Shown here piece after piece: positions 1 through 45,122 of a DNA stretch of 45,122 nucleotides. The notes under the pieces are model-generated. The model had not been told where the DNA came from. It searched no databases and was given only the letters and a program-made list of their open reading frames with translations. This DNA is from a virus. Its lineage: Duplodnaviria > Caudoviricetes. The stretch spans positions 1 to 45,122 of IMG/VR virus record IMGVR_UViG_3300022173_000106; one strand, 5' to 3'. Within the stretch, counting starts at the first letter, position 1. Every line of letters begins with the position of its first letter. Both the position numbers and the translations under genes were made by a program.

Positions 1-1
1 A

Positions 2-55
2 GGGGCACCCCTAGATTTATGCGCGTGTGTACTATTTGGCCCAAAGGAGTATTTC
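2..55. repeat. Terminal direct repeat, left copy (54 nt), probably a circular-assembly overlap
   Basis: ggggcacccctagatttatgcgcgtgtgtactatttggcccaaaggagtatttc is identical to 45069-45122. Confidence 0.95.
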
Positions 56-117
56 GCGGCGCTGAAAAAATCAAGGTGATATTCCATAATACTATGGAAA
101 CCCCAACTGACAGCCGT

Positions 118-140
118 ATCGCGCAAGAAAATTACGTGAT
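118..140. promoter_or_regulatory. Palindromic protein-binding site abutting the terS -35 box
   Basis: ATCGCGCAA-gaaaa-TTACGTGAT; four related copies lie at 44783-45028. Confidence 0.6.
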
Positions 141-167
141 TGACATGAGTATTAGACTTTGTATAAC
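140..167 (+). promoter_or_regulatory. Sigma70-type promoter for the packaging operon
   Basis: TTGACA (140-145), 16-nt spacer, TATAAC (162-167), just upstream of ATG 177. Confidence 0.65.
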
Positions 168-176
168 ATCCCTCTG

Positions 177-779
177 ATGGAACAGGACAATGCTCTCGCA
201 ATCCCGATGCCCACCGATGAAGAACTCGGCCCGGCCATGCGGAAACTCAACGACCGGCAGAAGCGGTATGTGATCGCTTGGCTCATGGAACCCTCCTCTC
301 AAGGTCACAGCCGCGCTGTCCGCATCGCAGGTTATGGCAACGGAAACTCAAACAGCGAGAGGCAGCAAGCGTGGCTCCTGTCGCACAACCCTCGTGTCAT
401 GGCGGCGGTCAAAGAGGAAGCCGACCGACGCATGAAATACGGCGCGATCATCGCGGCCTCCCGGCTGCTGGAGTTCGTGGAAGACAAAACTCACAAAGAC
501 AGTTTCAAGGCGACGGTTGAAATGCTCAATCGGGCTGGCCTCATTGTCGAAACGCAACACAGGGTCATCGTGGAAAACGACGATAACATGCTGTCCGCCA
601 TTGAGCGGGTGAAGGTGCAGGCGCACAAGCTGGGTCTCGATCCGGTGATGCTACTGGGGAAAATCGGGATCACCCTCGACACCGAGGGGAACCCTGTAAA
701 CAACAACGCACCCGACCGGGTGAACGCGGTGGATGCTGAGTTCACCGAAGTCGAGGGTGATGACGAATGGACGGTATAG
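177..779 (+). CDS. terS: Terminase small subunit
   Basis: N-terminal HTH (LNDRQKRYV...AVRIAGY...AWLLSHNPRV) directly before terL; start moved to ATG 177 because the TTG at 159 lies inside the promoter. Confidence 0.8.
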   Translation: MEQDNALAIPMPTDEELGPAMRKLNDRQKRYVIAWLMEPSSQGHSRAVRIAGYGNGNSNSERQQAWLLSHNPRVMAAVKEEADRRMKYGAIIAASRLLEFVEDKTHKDSFKATVEMLNRAGLIVETQHRVIVENDDNMLSAIERVKVQAHKLGLDPVMLLGKIGITLDTEGNPVNNNAPDRVNAVDAEFTEVEGDDEWTV

Positions 780-2248
780 ATCGCGTTCAACTCGAACAGC
801 TCGCTGAGCTGAACCGGGCGCTCGAAGAAATCTCCGAGATGAAGAAGTACCGGATGATCGACTTCTTTCATCCGTATGCGAAGCAACTGGACTTCATGGA
901 GATGGGGGCGAAGCTGCGTGAGCGGCTGCTGATGGCTGGCAACCAGACCGGCAAGTCCGAGATCGGTGCCTACGAAGTCGCCTGTCACCTGACCGGCCTG
1001 TACCCCCATGGCTGGACCGGGCGGCGCTGGGACCGTCCTGTCAAAGGATGGGCAGCGGGTATCACGTCGATCTCGACCCGCGACATCGTACAGAAGAAGC
1101 TCTGCGGCGAAGCGGGCATCAAAGAGCTGTTCGGCACCGGGATGATCCCGCGCGAACTGATCCTCGACGTGTCCCTCGCTCGTGGCGTGACAGATGCCTA
1201 TGATACCATCAGTGTACGTCATGTCTCCGGGGGCGTCTCGATCCTGAAGTTCAAGTCCTACGAACAGGGACGGGCAAAGTGGCAGGGCGATACCCTCGAC
1301 TTCATCTGGTTCGATGAGGAGCCTCCGGCTGATCTGTACTCGGAAGGACTGACGCGCATCACCGCGACGATGGGTATGGTCTTCGTGACCTTCACCCCGC
1401 TGCTTGGTATGTCCGAAGTGGTCATGCGATACCTTCAGGAGAAGTCCCCTGATCGCGGTGTCGTCTCCATGACGATCAGTGATGCCCTCCACATCCCGGC
1501 AGATGAGCGATCCAAGATCATCGCAGGCTACCCGGCGCATGAACGCGAAGCCCGCGCCAAGGGTATCCCCATGCTCGGTTCAGGTCGCATCTTTGCGGTA
1601 AGCGAGGAGCTGATCCGTGAGAACACCCTTCAGTATGTCCCACCCCACTGGCCCCGCCTCTGGGCACTCGACTTCGGCATCGACCATCCGTTCGCTGCTG
1701 TCCTCGGCGCATGGGACCGGGACGCAGACATCATCCACGTTCTTCACGCCCTGAAGATGAAGGACGCGAAGATGCGCGAGCACGTTGATGCGATCATGGT
1801 CTATGATGGCAACAAGCGCGACAGCATGGGCAAATTCGCCGGGGGGAAAATCCCGGTGGCTTGGCCACAGGACGGGCATCAACGCGACCGTGGCGACCTG
1901 ACGCCGTATTCAAAGCTCTACCGCGAACAAGGTCTCAAGATGCTACCGACGCACGCCAAGTTCTCGGATGGATCGAACTCGACCGAGGCGGGTATCGCAG
2001 AGATGAACGAACGCTTCACCAGCGGGCGGCTGAAAGTTGCTGCTCATCTGGAGGAGTGGTTTTCTGAGTTCCGCCTGTACCATCGCAAGGACGGCCTGAT
2101 CGTGAAACTGAACGACGACTTGATGTCCGCTACCCGCATTTTGGTGACGGCCAAGCGGTTTGCTCAGGTTGTCAGCTATGACGACCGGGAAGGCAAGCCA
2201 AAGGTCGCTATTGCCAAGGATGTTGACTTTGACGTTTTTGATGTATAG
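767..2248 (+). CDS. terL: Terminase large subunit (P22-like)
   Basis: Walker A AGNQTGKS, Walker B FIWFDEEP, TFTPLLG coupling motif, nuclease ALDFG and NDDLMSATR. Confidence 0.96.
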   Translation: MDGIDRVQLEQLAELNRALEEISEMKKYRMIDFFHPYAKQLDFMEMGAKLRERLLMAGNQTGKSEIGAYEVACHLTGLYPHGWTGRRWDRPVKGWAAGITSISTRDIVQKKLCGEAGIKELFGTGMIPRELILDVSLARGVTDAYDTISVRHVSGGVSILKFKSYEQGRAKWQGDTLDFIWFDEEPPADLYSEGLTRITATMGMVFVTFTPLLGMSEVVMRYLQEKSPDRGVVSMTISDALHIPADERSKIIAGYPAHEREARAKGIPMLGSGRIFAVSEELIRENTLQYVPPHWPRLWALDFGIDHPFAAVLGAWDRDADIIHVLHALKMKDAKMREHVDAIMVYDGNKRDSMGKFAGGKIPVAWPQDGHQRDRGDLTPYSKLYREQGLKMLPTHAKFSDGSNSTEAGIAEMNERFTSGRLKVAAHLEEWFSEFRLYHRKDGLIVKLNDDLMSATRILVTAKRFAQVVSYDDREGKPKVAIAKDVDFDVFDV

Positions 2249-2283
2249 GTTTCCCTTGACAATCTAAAGTGGTGGTCAACACA

Positions 2284-2472
2284 ATGGCAGACATCTCTCA
2301 GAAAAATAAAGCTTCGTCCTCGGCTGCTGTTGACCTTGGGCTGGGTGACGCGCTGAAAAACCAAGTCGAAGCGGACATCCTTCTCCGCAAGAAAAAGCAG
2401 ACCGGCACGCAGGGTATGTCCATGATGTCGCCTGCGGCCACCATGCTCCTTGGCGGAATGGGTGGGGTCTGA
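2284..2472 (+). CDS. Small hypothetical protein between terL and portal
   Basis: 62-aa ORF from ATG 2284, at a position usually filled by a small head-associated gene. Confidence 0.6.
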   Translation: MADISQKNKASSSAAVDLGLGDALKNQVEADILLRKKKQTGTQGMSMMSPAATMLLGGMGGV

Positions 2473-2600
2473 TGTTCTCCGTCCTAATCGCTACCTTCGG
2501 GTGGTTAGTTGTGCTCCTCATCGCTGCTTCTGCACTCGCGGCGCTATTCGGACTGTGGGTCGTTGTTGTGATGTTAAGAGATTTGGTGCAGCATGGCTGA
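2472..2600 (+). CDS. 42-aa hydrophobic membrane peptide (not in ORF track)
   Basis: MFSVLIATFGWLVVLLIAASALAALFGLWVVVVMLRDLVQHG; TGATG overlap with the upstream stop; end overlaps the portal start. Confidence 0.6.
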   Translation: MFSVLIATFGWLVVLLIAASALAALFGLWVVVVMLRDLVQHG

Positions 2601-4305
2601 TATGAAAATTCGCAACCCTGATGCCCCAATGACGACCTATGAGCGCGACCTTGTTGCGGACATCGTGAAAGAGTTTGCGGCCATGCATTCATGGCGCACG
2701 ACCTTCTCGACGCACTGGGAGGAGGTTGCCGAACTCGTCCTGCCGACTTCGAGGAACACATTTTTCTTCGGTGCCTATAACACCCCCGGCGAGAAGAAAA
2801 CAAACCGACAGGTGGACGCAACCGGCGCGATGGCACTCAGCCGGTTCGCCGCTATTCTTGACAGCTTGCTCACCCCACGCAATATGGTCTGGCACCAACT
2901 CGCCGCGAGCAACCCGGATGTCCAGAAGGATCGCCAAGCAAAGCTCTGGTACGAAGACACAACCCGCCGACTGTTCCAGACGCGCTACTCACCACTGGCG
3001 AACTTCAGCTCACAGAACCAACAGAACTATCAGTCGCTCGGTGCCTTTGGCAATGGCGCGATGTTCATTGATGAGCTTGATGGGCGGATGCACGACAAGA
3101 CAATCGGCGTGCGCTACAAGGCAATGCCCATCGGTGAGGTCTTCTTCGCGGAGAACCATCAGGGGATCGTGGATCGTTTCGTCCGCTGGTTCCGTCTGAC
3201 CGCACAGCAGGCATACCAGAAGTTCGAGGGGAAAATCCCCATGCAGCTTCAGGCCGCTTATGATGCCAAGTCAAACGCTCTATTCGACTTCTATCACTGT
3301 GTTCGTCCGCGTACAGACTATGATCCGGCGCGGCTGGATGAGAAGGGTAAAATCTGGGGTAGCTACTACGTCTGCGTGCAGGGTCAATGCCTGATGAGCG
3401 AAGGTGGCTACAATAGCTTCCCCGCCGCCATCACACGATACGACCAGTCGCCGGGCGAAGTGTATGGACGCGGCCCGGCCATGATGGTCCTGCCTGCCCT
3501 GAAGACCCTCAATGCAGAGAAGCGGATTTTCCTGAAGGCTGGCCACCGCGCTGCCGATCCGGTGCTGCTGACCGGCGATGATGGGCTTGTCGATTTCTCG
3601 ATGCGCCCCGGCGCGTTGAATAAGGGCGGCATGAACCCGGATGGCAAACGTCTCGTGGACATCTTGCCCGCTGGTGACATCCAGATCACTCAAGAGATGA
3701 TGGGAGAGGAACGGGCGCTCATCAATGATGCCTTCCTTGTAACCCTATTCCAAATCCTGACAGAGACGCCTACGATGACCGCAACTGAGGTGATCGAGCG
3801 CACGAATGAGAAGGGCATCCTGATGGCTCCGACTGTTGGTCGCCAGCAGTCAGAATATCTCGGCCCGATGATTGACCGCGAACTCGACCTCATGTCAGAA
3901 CTTGGTCTTCTCGCGCCGATGCCCGGCATCCTTAAAGAAGCTAAGGGCGAATACCAAACTGTGTACACGTCGCCCCTGTCACGCGCTCAGCGTGCTCAGG
4001 AAGCCGCTGGTTTCATGCGTACCGTCGAAACAGTCAAGGAGCTGGTGGGTATCACAGGTGATGTCTCGTTGCTCGACCGTTTCAACTTTGATGTTGCTAT
4101 CCCTGAGATCGCGGAAATTCAGTCAACACCGATCCGTTGGATGTCGGATGATAAGCAGGTTGCGGCCAAGCAGCAGGCTCGTGCTGCGGCTCAGCAGCGC
4201 CAAGAACAAATCCAAGCTGCTCCGGCTGCGGCTGCGATAATGAAGGCCGAAACGGACGCTAAAGCTAAGGGCGTCATTCCACAAGGAAACCCGGAGGGAC
4301 AGTGA
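2593..4305 (+). CDS. Portal / head-to-tail connector (T7/BPP-1 type)
   Basis: 570 aa; motifs GEVYGRGP, MTATEVIER, YTSPLSRAQ typical of podovirus connectors. Confidence 0.93.
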   Translation: MADMKIRNPDAPMTTYERDLVADIVKEFAAMHSWRTTFSTHWEEVAELVLPTSRNTFFFGAYNTPGEKKTNRQVDATGAMALSRFAAILDSLLTPRNMVWHQLAASNPDVQKDRQAKLWYEDTTRRLFQTRYSPLANFSSQNQQNYQSLGAFGNGAMFIDELDGRMHDKTIGVRYKAMPIGEVFFAENHQGIVDRFVRWFRLTAQQAYQKFEGKIPMQLQAAYDAKSNALFDFYHCVRPRTDYDPARLDEKGKIWGSYYVCVQGQCLMSEGGYNSFPAAITRYDQSPGEVYGRGPAMMVLPALKTLNAEKRIFLKAGHRAADPVLLTGDDGLVDFSMRPGALNKGGMNPDGKRLVDILPAGDIQITQEMMGEERALINDAFLVTLFQILTETPTMTATEVIERTNEKGILMAPTVGRQQSEYLGPMIDRELDLMSELGLLAPMPGILKEAKGEYQTVYTSPLSRAQRAQEAAGFMRTVETVKELVGITGDVSLLDRFNFDVAIPEIAEIQSTPIRWMSDDKQVAAKQQARAAAQQRQEQIQAAPAAAAIMKAETDAKAKGVIPQGNPEGQ

Positions 4306-4306
4306 T

Positions 4307-4588
4307 ATGTCAATCAACCAACTGGCGATCAATACCCGCAACTTCTTGTTGCGCCGGAAGACCCACTACCAGCAAGCATTTGCAACGCCTGCTGGTCAGG
4401 AAGTCCTCCGTGATCTGATGAAATTCTGTCGTGCCAATGAAACCACGTTTCACGCCGACGCACGTATTCATGCGGCCCTTGAGGGACGGCGTGAAGTATG
4501 GTGCCGCATTCAGCAGCACCTCAACCTGAACAGTGAACAGCTCTATGCCTTGTACGGCGGGGTTCCACTGGTCGATGACAAGGACTAA
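4307..4588 (+). CDS. Bbp19-like small head protein
   Basis: F.TPAGQEVLRDL...EGRREV motif between portal and scaffold. Confidence 0.7.
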   Translation: MSINQLAINTRNFLLRRKTHYQQAFATPAGQEVLRDLMKFCRANETTFHADARIHAALEGRREVWCRIQQHLNLNSEQLYALYGGVPLVDDKD

Positions 4589-4593
4589 AATCA

Positions 4594-5484
4594 ATGGCTG
4601 ATGAAGTAATACCCCCGGCAGCGGGCACGGTTGACCCGGCAGCGGCAGCCGCAGCCGCCGCAGCCGCCGCAGCCGCCGCAGCTACCGCACCTTGGTATGG
4701 CGCTGACCCGGAAATTGCTGGCTATCTCCAGAACCGTGGCCTCGTGGACAAGCCCGTCAACGAAGTTGCTCTCTCCACGATCCGTGCTCACCGTGAAGCT
4801 GAAAAGCTGATTGGTGCCCCGGCTGCTGAAATGGTCCGCCTTCCGAAAGAAGCAACCGACGCTGATGGATGGAACAAAGTCTGGACGCGCCTCGGCAAAC
4901 CCGCCGAAGCAGCAGGCTATGAAGTTGGCGAACTCGCTACGAATGAAGCGACGAAGCCGATGGCTGATTTTCTCCGCGCCACGGCGCATAAGCACGGCCT
5001 GCCCAAAGCGATGGGTGAAGCCGTGATCCGTGACATCGTTGAGCACAATGGCAAGACAGCGGCTGAAAAGCTGGTTGCCGATCAGGCCGCTGTGCAGGTT
5101 GAGCGCGATGCGATGCGCAAAGAGCTTGGCCAAAATTATGATGTGAGCATGGCGGTCGCAAAGCGTGCGGCTGAAAAGCTGGGCATCACACCCGAAGCCA
5201 TCACAGCTTTGGAGAAGGTCTCCGGCTATACGGCGGTGATGAAAATGTTTATCAACATCGGTTCTAAGATCGGTGAAGATAAATTCATCACGAGCGAGCA
5301 CACGGGCGGTATCGTGACGGCGGAAGCCGCCAAAGACCGCATTGCCGCGTTGAAGGCTGATAAGGTTTGGACACAAGCCTATCTCAACGGTGACACTGCA
5401 AAAGTCAAGGAATTGACTGATCTTCTGACCGTTGCGAACGGCGGCGATGACACGGAAGCCAGCCGCGCCCGGACGGGCCGGTAA
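4594..5484 (+). CDS. Capsid assembly scaffolding protein
   Basis: Position before the capsid gene; PW...AEKLIG...W..LGKP and IGEDKF motifs; helical, Ala-rich. Confidence 0.8.
   Translation: MADEVIPPAAGTVDPAAAAAAAAAAAAAAATAPWYGADPEIAGYLQNRGLVDKPVNEVALSTIRAHREAEKLIGAPAAEMVRLPKEATDADGWNKVWTRLGKPAEAAGYEVGELATNEATKPMADFLRATAHKHGLPKAMGEAVIRDIVEHNGKTAAEKLVADQAAVQVERDAMRKELGQNYDVSMAVAKRAAEKLGITPEAITALEKVSGYTAVMKMFINIGSKIGEDKFITSEHTGGIVTAEAAKDRIAALKADKVWTQAYLNGDTAKVKELTDLLTVANGGDDTEASRARTGR
4638..4683 (+). repeat. (GCAGCCGCC)n tandem repeat encoding a poly-Ala run in the scaffold
   Basis: gcagccgccgcagccgccgcagccgccgca seen directly; 15 consecutive Ala. Confidence 0.85.
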
Positions 5485-5502
5485 TAAAATTACAAAAGGG
5501 TG

Positions 5503-5531
5503 TTGACAGGCTTTCCTGTCTGCACTAGCTT
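5503..5531 (+). promoter_or_regulatory. Sigma70-type promoter for the capsid operon with overlapping inverted repeat
   Basis: TTGACA-17 nt-TAGCTT; GACAGG(5505-5510)/CCTGTC(5515-5520) dyad overlaps the -35 box. Confidence 0.65.
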
Positions 5532-5540
5532 CAGGATGAA

Positions 5541-5675
5541 CCAGCCGGAAACGCGGCCCGTAGGGAAAGTGGAAATCACGTCCCGCCCAGCGGCAAAAGC
5601 GATCCGGCTGGACATTCCCTGCGAGACCCGCGAACGCGGACGTAGGGAACGCGGCCACCGTAAGGACACGGCCAC
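5541..5675 (+). ncRNA. Candidate structured 5' leader RNA of the major capsid gene
   Basis: Stems CCAGCCGGA/TCCGGCTGG, TTCCCTGCG/CGTAGGGAA and GGCC-A-CC-GTAA-GG-ACAC-GGCC; three AACGCGG..CGTARGGA repeats. Confidence 0.5.
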
Positions 5676-5712
5676 TAGAGTTGTGAACGTGAACCAATAG
5701 GATGGCATTGCC

Positions 5713-6630
5713 ATGAGCGAAAATCTTTTTCAACTGTTTACCACGCAGTTCAGCACGAACATCGAACTCCTGCTTCAGCAAATGGGTTCCAAGTTCCGTG
5801 GTCGCGTGACCGAAGGTTTCTATACTGCCAAGATGGCATCCCCGATCAATCAGGTCGGCGCGATCCAGCTCAAGGCACCTGCCGGTCGCTTCGCCCCCAA
5901 GAACCGTCAGGACGCTGAACTTAAGCGTCGTTGGGTCTTCCCGCAGGACGGTGAAATCGACCAGCTCATCGACAGCTTCGATGAACTCAAGACCATCGTT
6001 GATCCGAAGTCGGTCTATGCACAGAACGCCACCAATGCGGTCGGTCGTGCATGGGATGACGCGATCATCGTGGCGGCTACTGCAATCGCCCAGCTCGGTG
6101 TGGACGCTGGCTCGTTGGTCCCTGAGACCTTCGATACAACGGCATACCGCATCGCGGACAGCTTTGGTGCTTCCGCTGCAACCGGCCTCACGGTCGCCAA
6201 GCTCATTGAAGCGAAGCGCATCCTGAAGCACAACCATGTCGATCTCGATACCGATCCGGTGTCGCTGGCGATGGGTTCGCAGCAGGAAGCTGATCTGCTC
6301 AAGCAGGTTCAGGTGGTCTCGTCTGAATACAACGACCGCCCGGTCCTTGTCGAAGGTCGCATCAAACGCTTCCTTGGCTTCGACATCATCGACAGCGAGC
6401 GCCTGCCGACCTTCACGACCAACACTCGTGGTGTGCTCGCCTTCGCCCGCTCCGGCCTGCATCTCGGTATGTGGAAAGAAACGACCAACCGTGTTTCAAT
6501 CCGCAACGACCTGTCGGGTGAGCCTTACGATCTCTACACGTCCGCTTCCTTCGGCGCTACCCGCACGCAGCCCGGCAAGGTTCTCCAGATCGCGTGCCTC
6601 GATACAACGGGAGCAGACATCACTCCGTAA
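5713..6630 (+). CDS. Major capsid protein
   Basis: 305 aa; QFSTNIELLLQQMGSK, A.GRA.DD.II, FLGF....SERLP and GATR....V motifs of BPP-1-like capsids. Confidence 0.9.
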   Translation: MSENLFQLFTTQFSTNIELLLQQMGSKFRGRVTEGFYTAKMASPINQVGAIQLKAPAGRFAPKNRQDAELKRRWVFPQDGEIDQLIDSFDELKTIVDPKSVYAQNATNAVGRAWDDAIIVAATAIAQLGVDAGSLVPETFDTTAYRIADSFGASAATGLTVAKLIEAKRILKHNHVDLDTDPVSLAMGSQQEADLLKQVQVVSSEYNDRPVLVEGRIKRFLGFDIIDSERLPTFTTNTRGVLAFARSGLHLGMWKETTNRVSIRNDLSGEPYDLYTSASFGATRTQPGKVLQIACLDTTGADITP

Positions 6631-6640
6631 GCGAGATGAT

Positions 6641-6662
6641 GGGGGTGGCTTCGGCCACCTCC
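6641..6662 (+). terminator. UUCG-capped hairpin after the capsid gene (stabiliser or weak terminator)
   Basis: GGGGGTGGC-TTCG-GCCACCTCC; no U-tract. Confidence 0.5.
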
Positions 6663-6700
6663 TGACCCTCACCCTTCCGTAGAGATCATAGGAAATTCAC

Positions 6701-7228
6701 ATGGGCACTTCAGTTCTCAAATCCGCCGTCATCACCAACCTCGACGCCGTTCCTCCGGTTCCGAATACGACTGGCAAGGGTGCAGCCGGTGCGCTTCGTG
6801 TTGTCAATGGTTACATCACAACCGTTGCGGCTGACGACACCAGCTCGACATACCGTTTGGTCCGCCTCCCCTCGGCTGCGGTGGTGAAGCATATCATCTT
6901 TGAAGCTGCCGCGATGGCAGGCAGCTCCGCAGTCCACGTTGGCCTGTTCTACAGCGACGCCACGAATGACGGAACGCAGCCTGCCCTTCAGGGCACCGTG
7001 ATCGACGCCGATTTCTTCGGCCAGAGTATTTCGGTGGTGAACGCCGTGGTGCCGACAGACATTGTGGGCGAAGGTGGCTTCTACACGCTGAACGAACGCA
7101 ATCTGCCGCTCTGGCAGGCAGCGGGCCTTACCGCCGATCCGGGTGGCTTCTTTGATGTCGTGGTTTCCGTTTCGGCCACGATCAACACGGGCGCTCTCCT
7201 CGGCGTCGAAGCCCAGTACGTCGATTAA
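6701..7228 (+). CDS. Capsid decoration/cement-like virion protein
   Basis: 175 aa beta-rich ORF right after the capsid gene; DADFF and LWQAAGL.ADPG motifs. Confidence 0.65.
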   Translation: MGTSVLKSAVITNLDAVPPVPNTTGKGAAGALRVVNGYITTVAADDTSSTYRLVRLPSAAVVKHIIFEAAAMAGSSAVHVGLFYSDATNDGTQPALQGTVIDADFFGQSISVVNAVVPTDIVGEGGFYTLNERNLPLWQAAGLTADPGGFFDVVVSVSATINTGALLGVEAQYVD

Positions 7229-7236
7229 CGAGGTCT

Positions 7237-7303
7237 CCCCGGCGCTACCCCATATGTGTGAGCGGTCCCCTCCCCGCAACATCACTGAAGGGTAGCGCCG
7301 GGG
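7237..7303. repeat. Perfect 14-bp inverted repeat (long RNA stem)
   Basis: CCCCGGCGCTACCC (7237-7250) / GGGTAGCGCCGGGG (7290-7303). Confidence 0.8.
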
Positions 7304-7332
7304 CAGCTACCCCTCAAACCTGAGAGAGCCAC

Positions 7333-7788
7333 ATGGCACGCCCCACATACATCGCCACCATCCTTCCTGTTGCACCTTATGCCACGTCCGCACCGGATGT
7401 GACTGTTGCTGTCAGTGAGTACGCAGCCAGCGTTGATGTGGTCGTGGGTCTGGTGGACGACCTTGACGCAGCCAAGCCCGATCAGACGGGTGTGGAAGCT
7501 GCTGTCGCCACTCTTGAGGCAGACGCGGCTTCTCCGACAGAAGCTCACGTTGATGCCCTGCGCGGCCAATGGGACACTTTCGTCACCGCAGCGAACGGTT
7601 TGAACACCCTCATTGACGCTGCCATTCTCGCAGCAGACGCTCTTGATGTGGCCCCCGTTGATGCATCTGTCGCTTCGGACGTGACACTCCTGTTCAATGC
7701 TGATACAGTCGTCACACGATATCAACTTACGGTAGCCTTGCGAGCCATCCAAGAAGTGCTCAAAGGCTCCAATGTTCTGACAGAATAA
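7333..7788 (+). CDS. Hypothetical virion protein
   Basis: 151 aa acidic, Ala/Val-rich ORF in the head-tail operon. Confidence 0.7.
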   Translation: MARPTYIATILPVAPYATSAPDVTVAVSEYAASVDVVVGLVDDLDAAKPDQTGVEAAVATLEADAASPTEAHVDALRGQWDTFVTAANGLNTLIDAAILAADALDVAPVDASVASDVTLLFNADTVVTRYQLTVALRAIQEVLKGSNVLTE

Positions 7789-7799
7789 GGACGGCGACA

Positions 7800-8012
7800 A
7801 TGGCAGACCTCTATATCGGCTTCAATGTGGGCGCAGATTACTCGCCCGATAAAGCCACAGTTGGTTCCTCGACCGGCAGCACTGATGTCGAAGTCCGTAT
7901 CGACCTGACCAAGCTCGATGGCAAGACCAAGACACGCCTTGATGTGAACCTGATCCTCGAAGCAGTCGAGCGGGTCATCAACGATGGTCGCACCGCCACG
8001 TTGCTGGGGTAA
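7800..8012 (+). CDS. Small hypothetical virion protein
   Basis: 70 aa, TAAGGA Shine-Dalgarno, tight packing. Confidence 0.7.
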   Translation: MADLYIGFNVGADYSPDKATVGSSTGSTDVEVRIDLTKLDGKTKTRLDVNLILEAVERVINDGRTATLLG

Positions 8013-8017
8013 GGCTC

Positions 8018-8302
8018 ATGGCACTCGAAGCAACAGAAACACTCGCTTTAGCCGAAGATCAGACCGGCGCTCTCACCGACGCTGGGAAGCCAGTTCTCGG
8101 TGGCAACTACGCCATCGTCGCGTCCGGCACCATCGGCACCAGCGTTCTTGAAATCAAGAACCCGCATGGCGACTGGGTGCCTTATGGGGACGCTCTCGCA
8201 GCCGGGTGGGTCAACATCCACTTGCCAGCGGGCCTTGTCCGCGCTAACCTCGGTGCCGGTGCATCAGCCGCATACGTTTACGCCAGCCGCATCCCGAACT
8301 AA
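8018..8302 (+). CDS. Small hypothetical virion protein
   Basis: 94 aa beta-rich ORF, tight packing. Confidence 0.7.
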   Translation: MALEATETLALAEDQTGALTDAGKPVLGGNYAIVASGTIGTSVLEIKNPHGDWVPYGDALAAGWVNIHLPAGLVRANLGAGASAAYVYASRIPN

Positions 8303-8323
8303 CTGGCGGTAGGAGTTCCGCCA

Positions 8324-9595
8324 ATGAAGACCTCAACAAATGTAGCAAACCGCGCCCTTCAGCGTTGTGGTGCTACCCGCATCGAGCCGGGTGCTCTGTG
8401 GACTGAGGACAGCAAACAAGCCGCTGAAATTCGGGAGCTGTATGACAGCACTCGTCAAGCGGAGTTGCGCCGGAATGTCTGGCGCTTCGCTGTCCGGCGC
8501 ATCGCGCTGCGTGCAGTCAATGTGAACGCCTACCGGCTGGTGCCTGCCGCGTACTCGGCATCGGCCTCCTATCTGGCAAACACAATAGTCAGCTTTGATG
8601 GCATCTGGTTCATCTCGACGCGCCGGATCGCGCCGGGTGTTGCACCGCGCACCACGAGCGACTGGGCACAATACTTCGGGCCGGTGACGGTCACGCCTTT
8701 TGATAGTGAGACGGCCTACTTCTCTGGTGAGTTGGTCTATACGCCGTCCAACACTGGCTACGCGGTCTATCTATCCACGCAGGATCAGAATGAGGACGTG
8801 CCGGGCGTGGTGTCCGCTTGGGACGCCCTGACCACCTTCAGGCTTGGCCAGAGTGTCACGCATGCGGCAGCGACGTGGGTGAGCAACCTTATCCTCAATC
8901 TCAACAACGAACCGGGTGTAGTATCCAACTGGGATGCAGGCACAACATATGCTGCTACCACACAAGTTGTAGCGTCTGATGGTAATGTCTATACCTCTGT
9001 TGGTTCTGGCAACCTGAACCACAACCCGGTCACGGACACCACTCACACCTATTGGACCTATGTGTCGATCAGCCCATGGATCAGCCTACCGGCTGGTCAG
9101 GTGGGTCAGAATGAAGGTAAATGGCAGACAGTCAATGCGACGCTCGAACCCCTCAATTTCATCTATCCGGCTGGCGTTAGCCCGGCGCAAACGAATGAAG
9201 CTCGCAATGTGTTCATGCTGCCCCACGGCTTCCTCCGGGAAGCCCCGGCTGATCCGAAGGCAGGCTCGTCTTCTTTCCTCGGCGCACCGTCTGGGAATAT
9301 GTACAATGACTGGGTGTTCGAGAACGACTACTTCGTGACACGTGAGGCGCAGGTTATCATCCTGCGTTGCGTCGTGGATGTGAGTGATGTGGACAAATTT
9401 GATGCCATGTTCTTTGAGGGTTTCGCCTGCCGGATCGCGCTTGAGGTTTGCGAGATCATCACCCAGTCGGTGTCGAAGGTGAGCATGATCGCGTCAATGT
9501 ACAAGCAGTTCATGGGCGAAGCTCGTACTGTGAATGGTATCGAGACCGGCCCGACCGAACCCCCCGAAGACGACCTCATCACCTGTAGGCAATAA
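8324..9595 (+). CDS. Tail tubular protein A (adaptor) with inserted carbohydrate-binding-like repeats
   Basis: N.AL..CGA..I, L...W.FA.RR..L, F.LP..FLR, FD..F.E..A.R.A motifs; four W/Y-x5-Y-x2-G-x2-V-like repeats in the middle. Confidence 0.8.
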   Translation: MKTSTNVANRALQRCGATRIEPGALWTEDSKQAAEIRELYDSTRQAELRRNVWRFAVRRIALRAVNVNAYRLVPAAYSASASYLANTIVSFDGIWFISTRRIAPGVAPRTTSDWAQYFGPVTVTPFDSETAYFSGELVYTPSNTGYAVYLSTQDQNEDVPGVVSAWDALTTFRLGQSVTHAAATWVSNLILNLNNEPGVVSNWDAGTTYAATTQVVASDGNVYTSVGSGNLNHNPVTDTTHTYWTYVSISPWISLPAGQVGQNEGKWQTVNATLEPLNFIYPAGVSPAQTNEARNVFMLPHGFLREAPADPKAGSSSFLGAPSGNMYNDWVFENDYFVTREAQVIILRCVVDVSDVDKFDAMFFEGFACRIALEVCEIITQSVSKVSMIASMYKQFMGEARTVNGIETGPTEPPEDDLITCRQ

Positions 9596-9596
9596 G

Positions 9597-12500
9597 ATGG
9601 CTGACGCAAGTTTCGTTCAAACGTCCTTCCTTGGTGGCGAGTGGTCCCAGTTCTCCCAAGGCCGGATGGACAACCCCGAATATCGCACGGCGATGAACAT
9701 CTGCTATAACGGCCTCCCTATCGAGGAGAGCGCATGGGTTCGTCGTGTTGGCACACGTTTCGCCACACTCACAAAGAACGCCGGGCCAGCTCGTGTCATG
9801 TCTTTTAGCTCAGTGACAGGCGCTCCGTACACGCTTGAGTTGACGGATGGCTTCATCCGGTTTCTGAGCGGGGCAAACCTTGTTGTGCAGGGTGACATCA
9901 ACATTGTAGCGGCGCTATCTGATGCTACCCCCGCTGTGGCACAACTGAGCCACGAGGCGGTTGATTGGGTTACAGGCGACACCGTTGTACTCTTTTCGCC
10001 CACTGCGGCGGATACAACTGTCGCTCAGCAGCTCATCAATCGGCAGTTCAAGATCACCGTGATCGACGGGTTCCATTTTAGCTTGGCCGATGCAGCCACT
10101 GGTGCCGCATTCGACGGCTCAACTGTGGACCTCGCTGCCAACATCCTTTATGTCGGTAAGGTGTTGGAATACACAACTCCGTACACAGACAGTATGCTGG
10201 AGGAAGTGCGTGGTGTGCGCAGTGATCGGTCGATGGTCCTCCTTCATGGGCGGGTTCAGCCCCAAGTTGTCGTGCCGATCACCGGGTCATTCAAAGACGA
10301 AACAAATGATGTGTTCGCCCAGCTCGGCTTCGGGCCTGTTGACTTTATTGACGGGCCATATCTCGATCCCATCGACGGGGTGGTGATGAACCCTACCGGG
10401 ACCGAAGGGGTCATCACTCTTGATGTTACCTATCAAGCATTTGATGTTGACAGGGTTTACCGCCAAGGGGATGTGGTGACTTCGGGCATCTTGAGCTATG
10501 TGTCCATCCTCAGCAATAATGTGGGGCACACGCCCGCAGGAAGCCCGACCTATTGGACACAGAATGTCAACGGCCTCGCGCCGGGGCAGGCGGGGTTTGC
10601 TGCCGGGGATGTCGGTCGCCACATCCGTTTGTTTTCTGAGCCGCCTCTGTGGGCGGTTGGCACGGTCTATTCTGGTGGGGCTATCGTCAAATATAACCTC
10701 GGCTATTACACCGCGCTTACTGGTTCGACGGGCGTGCCGCCCGACACGAATGAGACTGCATGGGCACCTGTATCGGGTGAGAGTTTCGCCGTGTGGACGT
10801 GGGGGCGCATCGTCTCTGTGGTGTCTCAGACGCAGATCACTTTGCAGCTTTTTGGCGGGCCGCTGCTCTACGAGGGTGAAATTCGCATCTGGCGTGCGGG
10901 CGTTTTCTCGGACACAACCGGCTGGCCTACCTGTGGCACTTATCATGGGGGTCGTCTGTGGTTTGGTAGTAACGAGGCCAACCGCTTTGATGGCTCGCGT
11001 GCTGGTGGCAACCCGTTTGACTTTGCACCTACAGCTCCTGATGGGACTGTCTCGGATGCAGATGCAATTTCTTATGTTCTCGACAGCGGGGAAGAAAACC
11101 CGCTTCTCTGGTTCGCGCCGAACGATCAGGGCATCGCTGTCGGCACAAAGAGCAGTGAGTGGCTGATCTCAGCGTCGAACCTCAGCGACCCTCTGACGCC
11201 AAGCTCTATCCAAGCGAAGCGCAAGACCCTTTATGGCAGCGCGGATGCCGAAGCGATTACCATTGGTTCATCTGTCATCATGGTGCAGAAGCTGGGCCGC
11301 AAGCTCCTCGATCTTGCACCGGATGTGTTCACAAACCGCTATGCCGCGCACAATCTCTGCGTGAGTGTGAAGCATTTGACGAAGCCGGGCATCAGGGAGA
11401 TCGCCTACCAACAGGAGCTGGCTCCGGTCATCTGGGCGCGTTGTACTGATGGTTCTCTGATCGGCTGCACCTACAAGCGTGAAGCCAGCTATGGGCAGCA
11501 AGCCACCGTCTTCAACGGCTGGCATCGCCATGTCCTTGGCTCTGGAAACACTGTGACGAGCCTCACCACTGGCCCCAGCGTCAATGGTAATCTCGATAGC
11601 CTAACGATGGTGACATATAATCCTGATACGGATGATTACCGCATCGAGATTATGACAGACCTGTTTGATGAGGACGGGGGGAATACCGACGCATGGTTTC
11701 TTGATAATGCTGTGACACCAACCTGCTCTGAGGTTGATGGCGAGACTGTGAAGTTTTACGGCCTCAACCACCTCAATGGCAAGACGGTCTCATGCTGGGC
11801 AGCGGGTCTTGACTGTGGTGATTATCTCGTTGCTGATGGCTTCATCACAGTGCCTTTCGGATCAGACCCGGACGGGGAATTTACTGCTGCATACCTCCAA
11901 GCGGTATCGAACAGCGGCCAAGATTTTGGTGGCATGGCTGTCTTTGTGAACAACAACATTGTGATCCCCCCGCCCGCAATCCCGCCCGGCCAACTCGTGC
12001 TTGGATACATCGGGCCGGAGACAGGTGTGCAGGGGTATAGCGACAGTGCTCTCCACATCGACTGGGAGAACGATTGGCTCTACACGTACACCTACGGTGA
12101 CGAGGTTTATTCTGGTATCCGCAAGTTCGATATTTCGTCGGGCACGCAGCTTCTTGAAGCCACAATCCCAACGATCCTCGACGGAGTGGGTGCGCCGGAC
12201 AACCATATCCTTGCACCTGTTTGTCATGGCAACGGGGAGGATGACCACATCTATTTCCCCTCATCCGGCAGCAACTACACGGTCCTTCGGAAAATCCAGA
12301 AGTCAGATTTTGCGCTCGTTGATAGCTTCGGCATTGACGATGCCACACCGCCGACAGCTAACCGGGAAGACTATTACCCGGCGTCTTCGGCGCTGGTGAG
12401 CTTGGCAAATCACTGGTCTCGCTTTCTCTTGGCCCAAGCAACAGGCGATGGCGAACTCGCCATGTATCGCACCGCCAAAACCATCGCGCATCTCGACCCC

Positions 12501-14150
12501 AAATCACAGGCGCTCTCCTTTGACACAGTAGAGCTGCTTGAATACGCATACCCAGAGGCTGAGGATGATGGCTTCGGCAATCTCACTGGGGAGATCAAAA
12601 ACCCACTCCCGTCCTTCACGGCACGCACGCCCGCGAGCGTAGCGGCGTGGAACTCCGGCACGACCTATGCGCAGGGTGATGCGGTGAGTGCGGGTGGTTA
12701 TCCGGCGCTTGGGGACTATGCGGCTGAGACTGGCGAAGTCAACTGGATCAGTGTGGACAATGGTAATCTCAACCATGACCCGGAAGGAGAACCCGCCCCG
12801 TGGGTCGCTGGGTCGATCTACGCGATTGATGATGAAGTGACAGTCTCTCAGGTCGTTTATAAAGACACAGAAGGTGGGTTGTCTAATTCTTCCCCACCGT
12901 CTGCACCGAGCCGGTGGGATGTTGTGCGCGACAGCTATTGGACTTATCCGCCTGACGTTCGTGCTCGCTTCTGCGATGGCGAGACCGCTGAGTTCATGTT
13001 TAATTCAACCGCGTCTTGCTATGCGCTCGTCAAGGATAAAGTCACTCAAGCTTCTACTCTGCCGCTCCAGCTTTACCGGCTGACGCTGACGACCTATCTG
13101 CATATCCCCGGCGCGGCAGAGCAAATCTTCGCAGCAGTCGTTGGCGCGGTGGTGCAACTCGTCTTGACGTGGCTGTTCAGTTACTTCGGCAGCTTCCTCG
13201 GAAAATTCCTCCAGTTCGGTGCTGCGCTCCCTTCACTTGAAGATCGTGTGGATAGCCTTCGTATCGGAGACATCGCGCCAGAAGATGTGGACGCAACGTG
13301 GGCGCACTTCGTAGCGGTCGGTCCCATCACGCGGGATGGACGAGACGGCAATCTGATCTTGTTTGTGAACAACACAGTCGGCTCCCCCACAAACGAAAAC
13401 TATGTTGTGAAGGTCAGCAAACTCGATGCAAGCGTGCTCTGGGCGACCCCGGTGTCGGGCTTCCCGAATGATATGCGGATCGAGACAAACCATGGTGGTC
13501 TGGCATTCCAGTCAACGACCGGCAGCGGCACCTACGATGTGTATGTTATCAACACGGTTGATGGCAGCATCGCGGATCAAACCACTGTGTCCGGGCTGAC
13601 ATCAAGCGCCGCACAAGGCTTCAGCGACGCGAAGGGCGAGATCATCATGTTCGGTCAGCTCCTCGACATCCCCGCTGCGCCCGCGCCGATCTCACCGACG
13701 CCGGACGCCTTTAGCAACACCTATTGCCGCCTGACTGTTGGCCCCGGCCTCGCCTATCCGATCACCCAAACAGCGGGCTATAGCATCCCTGCGGTCATTG
13801 GGTATAGCTATGAAAGCAAGGGCCAAGTGTTGCGCCCCATTGGGCAGGCTGACACTGGCGCTCGCAACGGGCCGGGGTTTGCAAAGGAGCGTCGCCAGCA
13901 TCAATTTGGTGTGCTGCTCCAGAACTCCCAATCCGTCAGCTTTGGCACTGAGTTTAACAAGGCACGCCCGGCGCTGTTCAAGACAAAAGGCGGAACTCCG
14001 TACAAAAAGAGCCAGTTGTTTTCTGGGGTGCATTGGAATATCATAGATGATAATTACAGCTTCGACAGTATGCTTTGCTGGACTATTGATCGCCCGTATC
14101 CTCTGAACCTATTGGCAATCGGTGGCTTCATCCAGACACAGGATCGCTAA
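9597..14150 (+). CDS. Tail tubular protein B (nozzle) with a large insertion, 1517 aa
   Basis: QTSFLGGEWS..GR.D start, RR.GT.F, F.DGPYLD, GWP.C.T.H..RL.F, GWHRH, G.SY.S, PL.LLAI end; start set at ATG 9597. Confidence 0.85.
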   Translation: MADASFVQTSFLGGEWSQFSQGRMDNPEYRTAMNICYNGLPIEESAWVRRVGTRFATLTKNAGPARVMSFSSVTGAPYTLELTDGFIRFLSGANLVVQGDINIVAALSDATPAVAQLSHEAVDWVTGDTVVLFSPTAADTTVAQQLINRQFKITVIDGFHFSLADAATGAAFDGSTVDLAANILYVGKVLEYTTPYTDSMLEEVRGVRSDRSMVLLHGRVQPQVVVPITGSFKDETNDVFAQLGFGPVDFIDGPYLDPIDGVVMNPTGTEGVITLDVTYQAFDVDRVYRQGDVVTSGILSYVSILSNNVGHTPAGSPTYWTQNVNGLAPGQAGFAAGDVGRHIRLFSEPPLWAVGTVYSGGAIVKYNLGYYTALTGSTGVPPDTNETAWAPVSGESFAVWTWGRIVSVVSQTQITLQLFGGPLLYEGEIRIWRAGVFSDTTGWPTCGTYHGGRLWFGSNEANRFDGSRAGGNPFDFAPTAPDGTVSDADAISYVLDSGEENPLLWFAPNDQGIAVGTKSSEWLISASNLSDPLTPSSIQAKRKTLYGSADAEAITIGSSVIMVQKLGRKLLDLAPDVFTNRYAAHNLCVSVKHLTKPGIREIAYQQELAPVIWARCTDGSLIGCTYKREASYGQQATVFNGWHRHVLGSGNTVTSLTTGPSVNGNLDSLTMVTYNPDTDDYRIEIMTDLFDEDGGNTDAWFLDNAVTPTCSEVDGETVKFYGLNHLNGKTVSCWAAGLDCGDYLVADGFITVPFGSDPDGEFTAAYLQAVSNSGQDFGGMAVFVNNNIVIPPPAIPPGQLVLGYIGPETGVQGYSDSALHIDWENDWLYTYTYGDEVYSGIRKFDISSGTQLLEATIPTILDGVGAPDNHILAPVCHGNGEDDHIYFPSSGSNYTVLRKIQKSDFALVDSFGIDDATPPTANREDYYPASSALVSLANHWSRFLLAQATGDGELAMYRTAKTIAHLDPKSQALSFDTVELLEYAYPEAEDDGFGNLTGEIKNPLPSFTARTPASVAAWNSGTTYAQGDAVSAGGYPALGDYAAETGEVNWISVDNGNLNHDPEGEPAPWVAGSIYAIDDEVTVSQVVYKDTEGGLSNSSPPSAPSRWDVVRDSYWTYPPDVRARFCDGETAEFMFNSTASCYALVKDKVTQASTLPLQLYRLTLTTYLHIPGAAEQIFAAVVGAVVQLVLTWLFSYFGSFLGKFLQFGAALPSLEDRVDSLRIGDIAPEDVDATWAHFVAVGPITRDGRDGNLILFVNNTVGSPTNENYVVKVSKLDASVLWATPVSGFPNDMRIETNHGGLAFQSTTGSGTYDVYVINTVDGSIADQTTVSGLTSSAAQGFSDAKGEIIMFGQLLDIPAAPAPISPTPDAFSNTYCRLTVGPGLAYPITQTAGYSIPAVIGYSYESKGQVLRPIGQADTGARNGPGFAKERRQHQFGVLLQNSQSVSFGTEFNKARPALFKTKGGTPYKKSQLFSGVHWNIIDDNYSFDSMLCWTIDRPYPLNLLAIGGFIQTQDR

Positions 14151-14151
14151 C

Positions 14152-14661
14152 ATGCCCGCAGGACAAGCGCCTTACAAAAGCTCCTCAAGCAGCTCCTCTG
14201 GGGGCGGCTCATCCTTCGCGTCCTCTTTTGGGGACGCAGATACGTGGAGTAGCATCGGCGGCGTGGCTAACGATCTTTTTAGCGCGTTCGGCAGCTTCAA
14301 GGCTGCTGATGCAGAAGGTCATGCATCAAACCTCTCTAACCAGCAAGCCCGATATACTGATCTCAGCACGAGCATCCAGAAAGTTCAATCTGATCGGAAC
14401 CTATATCAAGTGCTCGGCGGGATGCAGAGTGATGTCGCCGGAGCAGGCTTTAAGATGTCGGGGTCGGCTCTCGACCTGATGCGTTCCAGTGCGGCTCAAG
14501 GTGCGCTGGATAAGCAGCTCCTGACAATGCAGGGTGAGATCACAGCCGCTGGCTACCGCCAGCAGGGGGATGCCTACGGCCAGCAAGCAGCCGGGTCGAG
14601 TGCGAGTGGGTTTGCCGATCTCATTGGCGGCGCAGTTCAAATCGCTGGCATGTTTTTTTAA
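14152..14661 (+). CDS. Internal virion (ejection) protein
   Basis: Gly/Ala/Ser-rich, AG.G...SGSALD motif, directly after tail tube B. Confidence 0.75.
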   Translation: MPAGQAPYKSSSSSSSGGGSSFASSFGDADTWSSIGGVANDLFSAFGSFKAADAEGHASNLSNQQARYTDLSTSIQKVQSDRNLYQVLGGMQSDVAGAGFKMSGSALDLMRSSAAQGALDKQLLTMQGEITAAGYRQQGDAYGQQAAGSSASGFADLIGGAVQIAGMFF

Positions 14662-14671
14662 GGGGTAGCCG

Positions 14672-16252
14672 ATGCCTAACATTCGCACTTACCAGAATAC
14701 TCAGAGCGGGTTCAGCGGGGACAACCGTGGGGCCAATTCGTTCGGCTATACCGCTCAACATCTTCGCCAAGATTACGACAGCATGGGTCGGCAGGCAGAG
14801 AGTTCCATCAAGACGATTGGGGACAAGGTTGTTCGTGAAGCGGAGCGGTCAGAGACATCCGCTCTGGCGGCGAAATATGCCCAGACGTTTGAGAGCCTTA
14901 CTCAGTCATGGAATGACACCGCGAAGAACTCAGACCCGAATGATCCCGACACTGGCAGCAAGTGGCGTGAAGACGTTATGCGCCCGGCGTTGGATGAGCT
15001 GGGCATTGATCTGTCCACAGACAAAGGCCGGGAAACTTATGACCGGATGTCGAACCAGCTTCAGATGCATATGTTCGAGAAGACAACCGCTGACCAGTCC
15101 GCAATGGCTGGTGATGCGGCTGTGTCGAACATCAACACGATGGTCAACTCCTACACCAATGCGGTGGCTGCGGACCCTTCTGCCATGCGTGGTGCTCTGC
15201 CCTTGTTGGAGGCTGGTATCGAGGCGACCATTGCTTCTTACCCAAACCTGACCGCCCAGCAGGCATCTGAGCTTCGGACAAAGCTGACTGATGAAGGACG
15301 GTCGAATATCGCGTCGGCTGCTGCGATTGGTATGATCGACCGCAACCCTTCTGCTTTCCGCGAAGCAGCGGCGAGTGGTCAGTTCGATGGCCTCCTTGAC
15401 GCTCAGAAAATCGCCCAGCTCGATGGCTACGCTGATAGCCAAGAACGGGCTGCTGTATCCGCACAGAAAGCTGCTGAAACAGAGCTACGCCGTCAGCAGA
15501 CGGAATATGTGGTCTCGGCTTCTAACCAGATCGTCGCCCAGTCGGTTGATCCCAATACTGGCGCTATCAACATCAAGCCGGACTTCTTCAAGCAGACGGC
15601 TCGATTGGCATTGATGCCGAATGCTCCTCAAGGCTTGGCCCGCGCAATGCTCGATTTCGGGGCGACGAAACAACGTGAAGCAGCAGCCGGTATGCCCGCT
15701 GTGACAGACCCGCTGGTCTATCAGGACTTCAGTGATCGCATGTTCGTGCCCAAAGGTACGCCCGGTGCGCTCGCGCTTGCCGAAGTCTATCAGGCGCGTG
15801 CTGCTGGTCTCCTGAGTGACAAAGACTTCACATTTTACAAGGGTGCAGTTGGCGATGCCGACAAAGACCCGGCGAAGGCAGAGCAGAATAAAAAGCTCGA
15901 AGGGTTCTTCAGCGGTTACAAATCCACGATCACAAAGTCAAACCCGATCCTCAAGAGCTATGACGCGCCGGGGGATCAGCAGTTCTATCGTTTCCAAGTC
16001 GAGAAGCGGCAGCAATTCCAAGCTGGGATTGATGCTGGTAAGTCGCCGGATGATCTGCTAAACCCGTCGAGCAAAGACTTCATCGGCAGGGATGTGGGGC
16101 AGTACACCTATTCATCCAAGCAAGCCATTGACCTGACCATCGGCAATGCAACGGGGAAGACTTCTGGCTTTGTCAAGAACCCGGATCAGGAAGTCGTGAA
16201 ACGCCTGCCGGGTGAAAGCGCCGCTGATTACCTTAAACGCTCAGGTGGGTGA
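14672..16252 (+). CDS. Internal virion (ejection) protein
   Basis: 526 aa helical protein starting MPNI..Y, position equivalent to T7 gp15. Confidence 0.7.
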   Translation: MPNIRTYQNTQSGFSGDNRGANSFGYTAQHLRQDYDSMGRQAESSIKTIGDKVVREAERSETSALAAKYAQTFESLTQSWNDTAKNSDPNDPDTGSKWREDVMRPALDELGIDLSTDKGRETYDRMSNQLQMHMFEKTTADQSAMAGDAAVSNINTMVNSYTNAVAADPSAMRGALPLLEAGIEATIASYPNLTAQQASELRTKLTDEGRSNIASAAAIGMIDRNPSAFREAAASGQFDGLLDAQKIAQLDGYADSQERAAVSAQKAAETELRRQQTEYVVSASNQIVAQSVDPNTGAINIKPDFFKQTARLALMPNAPQGLARAMLDFGATKQREAAAGMPAVTDPLVYQDFSDRMFVPKGTPGALALAEVYQARAAGLLSDKDFTFYKGAVGDADKDPAKAEQNKKLEGFFSGYKSTITKSNPILKSYDAPGDQQFYRFQVEKRQQFQAGIDAGKSPDDLLNPSSKDFIGRDVGQYTYSSKQAIDLTIGNATGKTSGFVKNPDQEVVKRLPGESAADYLKRSGG

Positions 16253-19200
16253 TGTCTGATACAACCGCGACCGGGATGCAAGAATACCAGCGGCTCGTAG
16301 CTGGTGGCTTCTCCCAGCAAGAAGCTGAAAGCTGGAAGGTTGAGCAGACTGAAAAGCTGCTTGGTGGTGGCTTCTCGAATGAGGAGGTTGATGCCTATTG
16401 GGGTGAGACCAAGCCGGACTATTCACGCCTTGACAATGACGTTGGAGCAGCCGTGCGCGGTGGTGGCCCCAAGGTAGCTGAGAGCGCCACAGAAGCCTTG
16501 CAGGCGGGCTGGCAGTCCTCTGTTGCTGGTCTGGTGCTGCGTGGGCAGAACCCCAACGTGGTGCCTGATGAGAAAGCCGGATGGATGGCCGATGCGCTCA
16601 CCATGGGTGGGCAGATTGCTGGTGACTTTGTGCCCGGCGTGGTTGGTGCTGTGGTCGGTGCTGGTGCTGGTGCTAGTGCTGGTACGGCAGTTACCCCCGG
16701 ACCCGGCACAGTTGTTGGTGGTTTGGCTGGTGCTGGCGCAGGCTCAATGGCTGTCCCCACGGCCATGCGTGAAACTCTTATGGACTATTACACTCATCGC
16801 AATGGCAACTACTTCAAAGACTTTTGGACACGCCTTCAGGACATCGCCATTAAGACGAGTAAGTCAGCCATCGCGGGTGGCATCGCGGGTCCGGTCGGCG
16901 GCAAGCTGGGCGGAAAAATTCTGGAGAAGGGTGGCACTCAGGTCGCGGGTCGCATTGGTGACTATGTGGCGAATGCAACGACAGCTACGGCATTGGGCGG
17001 TGCACTTGATGGTCATATGCCAGACAAACAAGATTTCACGCTGGGTGCTGGTGCTGCTCTGGCGATGGCGGTTGTGACAAGAGGTCGAGCCAAGCCGCTT
17101 TCAAAAGCCCAAGAGGCGGCTGTGCAAGCTGACATTGCACAGAACCTTCAGGACATCTACGCTCGCACCGGCTTCAGGCCGGACGAAGCCGTCACCCGCA
17201 TGAAAGAAGACCCGGCCTTCGCACAGGAAGTCTATGCGCCGCGTGCTGCGTCTGGTGATCCCGTGACGCCTGTGGCTGATGCGGCGATGACCCCGGACCC
17301 GGAACCTTTCGAGAAACCCTCCCGTTCTCCCGATCTCGATGGGTTGCAGAATGCTGGCTTTGCCCTGCATGAAGAACACGCGACTATGATCCAGCGCCTT
17401 CAGACAGAAGCGATGCAGCGTGCGGGCAAGAAGCCAGACGAGGCCGCGCCGGAGATCACGCCGGAGGAGATGGTCAAAGCCGCGCAAGATACTCACCTCG
17501 ACTTGATTGCTACACTCGAAGGCAGCGCCAACTACGCGAAGGCGAAGGGCATCTTGGAAGCTGATGTTGTGTCGCCTGCCGGTGCCATCGGTCGCTACCA
17601 GATCATGCCGAACACAGCACGTCAGTTCGGGTTTGACCCTGCCCGTCTGACGGAGCCTGCCTATAACGAGAAGGTCGCCCGCGCGATCACCCAAGACCTC
17701 GCCACCCGCTTCCCCGGCGATACTGTTGCTCAGCTCATTGCATACAATGCAGGGCCGGGTCGCGCTCGTTCGTTCATTGCCAATGGTCGTAATGTGCGCC
17801 AGCTTCCGCTTGAGACGCAGCGGTATCTTGAACGTGCGCAGGAGATGGGTGCGGTCAAAGAAGATTTCATCGGTGAGAACATTGACAGCCAGCTTGCAGT
17901 GCAGGGTGACGAGAACTGGGCACCCCCGCCCGGCAACAAGACCCTGCATGGGGAAATTCTGCCGCCTGAACGTGGCGGTGGAGGGAATGGCAATGAGCCG
18001 CCGAAGCCCCCGATTGATGGTGAGATCATCCAGCCGGAGCGTGGACCAAAGAAGATCGCTGACGACACAATGCACATGACTGAAGATGTGCTGGTCGAGA
18101 AGATCAACGACATCATCGCGCCTGCGGACAAAGAAGCTCGCTTCGCGTGGATGCAGCCACGCCGCATCATCTCCCAGTTCCAGAGCGAACTTGAACCCGC
18201 TAATGCCATCGACAAGAAACTCGGCATCTCCGGCGACAAGCTTGGCGTGGAGGACATGCTGCGTCAGACTTACGCCAGCAAGGAGCGTGCGGGCTACTTC
18301 ATCCGCTACGGCACACTGGAGCCGACGCCGGGTGAGATCAAACACACAAGCGACAATAGCTTCATCGCCGCCTACAAAGCTGTGAAAGAAGACGGCGGCG
18401 ACGCGGCTGGCTTCATGGCTTATCGTCTGGCGAAACGCGCCATCGAGAAAGCCGGACAAGGCATTGACACAGGTGTTGATCTCGCGCAGGCGCAGCGCCT
18501 CGTGAAACTTGCAGGCAAGAAGTACGACCGCGCTGCCACGATCATGCGGGCGGCGAAGGACGCTTCGATTGACTACGCCGTTGCGTCTGGCCGCTTCTCC
18601 AAGGCTGGCGCTGCTGCGTTGAAGGAACTCAACCGCGAACACATTGTCATGCGCCGTGTGGTCGATGAAGGCTACCGCCCCGTCATGGGACGCTTCTTCA
18701 AAGCCCGCAATCCATTGAAGAAGATGACAGGCTCGAAGAAGCAAGTGATCGACCCGGTGACAACCGAGATCGACAATCTGCATTCGATCATCGCTGAGGC
18801 TGATCGCAACCGTGCCCGTCTCACATTGGTCGATGCTGTGAAGGAACACATGCAGAAGCATCCTGATGACACAGGGTTGCTGAAGATCGAGAAGGTGGAC
18901 TTCCTTGACGAAGATACAGGAAAGGCCATGACCGGGGACATCCTTGATGAGAATGGTCGGGTGATCCCTCCGCTCGCCAAGGAAGGTGCTAAGGCATTCG
19001 TTGCGGAACGTATCTTACATTCAAAGCTCGGCCCGAATGATTTTGTCGTGTACCGCGATGGCTTGCCTGAAGTCTGGCGTTCTGCTGATGAGGGTTTGAC
19101 AGAACTCCTCCGTACACCGATGCCTTTGAAGTCGAACCCGGTGGTGGCGCTGTTCCAGAAGTTCGCCAGCTTGCAGCGTGCGGGTATCACGGCGGCTGTC

Positions 19201-20691
19201 GAGTTCCCCGTCCGCGTCATCATCCACAGCCAGATTGCGCACTCGGCGTTCGCTGATAAGTCCACGGTGCCTTTCTACGACATGATGTCTGGCATGATGG
19301 ATGTCTTCAAGCAGAGTGAGAACTACAAGGCGTGGGTCCGCAATGGTGGTGCCGGTGTGGCATTGTCTGATATGGACGTGAACTATTTGCAGAAGGACAT
19401 CCGAGCCATCTGGAGTGAGACCGGCACGGAGAGTGCTGTGCTCAATGCCGTCAAGCATCCCCTCGAAGCGATGCGGATGATCCAGCATATGTCTGATGCG
19501 GCAGCTCGCATTGGCTACATGAAGCGCATGGACAAACTCGGCTACACCCCGCTGAAGGGTGCTGCTCTGAGCCGCAAGGCCCAGCTCGACTTTGCTGAGC
19601 GCCAGACGGCAGCATGGGTGAACACATGGGCGAAGATGGTTCCCTTCATGCCATCCGCTATCAAGGACGTTGAGCAGGTTGGCACCGCGTTCCGTGATCG
19701 CCCGGCGTCCACATGGGCGAAGGCTGGTCTGTATTTCACGCTGCCGACACTGGTGATGTACGCTCTCAACAAACAGTATGATGCGCTGCTTGATGAGAAC
19801 GACCCGAACCGCTACAGCGAACTGCCCAAATGGATGCGCGACATGTACTGGGTGACACCGCCGATCAATGGGGTGCGCGTGAAAATCCAGAAGCCCTATG
19901 TCGGCTCCTATCCATTCTCGACGTTGCCGGAACGGGCACTCGACCAGTTCTGGATGGACGACCCGCACGCGATGGACAAATGGGGCGAAGCCCTCGTTGC
20001 CCAGATGGTCCCGCCGTATGTTCCCAGCTTGTTGGCCCCGGTCGTTGAGGACAAATTCAATAAGAGCATGTTCACGGGTCGCCCCTTGGTGCCTGCGTCA
20101 CTCGAAGGCGCATCCGGTTATCTTCAGTACAATGACAATACATCTGAGACAGCGAAGAAGATTTCGCAAATCCTCGGAAAGCCCGGCTACAACGTCGCGG
20201 ATGTTTCACCGCTTGTGCTCCAGAATTATGCTCGCCAATGGGCGGGTACAATGCCGATGACTGTGTTGCGCCAGTTTGAGAAGCCGTTTCGTGGGCCAGT
20301 CAAGCCGCAGGAGATGGCGGACAATCCGTTCGTTGGTGCCTTCTTCGTGCGCCATCCTGACATGGGGTCTCAGTCGGTCCAGAATTTCTTTGAGAACAGT
20401 GATGAAGTTCTGAAAGCGCATCGTGACTTCGCACTCGCTGTGGAGCATCAGGATTTTTCTGAGATCGACGTGGCATCCAAGGAGTTCACAGCCTACATCA
20501 ATGTGTCGAATTTCAAAGACGCGATCACAAATCAGATGAAGGTGCTCAAGTCGATCAACCGCAGTGAAGACATGACTGCTGATGAGAAACGGCAGTACAC
20601 AGACAGTATCGTTTCTGGTGCTATCGCTATGGCGAAAGCTGGTTCTGCATTGGTAGAAACTGTCAAGCAGGAGCAGGCCGATGGGGAATAA
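16252..20691 (+). CDS. Large internal virion protein with lytic transglycosylase domain and LPD38-like C-terminus
   Basis: LEG...SPAGAIGRYQIMP.TA...AYNAGPG (SLT motifs); Y.ELP.W.RD.YW...I.KP in the C-terminal part; Gly-rich hydrophobic N-terminal segments. Confidence 0.82.
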   Translation: MSDTTATGMQEYQRLVAGGFSQQEAESWKVEQTEKLLGGGFSNEEVDAYWGETKPDYSRLDNDVGAAVRGGGPKVAESATEALQAGWQSSVAGLVLRGQNPNVVPDEKAGWMADALTMGGQIAGDFVPGVVGAVVGAGAGASAGTAVTPGPGTVVGGLAGAGAGSMAVPTAMRETLMDYYTHRNGNYFKDFWTRLQDIAIKTSKSAIAGGIAGPVGGKLGGKILEKGGTQVAGRIGDYVANATTATALGGALDGHMPDKQDFTLGAGAALAMAVVTRGRAKPLSKAQEAAVQADIAQNLQDIYARTGFRPDEAVTRMKEDPAFAQEVYAPRAASGDPVTPVADAAMTPDPEPFEKPSRSPDLDGLQNAGFALHEEHATMIQRLQTEAMQRAGKKPDEAAPEITPEEMVKAAQDTHLDLIATLEGSANYAKAKGILEADVVSPAGAIGRYQIMPNTARQFGFDPARLTEPAYNEKVARAITQDLATRFPGDTVAQLIAYNAGPGRARSFIANGRNVRQLPLETQRYLERAQEMGAVKEDFIGENIDSQLAVQGDENWAPPPGNKTLHGEILPPERGGGGNGNEPPKPPIDGEIIQPERGPKKIADDTMHMTEDVLVEKINDIIAPADKEARFAWMQPRRIISQFQSELEPANAIDKKLGISGDKLGVEDMLRQTYASKERAGYFIRYGTLEPTPGEIKHTSDNSFIAAYKAVKEDGGDAAGFMAYRLAKRAIEKAGQGIDTGVDLAQAQRLVKLAGKKYDRAATIMRAAKDASIDYAVASGRFSKAGAAALKELNREHIVMRRVVDEGYRPVMGRFFKARNPLKKMTGSKKQVIDPVTTEIDNLHSIIAEADRNRARLTLVDAVKEHMQKHPDDTGLLKIEKVDFLDEDTGKAMTGDILDENGRVIPPLAKEGAKAFVAERILHSKLGPNDFVVYRDGLPEVWRSADEGLTELLRTPMPLKSNPVVALFQKFASLQRAGITAAVEFPVRVIIHSQIAHSAFADKSTVPFYDMMSGMMDVFKQSENYKAWVRNGGAGVALSDMDVNYLQKDIRAIWSETGTESAVLNAVKHPLEAMRMIQHMSDAAARIGYMKRMDKLGYTPLKGAALSRKAQLDFAERQTAAWVNTWAKMVPFMPSAIKDVEQVGTAFRDRPASTWAKAGLYFTLPTLVMYALNKQYDALLDENDPNRYSELPKWMRDMYWVTPPINGVRVKIQKPYVGSYPFSTLPERALDQFWMDDPHAMDKWGEALVAQMVPPYVPSLLAPVVEDKFNKSMFTGRPLVPASLEGASGYLQYNDNTSETAKKISQILGKPGYNVADVSPLVLQNYARQWAGTMPMTVLRQFEKPFRGPVKPQEMADNPFVGAFFVRHPDMGSQSVQNFFENSDEVLKAHRDFALAVEHQDFSEIDVASKEFTAYINVSNFKDAITNQMKVLKSINRSEDMTADEKRQYTDSIVSGAIAMAKAGSALVETVKQEQADGE

Positions 20692-21427
20692 GAATAATCC
20701 CGGTATCACGATCCGTGGTATCCGGCAGAAAATTCCACCGGGCTATGTGATCGGTCGGACGGACACAGGTGACGGGCAACCGCATCTGATCCCGATGAGT
20801 AAGATCAAAGGCACGCCCGGTGCTGACGGTGCCCCCGGCGCTCCCGGTGCCCCCGGCACTGATGGTCAGGGCTTCCTCGACCGGGGCGCTTATTCTGCTG
20901 CTAACACCTACGCAGCATATGATGTCGTCACACAGAATAGCTCAACTTGGCTGGCTACCACAGCTCATGGTCCGGGAGGTGTTGGTCCGGCGAACGGTGA
21001 TGCCGGATGGATACTCTGGGCGCGTGGCTGGAACTTCGTCGGTGCATGGGCTGGTAGCACGACCTACTTTGTCGGCACGGTCGCCACCTATCTGGGCAAG
21101 ACCTATTATTGCTATGTCAAGGCGTCCGCTCTGGGCAACCCGCCTTCAGAGACAGGTAACTGGTCGCTGCTCGCTGACAGCGGCGCTGCGGGTGCCACGG
21201 GTGCTACAGGTGCCGCAGGGGCTGACGGCGCGGATGGCGTCGGTGTGCCCGTTGGTGGCACCACAGGGCAGGTACTAGCCAAGATTGATGGGACAGACTA
21301 TAACACAGAATGGGTTGACCAATCGGGTGGTGGGGCCGGTGGTGTCCTCCCGCTCGTGACCGGCGAGCTGCCCGGCCCGGTCTTTATGAATGATGGCAAT
21401 GGACAGACCATTGGCGTCCCGATCTAG
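20681..21427 (+). CDS. Tail fibre with collagen-like and carbohydrate-binding-like repeats
   Basis: G-X-Y runs (GTPGADGAPGAPGAPGTDG; GAAGATGATGAAGADGADG), two Y/W-x5-Y repeats, GGTTGQVLAK....YNTEW motif. Confidence 0.8.
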   Translation: MGNKNNPGITIRGIRQKIPPGYVIGRTDTGDGQPHLIPMSKIKGTPGADGAPGAPGAPGTDGQGFLDRGAYSAANTYAAYDVVTQNSSTWLATTAHGPGGVGPANGDAGWILWARGWNFVGAWAGSTTYFVGTVATYLGKTYYCYVKASALGNPPSETGNWSLLADSGAAGATGATGAAGADGADGVGVPVGGTTGQVLAKIDGTDYNTEWVDQSGGGAGGVLPLVTGELPGPVFMNDGNGQTIGVPI

Positions 21428-21436
21428 GAGCTGACA

Positions 21437-22192
21437 ATGGCTGCATCGACCACAATGACGGACTATCTGGGCAAGGGTCTCCTCTCTGCCCGTCCGGCTT
21501 CTCTCACGCTCGCGGCTGGTGTCATGGGCCTCTACTATGCAACCGACACAAAGCTGATGTACGTCTGGGATGGCAGCGCGTGGGCGACCTCTGGTGCCAG
21601 CCCCTACTATGCAAGCACCCCGGTACTTCCTCTGACTACGGACGTTACGTTGGAAAAGGATGGTGGCACAACTGCTTCTATCTCCCAGTCCACACGAGGC
21701 ATTATCGCGGATGTGACCGGCGCGGCGGCTACGGACAAGAATGTCCTCTTGTCCAAAGGCGCAGTTGGAAGCTCATTCACATTGATCGCCTTTATGGGCA
21801 CCCCGACGATGTGGCGGCGCTACATGGCGCTTGGCCTCTATATCAAAGAGACAAGCTCCGGCAAGATCAAAGCGTGCTGCTTTGCTGGCGGTACGTCTGG
21901 TGCCTTGAGTTATCGCCGGATGTCATGGACCGATATCACAACCTTCAGCACCAGCACTGATGTTGTCGAGCACTTCCCGACCGGGCCAGTCTGGATGAAG
22001 ATGGTCGTGTCGGGAACGACCGTGACAATTTCCATATCCGTTGATGGCGAGACGTTCGAGCAGATCGACACGTTTACTGAAGCCTTCCTCGGCGCGATCA
22101 ATACAGCGGGCGTTTTCTTCGGCGTAAACCAGACTGACGGCCAGCAGGGTGTTCATGCATTCGCTCATGTCATGGGGCTTACACTCGCATGA
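21437..22192 (+). CDS. Tail fibre / receptor-binding protein with lectin-like beta-sandwich
   Basis: G.L.ARP...G.YYATDT..MY.WDGSAW N-terminal module; W.K...SG.T.T...S.DG..F ConA-like motif. Confidence 0.7.
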   Translation: MAASTTMTDYLGKGLLSARPASLTLAAGVMGLYYATDTKLMYVWDGSAWATSGASPYYASTPVLPLTTDVTLEKDGGTTASISQSTRGIIADVTGAAATDKNVLLSKGAVGSSFTLIAFMGTPTMWRRYMALGLYIKETSSGKIKACCFAGGTSGALSYRRMSWTDITTFSTSTDVVEHFPTGPVWMKMVVSGTTVTISISVDGETFEQIDTFTEAFLGAINTAGVFFGVNQTDGQQGVHAFAHVMGLTLA

Positions 22193-23112
22193 CAAAAGTT
22201 CTGCTCACAGACTATATGGGCCGGGAGGTCAAGCAGGGCAGCTATGCCATGTATCTTGATGACACCTCCCGCGTTCTCTTTGTCTCCCCGGACGGCATCT
22301 CATTTACCGCTCTGGGGCGTGAGCTTCTGAAAGCAAACCGCAATCTTTATGTTACACCAACTGGTAATGATACAACCGGCACAGGGGAGGTCGGCTCACC
22401 ATGGCTGACGAACCAGAAAGCCTATGACTACATCACGTCAACCTTGGACCTCGGTGGCTATACAGTCACGGTGAACACTGCTGATGGCACCTATGCTCCG
22501 GGATCGGGCGTGAATGTCCTCCTTATTGCACAACCATGGACGGGCGGCGGTTCAGTCTTCTTTGAAGGGAACATAACCACTCCCGCAAATGTCGTTTTCT
22601 CTGCAACCTCCGCAGCCGTTGTTCTGGTCACTTGCACATTGCCGGGTATCCTCCGCTTCCGTGGGATGAAGATTACTGCTACGGGCGGACGTGGGTTGGA
22701 GCATCGTGGGTCGGGCATCCTGCAATTCGGGCTTGTGGACTTCGGGGCTTGTGGTGGGGCGCATTATGCAGCCCTCACACCCGGCGCATTCATCGGCGGA
22801 ATTAGTGCATATGCCATCAGCGGAAACTCTGCTATCCATATGCAGGCGACATTCTTAGGAAAAGTAGAAACTGTCAGTATAACGATTACTCTCGTCGGGT
22901 CGCCGGTACTGAGCACTGCATTTGCCTTTGGCTCCCGTAATGGCGTTGTGCAGGCGAATAATCTCGTCTTCTCCGGGGCCGCAGGCACGGGCACAAAGAA
23001 ATACAATGCAGACCTTGGTGGTGGCGTTTTCACAAACTCTGGTGACATCAACTACTTCCCCGGCAATGTGGCGGGCACAGCCGACGCGGCAACTTATGGG
23101 TGGTACAATTGA
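22189..23112 (+). CDS. Tail fibre/spike with beta-helix-like C-terminus
   Basis: YV..TGND..G.G....PW.T.QKA.D...ADGTY motif of pectin-lyase-like phage adhesins. Confidence 0.72.
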   Translation: MTKVLLTDYMGREVKQGSYAMYLDDTSRVLFVSPDGISFTALGRELLKANRNLYVTPTGNDTTGTGEVGSPWLTNQKAYDYITSTLDLGGYTVTVNTADGTYAPGSGVNVLLIAQPWTGGGSVFFEGNITTPANVVFSATSAAVVLVTCTLPGILRFRGMKITATGGRGLEHRGSGILQFGLVDFGACGGAHYAALTPGAFIGGISAYAISGNSAIHMQATFLGKVETVSITITLVGSPVLSTAFAFGSRNGVVQANNLVFSGAAGTGTKKYNADLGGGVFTNSGDINYFPGNVAGTADAATYGWYN

Positions 23113-23633
23113 CAACGCTCAAACAAAAGATCATCGCAGCTTCAGCGGCTGGCACGATGGCGATGCTGTTGGTCATGGTCCCCGACTTCGAGGGGACAGA
23201 GCTGAAGCCCTATAAGGATGTCGCCGGGATCACCACGGCCTGCACTGGTCACACTGGCGATGTCAAGTGGGATCATCGCTACACCCCGGAGGAATGCCGG
23301 GCGCTGCTCGCCCAAGACCTCACCTCTAGCTTGGCCTCGGTGGATCGGCTGACGAAGGTGCCGCTGTCACCCAAGACCCGCACCGCGATGGCTGACTTCG
23401 TGTTCAACTTCGGCTCTGGTGCCTATGCCGGGTCCACGTTGCTCCGGCGTATCAATGCTGGTGAGGGGGCCAATGCCTGCCCGGAGCTGTTGAAGTGGGA
23501 TAAGGCTCGCGTCAATGGTGTCCTGACCCCCCTGCCGGGCCTCACCCGTCGCCGGGAGATCGAATATTGGCTGTGCGTTGAGGGTTTCCGTAGTGTTCCC
23601 CTTCCTCTTGCCAAGCCCGCACGGCTGGGATAG
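23109..23633 (+). CDS. GH24 lysozyme (endolysin), SAR-type N-terminus
   Basis: E-x8-D-x5-T triad (FEG...YKDVAGITT), FNFG, GL.RRR.E; weakly hydrophobic N-terminus; TTG 23109 overlaps the upstream TGA. Confidence 0.92.
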   Translation: MTTLKQKIIAASAAGTMAMLLVMVPDFEGTELKPYKDVAGITTACTGHTGDVKWDHRYTPEECRALLAQDLTSSLASVDRLTKVPLSPKTRTAMADFVFNFGSGAYAGSTLLRRINAGEGANACPELLKWDKARVNGVLTPLPGLTRRREIEYWLCVEGFRSVPLPLAKPARLG

Positions 23634-23662
23634 TCTGGTCGCCTCATATCAGAGGACGGACC

Positions 23663-23986
23663 ATGTTCAAAACACTCATCTCGATCTGGCAGTATGTCGC
23701 CGTCGCATTCGCGGCTGGGCTGGCGATTGGCTATGTTGGAGCGGTCTGGCAATTCGAGCACGCTGTCCTTTCACACACGGATAAGAAGGTCGCTGAGCAG
23801 CATACTCAGGACAAAAAGGTGCAGACTGCCGCCACGGGCGTCAGCAAGGCCGCACAGGAGCGCCACGCTTCCGGGTACGTTGGTGCCACCGATGCCATCA
23901 AACAGCTTCAAAACGCTCCTGAGCGGCTTCCTGAGTGCAATCTGGACGACCGGACCCTTAACATGCTGGGGATGTCAGGCAAATGA
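23663..23986 (+). CDS. Inner-membrane spanin (Rz-like)
   Basis: N-terminal transmembrane helix, helical periplasmic part, C-terminal Cys; follows the endolysin. Confidence 0.7.
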   Translation: MFKTLISIWQYVAVAFAAGLAIGYVGAVWQFEHAVLSHTDKKVAEQHTQDKKVQTAATGVSKAAQERHASGYVGATDAIKQLQNAPERLPECNLDDRTLNMLGMSGK

Positions 23987-24246
23987 TCCATAACATCCAC
24001 GGTCCCCTGTTCGCCTGCGGCCTCCTCCTCGTGGCTGCCATCTTGCTCACCGGCTGCACGACCACCGTGCTTGGGCACTGCCCGATCCCGGAGGCGCTGG
24101 ACTATCATGCGAACGGCCCGGCTGACCCGGTAGCTAAGAACCTGAAGCAACACTTTGTCGAAGATGGCATTGAGCGGCACGCATCCAAGATGCTCGCGGA
24201 CGACTACAATTCCCTCACCGCGCACATCAAGGATAACTGCCAATGA
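23983..24246 (+). CDS. Outer-membrane spanin lipoprotein (Rz1-like)
   Basis: Signal peptide ending in LLTGC lipobox; ATGA overlap with the i-spanin. Confidence 0.72.
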   Translation: MIHNIHGPLFACGLLLVAAILLTGCTTTVLGHCPIPEALDYHANGPADPVAKNLKQHFVEDGIERHASKMLADDYNSLTAHIKDNCQ

Positions 24247-24518
24247 GCGAGAACCTGACCCCCATTGTGATCTCGATTGATGAGGAGCGCCTGCGTGCCA
24301 TCATCCATGATGAGTTCCGTGATGGCATGAGGATGTTCGGGGTGGACCCGGACGACACCATCGAGAACCAGAAGGACATGCAGTGGCTGCGGACGTGGCG
24401 CAAGGCCGTCACCAAGGTCGGCAGCAGCGCCGGGCTGACAGTCCTGACCGTCCTCGTCACCGGCTTCGTCGGCCTTGTAGCAACCCTCCTTGGCATCCCC
24501 CAGCGGTTCCTCGGCTGA
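24243..24518 (+). CDS. Membrane protein of the lysis cassette (holin candidate)
   Basis: G.DP......QKD..LR motif and C-terminal transmembrane helix. Confidence 0.55.
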   Translation: MSENLTPIVISIDEERLRAIIHDEFRDGMRMFGVDPDDTIENQKDMQWLRTWRKAVTKVGSSAGLTVLTVLVTGFVGLVATLLGIPQRFLG

Positions 24519-24543
24519 CGCCCCACTGATACCGAGCAGGAAC

Positions 24544-24576
24544 AAAAAAGCCCCCAGCGATGAACTGGGGGCTTTC
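24544..24576. terminator. Bidirectional intrinsic terminator between the convergent genome halves
   Basis: AAAAAAGCCCCCAG-cgatgaa-CTGGGGGCTTT. Confidence 0.85.
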
Positions 24577-24591
24577 TGCTACCGGGAGGGA

Positions 24592-25380
24592 TCACCGGCT
24601 ATTGCGTGAGCGGTCCTTCTCGATCTCCTTCTGGAGAAGCGCCAGCGCACGCCACGCGACCTTGGCGCTGTGCCGGACACCATCATGTACGTCGATGGTG
24701 CCACGATCAACGAAGTGGCGCATCAGAGCGTCGCTCTCATCACCAGACTTCGACCGATCCCAATGCAGGGGTTGGCCGGGGTTGTGCTGGTCATTGCCGA
24801 TCCTCGACAGTTCGGCTACGGCCAAGAGTGCGTCGGGGAAGTAGTCGATCACCCCCGTCGCCAGTGGTGTCGCCTTGCGCTTCTTCCCATCACCGATGCG
24901 ATCCTTCAAGGTGTCTTCAACACCACGAGCATAGGCGGTGAGATTGTCGATAAGCGGCTCAAGGCTGGGTGATAGGTCCGGGCCACGCTCCCGCTGGCGC
25001 TCAAGCACCTCAGTTGCCGTCATAGGCGCAACGGGGGTGATCGAAACGGTATAGTCCTTCAGGGGCACATGATGTGGTCCAGTCGGCCCCAGACGAACAA
25101 CATAGGTGCCATAGCAAGCTAAGTCTTCACAGCACTTCATGGCGTCTTCTTCAGACAGGCCACCGAGCACAAAGGATTTGTGCCCGAAGGATTTGAGCAC
25201 ATCACTTTGGCACTTGTCACAAGGGCATTCGTCGCCGTGCAGGGTGCGGAACTTTTCAAGGTCAAAAGGCTTGAAGACATCTTCTCCGGTCAGGGGCTTT
25301 GACAGCGGGCCTTTTGGCACGCTCTGGTACAAATCCGGGCGGCATTCCCGGCAAGCACAATGCTTTGGATGTTCTGACAT
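24592..25380 (-). CDS. dATP/dGTP diphosphohydrolase N-terminal-type domain (DUF5664-like) with Cys-rich N-terminal extension
   Basis: RK..PL..GV.DYFPDAL.AVA..S..GN.QHNPG.PLHW.R.KS.D..DA..RH...H.AK.AWRALA.LQ; start ATG 25380 overlaps the upstream TGA. Confidence 0.75.
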   Translation of the reverse strand: MSEHPKHCACRECRPDLYQSVPKGPLSKPLTGEDVFKPFDLEKFRTLHGDECPCDKCQSDVLKSFGHKSFVLGGLSEEDAMKCCEDLACYGTYVVRLGPTGPHHVPLKDYTVSITPVAPMTATEVLERQRERGPDLSPSLEPLIDNLTAYARGVEDTLKDRIGDGKKRKATPLATGVIDYFPDALLAVAELSRIGNDQHNPGQPLHWDRSKSGDESDALMRHFVDRGTIDVHDGVRHSAKVAWRALALLQKEIEKDRSRNSR

Positions 25381-25715
25381 CACGCCCTCCCATACGCGAG
25401 GAGTGCCTGACGGTCGGCGGGCTTTGTGTTGCCCACATCCTTCCGTGCCCAAGCATCGTTTTGCCGTGCCGCGCGATATGACCGTGCAGGCCGGGCGTCC
25501 TTGCCTTCCCATTTGAATTTGGGGATCGCCTGACGAAAGGCAGCGGAGCCACGCGCGATGCGCCCACCGGGTAAATGGTTCGACCGGCGACCGGCACCAA
25601 TCTGCCACATGCGGCCAAGCCCTTCTCTGAGCTTTGCTGCTTCCTTGGCATTCTTGCCAGTGAGGATGTTCACCATCGCGGAGGTGAGCACCCCGAAGAA
25701 ACTACGAGTTGACAT
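25380..25715 (-). CDS. Basic hypothetical protein
   Basis: 111 aa Arg/Lys-rich ORF coupled to both neighbours. Confidence 0.6.
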   Translation of the reverse strand: MSTRSFFGVLTSAMVNILTGKNAKEAAKLREGLGRMWQIGAGRRSNHLPGGRIARGSAAFRQAIPKFKWEGKDARPARSYRAARQNDAWARKDVGNTKPADRQALLAYGRA

Positions 25716-26217
25716 CGGATTTATCCTTCAAGCTTGAGACCCCAGCAATGAGCGTGGTGATCTCCTTGTGAGAACGCCAGCCATCTGGCGTCCAAAAACC
25801 CCAATCACGTTTCACTGGCCCGGTTGAGAACAGTGACATCGTGTAGGGGATATTCGGGGGCAGGATGAGCCGGTGTGTATCCTCGGCGTTGCGTTGGATC
25901 ACATCACCCTTCTTGCGCGGGATTGTCTGATAAGTGCGGCCCCGACCGAACACACTGCCCATGCATTCGATATATCCACCCGACAGGATCACCGACTGGT
26001 TTTTCCACGGGTGGTCATGCAGGGGACGCTCAGGATCGCTTGCCACCTGCACATGCAGATAGACGTTGTAGTCATGGCTGTGAGGGACAACGTACCAGCG
26101 ATAGAGATACGGCTTGCCATCAGGCGCGATGGTCAGGTCCGGCTCGTGGTAGGTGGAACCGAGGATAGACGTGAATGTCCCACGGTCTTCCTCGGTCAGC
26201 ATCATAATGTCAAACAT
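25702..26217 (-). CDS. Cupin (cysteine-dioxygenase-like) phage protein
   Basis: YL.RW...NVYLH....SD..R.LHDHPW...S.IL.GGY.E...H.L...WGF motifs; start ATG 26217 after GGAGGG. Confidence 0.75.
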   Translation of the reverse strand: MFDIMMLTEEDRGTFTSILGSTYHEPDLTIAPDGKPYLYRWYVVPHSHDYNVYLHVQVASDPERPLHDHPWKNQSVILSGGYIECMGSVFGRGRTYQTIPRKKGDVIQRNAEDTHRLILPPNIPYTMSLFSTGPVKRDWGFWTPDGWRSHKEITTLIAGVSSLKDKSDVNS

Positions 26218-26236
26218 ATAACCCTCCGTTGACAGA

Positions 26237-27463
26237 TTACTTTGAAAAGACTTCCACCCACGCTTTCGACTGCGGTGGCGTGATGGGGTCTTGAACGAAG
26301 ACTTCCATCTGGGTGTTGATACCCCACTTCTTGTGGACGAACCAGAGCGCCTGCGAAGCGGGGGTGGCAGGAGCACGGAGACCGATACGGGCGAACTCAT
26401 CGTAGCCCTTGAGGCAGTTGTTGACGATCAGGCCACGGGTCGAGATGTACTGATGCCAGTGCCCCATGACGATGGTGTCGAAGTTGCGCCCGATCTGAGC
26501 TTCGCTTCTGCCAACTTTGAACGACCCGCGCATGATGGGTCCGATAGCTCCAATAATGCCATCACCACCACGAACGCCCATGCTGTCTCCATGCGTGAGC
26601 AGGAAGCGGTGTCCATTGACTTTGAAGTATGCATCGGTCTGATCCGGGATAAAGAACTGAACGCGCTTGTCGCCCTTGGCTTTGAAATAGAGTTCGAGCT
26701 GGTTGTATAGGTTCCACTCGTAGCTGGTGAAGACCCGGCCCTTCATGCGCGGCTTGTGCGTCATGCGCCCGTGGTTGCCGACGACACAGGGGACGAAGAC
26801 CTTGCCGAACTGATCCGCCATGTAGGTCAGTGCCGCGATGAGCTTTTCCTGAATGTCAAGCAAGCTCTCCTGCACATAGGCGTCGTTCGTATCCTGAAGC
26901 TCCTCATGGATTTCGCCCGTAATCATATCGCCACCGAGGCAGATCACGATGCCGTCAGTTTTGTTCTTGACATGCGGCAGGATGAGATGGGTGGCATTCT
27001 CCACGAGGCGCTGAAGGCGCTGGGCTGCGATCTTCGAGTTGAACTCGTTGATGCCACCGACTTCTTCCGGGCGCACCGTCTCGCCCCAGTGCCAGTCAGA
27101 CCAGATCATCATGGGCGTGCCGGGGCTGTCTGCATTGAGGCGCTGGTGCAGCCAACGGGGCGGCTCCGGCGTCTGGGCCGACAGACCATAGATCGCTTCA
27201 CGGATTGACGCTGCCGTGTCATTGTCGCGCTGGATTTCGCTGAGCTGCTGCTTGAGCTGTTTGTTCTCCAGCTTCGCCTTCTCATGTGGATCGCGGATGA
27301 TCGTGTTTGCCGACAGACCACGTTGCAGGGCTGTAGCAATTGATTGGCTGAAGGCCGGACGCTTCAAGCCCAGTGACTTGGCCGCAGCGGACTTGTTGCC
27401 ATCGTGGCGCTCAAGAGCTTGTAGGCGCTCCACGAGTTCGGCGTCCGTGAGTGTTTCGATCAT
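26237..27463 (-). CDS. Calcineurin-like metallophosphoesterase with N-terminal Fis-like HTH
   Basis: SDWH, GGDM, GNHG, THGD, GHWH; AL.RH.GNKSAAAK.LG HTH. Confidence 0.85.
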   Translation of the reverse strand: MIETLTDAELVERLQALERHDGNKSAAAKSLGLKRPAFSQSIATALQRGLSANTIIRDPHEKAKLENKQLKQQLSEIQRDNDTAASIREAIYGLSAQTPEPPRWLHQRLNADSPGTPMMIWSDWHWGETVRPEEVGGINEFNSKIAAQRLQRLVENATHLILPHVKNKTDGIVICLGGDMITGEIHEELQDTNDAYVQESLLDIQEKLIAALTYMADQFGKVFVPCVVGNHGRMTHKPRMKGRVFTSYEWNLYNQLELYFKAKGDKRVQFFIPDQTDAYFKVNGHRFLLTHGDSMGVRGGDGIIGAIGPIMRGSFKVGRSEAQIGRNFDTIVMGHWHQYISTRGLIVNNCLKGYDEFARIGLRAPATPASQALWFVHKKWGINTQMEVFVQDPITPPQSKAWVEVFSK

Positions 27464-27956
27464 TTCGCGGTTTCCTTGGTTTCTTTACAGGGGTTTGGAT
27501 AGCCTTGGTATGGGCATACATCATCAGGCAATAGGCGTCCGCCTCGTGCTCATTCTCGCCATCATAACCCATCCGTCTGGCGGCGACAAGCATGTCGGTT
27601 TTTGAAGCTCTGGCGTTGCCTGCGGCCCAGAGTTTTATCTGATTAGGCGTTAGGTCCAGCACCGCTGCACCATATTTATGCCCCAAGCTCTCCGCGATCC
27701 CGGCGTAACCCCAGAGGGACCGGGTTGCATCTGCACCACGGGCAAATGGTCGCTCGTAAATGAGCACGTCGAGAGCACCCATCATCATCAACTGAAGCTC
27801 AAGGTGAGCAGCGAACTCCCCCAGCCGTTCCGGTCGCAAAGCCTTACGCCCGCGCGTGACATCCCAGTGCCCGGTGGCCACCCAGCCGGGGACGTTTACC
27901 GCATAGGCGCTGACGCCACCGAGGTCGAGTGCGATGATGTGAAGCTTCTGGGTCAC
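27411..27956 (-). CDS. RuvC-like Holliday junction resolvase
   Basis: IIALDLG, IYE, P..IK.WA.GN.RASK.DM, EADA; probable GTG start at 27956. Confidence 0.85.
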   Translation of the reverse strand: MTQKLHIIALDLGGVSAYAVNVPGWVATGHWDVTRGRKALRPERLGEFAAHLELQLMMMGALDVLIYERPFARGADATRSLWGYAGIAESLGHKYGAAVLDLTPNQIKLWAAGNARASKTDMLVAARRMGYDGENEHEADAYCLMMYAHTKAIQTPVKKPRKPRNDRNTHGRRTRGAPTSS

Positions 27957-28027
27957 TTGAAGGCTGCCCAAATAATGATGAGTGCAACAATCCACCAGCC
28001 AACGTGGTTCACAAGTTCTATTGTCAT
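27953..28027 (-). CDS. 24-aa membrane peptide (not in ORF track)
   Basis: MTIELVNHVGWWIVALIIIWAAFK; ATGA overlap with the polA stop and GTGA overlap with the resolvase start. Confidence 0.55.
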   Translation of the reverse strand: MTIELVNHVGWWIVALIIIWAAFK

Positions 28028-30066
28028 TTTCTGTACCTCGTTCCAGCCCAGCAGTCCGTAGCAATCGGTATGCGGAGCGATCTCGCCCACGGCGTTCCAT
28101 AGCACATAACTTCGTCTAGCAGTTTTGGGTCCGCCCGTCCAGCCATAACATCCGCGATCACTTCGTCGTGGACCGTCAGGACAATTGGGAAGCCGGCTTC
28201 TTCGGCAGCAAACATTCCCGCCACCAGCAGATCACGGGCAAGCGCCTGCACCACGTTCTCGGTCAGCAGCCCACCGTAGGCATCGACCGTGACCCATTTA
28301 CCCTGCTTCCACGTCTGGTAAGTGAAGCCCTGCCGGATGTCGTCTTTGTCCCATGGCATCGGGCGGCGGCACTTCTGCGGATTGAAGTACCAGAGCTTCC
28401 GGCCAGAAGGGAGACGGGCAGTCAGCCACCCATCTTCAAGCTGATAGCGCACGCCGTAGGCTTCGTGAGGATGGCCCGACCAGACTGTATCAATAGCTGC
28501 TCGCTCCAGCGCCTTCCAGAGCTTCGGCACGTTCGGTGCGAACTCCTCGCGGTAGATGCGGACGACCTCTTTGCAGAACTCCGGCGTCTCCTTCTGTGCG
28601 TAGCGCATCCTAAACTTCTTCCAGCCCATCTGGAAACCTAGTCCGAGTACGGAGTTCTTTCCGGTCTGGCGTTCGGCTGGGTCTTTCTTCTTGTCGATAG
28701 GGCGCTTGTAGATCGTCTGCGCCATGTCGATGTAGATGTCTTTGCCCGTTGCGATGAGGTCTGTCTTGTCGTACTGCCCAGCTAGGGCCAACACGATGCG
28801 GGCTTCGATGGTCGCAAAGTCACCGACGACTAGCTCATTACCGGGACGGGATACAATCGTGTGTCGCAGCCCGCTGACGACCGCCTCGATTGGCTCACCA
28901 AAGAGTAGTCGTACAAATTCACTATCTCGCGTGAGGATAGCCGACACGAGGCTTCCCGGATCGTGCGCTTCACCATCAACTTTGAGCGACGGACGGGGGA
29001 AGTTCTGAGGCTGCAAGAGACGACCGGCCCATCGTCCCGGCCCTGCACCGTGATATTGAAGCAAGCCTCGCGCGTTCCCGTCTGAGCCGACGCAAGCACG
29101 CATTGAAACAAGCTTTTTAATGCTCGCGCTTCCGATGATTTGTCGAATTTCAAGCGCACGCCTTGGCAGAAAAGGTAGCTCGATTTGCTCGTCTTCCTCT
29201 TGGTAGTCCTCCTCGTCGCCCGCCCAGTCTTCTTCGAGTGTGCCATCAATGTCTCCTTTCAGGAACTTCGCTACAGTTTCTTTTTGCAAATTGGGAATGG
29301 TGCATCCCTGCCCAGCGAGCCACGCTTGAAACTTGGCCCCCTGCGTCGGGTTCACGCCGGTCAGCTCCCGGAACTCAGCCAGCAACGGTCGGCCTGCTTC
29401 GTCCACGATAGCTTGGGCTGCGTCCACGTACTCCATATCGAGCCGCACGCCGCGTTCATTGATCTTCTGGTCCAGCAACCACACCTTACGCTCCTCAGCG
29501 CCCAGCCCCTTCACACGGCGATGCAAGGCAGTCTGGCTGTGCAGATCGCCAATGTTATACTCAAGTACCCGGTTGAGTTTATCATCGGTGATGACGCTGT
29601 AGCCCTTCTTGTCAAGCTTGGACAGCGCCTTCGTGATCCGGGAGCCTTCCATGTCCTTCTGGGAGGAGAGGCGCAGCACAAGGGCAGCACGTTCAAGCTG
29701 GAGTGGCAGGCCTTTCATGGCGCACACTGCCATCGTGTCATGCCAGCGTTCATCAGGGATGTCGGGCCAATCGTACTGGGCGACCATGATGTGCCGCCAG
29801 ATCGCCTTCTCGAATGCGCAGTTGTGCGCGACGAATAGGACGCCGGGGTCGAGTACCAGCCGCATCAGTTCCTTCGCCGCGCCGGTCTTCTGGTAGCAGT
29901 CGTCTGCCGTCAGGACGACCTCATCCTTTGGTTTGCCAAGCGTATAGCCTAGGCAGAGAATTTCGGTGGTGATGTCCTCAGCATACCGCCACGCTCCAGC
30001 CTTCTTGAGATCGCACTGTGATGCGGTCTCATAGTCGATCAGGCAGAATGTGTGGAAGTCAGACAT
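28024..30066 (-). CDS. polA: Family A DNA polymerase (APSE type) with 3'-5' exonuclease
   Basis: DYET exo I, AHN..FE exo II, GRWAGR..QPQN, motif A DFATIEAR, motif B RQ.GK...LGLGF, motif C TVHDE. Confidence 0.95.
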   Translation of the reverse strand: MSDFHTFCLIDYETASQCDLKKAGAWRYAEDITTEILCLGYTLGKPKDEVVLTADDCYQKTGAAKELMRLVLDPGVLFVAHNCAFEKAIWRHIMVAQYDWPDIPDERWHDTMAVCAMKGLPLQLERAALVLRLSSQKDMEGSRITKALSKLDKKGYSVITDDKLNRVLEYNIGDLHSQTALHRRVKGLGAEERKVWLLDQKINERGVRLDMEYVDAAQAIVDEAGRPLLAEFRELTGVNPTQGAKFQAWLAGQGCTIPNLQKETVAKFLKGDIDGTLEEDWAGDEEDYQEEDEQIELPFLPRRALEIRQIIGSASIKKLVSMRACVGSDGNARGLLQYHGAGPGRWAGRLLQPQNFPRPSLKVDGEAHDPGSLVSAILTRDSEFVRLLFGEPIEAVVSGLRHTIVSRPGNELVVGDFATIEARIVLALAGQYDKTDLIATGKDIYIDMAQTIYKRPIDKKKDPAERQTGKNSVLGLGFQMGWKKFRMRYAQKETPEFCKEVVRIYREEFAPNVPKLWKALERAAIDTVWSGHPHEAYGVRYQLEDGWLTARLPSGRKLWYFNPQKCRRPMPWDKDDIRQGFTYQTWKQGKWVTVDAYGGLLTENVVQALARDLLVAGMFAAEEAGFPIVLTVHDEVIADVMAGRADPKLLDEVMCYGTPWARSLRIPIATDCWAGTRYRK

Positions 30067-30152
30067 ATTTTCCCTCGGTGAAAGTGTGGGGGCCGCACCT
30101 TGTTGAGGAACAGCCCCCTTCCGTTCATCCCCCAGAGAGGGGGCACCTAGGT

Positions 30153-30803
30153 TCAGAACGGAATTTCGTCGTCGTCCGAAGCGTCGTCAGTCGGGTCTTC
30201 AGTCGTGACCGAACCGGCGTAGCCTTTGAACACTTCCGCTGCCGACGCGCCGCCTGAGAGCTTTGCGCCTTTGTTGGTGGTCAGCACCATGTTCAGGTAT
30301 GCAGTCACGCCCGGCTTGCCGTCTTCGCCCACCGCATCATATGCGACGAGGTTGACCTGAGCGAGCACTTCAACGCCGTTGTAGAATTTGGGCTTCGCCG
30401 CGATCCGCGCCGGGCCTTCATAGTCAACGACTTTGCCGTTCTCAATCCCGGACAGGCGGGGTTCGTACTGTGAACGGGAAACGAGGATCGCTTTGCCACG
30501 ATAGAACTCAGCGTCCTTGCCACCCGCCTTGGCCTTGTCAGCCAGCTTGTCGCCGGACGAGAAGGGGAAGCGGAGGGTTTTGATGTCAACGCCCGGCCAC
30601 TTCTCTTTCGCCAGTTTGACCGCGAGCGCCTTCAGCGCAGCGAGATCGGAGCTGTCGGAGGGGAAGCAGAAGTTGAGGCTGTATTTGGGCTTGCCAACTT
30701 CCTTCCCTTTCTTGCCGACCGCACGAGCTTCGATCAGATTGGGGAAGGCGCTTTGCACTGGTGAGGTGAGGTTATAAATGCCACCATCTTTATCATCAGA
30801 CAT
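30153..30803 (-). CDS. Single-stranded DNA-binding protein (DUF2815-like)
   Basis: KPKYS, P...GD, GV.A.LN.V......G..L.GG, acidic tail DDDEIPF; start ATG 30803. Confidence 0.85.
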   Translation of the reverse strand: MSDDKDGGIYNLTSPVQSAFPNLIEARAVGKKGKEVGKPKYSLNFCFPSDSSDLAALKALAVKLAKEKWPGVDIKTLRFPFSSGDKLADKAKAGGKDAEFYRGKAILVSRSQYEPRLSGIENGKVVDYEGPARIAAKPKFYNGVEVLAQVNLVAYDAVGEDGKPGVTAYLNMVLTTNKGAKLSGGASAAEVFKGYAGSVTTEDPTDDASDDDEIPF

Positions 30804-30885
30804 ATCAGTCTCCATACCATTTAAGGTTAAATGCAGGATCATCCTGCGTTCTGTGGCGTCACGCTGGCAGATTGTTCGGCCAGTG

Positions 30886-31083
30886 TCAAGAGTTAGTGAT
30901 AGGCGTCAGGTCGATTTTTGCACAGGCTATGCCATATGCTTTGAGGTCGGGTGTTCCCACGACCACCGGCAACATCTTGTTAGCTGCGGCGATGCAGGCT
31001 TCCTCCGTTGGGAATGGCTGCGCCGCAAATTTCCCGCTACCAGTGGATAGCGCCCCGATTAAGATCAGTACAAAGATGGTCAT
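30886..31083 (-). CDS. Small exported/membrane protein
   Basis: Hydrophobic N-terminus, F.T.E.C..A and a second Cys. Confidence 0.6.
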   Translation of the reverse strand: MTIFVLILIGALSTGSGKFAAQPFPTEEACIAAANKMLPVVVGTPDLKAYGIACAKIDLTPITNS

Positions 31084-31084
31084 G

Positions 31085-32338
31085 CTAGTCTCCAGTCAGG
31101 TTTGCCACAGCGGCACCGAAGGCTTCCGATGTCGATTGGACTTTCACTGCCTGCCGGGGGTCGCTCTCAAGCGCCACGGTCAGGCCGGACTTCGGGGTGA
31201 AGGCGACCTCCTTCACAAGCTCGTGTGCGGCAGGGCTGATCTTCTCCATAGCAGCAGGGGTCTTCAGCTCCGGCTTTGTGTACGCCTCATCACCCAGCCG
31301 TGACTTGAACAGTTCCTCAATGGAGATTGTCTCACCCGTCTCAGCGATGAGCACCGAGGAGCGGAACACCCGGTTCGACTTCTTGTACACGAGCTTCGTG
31401 CCGCGTACTTCCTTGCCGGTGTTCAGGCGCTTCAGCGTTTCTTCTTCAAGCGCCTTCAGAAAGAACTTGACAGCCGGGATGTACTGATACGACAGGCCGA
31501 TAGCCTTGTCATTCAAGTTGACGACAAAAGCCGGGTTGTGTGTCGCTGCCGCACGGAACAGACTGTGCATGAGTGGGCACACGAGCTTGGCCGGGCAGAA
31601 CCGGCAGTGCTCCCCGGCGTCGAGGGTGTCGTCGTACTCCGCACGCAGCATGGCCGGGACCAGAGTGTCATGGACCCATTCTTTGATCTCACCAACGGTC
31701 GTCTCCCAGTCACGGACTGGGCCTTCAGTGTGATGAGCACGCGGCTGGACGATGCGGATGCGGACGGGATAATCGTCATGCAACTTCTCCCCCATCTGCT
31801 CAAGGCCGTCGATGATCCCAAAGGCATAATACTTCGCCTGCGGGTTTTCCTCCGGCTCGACAATGATGCCCTCGCCGCCCTTCAGATCGGTCACGTCAAG
31901 GAACTGCGGAGTGATCGCCCCGAAGTCCAGCGTGCCATAGAAGCTGGGATGGACGGGTGAGGAGATTGCGAACTCGACGTAGTGCCGACCCTTGGCCAAT
32001 TCAATGGAAGGTCGCACCGCGTCGAGGTACACCTGCACAGCATCAGCCATGTCAGGAACGATCTCGGTCTCGTGGAATGTTTCACCCACGATCTCCCAAG
32101 TATCAAGATTGTTTTCGAGGCAATGGGCGGCGGCTTCATGGAGCGCCACACCCTCGCGCCGGTAATCCGGCTCATCGCTCTCGTCCATCTCCAGCTCCTT
32201 CAGGAGTGAGACGGAGCCGGGGCACTTCATCCACCGTTCAGCACCAGAGGCACCAAGGGGCGAGTGGGCTGGGCGCTCGACCTTGGGGGCACGGCGCAAC
32301 AAATCAACGGCTTCGAGTTCTTCAACTTCATCGGTCAT
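31085..32338 (-). CDS. DUF2800 Cas4-like PD-(D/E)XK nuclease
   Basis: HS.LGAS.A.RW..CPGS, G.A.H, GT.D, DLK.G, NPQ...YA.G, G.HC.FCP.K..CP. Confidence 0.88.
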   Translation of the reverse strand: MTDEVEELEAVDLLRRAPKVERPAHSPLGASGAERWMKCPGSVSLLKELEMDESDEPDYRREGVALHEAAAHCLENNLDTWEIVGETFHETEIVPDMADAVQVYLDAVRPSIELAKGRHYVEFAISSPVHPSFYGTLDFGAITPQFLDVTDLKGGEGIIVEPEENPQAKYYAFGIIDGLEQMGEKLHDDYPVRIRIVQPRAHHTEGPVRDWETTVGEIKEWVHDTLVPAMLRAEYDDTLDAGEHCRFCPAKLVCPLMHSLFRAAATHNPAFVVNLNDKAIGLSYQYIPAVKFFLKALEEETLKRLNTGKEVRGTKLVYKKSNRVFRSSVLIAETGETISIEELFKSRLGDEAYTKPELKTPAAMEKISPAAHELVKEVAFTPKSGLTVALESDPRQAVKVQSTSEAFGAAVANLTGD

Positions 32339-32493
32339 AGTCTTTCCCTCTCATCTAGTCTGCACATGTCGGGCAACCCTTTTTAACTATATCCCTCTGC
32401 ATCGGGACCAGCATATGCAGCACTGGTAGGGTTGCCTGAGATGGGCAGTCAGGGGGAGGATCATACCCTCCCCCGCCGTGGTGTGCGGCCTGC

Positions 32494-33177
32494 TTATTTT
32501 GTCAGCTTGCTGAGCTTTTCAAGGAACTCGGCACGCTTGTCCTGCGGGATTTCACGGAGCTGGAAAGCCTTTGCCGGGTCCGTTTTGTACTCACCGATCA
32601 GCGCCTTGATCTTGGTGGGGTTGCTGATCTCGGTGTTCTTCGTCTGCACCGCTTTGTTGAGGTCGGCGTCGGTCACTTCTTCGACCGTTTCGACTGTCAC
32701 ATCAGCTTCGAGATCGAAGGTGTTGTCATCCACCGCAGCCGGGTCTTCAGGCAGCGGGTCTTCGAGGACGAGCACATCGTCATCTTCCGGGAGAGCTGCG
32801 GGGTCGGCCTTCGGCTTGGTTTCTGCCTTCGGCTTGGTTTCTGCCTTCGCCTTGGGACCGGCCTTTTTCTGGGCAACAACTTCCGCCTTGGTTTCCTTGG
32901 CGTCGGCGGCTTCCTTGGCAGCGATAGCGGCCTTGTCATTGGCCGGGGCAGCGTCGGTAGTCACAGCTTCGAGCTTGCCGGTAGCTGTATTCGCAGCCTT
33001 ACCGATCATGGCATTGACCTGATTGACAGCGAGGCGAGCAACCTGTTCGATCACATGGCCGTAGTCTTCGTTGTCGTCCAGTGTGGCATTGAGGTGGGCT
33101 TCGGCCTTTTTGACCGCGCCGTATTCCTCTTTCTTTACGCCATCGCCGTAGATGATTTTGATTTCGGTGATCTTCAT
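32494..33177 (-). CDS. Acidic/Ala-rich replication-module protein
   Basis: Low-complexity linker with KAETKP repeats and a small C-terminal helical domain; usual position before DUF2800. Confidence 0.7.
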   Translation of the reverse strand: MKITEIKIIYGDGVKKEEYGAVKKAEAHLNATLDDNEDYGHVIEQVARLAVNQVNAMIGKAANTATGKLEAVTTDAAPANDKAAIAAKEAADAKETKAEVVAQKKAGPKAKAETKPKAETKPKADPAALPEDDDVLVLEDPLPEDPAAVDDNTFDLEADVTVETVEEVTDADLNKAVQTKNTEISNPTKIKALIGEYKTDPAKAFQLREIPQDKRAEFLEKLSKLTK

Positions 33178-33382
33178 AATTTCCACTCCAGTTAAACTTC
33201 AGGATCGTGGGGTGGTGCCCCCGATTGATCCGGTTTCAATCTGTCTTTGAGATGGTATCCAAAGGAGGATAACTGCGCTAGTCGTCTTTCCCTCAGCATC
33301 TCATCCGCCCATGCGGCCAATCCCTCAGTCCTACGTCGAAAGGCCCCAAGCAAGGGGTATCGTCAGCCTACGCATGGTCAGG

Positions 33383-33736
33383 CTAATAAGTCAAGCGGCT
33401 TTCGAGTTCGAGTAAAGCATTATCGAGGCGGCAACGGAGGTCAAGGTTTTCCCGCTCCAATTCATTCACCCGTTCAACAAGCGTGTGACTGACGGGAAGG
33501 CGCTCGCTGGTAGCGATAGTGAGATCAAAGCCGTTGAGGTGATGAGTACACACCGCACCTGCTGGTTTCTTTGCGCCATCCGCGTAAATTTGGATGGGGC
33601 TAACTTCCGCCATCAACGCCCGCGCCGTTTCGTAAGCAGTGTTCTTATCCGGGAATGCCAACGTGATATGAATGCCGTCACGATTGAGGTTGTGCTGCGC
33701 GAGCCAACGGCGCAGCTCATGTAGGGTTTTCAGCAT
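33383..33736 (-). CDS. Hypothetical protein
   Basis: 117 aa, GGAGGA Shine-Dalgarno, C-terminal coiled coil. Confidence 0.6.
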   Translation of the reverse strand: MLKTLHELRRWLAQHNLNRDGIHITLAFPDKNTAYETARALMAEVSPIQIYADGAKKPAGAVCTHHLNGFDLTIATSERLPVSHTLVERVNELERENLDLRCRLDNALLELESRLTY

Positions 33737-33914
33737 GTTGTTCTTCCTCCGATGCTGCGAGATCAGCCTTGAAACGGGCATCCCCCTGAATTGCGATTGC
33801 GAAGCCGGTGTCATTGAGCAGCACCCAATTGAAACGCCCGTCCTCGAAACCGATGAATTTCCAACCGAAGTTCTGCAAGTTTGCGACTTCGATGTCTGAA
33901 TAAACTCTAGGCAT
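33717..33914 (-). CDS. Hypothetical protein
   Basis: 65 aa from ATG 33914 after GAGGGA. Confidence 0.55.
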   Translation of the reverse strand: MPRVYSDIEVANLQNFGWKFIGFEDGRFNWVLLNDTGFAIAIQGDARFKADLAASEEEQHAENPT

Positions 33915-34020
33915 GATGTTTCCCTCAGTGCGGCCTATCGACCATGGCCTTAAAATCCTCCCAGACTTCGTACATCGTGGCTTCATCCACTGGTACTGTC
34001 TGGCGAGCTATTTCCTCACC

Positions 34021-34049
34021 CATGTAATCCACCCGAAAAACAAAGTCAA
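34021..34049 (-). promoter_or_regulatory. Leftward sigma70-type promoter for the replication operon
   Basis: Minus strand TTGACT-ttgtttttcgggtgga-TTACATG in the gap after the helicase gene. Confidence 0.45.
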
Positions 34050-34097
34050 GACCCGGCCCGACTTCCCATGTGTAAAGCGCCAGCTTGTGTGAGTTCT

Positions 34098-35747
34098 TCA
34101 TGTCATCCTCGCATCAAGGGCTTTGTGCGTAGTCTGTCTCTTGCGCAATGAGGACGCAAGGACTTTTTCTGAGATCGAGTTTGGCGCGACAAAGAAGTCG
34201 GCCTGCACCGTATTGTTCTGGCCCCCTCGGTCGAGGCGGTCAACCATTTGTTCATTATCCCCCGCCACCCATGATGCCTCAGCCGCCAGAAGATGATAGG
34301 AGACAAGCTGTAGCCCATCGGTGCCGGTGCCCATGGATTGAATGTTACCAATGATAACATCCTTAGACGGATCATTTATAAACTCATCCACGAGACGCTG
34401 CTTCTTCGCCGCCCCGACTGACCCGTCAATGCGGATGACCCCGTGCTTCTGGAGTGCATTCTGAAGGATGTTGAGCACTTCAACATGCCACGCAAAGATG
34501 ACCAGCTTCTCCTCGCCGCCTTGGATCAGCATGTCCGCGTATTCAGCGACTTGTGGGGCCAAGGCAATGCCCATCATGCGCCGGACTACGGCGAGGTCGC
34601 CCTTTGTCTTGAAGTCAGAGCTTTCCAGATCATCAATAGTGTCCGGGTCGATGTCCAACAGGCTCTCAGCTTTGAGCGCGGCCTTAACCGGGCCGGTCTC
34701 CTGCATCGAGATGATGTCAAAGATGGGCAACTTGAGCTGCGGCATCACATCTCGCTTCAGATGCCGGGTCATAAAGTTGGCACGGAGCCGGTTCTGCAAT
34801 TCGTAGTGCCGCCCGGTGCGCTCATCAATAACGAACTTGGTCTTGCCGGTCTCTTGGTCGATGATCTCTTTTGTCATCGAAGGATTAAACCGTTCACGGA
34901 ACTTTTCTTCAGTGGCAAAGTCGATGCTGTCCCAGCAAAGGTTCCGCGCCATGGTGTAAGCTTCGCGCGGGCGGTTAGGCAGAGGTGTGCCGGTCAGGGC
35001 GAGCGTAGAGCCACAGCGATCAGCTATCCCGGCGAGATGGTGGAACGTGCCACCCCCGCCAAAGACGGCTCGTGTACGCATACTGTCGGCTGTCTTCAGG
35101 AAGTGGGCTTCGTCTAGGATCAGCAGATCATAGGTGCCCATCATCAATGCTTTTTGGATGGCCGGTGTACGCGCCAGATCATAAGACACGATGGTCCAGT
35201 TCGCTTGCGGATGGACGCCGTGGCTCCCCTTCAGGATCGGGTAGATGATATAGGGCCAAGCCATAGTGGTCCACTCGCGGATGCGGAGCGCCCACTGGAG
35301 CCGGATGTTTGCCGGGCAGATCACGAGCACCCGCTTGGCGCTGATCTCATTGGCATAAGCGATGGCGATGGGGGTCTTACCGAGGCCGGGCTGGTCTCCG
35401 ATCAGGGTGTCGCGCCGGTTGAGCGCATAGCTGACGCTGGCCTTCTGGAAGCCCCACAGCTCCTTGTCGATGGGAACCTTGATGTGGGCATTACTGGTCG
35501 GTGCCCATGACAGATCAATTTGTTCCTTGAGCGGAGCAAGTATGCTTTTACATTCCGGGGTGGCGCTATCGAAGAAGTGGAGAACGGCACATGGCTCGCG
35601 GCTGAACAGGACGGCTTCATGGGAGTGCGACGCTGACGAGCTGTAGTCTAGCCCATGCTCCTTGATGAGCTGTTGAACATCCACACCCTCTGAGCGTTTG
35701 ACGCGCAGTATGTAGGTTTGCTTTCCCGGAGCGTACTCAAGCAGCAT
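34098..35747 (-). CDS. SNF2-family DEAH helicase
   Basis: GDQPGLGKT, DEAH, LTGTP..NRP, Q..DRLDR.GQ; start ATG 35747 overlaps the upstream TGA. Confidence 0.93.
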   Translation of the reverse strand: MLLEYAPGKQTYILRVKRSEGVDVQQLIKEHGLDYSSSASHSHEAVLFSREPCAVLHFFDSATPECKSILAPLKEQIDLSWAPTSNAHIKVPIDKELWGFQKASVSYALNRRDTLIGDQPGLGKTPIAIAYANEISAKRVLVICPANIRLQWALRIREWTTMAWPYIIYPILKGSHGVHPQANWTIVSYDLARTPAIQKALMMGTYDLLILDEAHFLKTADSMRTRAVFGGGGTFHHLAGIADRCGSTLALTGTPLPNRPREAYTMARNLCWDSIDFATEEKFRERFNPSMTKEIIDQETGKTKFVIDERTGRHYELQNRLRANFMTRHLKRDVMPQLKLPIFDIISMQETGPVKAALKAESLLDIDPDTIDDLESSDFKTKGDLAVVRRMMGIALAPQVAEYADMLIQGGEEKLVIFAWHVEVLNILQNALQKHGVIRIDGSVGAAKKQRLVDEFINDPSKDVIIGNIQSMGTGTDGLQLVSYHLLAAEASWVAGDNEQMVDRLDRGGQNNTVQADFFVAPNSISEKVLASSLRKRQTTHKALDARMT

Positions 35748-36175
35748 CAGCGATACCTCCTCCATCGCCGTCCGAAGACGAAACGGATGGCATCATCGCT
35801 GATCTCACAAGCAGGGTCTTCTATCTCGGCGTCGATGATGTGGTCCCTCACATTCGCCTTAGCATGGCGCAGCATGTAACGGGTCACTGTAAAGCGGCTC
35901 GCACGCATCATGCCGATAGCGTATATCTCAGCTTCAAATTCCTCACGCCACGAAGGCTTCTTTGCGTTGACGCCACAATGCCCGTTGCGAACGTGCCCGA
36001 CTTCGTGCAAGAACACGTAAAGCGTGTAGGGAGTTTTGATGGGCCTGCATCTGATCGTCCGGGTCGCCCCATTGGCTTCCCCATCACAGTCGTCTGGCTT
36101 TTCCTCAACCAGACGCCATCCCCTCGGCAAGTATCTGCTGACAACCTTGTCAATACGTTCTTGTTGGCTAAGCAC
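35747..36175 (-). CDS. HEXXH zinc metallopeptidase (ImmA/IrrE-like)
   Basis: FLHEVGH and downstream EE.EA..YA third-ligand helix. Confidence 0.72.
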   Translation of the reverse strand: MLSQQERIDKVVSRYLPRGWRLVEEKPDDCDGEANGATRTIRCRPIKTPYTLYVFLHEVGHVRNGHCGVNAKKPSWREEFEAEIYAIGMMRASRFTVTRYMLRHAKANVRDHIIDAEIEDPACEISDDAIRFVFGRRWRRYR

Positions 36176-36226
36176 TTGACTGCCCCTCTAAAAGTATGCC
36201 TATCTTGTGCCCTGTCGAGGAGCCAA

Positions 36227-38116
36227 ATGTCAATATCAAATCTGCATCAAGCTGCACTGGACTTAGCGCGAGAGGGCATCCCTGTCTTCCCCTGCGTTCC
36301 TAATTCCAAACGCCCGGCCTGCGAAAACGGGGTCTATGATGCAACAACTGATGAGGGTCAGATCAATGCGTGGTGGACCGAGAACCCAAGCTACAACCTT
36401 GCTATCGCCCCTGAACAGGCGGGCCTTTGTGTCGTGGATATTGACGGGGAGGTGGGTGAGGAAGCATGGTTTGACCTCCAGCTTGAGCATGGCTTCGCCA
36501 ACGATACCAAAGAGGTTTTCACCCCTCGTCAGGGCGGGCATCATCTATACTTCAGGGGGTCGCTCCCTCCCACAGTCGGCAAGATCGGCAAGAAGATCGA
36601 CACTCGTGGTGTCGGGTCATATGTACTCGTTCCGCCAAGCGTCACTTCGGATGGTATATATTCCTATGCAAATGACGCTCCGTATGCAGATGTTTCCGAT
36701 TGGCTCGTCGCGGCAGTCAACCGCCCGAAGGAACGTCATAAGGCTGCCACTGAAGAAAAGGACTTACCGGGCAACGTCTCCCGCGCGACGGCCTATCTAA
36801 AGAACCGCGAGACCGCCTACCAAGGCTCCGGTGCAGACGCCCGCACCTACGAAGCCGCTTGCATGATGCGTGACATGGGCCTGACCCACAAGACCGCCCT
36901 GACCCTCATGCTCTCCGAATACAAGCTCTCCCCAAAAGACGAACGCTTCCAAGAGTTCATCGCCCGCAAAATTCTCAACGCATATGACTATGCGCAGAAT
37001 GAGGCGGGTGCATGGGCGGTGGCTCCTGCGGAACAGATATTCGACCCCAACGTCCTCGACAGACTGGTGGCGGATAGTGAGACGCAGGAGCCTACTGCCA
37101 AGCCTCGGTTCTACTTCCTCAATGAAAGCGAACAAGATCATCTGCCGCCGCCTGCATGGATCATTCCCGGCTTGCTGGCGGATCGCTCGACATTCTTGCT
37201 CTATGGCCCCGGCGATAGCTACAAGTCATTCCTCGGCCTTGACATTGCGCTGGGGATCGCGGCAGGCGTTGAGACGTTCGGGCACGTACCTAAGCAGAAG
37301 CCAGTCTTCTGGATCGCGGGCGAAGGCATGACCGAAATCGCACACAAGCGACGCAAGGCGTGGCGCATCGCCCGTGAGATTGAAGGCGAGATACCCTTCT
37401 ACATGCTCGGTACGCCGCCCAGCGCGTCAGAGCCGATGCAGATTGTTGAGTTGGTCGAGCAGATCAAATGGCATTGCAAAGGCCAACGTCCGGGTCTTGT
37501 AGCTATTGACACATTGGCGAAGTTTATGCTCGGTCTGGATGAAAATAATCAGAAGGACGCCGGTTTGGCCGTCGCCGCCGCTGACTTTTTACGGGCGCAG
37601 CTCGGTTGCCCGATCCTCGTGATCCATCACAGTGGCAAGGATGAGAAGCGCGGCGCTCGCGGTTCAACGGCGATTATGTACGGCGTGGACGCGGCAGCAG
37701 AGGCTATTGCATCACATGAGACCAAGGCCGTCGCTGTCCATGTCCGGCGTCAGAAGGACGGCGAGCGCCGGATGGAGCCGTTTACATTTGAGGGTCGGGT
37801 GATTGGCCCCTCACTCGTCTTTTTCCCCACGGATGCTGCTACCTATCAGATGCAGGCCGGTGAGGATGATCCGGTTGCGCCCGCCAAGGTGGGCAAGGCG
37901 TTGCGTGATCTCGGCGCTGTCGGGCAGGAGAAGGGGGTAGTAACTGCCGTTCTGGCATCGCACCTGCTACCTGCCGACCCCAATGAGGCTCCTGAAGCCC
38001 GCCAGAGCCTCGTACAGCGCCTTTCTAAGATGCTGGGCGCTGGTGCCAAGAAGAAGCTCATCGCCTACACTGAAGGCACTGGGCACGATCTCAGGTGGTT
38101 CCTGCCCGAAGCCTAG
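36227..38116 (+). CDS. Bifunctional primase-polymerase fused to AAA_25 (RecA-like) helicase
   Basis: PVFPC...K.P, VVD.D, TP..G.HLYF, DTRG.G.YV..PPS; G..DSYKS, IDT, IHHSGKD..RG.RGS; start ATG 36227 after GAGGAG. Confidence 0.92.
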   Translation: MSISNLHQAALDLAREGIPVFPCVPNSKRPACENGVYDATTDEGQINAWWTENPSYNLAIAPEQAGLCVVDIDGEVGEEAWFDLQLEHGFANDTKEVFTPRQGGHHLYFRGSLPPTVGKIGKKIDTRGVGSYVLVPPSVTSDGIYSYANDAPYADVSDWLVAAVNRPKERHKAATEEKDLPGNVSRATAYLKNRETAYQGSGADARTYEAACMMRDMGLTHKTALTLMLSEYKLSPKDERFQEFIARKILNAYDYAQNEAGAWAVAPAEQIFDPNVLDRLVADSETQEPTAKPRFYFLNESEQDHLPPPAWIIPGLLADRSTFLLYGPGDSYKSFLGLDIALGIAAGVETFGHVPKQKPVFWIAGEGMTEIAHKRRKAWRIAREIEGEIPFYMLGTPPSASEPMQIVELVEQIKWHCKGQRPGLVAIDTLAKFMLGLDENNQKDAGLAVAAADFLRAQLGCPILVIHHSGKDEKRGARGSTAIMYGVDAAAEAIASHETKAVAVHVRRQKDGERRMEPFTFEGRVIGPSLVFFPTDAATYQMQAGEDDPVAPAKVGKALRDLGAVGQEKGVVTAVLASHLLPADPNEAPEARQSLVQRLSKMLGAGAKKKLIAYTEGTGHDLRWFLPEA

Positions 38117-38580
38117 CGGTCGATGTAGGCGTTAAGTCCCCTGACCTCGTGGGCATATGTTTCCTCAAGATCATAGAACTTGCCAAATAGAACCGCCCCT
38201 CCGATTAGGGTGTTCTCCTGCACAGTCATGGGGCGCAGGTGGGCGGGGTTGCAACATGATCGGGAGGTGCAGATCGCGGCGTCATGGTCGAGCACACGCC
38301 CGTCAGGGATGGGGCCATTGAACAAGACCCAGCCGAACCTATGGAGGTAAACACCCCTGCCTTGCCAATGGATTTTCTTGTAGCCCTTGCCGTCATCCCA
38401 ACCTTCTGCAATCCAACATTGATCCCTGTGCGGAACAATGCAGGACAGGCAATGGTGGTCCAGAAAAGGACGCAGGAGTGGCACACGCTTAGCCAATCGG
38501 CCCATGGCGAGGAGCGTCTGATCGTGTGTGATGATGATCGGTTTAATGGTCCTCATTTCCTGTACCGGGCATTCTTCCAT
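38113..38580 (-). CDS. HNH endonuclease
   Basis: CW...G....GY, HR..W....GPIP.G..LDH...C....CCNP.HL...T..EN. Confidence 0.88.
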   Translation of the reverse strand: MEECPVQEMRTIKPIIITHDQTLLAMGRLAKRVPLLRPFLDHHCLSCIVPHRDQCWIAEGWDDGKGYKKIHWQGRGVYLHRFGWVLFNGPIPDGRVLDHDAAICTSRSCCNPAHLRPMTVQENTLIGGAVLFGKFYDLEETYAHEVRGLNAYIDR

Positions 38581-38876
38581 GGTTTATCTTTCCCCAACAT
38601 CGCACGCGGCACACCCATGCTCGCAAGGACGCGCCGCTCAAGATCAGCAAAATCACAGACTAGGATCGTTTGTGCCGGACCCCCGCGTGGCGTGATCTCT
38701 TGCATCTCAGGCTCACTGCGATGCAGCCGCCCGGTGCCCATTCCCTCCATCCAAGGAGGCGGCTCGTGCCCTAGAAGACAATACCATTCAGCTTGATATT
38801 TCTTGAGCACTAAGCCCTTCGCCAGCGCGACAGTGTTGCGTTGGATGCGGGCGGCGAGTTGTTCTTTCGTAATCAT
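38553..38876 (-). CDS. 107-aa protein with collapsed PolA-like motifs
   Basis: TGRLHRSEPEMQEI and ILVCDFADLERRVLA; GAGGAG Shine-Dalgarno and ATGA coupling at 38876. Confidence 0.65.
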   Translation of the reverse strand: MITKEQLAARIQRNTVALAKGLVLKKYQAEWYCLLGHEPPPWMEGMGTGRLHRSEPEMQEITPRGGPAQTILVCDFADLERRVLASMGVPRAMLGKDKPWKNARYRK

Positions 38877-39052
38877 GTTGTCCACTCCTCATCCTCAATA
38901 AATATCCGTGGAACTTTGAGTGCATGGATTGCAACGAGGCGGTCAAGGTAGGGTTGTGCAGCCCTTCTGGCATCCTCCTGTATGCGACTGATGTGCTTTT
39001 TCAAACAGATTTCTTCTTCCGTGTCAGGGGGATAAAGAGTGTGAATTTTCAT
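38873..39052 (-). CDS. Small hypothetical protein
   Basis: MKIHTLYPP...; ATGA-coupled at both ends. Confidence 0.6.
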   Translation of the reverse strand: MKIHTLYPPDTEEEICLKKHISRIQEDARRAAQPYLDRLVAIHALKVPRIFIEDEEWTT

Positions 39053-39360
39053 GCTGTCCACTCCTCGACCGGCGCGGCCTGCCCATGCCAGCGCCATCGT
39101 TTATTGATTTTGCCGTAGGCTCTGAAGACCTCGCCGTCATGGGTCGCCATTGCGTTCGGCATCCACTTGGCAAGTTTCATCAGGACCGACGCGCAGGCAT
39201 CAACGCCGTCCTCTGAGCAGATCGCAGCGGCCAAGCCACGAGTGCCCAGAATGGTCGTCGTCGGCTCCGCTGTCAGGAACTCACGCAGCGCCGCCTCAAC
39301 CGCTGCATTGCGTTTGCGCCAGTCGAGTTTTTCGACGGTGCTCCATTCAAGCTTGGTCAT
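39049..39360 (-). CDS. Hypothetical protein
   Basis: MTKLEWST..., tight packing with neighbours. Confidence 0.6.
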   Translation of the reverse strand: MTKLEWSTVEKLDWRKRNAAVEAALREFLTAEPTTTILGTRGLAAAICSEDGVDACASVLMKLAKWMPNAMATHDGEVFRAYGKINKRWRWHGQAAPVEEWTA

Positions 39361-39529
39361 TTTTCTGCCTTCCAAAATAGTGAACAGTGGCGTGGTGCGG
39401 GTGGTGGGCATAAGTGATTGAGCACGTCTCCTGCTTCCTGCGGTGCATGGCGCGGTGTGACGCGATGCCCAGAGAGTGAAATTCTTTCTGACAGGTCCAG
39501 CAATAGCACTCTTTTGTGAAGGTGCTCAT
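39347..39529 (-). CDS. Small C2H2 zinc-finger-like protein
   Basis: C.TC.KEF.SLG.ASH..MH. Confidence 0.55.
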   Translation of the reverse strand: MSTFTKECYCWTCQKEFHSLGIASHRAMHRRKQETCSITYAHHPHHATVHYFGRQKNDQA

Positions 39530-39981
39530 TTGTCACCCTTCGCAAAAACCGGATGCACATTCGCAATAGAGATTTTGATGGGGCAGAGCACGGTGCCCTT
39601 GCGCACCTCACCCGTCCCGCGATCATGGTGCTCATAGTCGATGCGCTTCACTTCGATGCTCAGGTCACGCCCGTAAAAGATGCGATCTGGTTTCTGATTG
39701 CGGACGCGCAGCTCATCGAGTTGCTGCACCAGATGGGCGATGTCCGTTGCGTCCACTTCGGGCCGGTAGCGGCTATTGAGACGCACATATGCCTCGCCAG
39801 TGTCGCGCATGAAACGAATAGGCACATACGCCAGCAGCTCAGGGTCCACTACGCCAACCGGCACACACAGCCCGAAGTTGTCGCGCGGTGGCAAACCCAT
39901 AGAGGCTGGGTAAGGGTGGGACTGATAGATGCTCACAAACCAGCGTGGGTCGTGGCGGTTTAGGCGGATGATGTCAGTCAT
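39526..39981 (-). CDS. Hypothetical protein
   Basis: 151 aa, GGAGGA Shine-Dalgarno. Confidence 0.65.
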   Translation of the reverse strand: MTDIIRLNRHDPRWFVSIYQSHPYPASMGLPPRDNFGLCVPVGVVDPELLAYVPIRFMRDTGEAYVRLNSRYRPEVDATDIAHLVQQLDELRVRNQKPDRIFYGRDLSIEVKRIDYEHHDRGTGEVRKGTVLCPIKISIANVHPVFAKGDK

Positions 39982-39996
39982 AGCTTTGATCCTCCC

Positions 39997-40530
39997 TTAG
40001 TAATTGCCAAGCCAGTCTTCGGAGATTGCCGTCTGGAGGGCGCGGCGATTGTTGTTCCATGAATGAGTATTGCCCAACAAGAACCGGATACGCCGCGCAA
40101 CACGAGCGGCAGGGATTTTTGTGGACGACCTAGAGCGCCTGTAGTGCAGCGGGCAGAATAGCCAGTTGCTCTCGATGTCCGTCAGCCCAAAGAATACCTC
40201 ACCCGCACAAAAATTTAGGTGCGTTATGCCGTCTTTGTCAGTGTACTGAACATCGTAGAAATTGGAGCTGTCACAGGAGCGAACGAGCTGAAGGCCAAGC
40301 TCCGCAAGAGCCGGTGTGACTGCCGCCGTCCCAAGAGCGCAAGCTGAAGTCCCGCAGTGCTTCTCAATATCACGGCCTTTGTCTTTCTTGAACAGCTCCG
40401 GTGTGATGTGGTCCACCCCCAAGCCTGATATGCCCCATCGGATCATATTAAATTTTTTAGTTTGCACACGTTCCAACGCCTCAGCCAACAGTTCGAGGCG
40501 GTCACGGTTCATTTTTGGCAATCTACTCAT
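39997..40530 (-). CDS. Conserved-type phage early protein
   Basis: RL..LA..L, FNM..W, CGTSACALG, FFGL..E...LF.P motifs. Confidence 0.7.
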   Translation of the reverse strand: MSRLPKMNRDRLELLAEALERVQTKKFNMIRWGISGLGVDHITPELFKKDKGRDIEKHCGTSACALGTAAVTPALAELGLQLVRSCDSSNFYDVQYTDKDGITHLNFCAGEVFFGLTDIESNWLFCPLHYRRSRSSTKIPAARVARRIRFLLGNTHSWNNNRRALQTAISEDWLGNY

Positions 40531-40957
40531 AGCTTTGGTCCTTCCGTTTTGCTTCCCATTCTTCGGGGTCTGACGTGGCGCGATAGTCGCGGGCGATCCA
40601 CTTCCGCATCTCAGCGAACATGGCAACCCGATCATCATCCGGCAGTTTCAGCTTGTCGGACAATTGGCGCAGCTCGGTGACAATCTCGCTCACCCTGCCG
40701 ATGGGGACCGCTTTATGCAGCCGCCCATGCTTGGTCAAAAATTGTGTCACGATGATCCCATCTGTCGTGATGATAGCGTTCTCGCCCATGGCCGGTGCAG
40801 ATTTTGCGTTCCTGCCCATCACGGCGAGCAACAAGCAGCCCAGCATGGTGCTGTTGCCCTTGGTCTCGGCAATGACACGATATTGCCAGCTCAACCGCTC
40901 GCGTTCCTGAGCCTCGGTCAGAGGCTTTGCGCCGTCCGGCGTGATGATGTTAGCCAT
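40523..40957 (-). CDS. Hypothetical protein
   Basis: 144 aa, overlapping neighbours. Confidence 0.65.
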   Translation of the reverse strand: MANIITPDGAKPLTEAQERERLSWQYRVIAETKGNSTMLGCLLLAVMGRNAKSAPAMGENAIITTDGIIVTQFLTKHGRLHKAVPIGRVSEIVTELRQLSDKLKLPDDDRVAMFAEMRKWIARDYRATSDPEEWEAKRKDQSYE

Positions 40958-41345
40958 TGTCGCCAAACTCCCTTTCATTCAGGGCACGGACGATCTCACG
41001 GGCCATCTCATCGAATTGCACGGGGTCAATTGCATAGCAACCCGTCGCGCCATCCGCACGAGTGAAGTCTGGGCGCGTCAGCATCATCAATGGTTCACCA
41101 TTGAAATAGATGCGCCGGTCCAGTAGCTCATAGCGCAGCGTCATCAAATCAGCCGCCATAGTCGCAGCGGCATGAGTGCCCCAGCCCTTGAGCCGCATGA
41201 GCGAGGCAAGGTCAGCGTAGCCTACAAGGCCGGACACTTCCTCGCCGGGGTGTACCATAGACCACCATTTCAGGCGTTGGTCAGTGGAGCGGTGAACCTC
41301 ATAAATATCCGCCGTTCGTGGGTTTTTGATTGTTGCGATTTTCAT
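40950..41345 (-). CDS. Hypothetical protein
   Basis: 131 aa from ATG 41345. Confidence 0.6.
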   Translation of the reverse strand: MKIATIKNPRTADIYEVHRSTDQRLKWWSMVHPGEEVSGLVGYADLASLMRLKGWGTHAAATMAADLMTLRYELLDRRIYFNGEPLMMLTRPDFTRADGATGCYAIDPVQFDEMAREIVRALNEREFGDNG

Positions 41346-41349
41346 GGCG

Positions 41350-41580
41350 TCAGTTCCCTTCGATCTGGCCCGCACATTCAAGCGCATGGATGATGGAGCT
41401 ACCCAATACTGAGCACGCTTCAGCGTGAGACAGGCCGGTCTTTCGATCATAGCCATAGCGAACGGTAAACGTCGCTTCCGGTTCTGGCAGGCCGTGCTTT
41501 TTGCGGACCTTGCCCGTCTGTATCAGCTCGACAGGATAAGGGCACCCGTCAATCTTGGTCTCAAATAACAGCTTTTTCAT
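41350..41580 (-). CDS. Small conserved-type phage early protein
   Basis: FTVRYG.....L....A...LG..I.HAL.C.G motif. Confidence 0.6.
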   Translation of the reverse strand: MKKLLFETKIDGCPYPVELIQTGKVRKKHGLPEPEATFTVRYGYDRKTGLSHAEACSVLGSSIIHALECAGQIEGN

Positions 41581-41636
41581 TTTGTCAATCCTCTGGCATT
41601 CCCCAGCGCCATAGGCGACGCTGGGGCACATGCCTG

Positions 41637-42377
41637 TTAGCGGGTGAGACCAAGGCGGGCTTGAATGTAGCGGCGCACCCTGCCCCGTGTAAATGCATCC
41701 ACAGGCCGGTTGAGAACGATAGCAATGCCACCCTCCGGCGCACCCGCGAAGCGCAGCGCATTGACCACAAGCGAGCCGGTCAAATAGCCTTCATCAAGAT
41801 GCGTCAGGATGTGGCCTGCGTCGGGCTTCGGACGCGGATCGTGTACTGTGTGCCCGTTGCTTTCCTGCTTGGCCGGACCCGCTGCCATCTCATTTTGGCA
41901 GAGGAAGCAATCGCCGCGTCCATAACTGGGGATCGTACCGCCCGTTGGCATTGTCTTATTCAGGAAGCGGCCAATCTTTTTCTTGAGATCACGCTGCCGC
42001 GTTGCTTCGCTTTCAGCGGCAGGATTGGAGCCATTGATCGCCCAAGGCAGAACCATGCCGTCATAAAAGGCGCATTGTTTGCCACTCGCTCGGCTGTGAA
42101 CATACCAGACGCCTTTGTAACTGGCAATAAAGCCATCAAAGCCAAAACGCTCAAGGGCGAAATTGAGCCGGTCTTTTGTCGTGACTGTCAGCCAGCCGTT
42201 TGTATTGAGCGTGATATTGTTGCCCTGCTTTTCGGCAATATCCGTGTAGTGCAGGCGGATAATTTGCTTGTCACCTTCCGTGTACTGAAAAGTATTGCGG
42301 GCGATGATGCGCGGCTTCCCATCCATGGCCGCAAGGCGTTCAGGTGTAAAGCTTTCTTTAATCGCGGTTCTAGGCAT
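41637..42377 (-). CDS. Conserved-type phage early protein
   Basis: IRLH.TDI......I.LNT.GW.T.TTK.R.N, F.DGM and GDCF.C motifs. Confidence 0.7.
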   Translation of the reverse strand: MPRTAIKESFTPERLAAMDGKPRIIARNTFQYTEGDKQIIRLHYTDIAEKQGNNITLNTNGWLTVTTKDRLNFALERFGFDGFIASYKGVWYVHSRASGKQCAFYDGMVLPWAINGSNPAAESEATRQRDLKKKIGRFLNKTMPTGGTIPSYGRGDCFLCQNEMAAGPAKQESNGHTVHDPRPKPDAGHILTHLDEGYLTGSLVVNALRFAGAPEGGIAIVLNRPVDAFTRGRVRRYIQARLGLTR

Positions 42378-42450
42378 TGCTTTCGCTCCTATTGTCGTTT
42401 TCGCATGATTGCGCCAATGGGGCCAAGCTAAAATGGTTAGCCCCATTAAC

Positions 42451-42621
42451 TCAGGCATGACAGACGCCACTTTCAATCAAGGCTTTCGCCGTGCGCCCGA
42501 ATGTGCCTTGCAGTTGCCAGCACAACCCCGTGTCAATGAGATATTGCCATGCTTCGATTTGCTCATCCTCGGATGCTTCCTCGACGCCTTCAGCAATCAT
42601 AGTCGCTTTGTACTTATCCAT
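42451..42621 (-). CDS. Small conserved-type phage early protein
   Basis: WQ.LIDTG..WQLQG.FGR.A..LIE.G motif. Confidence 0.7.
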   Translation of the reverse strand: MDKYKATMIAEGVEEASEDEQIEAWQYLIDTGLCWQLQGTFGRTAKALIESGVCHA

Positions 42622-42651
42622 AGCTTCCCTCTCAGTCTGGCACATGGCCCG

Positions 42652-42861
42652 TTAGGCTTTGCCGGTTATAACGTACAGATGCAAGTGTTGCGCCTGTCGG
42701 TGGTGCTCAAGCATGTTCATATAGAAAGCATGTCTGGCGGTGCGCAAAGACGGGGTGGCTAACGCTTCGCGTGCGACCTTGTTGCGGGCTGCCCGCACCA
42801 CATCCCGATTGCTCGCGGATGTGGACAGGCGCAGTCTCATGTATGTTCCGTACACTGTCAA
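42652..42861 (-). CDS. Small hypothetical protein
   Basis: Probable TTG start after AGAGGGGAAGGA; avoids the long overlap of the track start. Confidence 0.5.
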   Translation of the reverse strand: MTVYGTYMRLRLSTSASNRDVVRAARNKVAREALATPSLRTARHAFYMNMLEHHRQAQHLHLYVITGKA

Positions 42862-42871
42862 TCCTTCCCCT

Positions 42872-43153
42872 CTAAATGGGTGAGCGATGATTGGCGCGGC
42901 GGGTTGCTTTGTTCCATGCCGCGCACGCTTTGGCCGGTTCTTCGCTCGCCCATGATTGCCAATCTTCCCAAGCATGGCTGACACGGTACACGTTCAAAAT
43001 TTCCTGAAGGCAAAGCTCATCCCACAGACTTTCATTTTGACCGTCGCACCAGTACATGAGATTAGCGGCTTCTTCGCGGCTCAAATCTTCGGCACGGCGG
43101 GTTTTGATGCTGCAATGACGCAGCGAGTGGGCAGTTACCCTAACAGAATGCAT
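42872..43153 (-). CDS. Hypothetical protein
   Basis: 93 aa, AAGGAG Shine-Dalgarno. Confidence 0.55.
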   Translation of the reverse strand: MHSVRVTAHSLRHCSIKTRRAEDLSREEAANLMYWCDGQNESLWDELCLQEILNVYRVSHAWEDWQSWASEEPAKACAAWNKATRRANHRSPI

Positions 43154-43246
43154 GGCTTTCGCTCCTTTTGTCAGTGGGCAGACGATACATGAATGGGGCC
43201 AAGCATGGCGGGCACGATTGGCCCCATGGTCTAGCGTCTGGGTAGG

Positions 43247-43816
43247 TTAGGACGCGGGCAACGTGTCAGCCTGCGCGGCGCTGGCATCCACGGTGCGCGG
43301 TGCATCGGGCGCAGGGACAGGTTGACCGGCAGAATGATGATGCTCGCCAGACAGATGCCCGCGTGGCGCGACGGTCACAAGGGGCTGGCAGGCATAGTAG
43401 GTGCTGCCGTCAATTGTGTAGTCGCCAAGCTCATGGGCGGTGGCCTGAGAAACCGAACGGAAAGCCCCCAGCGGCACGTCAGCTTTGTTGAGATCGAGGA
43501 AAGCAAGGTGGGCAGGGCGACCATTGACGCGCCAGTTTGCATCGAATGCACCGAGCACCAAAATGCTTTCTTGGGTTTCAAGATAGCCCGTGCCGGTCAC
43601 AACGGCGAGATAGTCGAGCGGAATGAGGAATGATTGCTCATCAACGCCTTGGCCTTTAAGTTCGCCTTCGCGGTGGGTGTAATGGCCCGTCACAACCTTG
43701 TGCGGGACAGCGGCCAAGCTCAAGGCTTCCTGAAAAGCGGGCAGGTCCGAAGGCTCAACGCTGCAAATGAAAAAGGACTTTTGATCCTCGGATTTTGTGG
43801 GCAAAGATGGTTGCAT
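43247..43816 (-). CDS. S-adenosylmethionine lyase (SAMase)-like protein
   Basis: GHY...EQSF, QESIL, A.L, LG.F.SVS...A..L.DYT..G.TYY pattern resembles T3/Svi3-3-type SAM lyases; early-region position; AAGGAG Shine-Dalgarno. Confidence 0.7.
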   Translation of the reverse strand: MQPSLPTKSEDQKSFFICSVEPSDLPAFQEALSLAAVPHKVVTGHYTHREGELKGQGVDEQSFLIPLDYLAVVTGTGYLETQESILVLGAFDANWRVNGRPAHLAFLDLNKADVPLGAFRSVSQATAHELGDYTIDGSTYYACQPLVTVAPRGHLSGEHHHSAGQPVPAPDAPRTVDASAAQADTLPAS

Positions 43817-43903
43817 GGTGATAGCTCCTTTAGCCGATTGTCCTTTATTGGCAATCGGGAAACCTCACTCTAGCACGGGGCCATGAGTGAGGGAACCGGA
43901 GTG

Positions 43904-44149
43904 TCAAGCTTCGGATAAAACCCTTTCGATTTCTGAATAGCCACGGGTGCAAAGCAGTAGGGTAGTGAACAGCTCAAGATGCTTTGCCTCTATCTCCGCC
44001 TCCGGGTTATTGGGCAGGGCACGCAGCCCAGCGATAGCACCAGCAAAAAAGTCTATTGCCGCGCCATCTCGTTTCTTGCCTTTGTAGCCAAGGCATTGTG
44101 ACCGGGCAACAAAGGTGTGGGCTAAGGAGATGATTACTGCTTTTGTCAT
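43904..44149 (-). CDS. Hypothetical early protein
   Basis: 81 aa; GYKGKKRD.AA..FF.GA..G...RGY. Confidence 0.6.
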   Translation of the reverse strand: MTKAVIISLAHTFVARSQCLGYKGKKRDGAAIDFFAGAIAGLRALPNNPEAEIEAKHLELFTTLLLCTRGYSEIERVLSEA

Positions 44150-44188
44150 AGTGGTTTCCCTCATGTGGTGCGACGGTGGGCGGGTGTC

Positions 44189-44287
44189 TTATCGTGTCCA
44201 TTCCTCAAATGCGGCGAGTACACCAAAGAATATCAGCGCGACGCCTATGTAGGTCAACGGTACGATAAGTGTTTCAAATCCAGTCAT
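44189..44287 (-). CDS. 32-aa membrane peptide (not in ORF track)
   Basis: MTGFETLIVPLTYIGVALIFFGVLAAFEEWTR after AGAGGGA; first ORF behind the 44419 promoter. Confidence 0.6.
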   Translation of the reverse strand: MTGFETLIVPLTYIGVALIFFGVLAAFEEWTR

Positions 44288-44390
44288 CTTATATTCCCTC
44301 TTTTGGACGCAGGTTTAGTGTGTAGCTTAATCTGCGGAGTGAGTAAGCAAACTCCCTTGGGGGGTCGTTTCGCTCTCAACTAACGCGATA

Positions 44391-44419
44391 GCTATACCAC
44401 ACAAAAAAGCATAAGTCAA
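44391..44419 (-). promoter_or_regulatory. Strong leftward sigma70-type early promoter
   Basis: Minus strand TTGACT-17 nt-TATAGC with TG just upstream of the -10. Confidence 0.75.
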
Positions 44420-44444
44420 GCCTTTGAGGAAATTATTATTGGCC

Positions 44445-44690
44445 TTAGTGTGTGACATGATATTTCAAGTCAAAACCATGTTGGGACATATTATGTGCCC
44501 AGACCAATGGTGACAGGTTGCGGGGCTTCAGGCCGTGGGCTTGCTCATAGGCGCGGATGTCGCGCATTGCTTGCATTGGCGTGCGGAGATCATGGCGCAA
44601 GCCTCGGATGGGGCGATGCTCAAGGTTGTGCAGGCCACTTGCTGCGGATGCAACGGCACGGGCACGGGCTTCAGGGGTGAATAGTGACAT
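44445..44690 (-). CDS. Hypothetical protein, first gene of the early region
   Basis: 81 aa, AGAGGGA Shine-Dalgarno. Confidence 0.55.
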   Translation of the reverse strand: MSLFTPEARARAVASAASGLHNLEHRPIRGLRHDLRTPMQAMRDIRAYEQAHGLKPRNLSPLVWAHNMSQHGFDLKYHVTH

Positions 44691-44737
44691 GGTGATAATC
44701 CCTCTTTATGTGGTGGGCTTCTTGCGCCCATGGATAG

Positions 44738-44770
44738 AGCATAGCAGCTAGGTCTTAACAAAGCGTTAAC
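44738..44770 (-). promoter_or_regulatory. CtrA-box promoter
   Basis: TTAA-caaagcg-TTAAC at 44755-44770 in the -35 position; minus-strand GCTATGCT -10 (TATGCT at 44738-44743). Confidence 0.6.
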
Positions 44771-44782
44771 AGGGGTAATTTA

Positions 44783-45028
44783 ATTGCGCAATAATCTTGC
44801 GTGATATGTGGTGCACGGCTTATGCCAGTGCCCACATGATACACCCTCATTCTATTGCGCAAGATTGTTGCGTGATAGCCCATGCCCTGCCCATGTGCTC
44901 ACCCCATGCCCACCTCATGCCCACCTATTATTGGGCCAAACGCGAAACACACGCAATAAACATGCATTGCGCAAGATTATTACGCAATGGCATACGCCTC
45001 GCCCACAATCGCGTAATATAGTTGCGCG
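44783..45028. repeat. Array of four imperfect palindromes ATYRCGYAA-N5-TTRCGYRAT
   Basis: Copies start at 44783, 44854, 44966 and 45008. Confidence 0.75.
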
Positions 45029-45068
45029 GAATGGGCAGGAAAACACTATTGATGGGGGGTGGGGGGTG

Positions 45069-45122
45069 GGGGCACCCCTAGATTTATGCGCGTGTGTACT
45101 ATTTGGCCCAAAGGAGTATTTC
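45069..45122. repeat. Terminal direct repeat, right copy
   Basis: Identical to 2-55. Confidence 0.95.

Follow-up and report, generated by a model that had tools for sequence, protein, structure and literature searches.

DSAD1 is a phage mimic that is able to block a sensor pocket, as described in PMC10973363. For Bodo saltans virus (BsV), catalytic-domain fragments in ankyrin-repeat ORFs were proposed as decoys in PMC5871332. A host defense that senses polymerases, which an earlier note on the present DNA had invoked for its decoy reading, offered next to that of a dominant-negative binder of a Pol I partner, has also been described: according to passages of PMC13581612, the STAND sensor Avs19 responds to family A polymerases, required their core domain, and was activated independently of the catalytic Asp. 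Avs19 is regarded here as a candidate host-side target, and no inhibitor, decoy, or mimic of it was found in those passages. A literature search, for which most subscription papers were out of reach, gave no published description of phage proteins of the kind examined here, in which two short motifs of a family A DNA polymerase are carried by a non-polymerase ORF.

The P0001 Gene and Its Surroundings

The window, namely the whole 45,122-nt stretch of DNA that was analyzed, is a 45-kb phage record rated complete. P0001, a 107-aa ORF containing the polymerase-motif cassette, is located at 38553..38876 on the minus strand and is a singleton as a whole protein. The earlier note had described it as an ORF with a good ribosome-binding site (RBS) and ATGA coupling, which agrees with what is read from the sequence. 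A Shine-Dalgarno-like GAGGAG (38885..38890, minus strand) is placed 8 nt 5′ of the ATG, and the ORF overlaps its neighbors at both ends. The stop codon (38875-38873) of a small upstream ORF (38873..39097, minus strand) overlaps the P0001 start as ATGA, and the HNH endonuclease gene downstream (38113..38580, minus strand; PF13392, E = 1.6e-10) contains an in-frame ATG at 38556 that forms a further ATGA overlap with the P0001 stop. P0001 lies among small ORFs, between the record end and the genes for primase, helicase, and polymerase. It may be an early gene, judging by this position among the terminal small ORFs and by its RBS; promoter-like sites numbered 5 versus 4.0 by chance, which is no excess. 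The phage also encodes its own full-length family A DNA polymerase, P0002 (28024..30066, minus strand; phrog_17, E = 4e-94; PF00476), of which the nearest annotated polymerases are only 33–36% identical. A primase-polymerase/AAA gene at 35840-38116 is the sole long plus-strand gene in this arm and converges on the HNH gene; its inversion is common to six relatives, and the HNH gene was not found at those loci. The place of the small-ORF cluster is occupied in relatives by tandem-repeat proteins with 11-residue units (L190:10-594 and L191:1-819, both plus strand).

Copies of the Thr-Gly-Arg Loop and Motif A

P0001 begins with an N-terminal scaffold (residues 4–35; 38772..38867, minus strand), for which one long helix was predicted by AlphaFold2 and no relatives were found. 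It is followed on the same strand by block 1 (residues 48–63; 38688..38735), a copy of the family A Thr-Gly-Arg loop that scored 16.5 bits, by a linker (38667..38687) that is approximately 10–12 residues shorter than in bacterial PolA, and by block 2 (residues 71–85; 38622..38666), a copy of motif A that scored 14.2 bits. Block 1 begins at Thr48 (38735), the Asp75 of motif A is located at 38654, and Glu80 and Arg82 are retained. Glu57 and Glu60 of block 1 replace Asn residues of bacterial PolA, while Asp78 and Arg81 of block 2 replace its Gln and Leu. These scores were obtained with position-specific matrices made from 46 real family A polymerases (35 bacterial, 11 phage). The two blocks together gave 30.7 bits, a sum reached by 0 of 1000 shuffles (maximum −2.1), and the score of either block was reached by none of 3000 shuffles of P0001. 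Among the 595 six-frame segments of the window, P0001 ranked second after P0002 (94.3 bits) and 40 bits above the third (−9.9 bits), and the cassette is present as a single copy. Because no shuffle reaches either block or their sum, and because P0001 stands far above the third segment, its likeness to family A polymerases is not a product of chance. The distance from Thr to Asp is 27 residues in P0001, 39–40 in bacterial PolA, and 73 in P0002. The scores and this spacing bear out the earlier description of both motifs as standing in order, with the catalytic Asp and the E.R pair kept and the linker shortened, and the comparison with shuffled sequence that had been proposed as a check likewise came out in its favor, as shuffles scored far lower. 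Its proposed profile search against PF00476 gave a divided result: the purpose-built matrices scored beyond chance, while the library profiles stayed below threshold (PF00476, 10.4 bits, E = 0.3; phrog_17, E = 0.047), with their Pfam and PHROG matches covering residues 47–94.

P0001 does not qualify as a family A polymerase, since motif A with its Asp is present without motif B, motif C, or a palm fold, and the PF00476 score of 10.4 bits is below the cut-off of 34.3 bits. The best scores in P0001 for motif B and for motif C, which contains the second metal ligand, were −16 and −11 bits, in agreement with their absence as noted earlier. AlphaFold2 with a 9-row alignment gave a model with a pTM of 0.26, comprising a helix at residues 4–35, a coil over block 1, and a helix at residues 76–86; this model contains no strands and no palm fold, and does not bring the blocks together. 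The expression "miniature polymerase" therefore says too much, since no palm fold is modeled and what is conserved is a cassette of approximately 45 residues and not the protein. A Pfam search gave no match to ankyrin repeats in P0001.

A broken polymerase gene or a contig-end fragment was also considered and rejected. BLAST of P0001 to polymerase gave only 32 bits over 47% of its length, no further polymerase-like segment was present among the 595, and the gene has its own RBS and coupled neighbors. The mean BLOSUM sum of block 1 was 40 against bacterial PolA, 46 against the Hendrix phage polymerase, and 2 against P0002, so that the earlier statement that the TGR segment is nearer to bacterial PolA than to the phage's own polymerase (40 versus 2) was correct. 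Block 2 fits bacterial PolA and P0002 about equally (31 versus 34). The DNA identity of the two blocks to the phage's own polymerase gene was 18/36 and 16/42. On the basis of this low identity and of the block 1 scores, P0001 is not a piece of P0002, and a recent duplication from the P0002 gene was rejected.

Occurrence of the Cassette in Other Phages

Searches with the whole P0001 protein matched only P0001 itself (2 candidates), none of 14 stretches of viral contigs, and, among 122 metagenome candidates, only the source window. An Atlas feature search gave no usable match for P0001 or P0010. An insensitive first look at the five nearest phages, whose polymerases are 54–62% identical, did not detect the gene, and a pattern scan of their whole records, which caught the real polymerase in only 3 of the 5, gave no small ORF with motif A. 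An unseeded phmmer search of 1.84 billion proteins detected P0130 (87 aa, E = 4.4e-5), which is identical to P0001 at 25 of 50 positions over the cassette, has a nearly alike linker, and has unrelated ends. Three other phmmer matches (P0128, which was inspected, P0129, and P0131) were excluded as chance similarities of proteins that are rich in repeats or very long, and H99 and H111 were also judged to be chance. When the cassette was searched by tblastn in annotated phages, non-polymerase ORFs were detected in Seuss, Alpheus, and Pan1, and then in Nerthus, KPP10, Palo, and R5C. Cultured carriers include an E. coli siphophage group, Caulobacter phage Seuss, Pseudomonas phages Alpheus and Nerthus, and Dinoroseobacter phage R5C, so that the class is open to direct test.

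When motif A was searched with a degenerate pattern requiring an acidic fourth residue, 38 viral loci were obtained, none of them within a polymerase, and 120 cellular loci, none of which is a polymerase and which are mainly ordinary helices. The bare 11-residue pattern was therefore rejected as a marker by itself. At the ten columns that the search had not fixed, 21 viral lineages were more PolA-like than 88 cellular lineages (p = 4.5e-5), and block 1 exceeded 5 bits in 3 of the 21 and in none of the 88. Pieces of motifs B and C are obvious by eye in some carriers; they were not enriched in viral over cellular matches (p = 0.43 and 0.14) and hence were not counted as evidence. False matches to the motif A pattern came chiefly from an isoleucyl-tRNA synthetase-like N-terminus, in most cases with Pro at position 3, in L066, L073, L078, L083, and further cellular loci. 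Short motif A ORFs in the cellular genomes L156, L158, and L171 resemble prophage members of the cassette class.

Searching separately for block 1 by itself detected 119 loci, which form 49 groups, 9 of which have a downstream motif A above 8 bits; these comprise 5 real polymerases and 4 short non-polymerase ORFs. The L254/L274 family, in which the block 1 pattern occurs in a conserved helical protein, was regarded as a chance match and assigned to the controls. A block 1-like stretch around position 8669 of L198 (plus strand; relative G001) opens a 66-codon segment with no start codon before it and is probably an off-frame chance match. Profile searches gave 12 matches of 658 candidates and 157 of 2609, of which the best 120 of the 157 were used. 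Of 125 proteins, 55 were excluded by BLAST and a further 9 on visual inspection because they are fragments of polymerases, which left 61. At least 32 proteins contain both blocks by a strict pattern, and they fall into at least 22 unrelated scaffold clusters, of which 15 contain no seed sequence. Together with P0130, which was found without a seed, these clusters answer positively the question, raised in the earlier note, of whether relatives keep both blocks. Of 21 cases in forward order, 14 have the blocks 23–34 residues apart; one of the 22 representatives shows the reverse order, as do P0034, P0067, P0111, L255, and L366 by visual inspection. Furthermore, a profile built from 18 small-protein stretches only matched 73 PDB sequences at E ≤ 1. 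Among the matches listed (60 of the 73), all are family A polymerases, the best being Klenow (E = 2.7e-11), whose alignment has a 10-residue gap in the linker. What is conserved is a cassette of approximately 45 residues, not the protein as a whole.

The scaffolds differ in kind. A gene that precedes the RNA polymerase gene in five Uliginvirus genomes combines a shared C-terminal part with a variable insert, which is missing in Ulina01, consists of motif A alone in Nerthus, and contains motif A with a second piece in two Alpheus records. The insert of Achelous consists of that second piece alone, which we take to be motif C of a single-subunit RNA polymerase. On this one scaffold, pieces are thus gained and lost. 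Elsewhere, the motifs are joined to the N-termini of MazG-like and SMC-like proteins or lie in a frame that overlaps a primase gene. A MazG-like pyrophosphatase is extended N-terminally by the cassette, or by motif A alone, in L002:2492-2670 (plus strand; Seuss gp80), L006:2381-3331 (plus strand), and L008, with a second Met where the enzyme part begins. In the provirus L255 (around 800-1100, plus strand), motif A precedes block 1 in an extension of what appears by eye to be an SMC/SbcC-like ATPase C-terminal domain. A 280-codon frame with motif A and a block 1-like piece lies over the primase gene in L013:627-1472 (plus strand; Rhizobium phage Palo) and L035:1168-2004 (plus strand), and is possibly an overprinted gene; in Palo, its extra piece is, we assume, an RNA polymerase motif C.

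In L017:1384-1650 (plus strand) and 17 related loci of E. coli siphophages of about 43 kb, motif A is placed in an N-terminal extension overlapped by another open frame, and is followed by pieces that resemble terminase Walker A/B by eye and, in some, by polymerase motif C (8.7 bits). Terminase- and helicase-like pieces beside cassettes in carriers are so labeled by eye, as our assumption. L290 (around 900-1500, plus strand), on a record shared with the polymerase locus L194, contains a 200-aa ORF with block 1 and a motif C-like piece, and a further piece that we take to resemble the 3′-5′ exonuclease III motif. The N-termini of the block 1 carriers P0012, P0065, and P0068 match the C-terminal end of the rIIB family (phrog_2886, E = 2.5e-6 for P0012).

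Similar residue changes recur across these scaffolds. Among 22 representatives, the first Asn position of block 1 is Glu in 10 and Asn in 4, and the second is Glu or Asp in 11; in motif A, position 4 is Asp or Glu in 12 and position 7 is Arg or Lys in 11. P0001 bears all four recurrent changes (two in each block). These trends are partly built in, because the seed sequences favor them, and position 4 of motif A is not always acidic. A real actinophage polymerase clade has a native Glu at the first Asn position. The L261 group (35 loci), L256, L258, L306, and L360 are real phage polymerases with Glu for Asn in block 1 and Pro for Arg in motif A. In 10 loosely clustered pairs, identity was 126/189 within the blocks versus 497/1004 outside, and it was nearly equal in two close pairs; the higher identity in the blocks may be taken as modest support for selection. 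Codons for the same cassette residues differ freely among lineages, which points to the protein and not to the DNA. A codon test in the 18-locus E. coli siphophage group gave 2 amino-acid versus 4 synonymous states in 11 motif codons and 17 versus 9 in 39 flanking codons. Both counts were discounted because these positions had been constrained by the search and because a second, overlapping frame is present.

A full-length family A polymerase frame was present in 28 of 38 carrier records, namely in 20/20 records at least 90% complete, in 4/4 named isolates, and in 4 partial records. The remaining 10 are at most 65% complete, and 5 of them match only through the small ORF. Polymerase was found in 2 of 36 control records with chance-like pattern matches and in 0 of 5 complete ones; carriers and controls had been sorted by eye before the polymerase search, the controls are less complete, and these counts ignore relatedness. 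In complete genomes, the cassette occurs only alongside a full-length family A polymerase. Since it recurs on unrelated scaffolds and its carriers encode a full-length polymerase, the cassette is a recurring linear-motif module of PolA phages and not a mini-enzyme.

Discussion

We tentatively prefer, at somewhat less than even confidence, to view the P0001 cassette as a competitive decoy, one that would engage a host sensor such as Avs19 in place of a phage family A polymerase. P0001 would be a non-catalytic small protein, presumably made early and in excess, that displays the approximately 45-residue cassette of two palm motifs. The exposed motif A helix and the flexible block 1 could bind the sensor sub-sites that are used on the polymerase palm, and a cassette without the whole fold needed for sensor activation might then occupy the sensor without firing it. 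The charged residues at enzyme-buried or DNA-facing positions may help the free peptide to stay in solution without binding DNA. One scaffold could be exchanged for another, with P0002 as the presumed trigger. In favor of this decoy proposal, the cassette exceeds chance, is carried by many scaffolds, and is accompanied by a polymerase in all complete carriers; that is, the phage of P0001 encodes the presumed sensed protein, as do the 20/20 complete carriers. The gene was also not found in five close relatives, as is the case with accessory genes. Against it, Avs sensors read folded cores, block 1 is unlike P0002 (BLOSUM 2 versus 40), and a mimic could trigger a sensor rather than block it. No confident complex model of Avs19 with polymerase was obtained, as stated in the available passages of PMC13581612.

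The same association with polymerase would be expected if the cassettes were debris of polymerase genes, that is, functionless pieces captured by recombination at the most conserved stretches and tolerated in frame within expressed accessory genes. Every complete carrier has a polymerase gene as a possible source, most carriers are singletons, conservation over the flanks is modest, and the loss of the P0001 gene from view in the five relatives and the 120 chance matches of the bare 11-residue pattern fit such an origin as well. It is difficult to reconcile with debris, however, that only the two most conserved blocks are kept, that the linker was cut to a similar length many times, that the order is reversed in some, that similar charged replacements recur across scaffolds, and that the motif is encoded in frames overlapping other genes as well. 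The DNA identity to the P0002 gene (18/36 and 16/42) argues in the same direction, and we consider debris unlikely, yet the foremost of the alternatives.

Scarcely more improbable is that the cassette acts on a polymerase or its partner, binding host Pol I, the polymerase of a competing phage, or the phage's own replisome, and redirecting or blocking synthesis by fragment swapping or partner titration. This would account for a block 1 that matches bacterial PolA and another phage polymerase clade instead of P0002, and for conservation at the protein level. However, block 1 and motif A of family A polymerases face the active-site cleft rather than known partner surfaces, and targeting of Pol I would not require the carrier's own family A polymerase, which 20/20 complete carriers encode. 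According to PMC13689553, the Hachiman/AbpAB defense needs host Pol I, which co-purifies with AbpAB. This would favor such a target, but the requirement apparently points to the 5′-3′ exonuclease domain, which is absent here.

It is very improbable that the cassette acts at the nucleic-acid level, whether DNA or RNA, for instance by mimicking the target of homing endonucleases that cleave conserved codons of the polymerase, or as a scar left by repair after such cleavage. Homing endonucleases target conserved codons of essential genes, and an HNH gene is coupled directly downstream of P0001. Such targeting is also stated for BsV in PMC5871332. A link between the cassette and the HNH neighbor was nevertheless rejected, as no relative of it was present in 39 analogue loci; moreover, codon usage differs freely between lineages, all 11 analogue ORFs inspected are in frame, 10 of them are preceded by an in-frame ATG that in most cases follows an RBS-like site, and a spare cut site would presumably harm the genome and not protect it. 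Least credible is a small nucleic-acid- or metal-binding module that reuses primer-template contacts of the polymerase, which would suit the retained Arg50, Asp75, and Glu80 and the basic C-terminus of P0001 but not the acidic residues at the block 1 Asn positions, the lack of a predicted fold joining the blocks, or the absence of motif C with the second metal ligand.

The decoy proposal can be widened, with more doubt than attaches to P0001 itself. PolA phages may repeatedly have evolved a transferable cassette of unchangeable active-site motifs, which was grafted, shuffled, and overprinted onto unrelated genes to saturate motif-reading sensors, as a branch of a general epitope-decoy strategy that includes RNA polymerase, terminase, and helicase motifs. 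If so, bacterial receptors would read short linear epitopes of core phage enzymes. Although widespread, the class escapes annotation, since its members individually score below the family thresholds and sit on unrelated scaffolds. Should it be a decoy, it would offer a sequence-searchable counter-defense, a bait for sensors, and a map of the enzyme epitopes read by bacteria; if it is debris, it would represent a recurring route by which accessory genes arise from conserved motifs.

Compared with family A polymerases (PF00476; Klenow, PDB 1kln/8oo6), both cassette blocks align to the palm in the right register, and P0001 keeps the catalytic Asp with the following Glu and Arg. Unlike these enzymes, P0001 is 107 aa in length and is without motif B, motif C, fingers, thumb, exonuclease, and a predicted palm fold. 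Six unannotated PHROGs (phrog_8775, 30952, 24950, 31731, 26890, and 12116) match class members or the cassette, with phrog_8775 matching P0114 fully; they are of unannotated function or bear a "DNA polymerase" label at 81 positions, and P0001 matches only phrog_12116, weakly (E = 0.17). The proposed BsV decoys belong to a eukaryotic giant virus and to one expanded ankyrin family, as given in PMC5871332, whereas the bacteriophage cassette is single copy, has no ankyrin repeats, and consists of 10–16-residue motifs on at least 22 unrelated scaffolds. DSAD1, the inhibitor of DSR2, is a small phage mimic of a sensed phage protein and sits in the sensor pocket, which is the mode proposed for P0001; according to PMC10973363, DSAD1 was tested as an inhibitor of a named sensor, whereas the mimicry of P0001 is read from sequence motifs on interchangeable scaffolds. 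The cassette class may hence be an undescribed one, being neither a family A polymerase nor of the BsV ankyrin type, and may work in a DSAD1-like manner. New here are the definition of the two-block cassette, its census with controls, and its link to the carriage of a family A polymerase.
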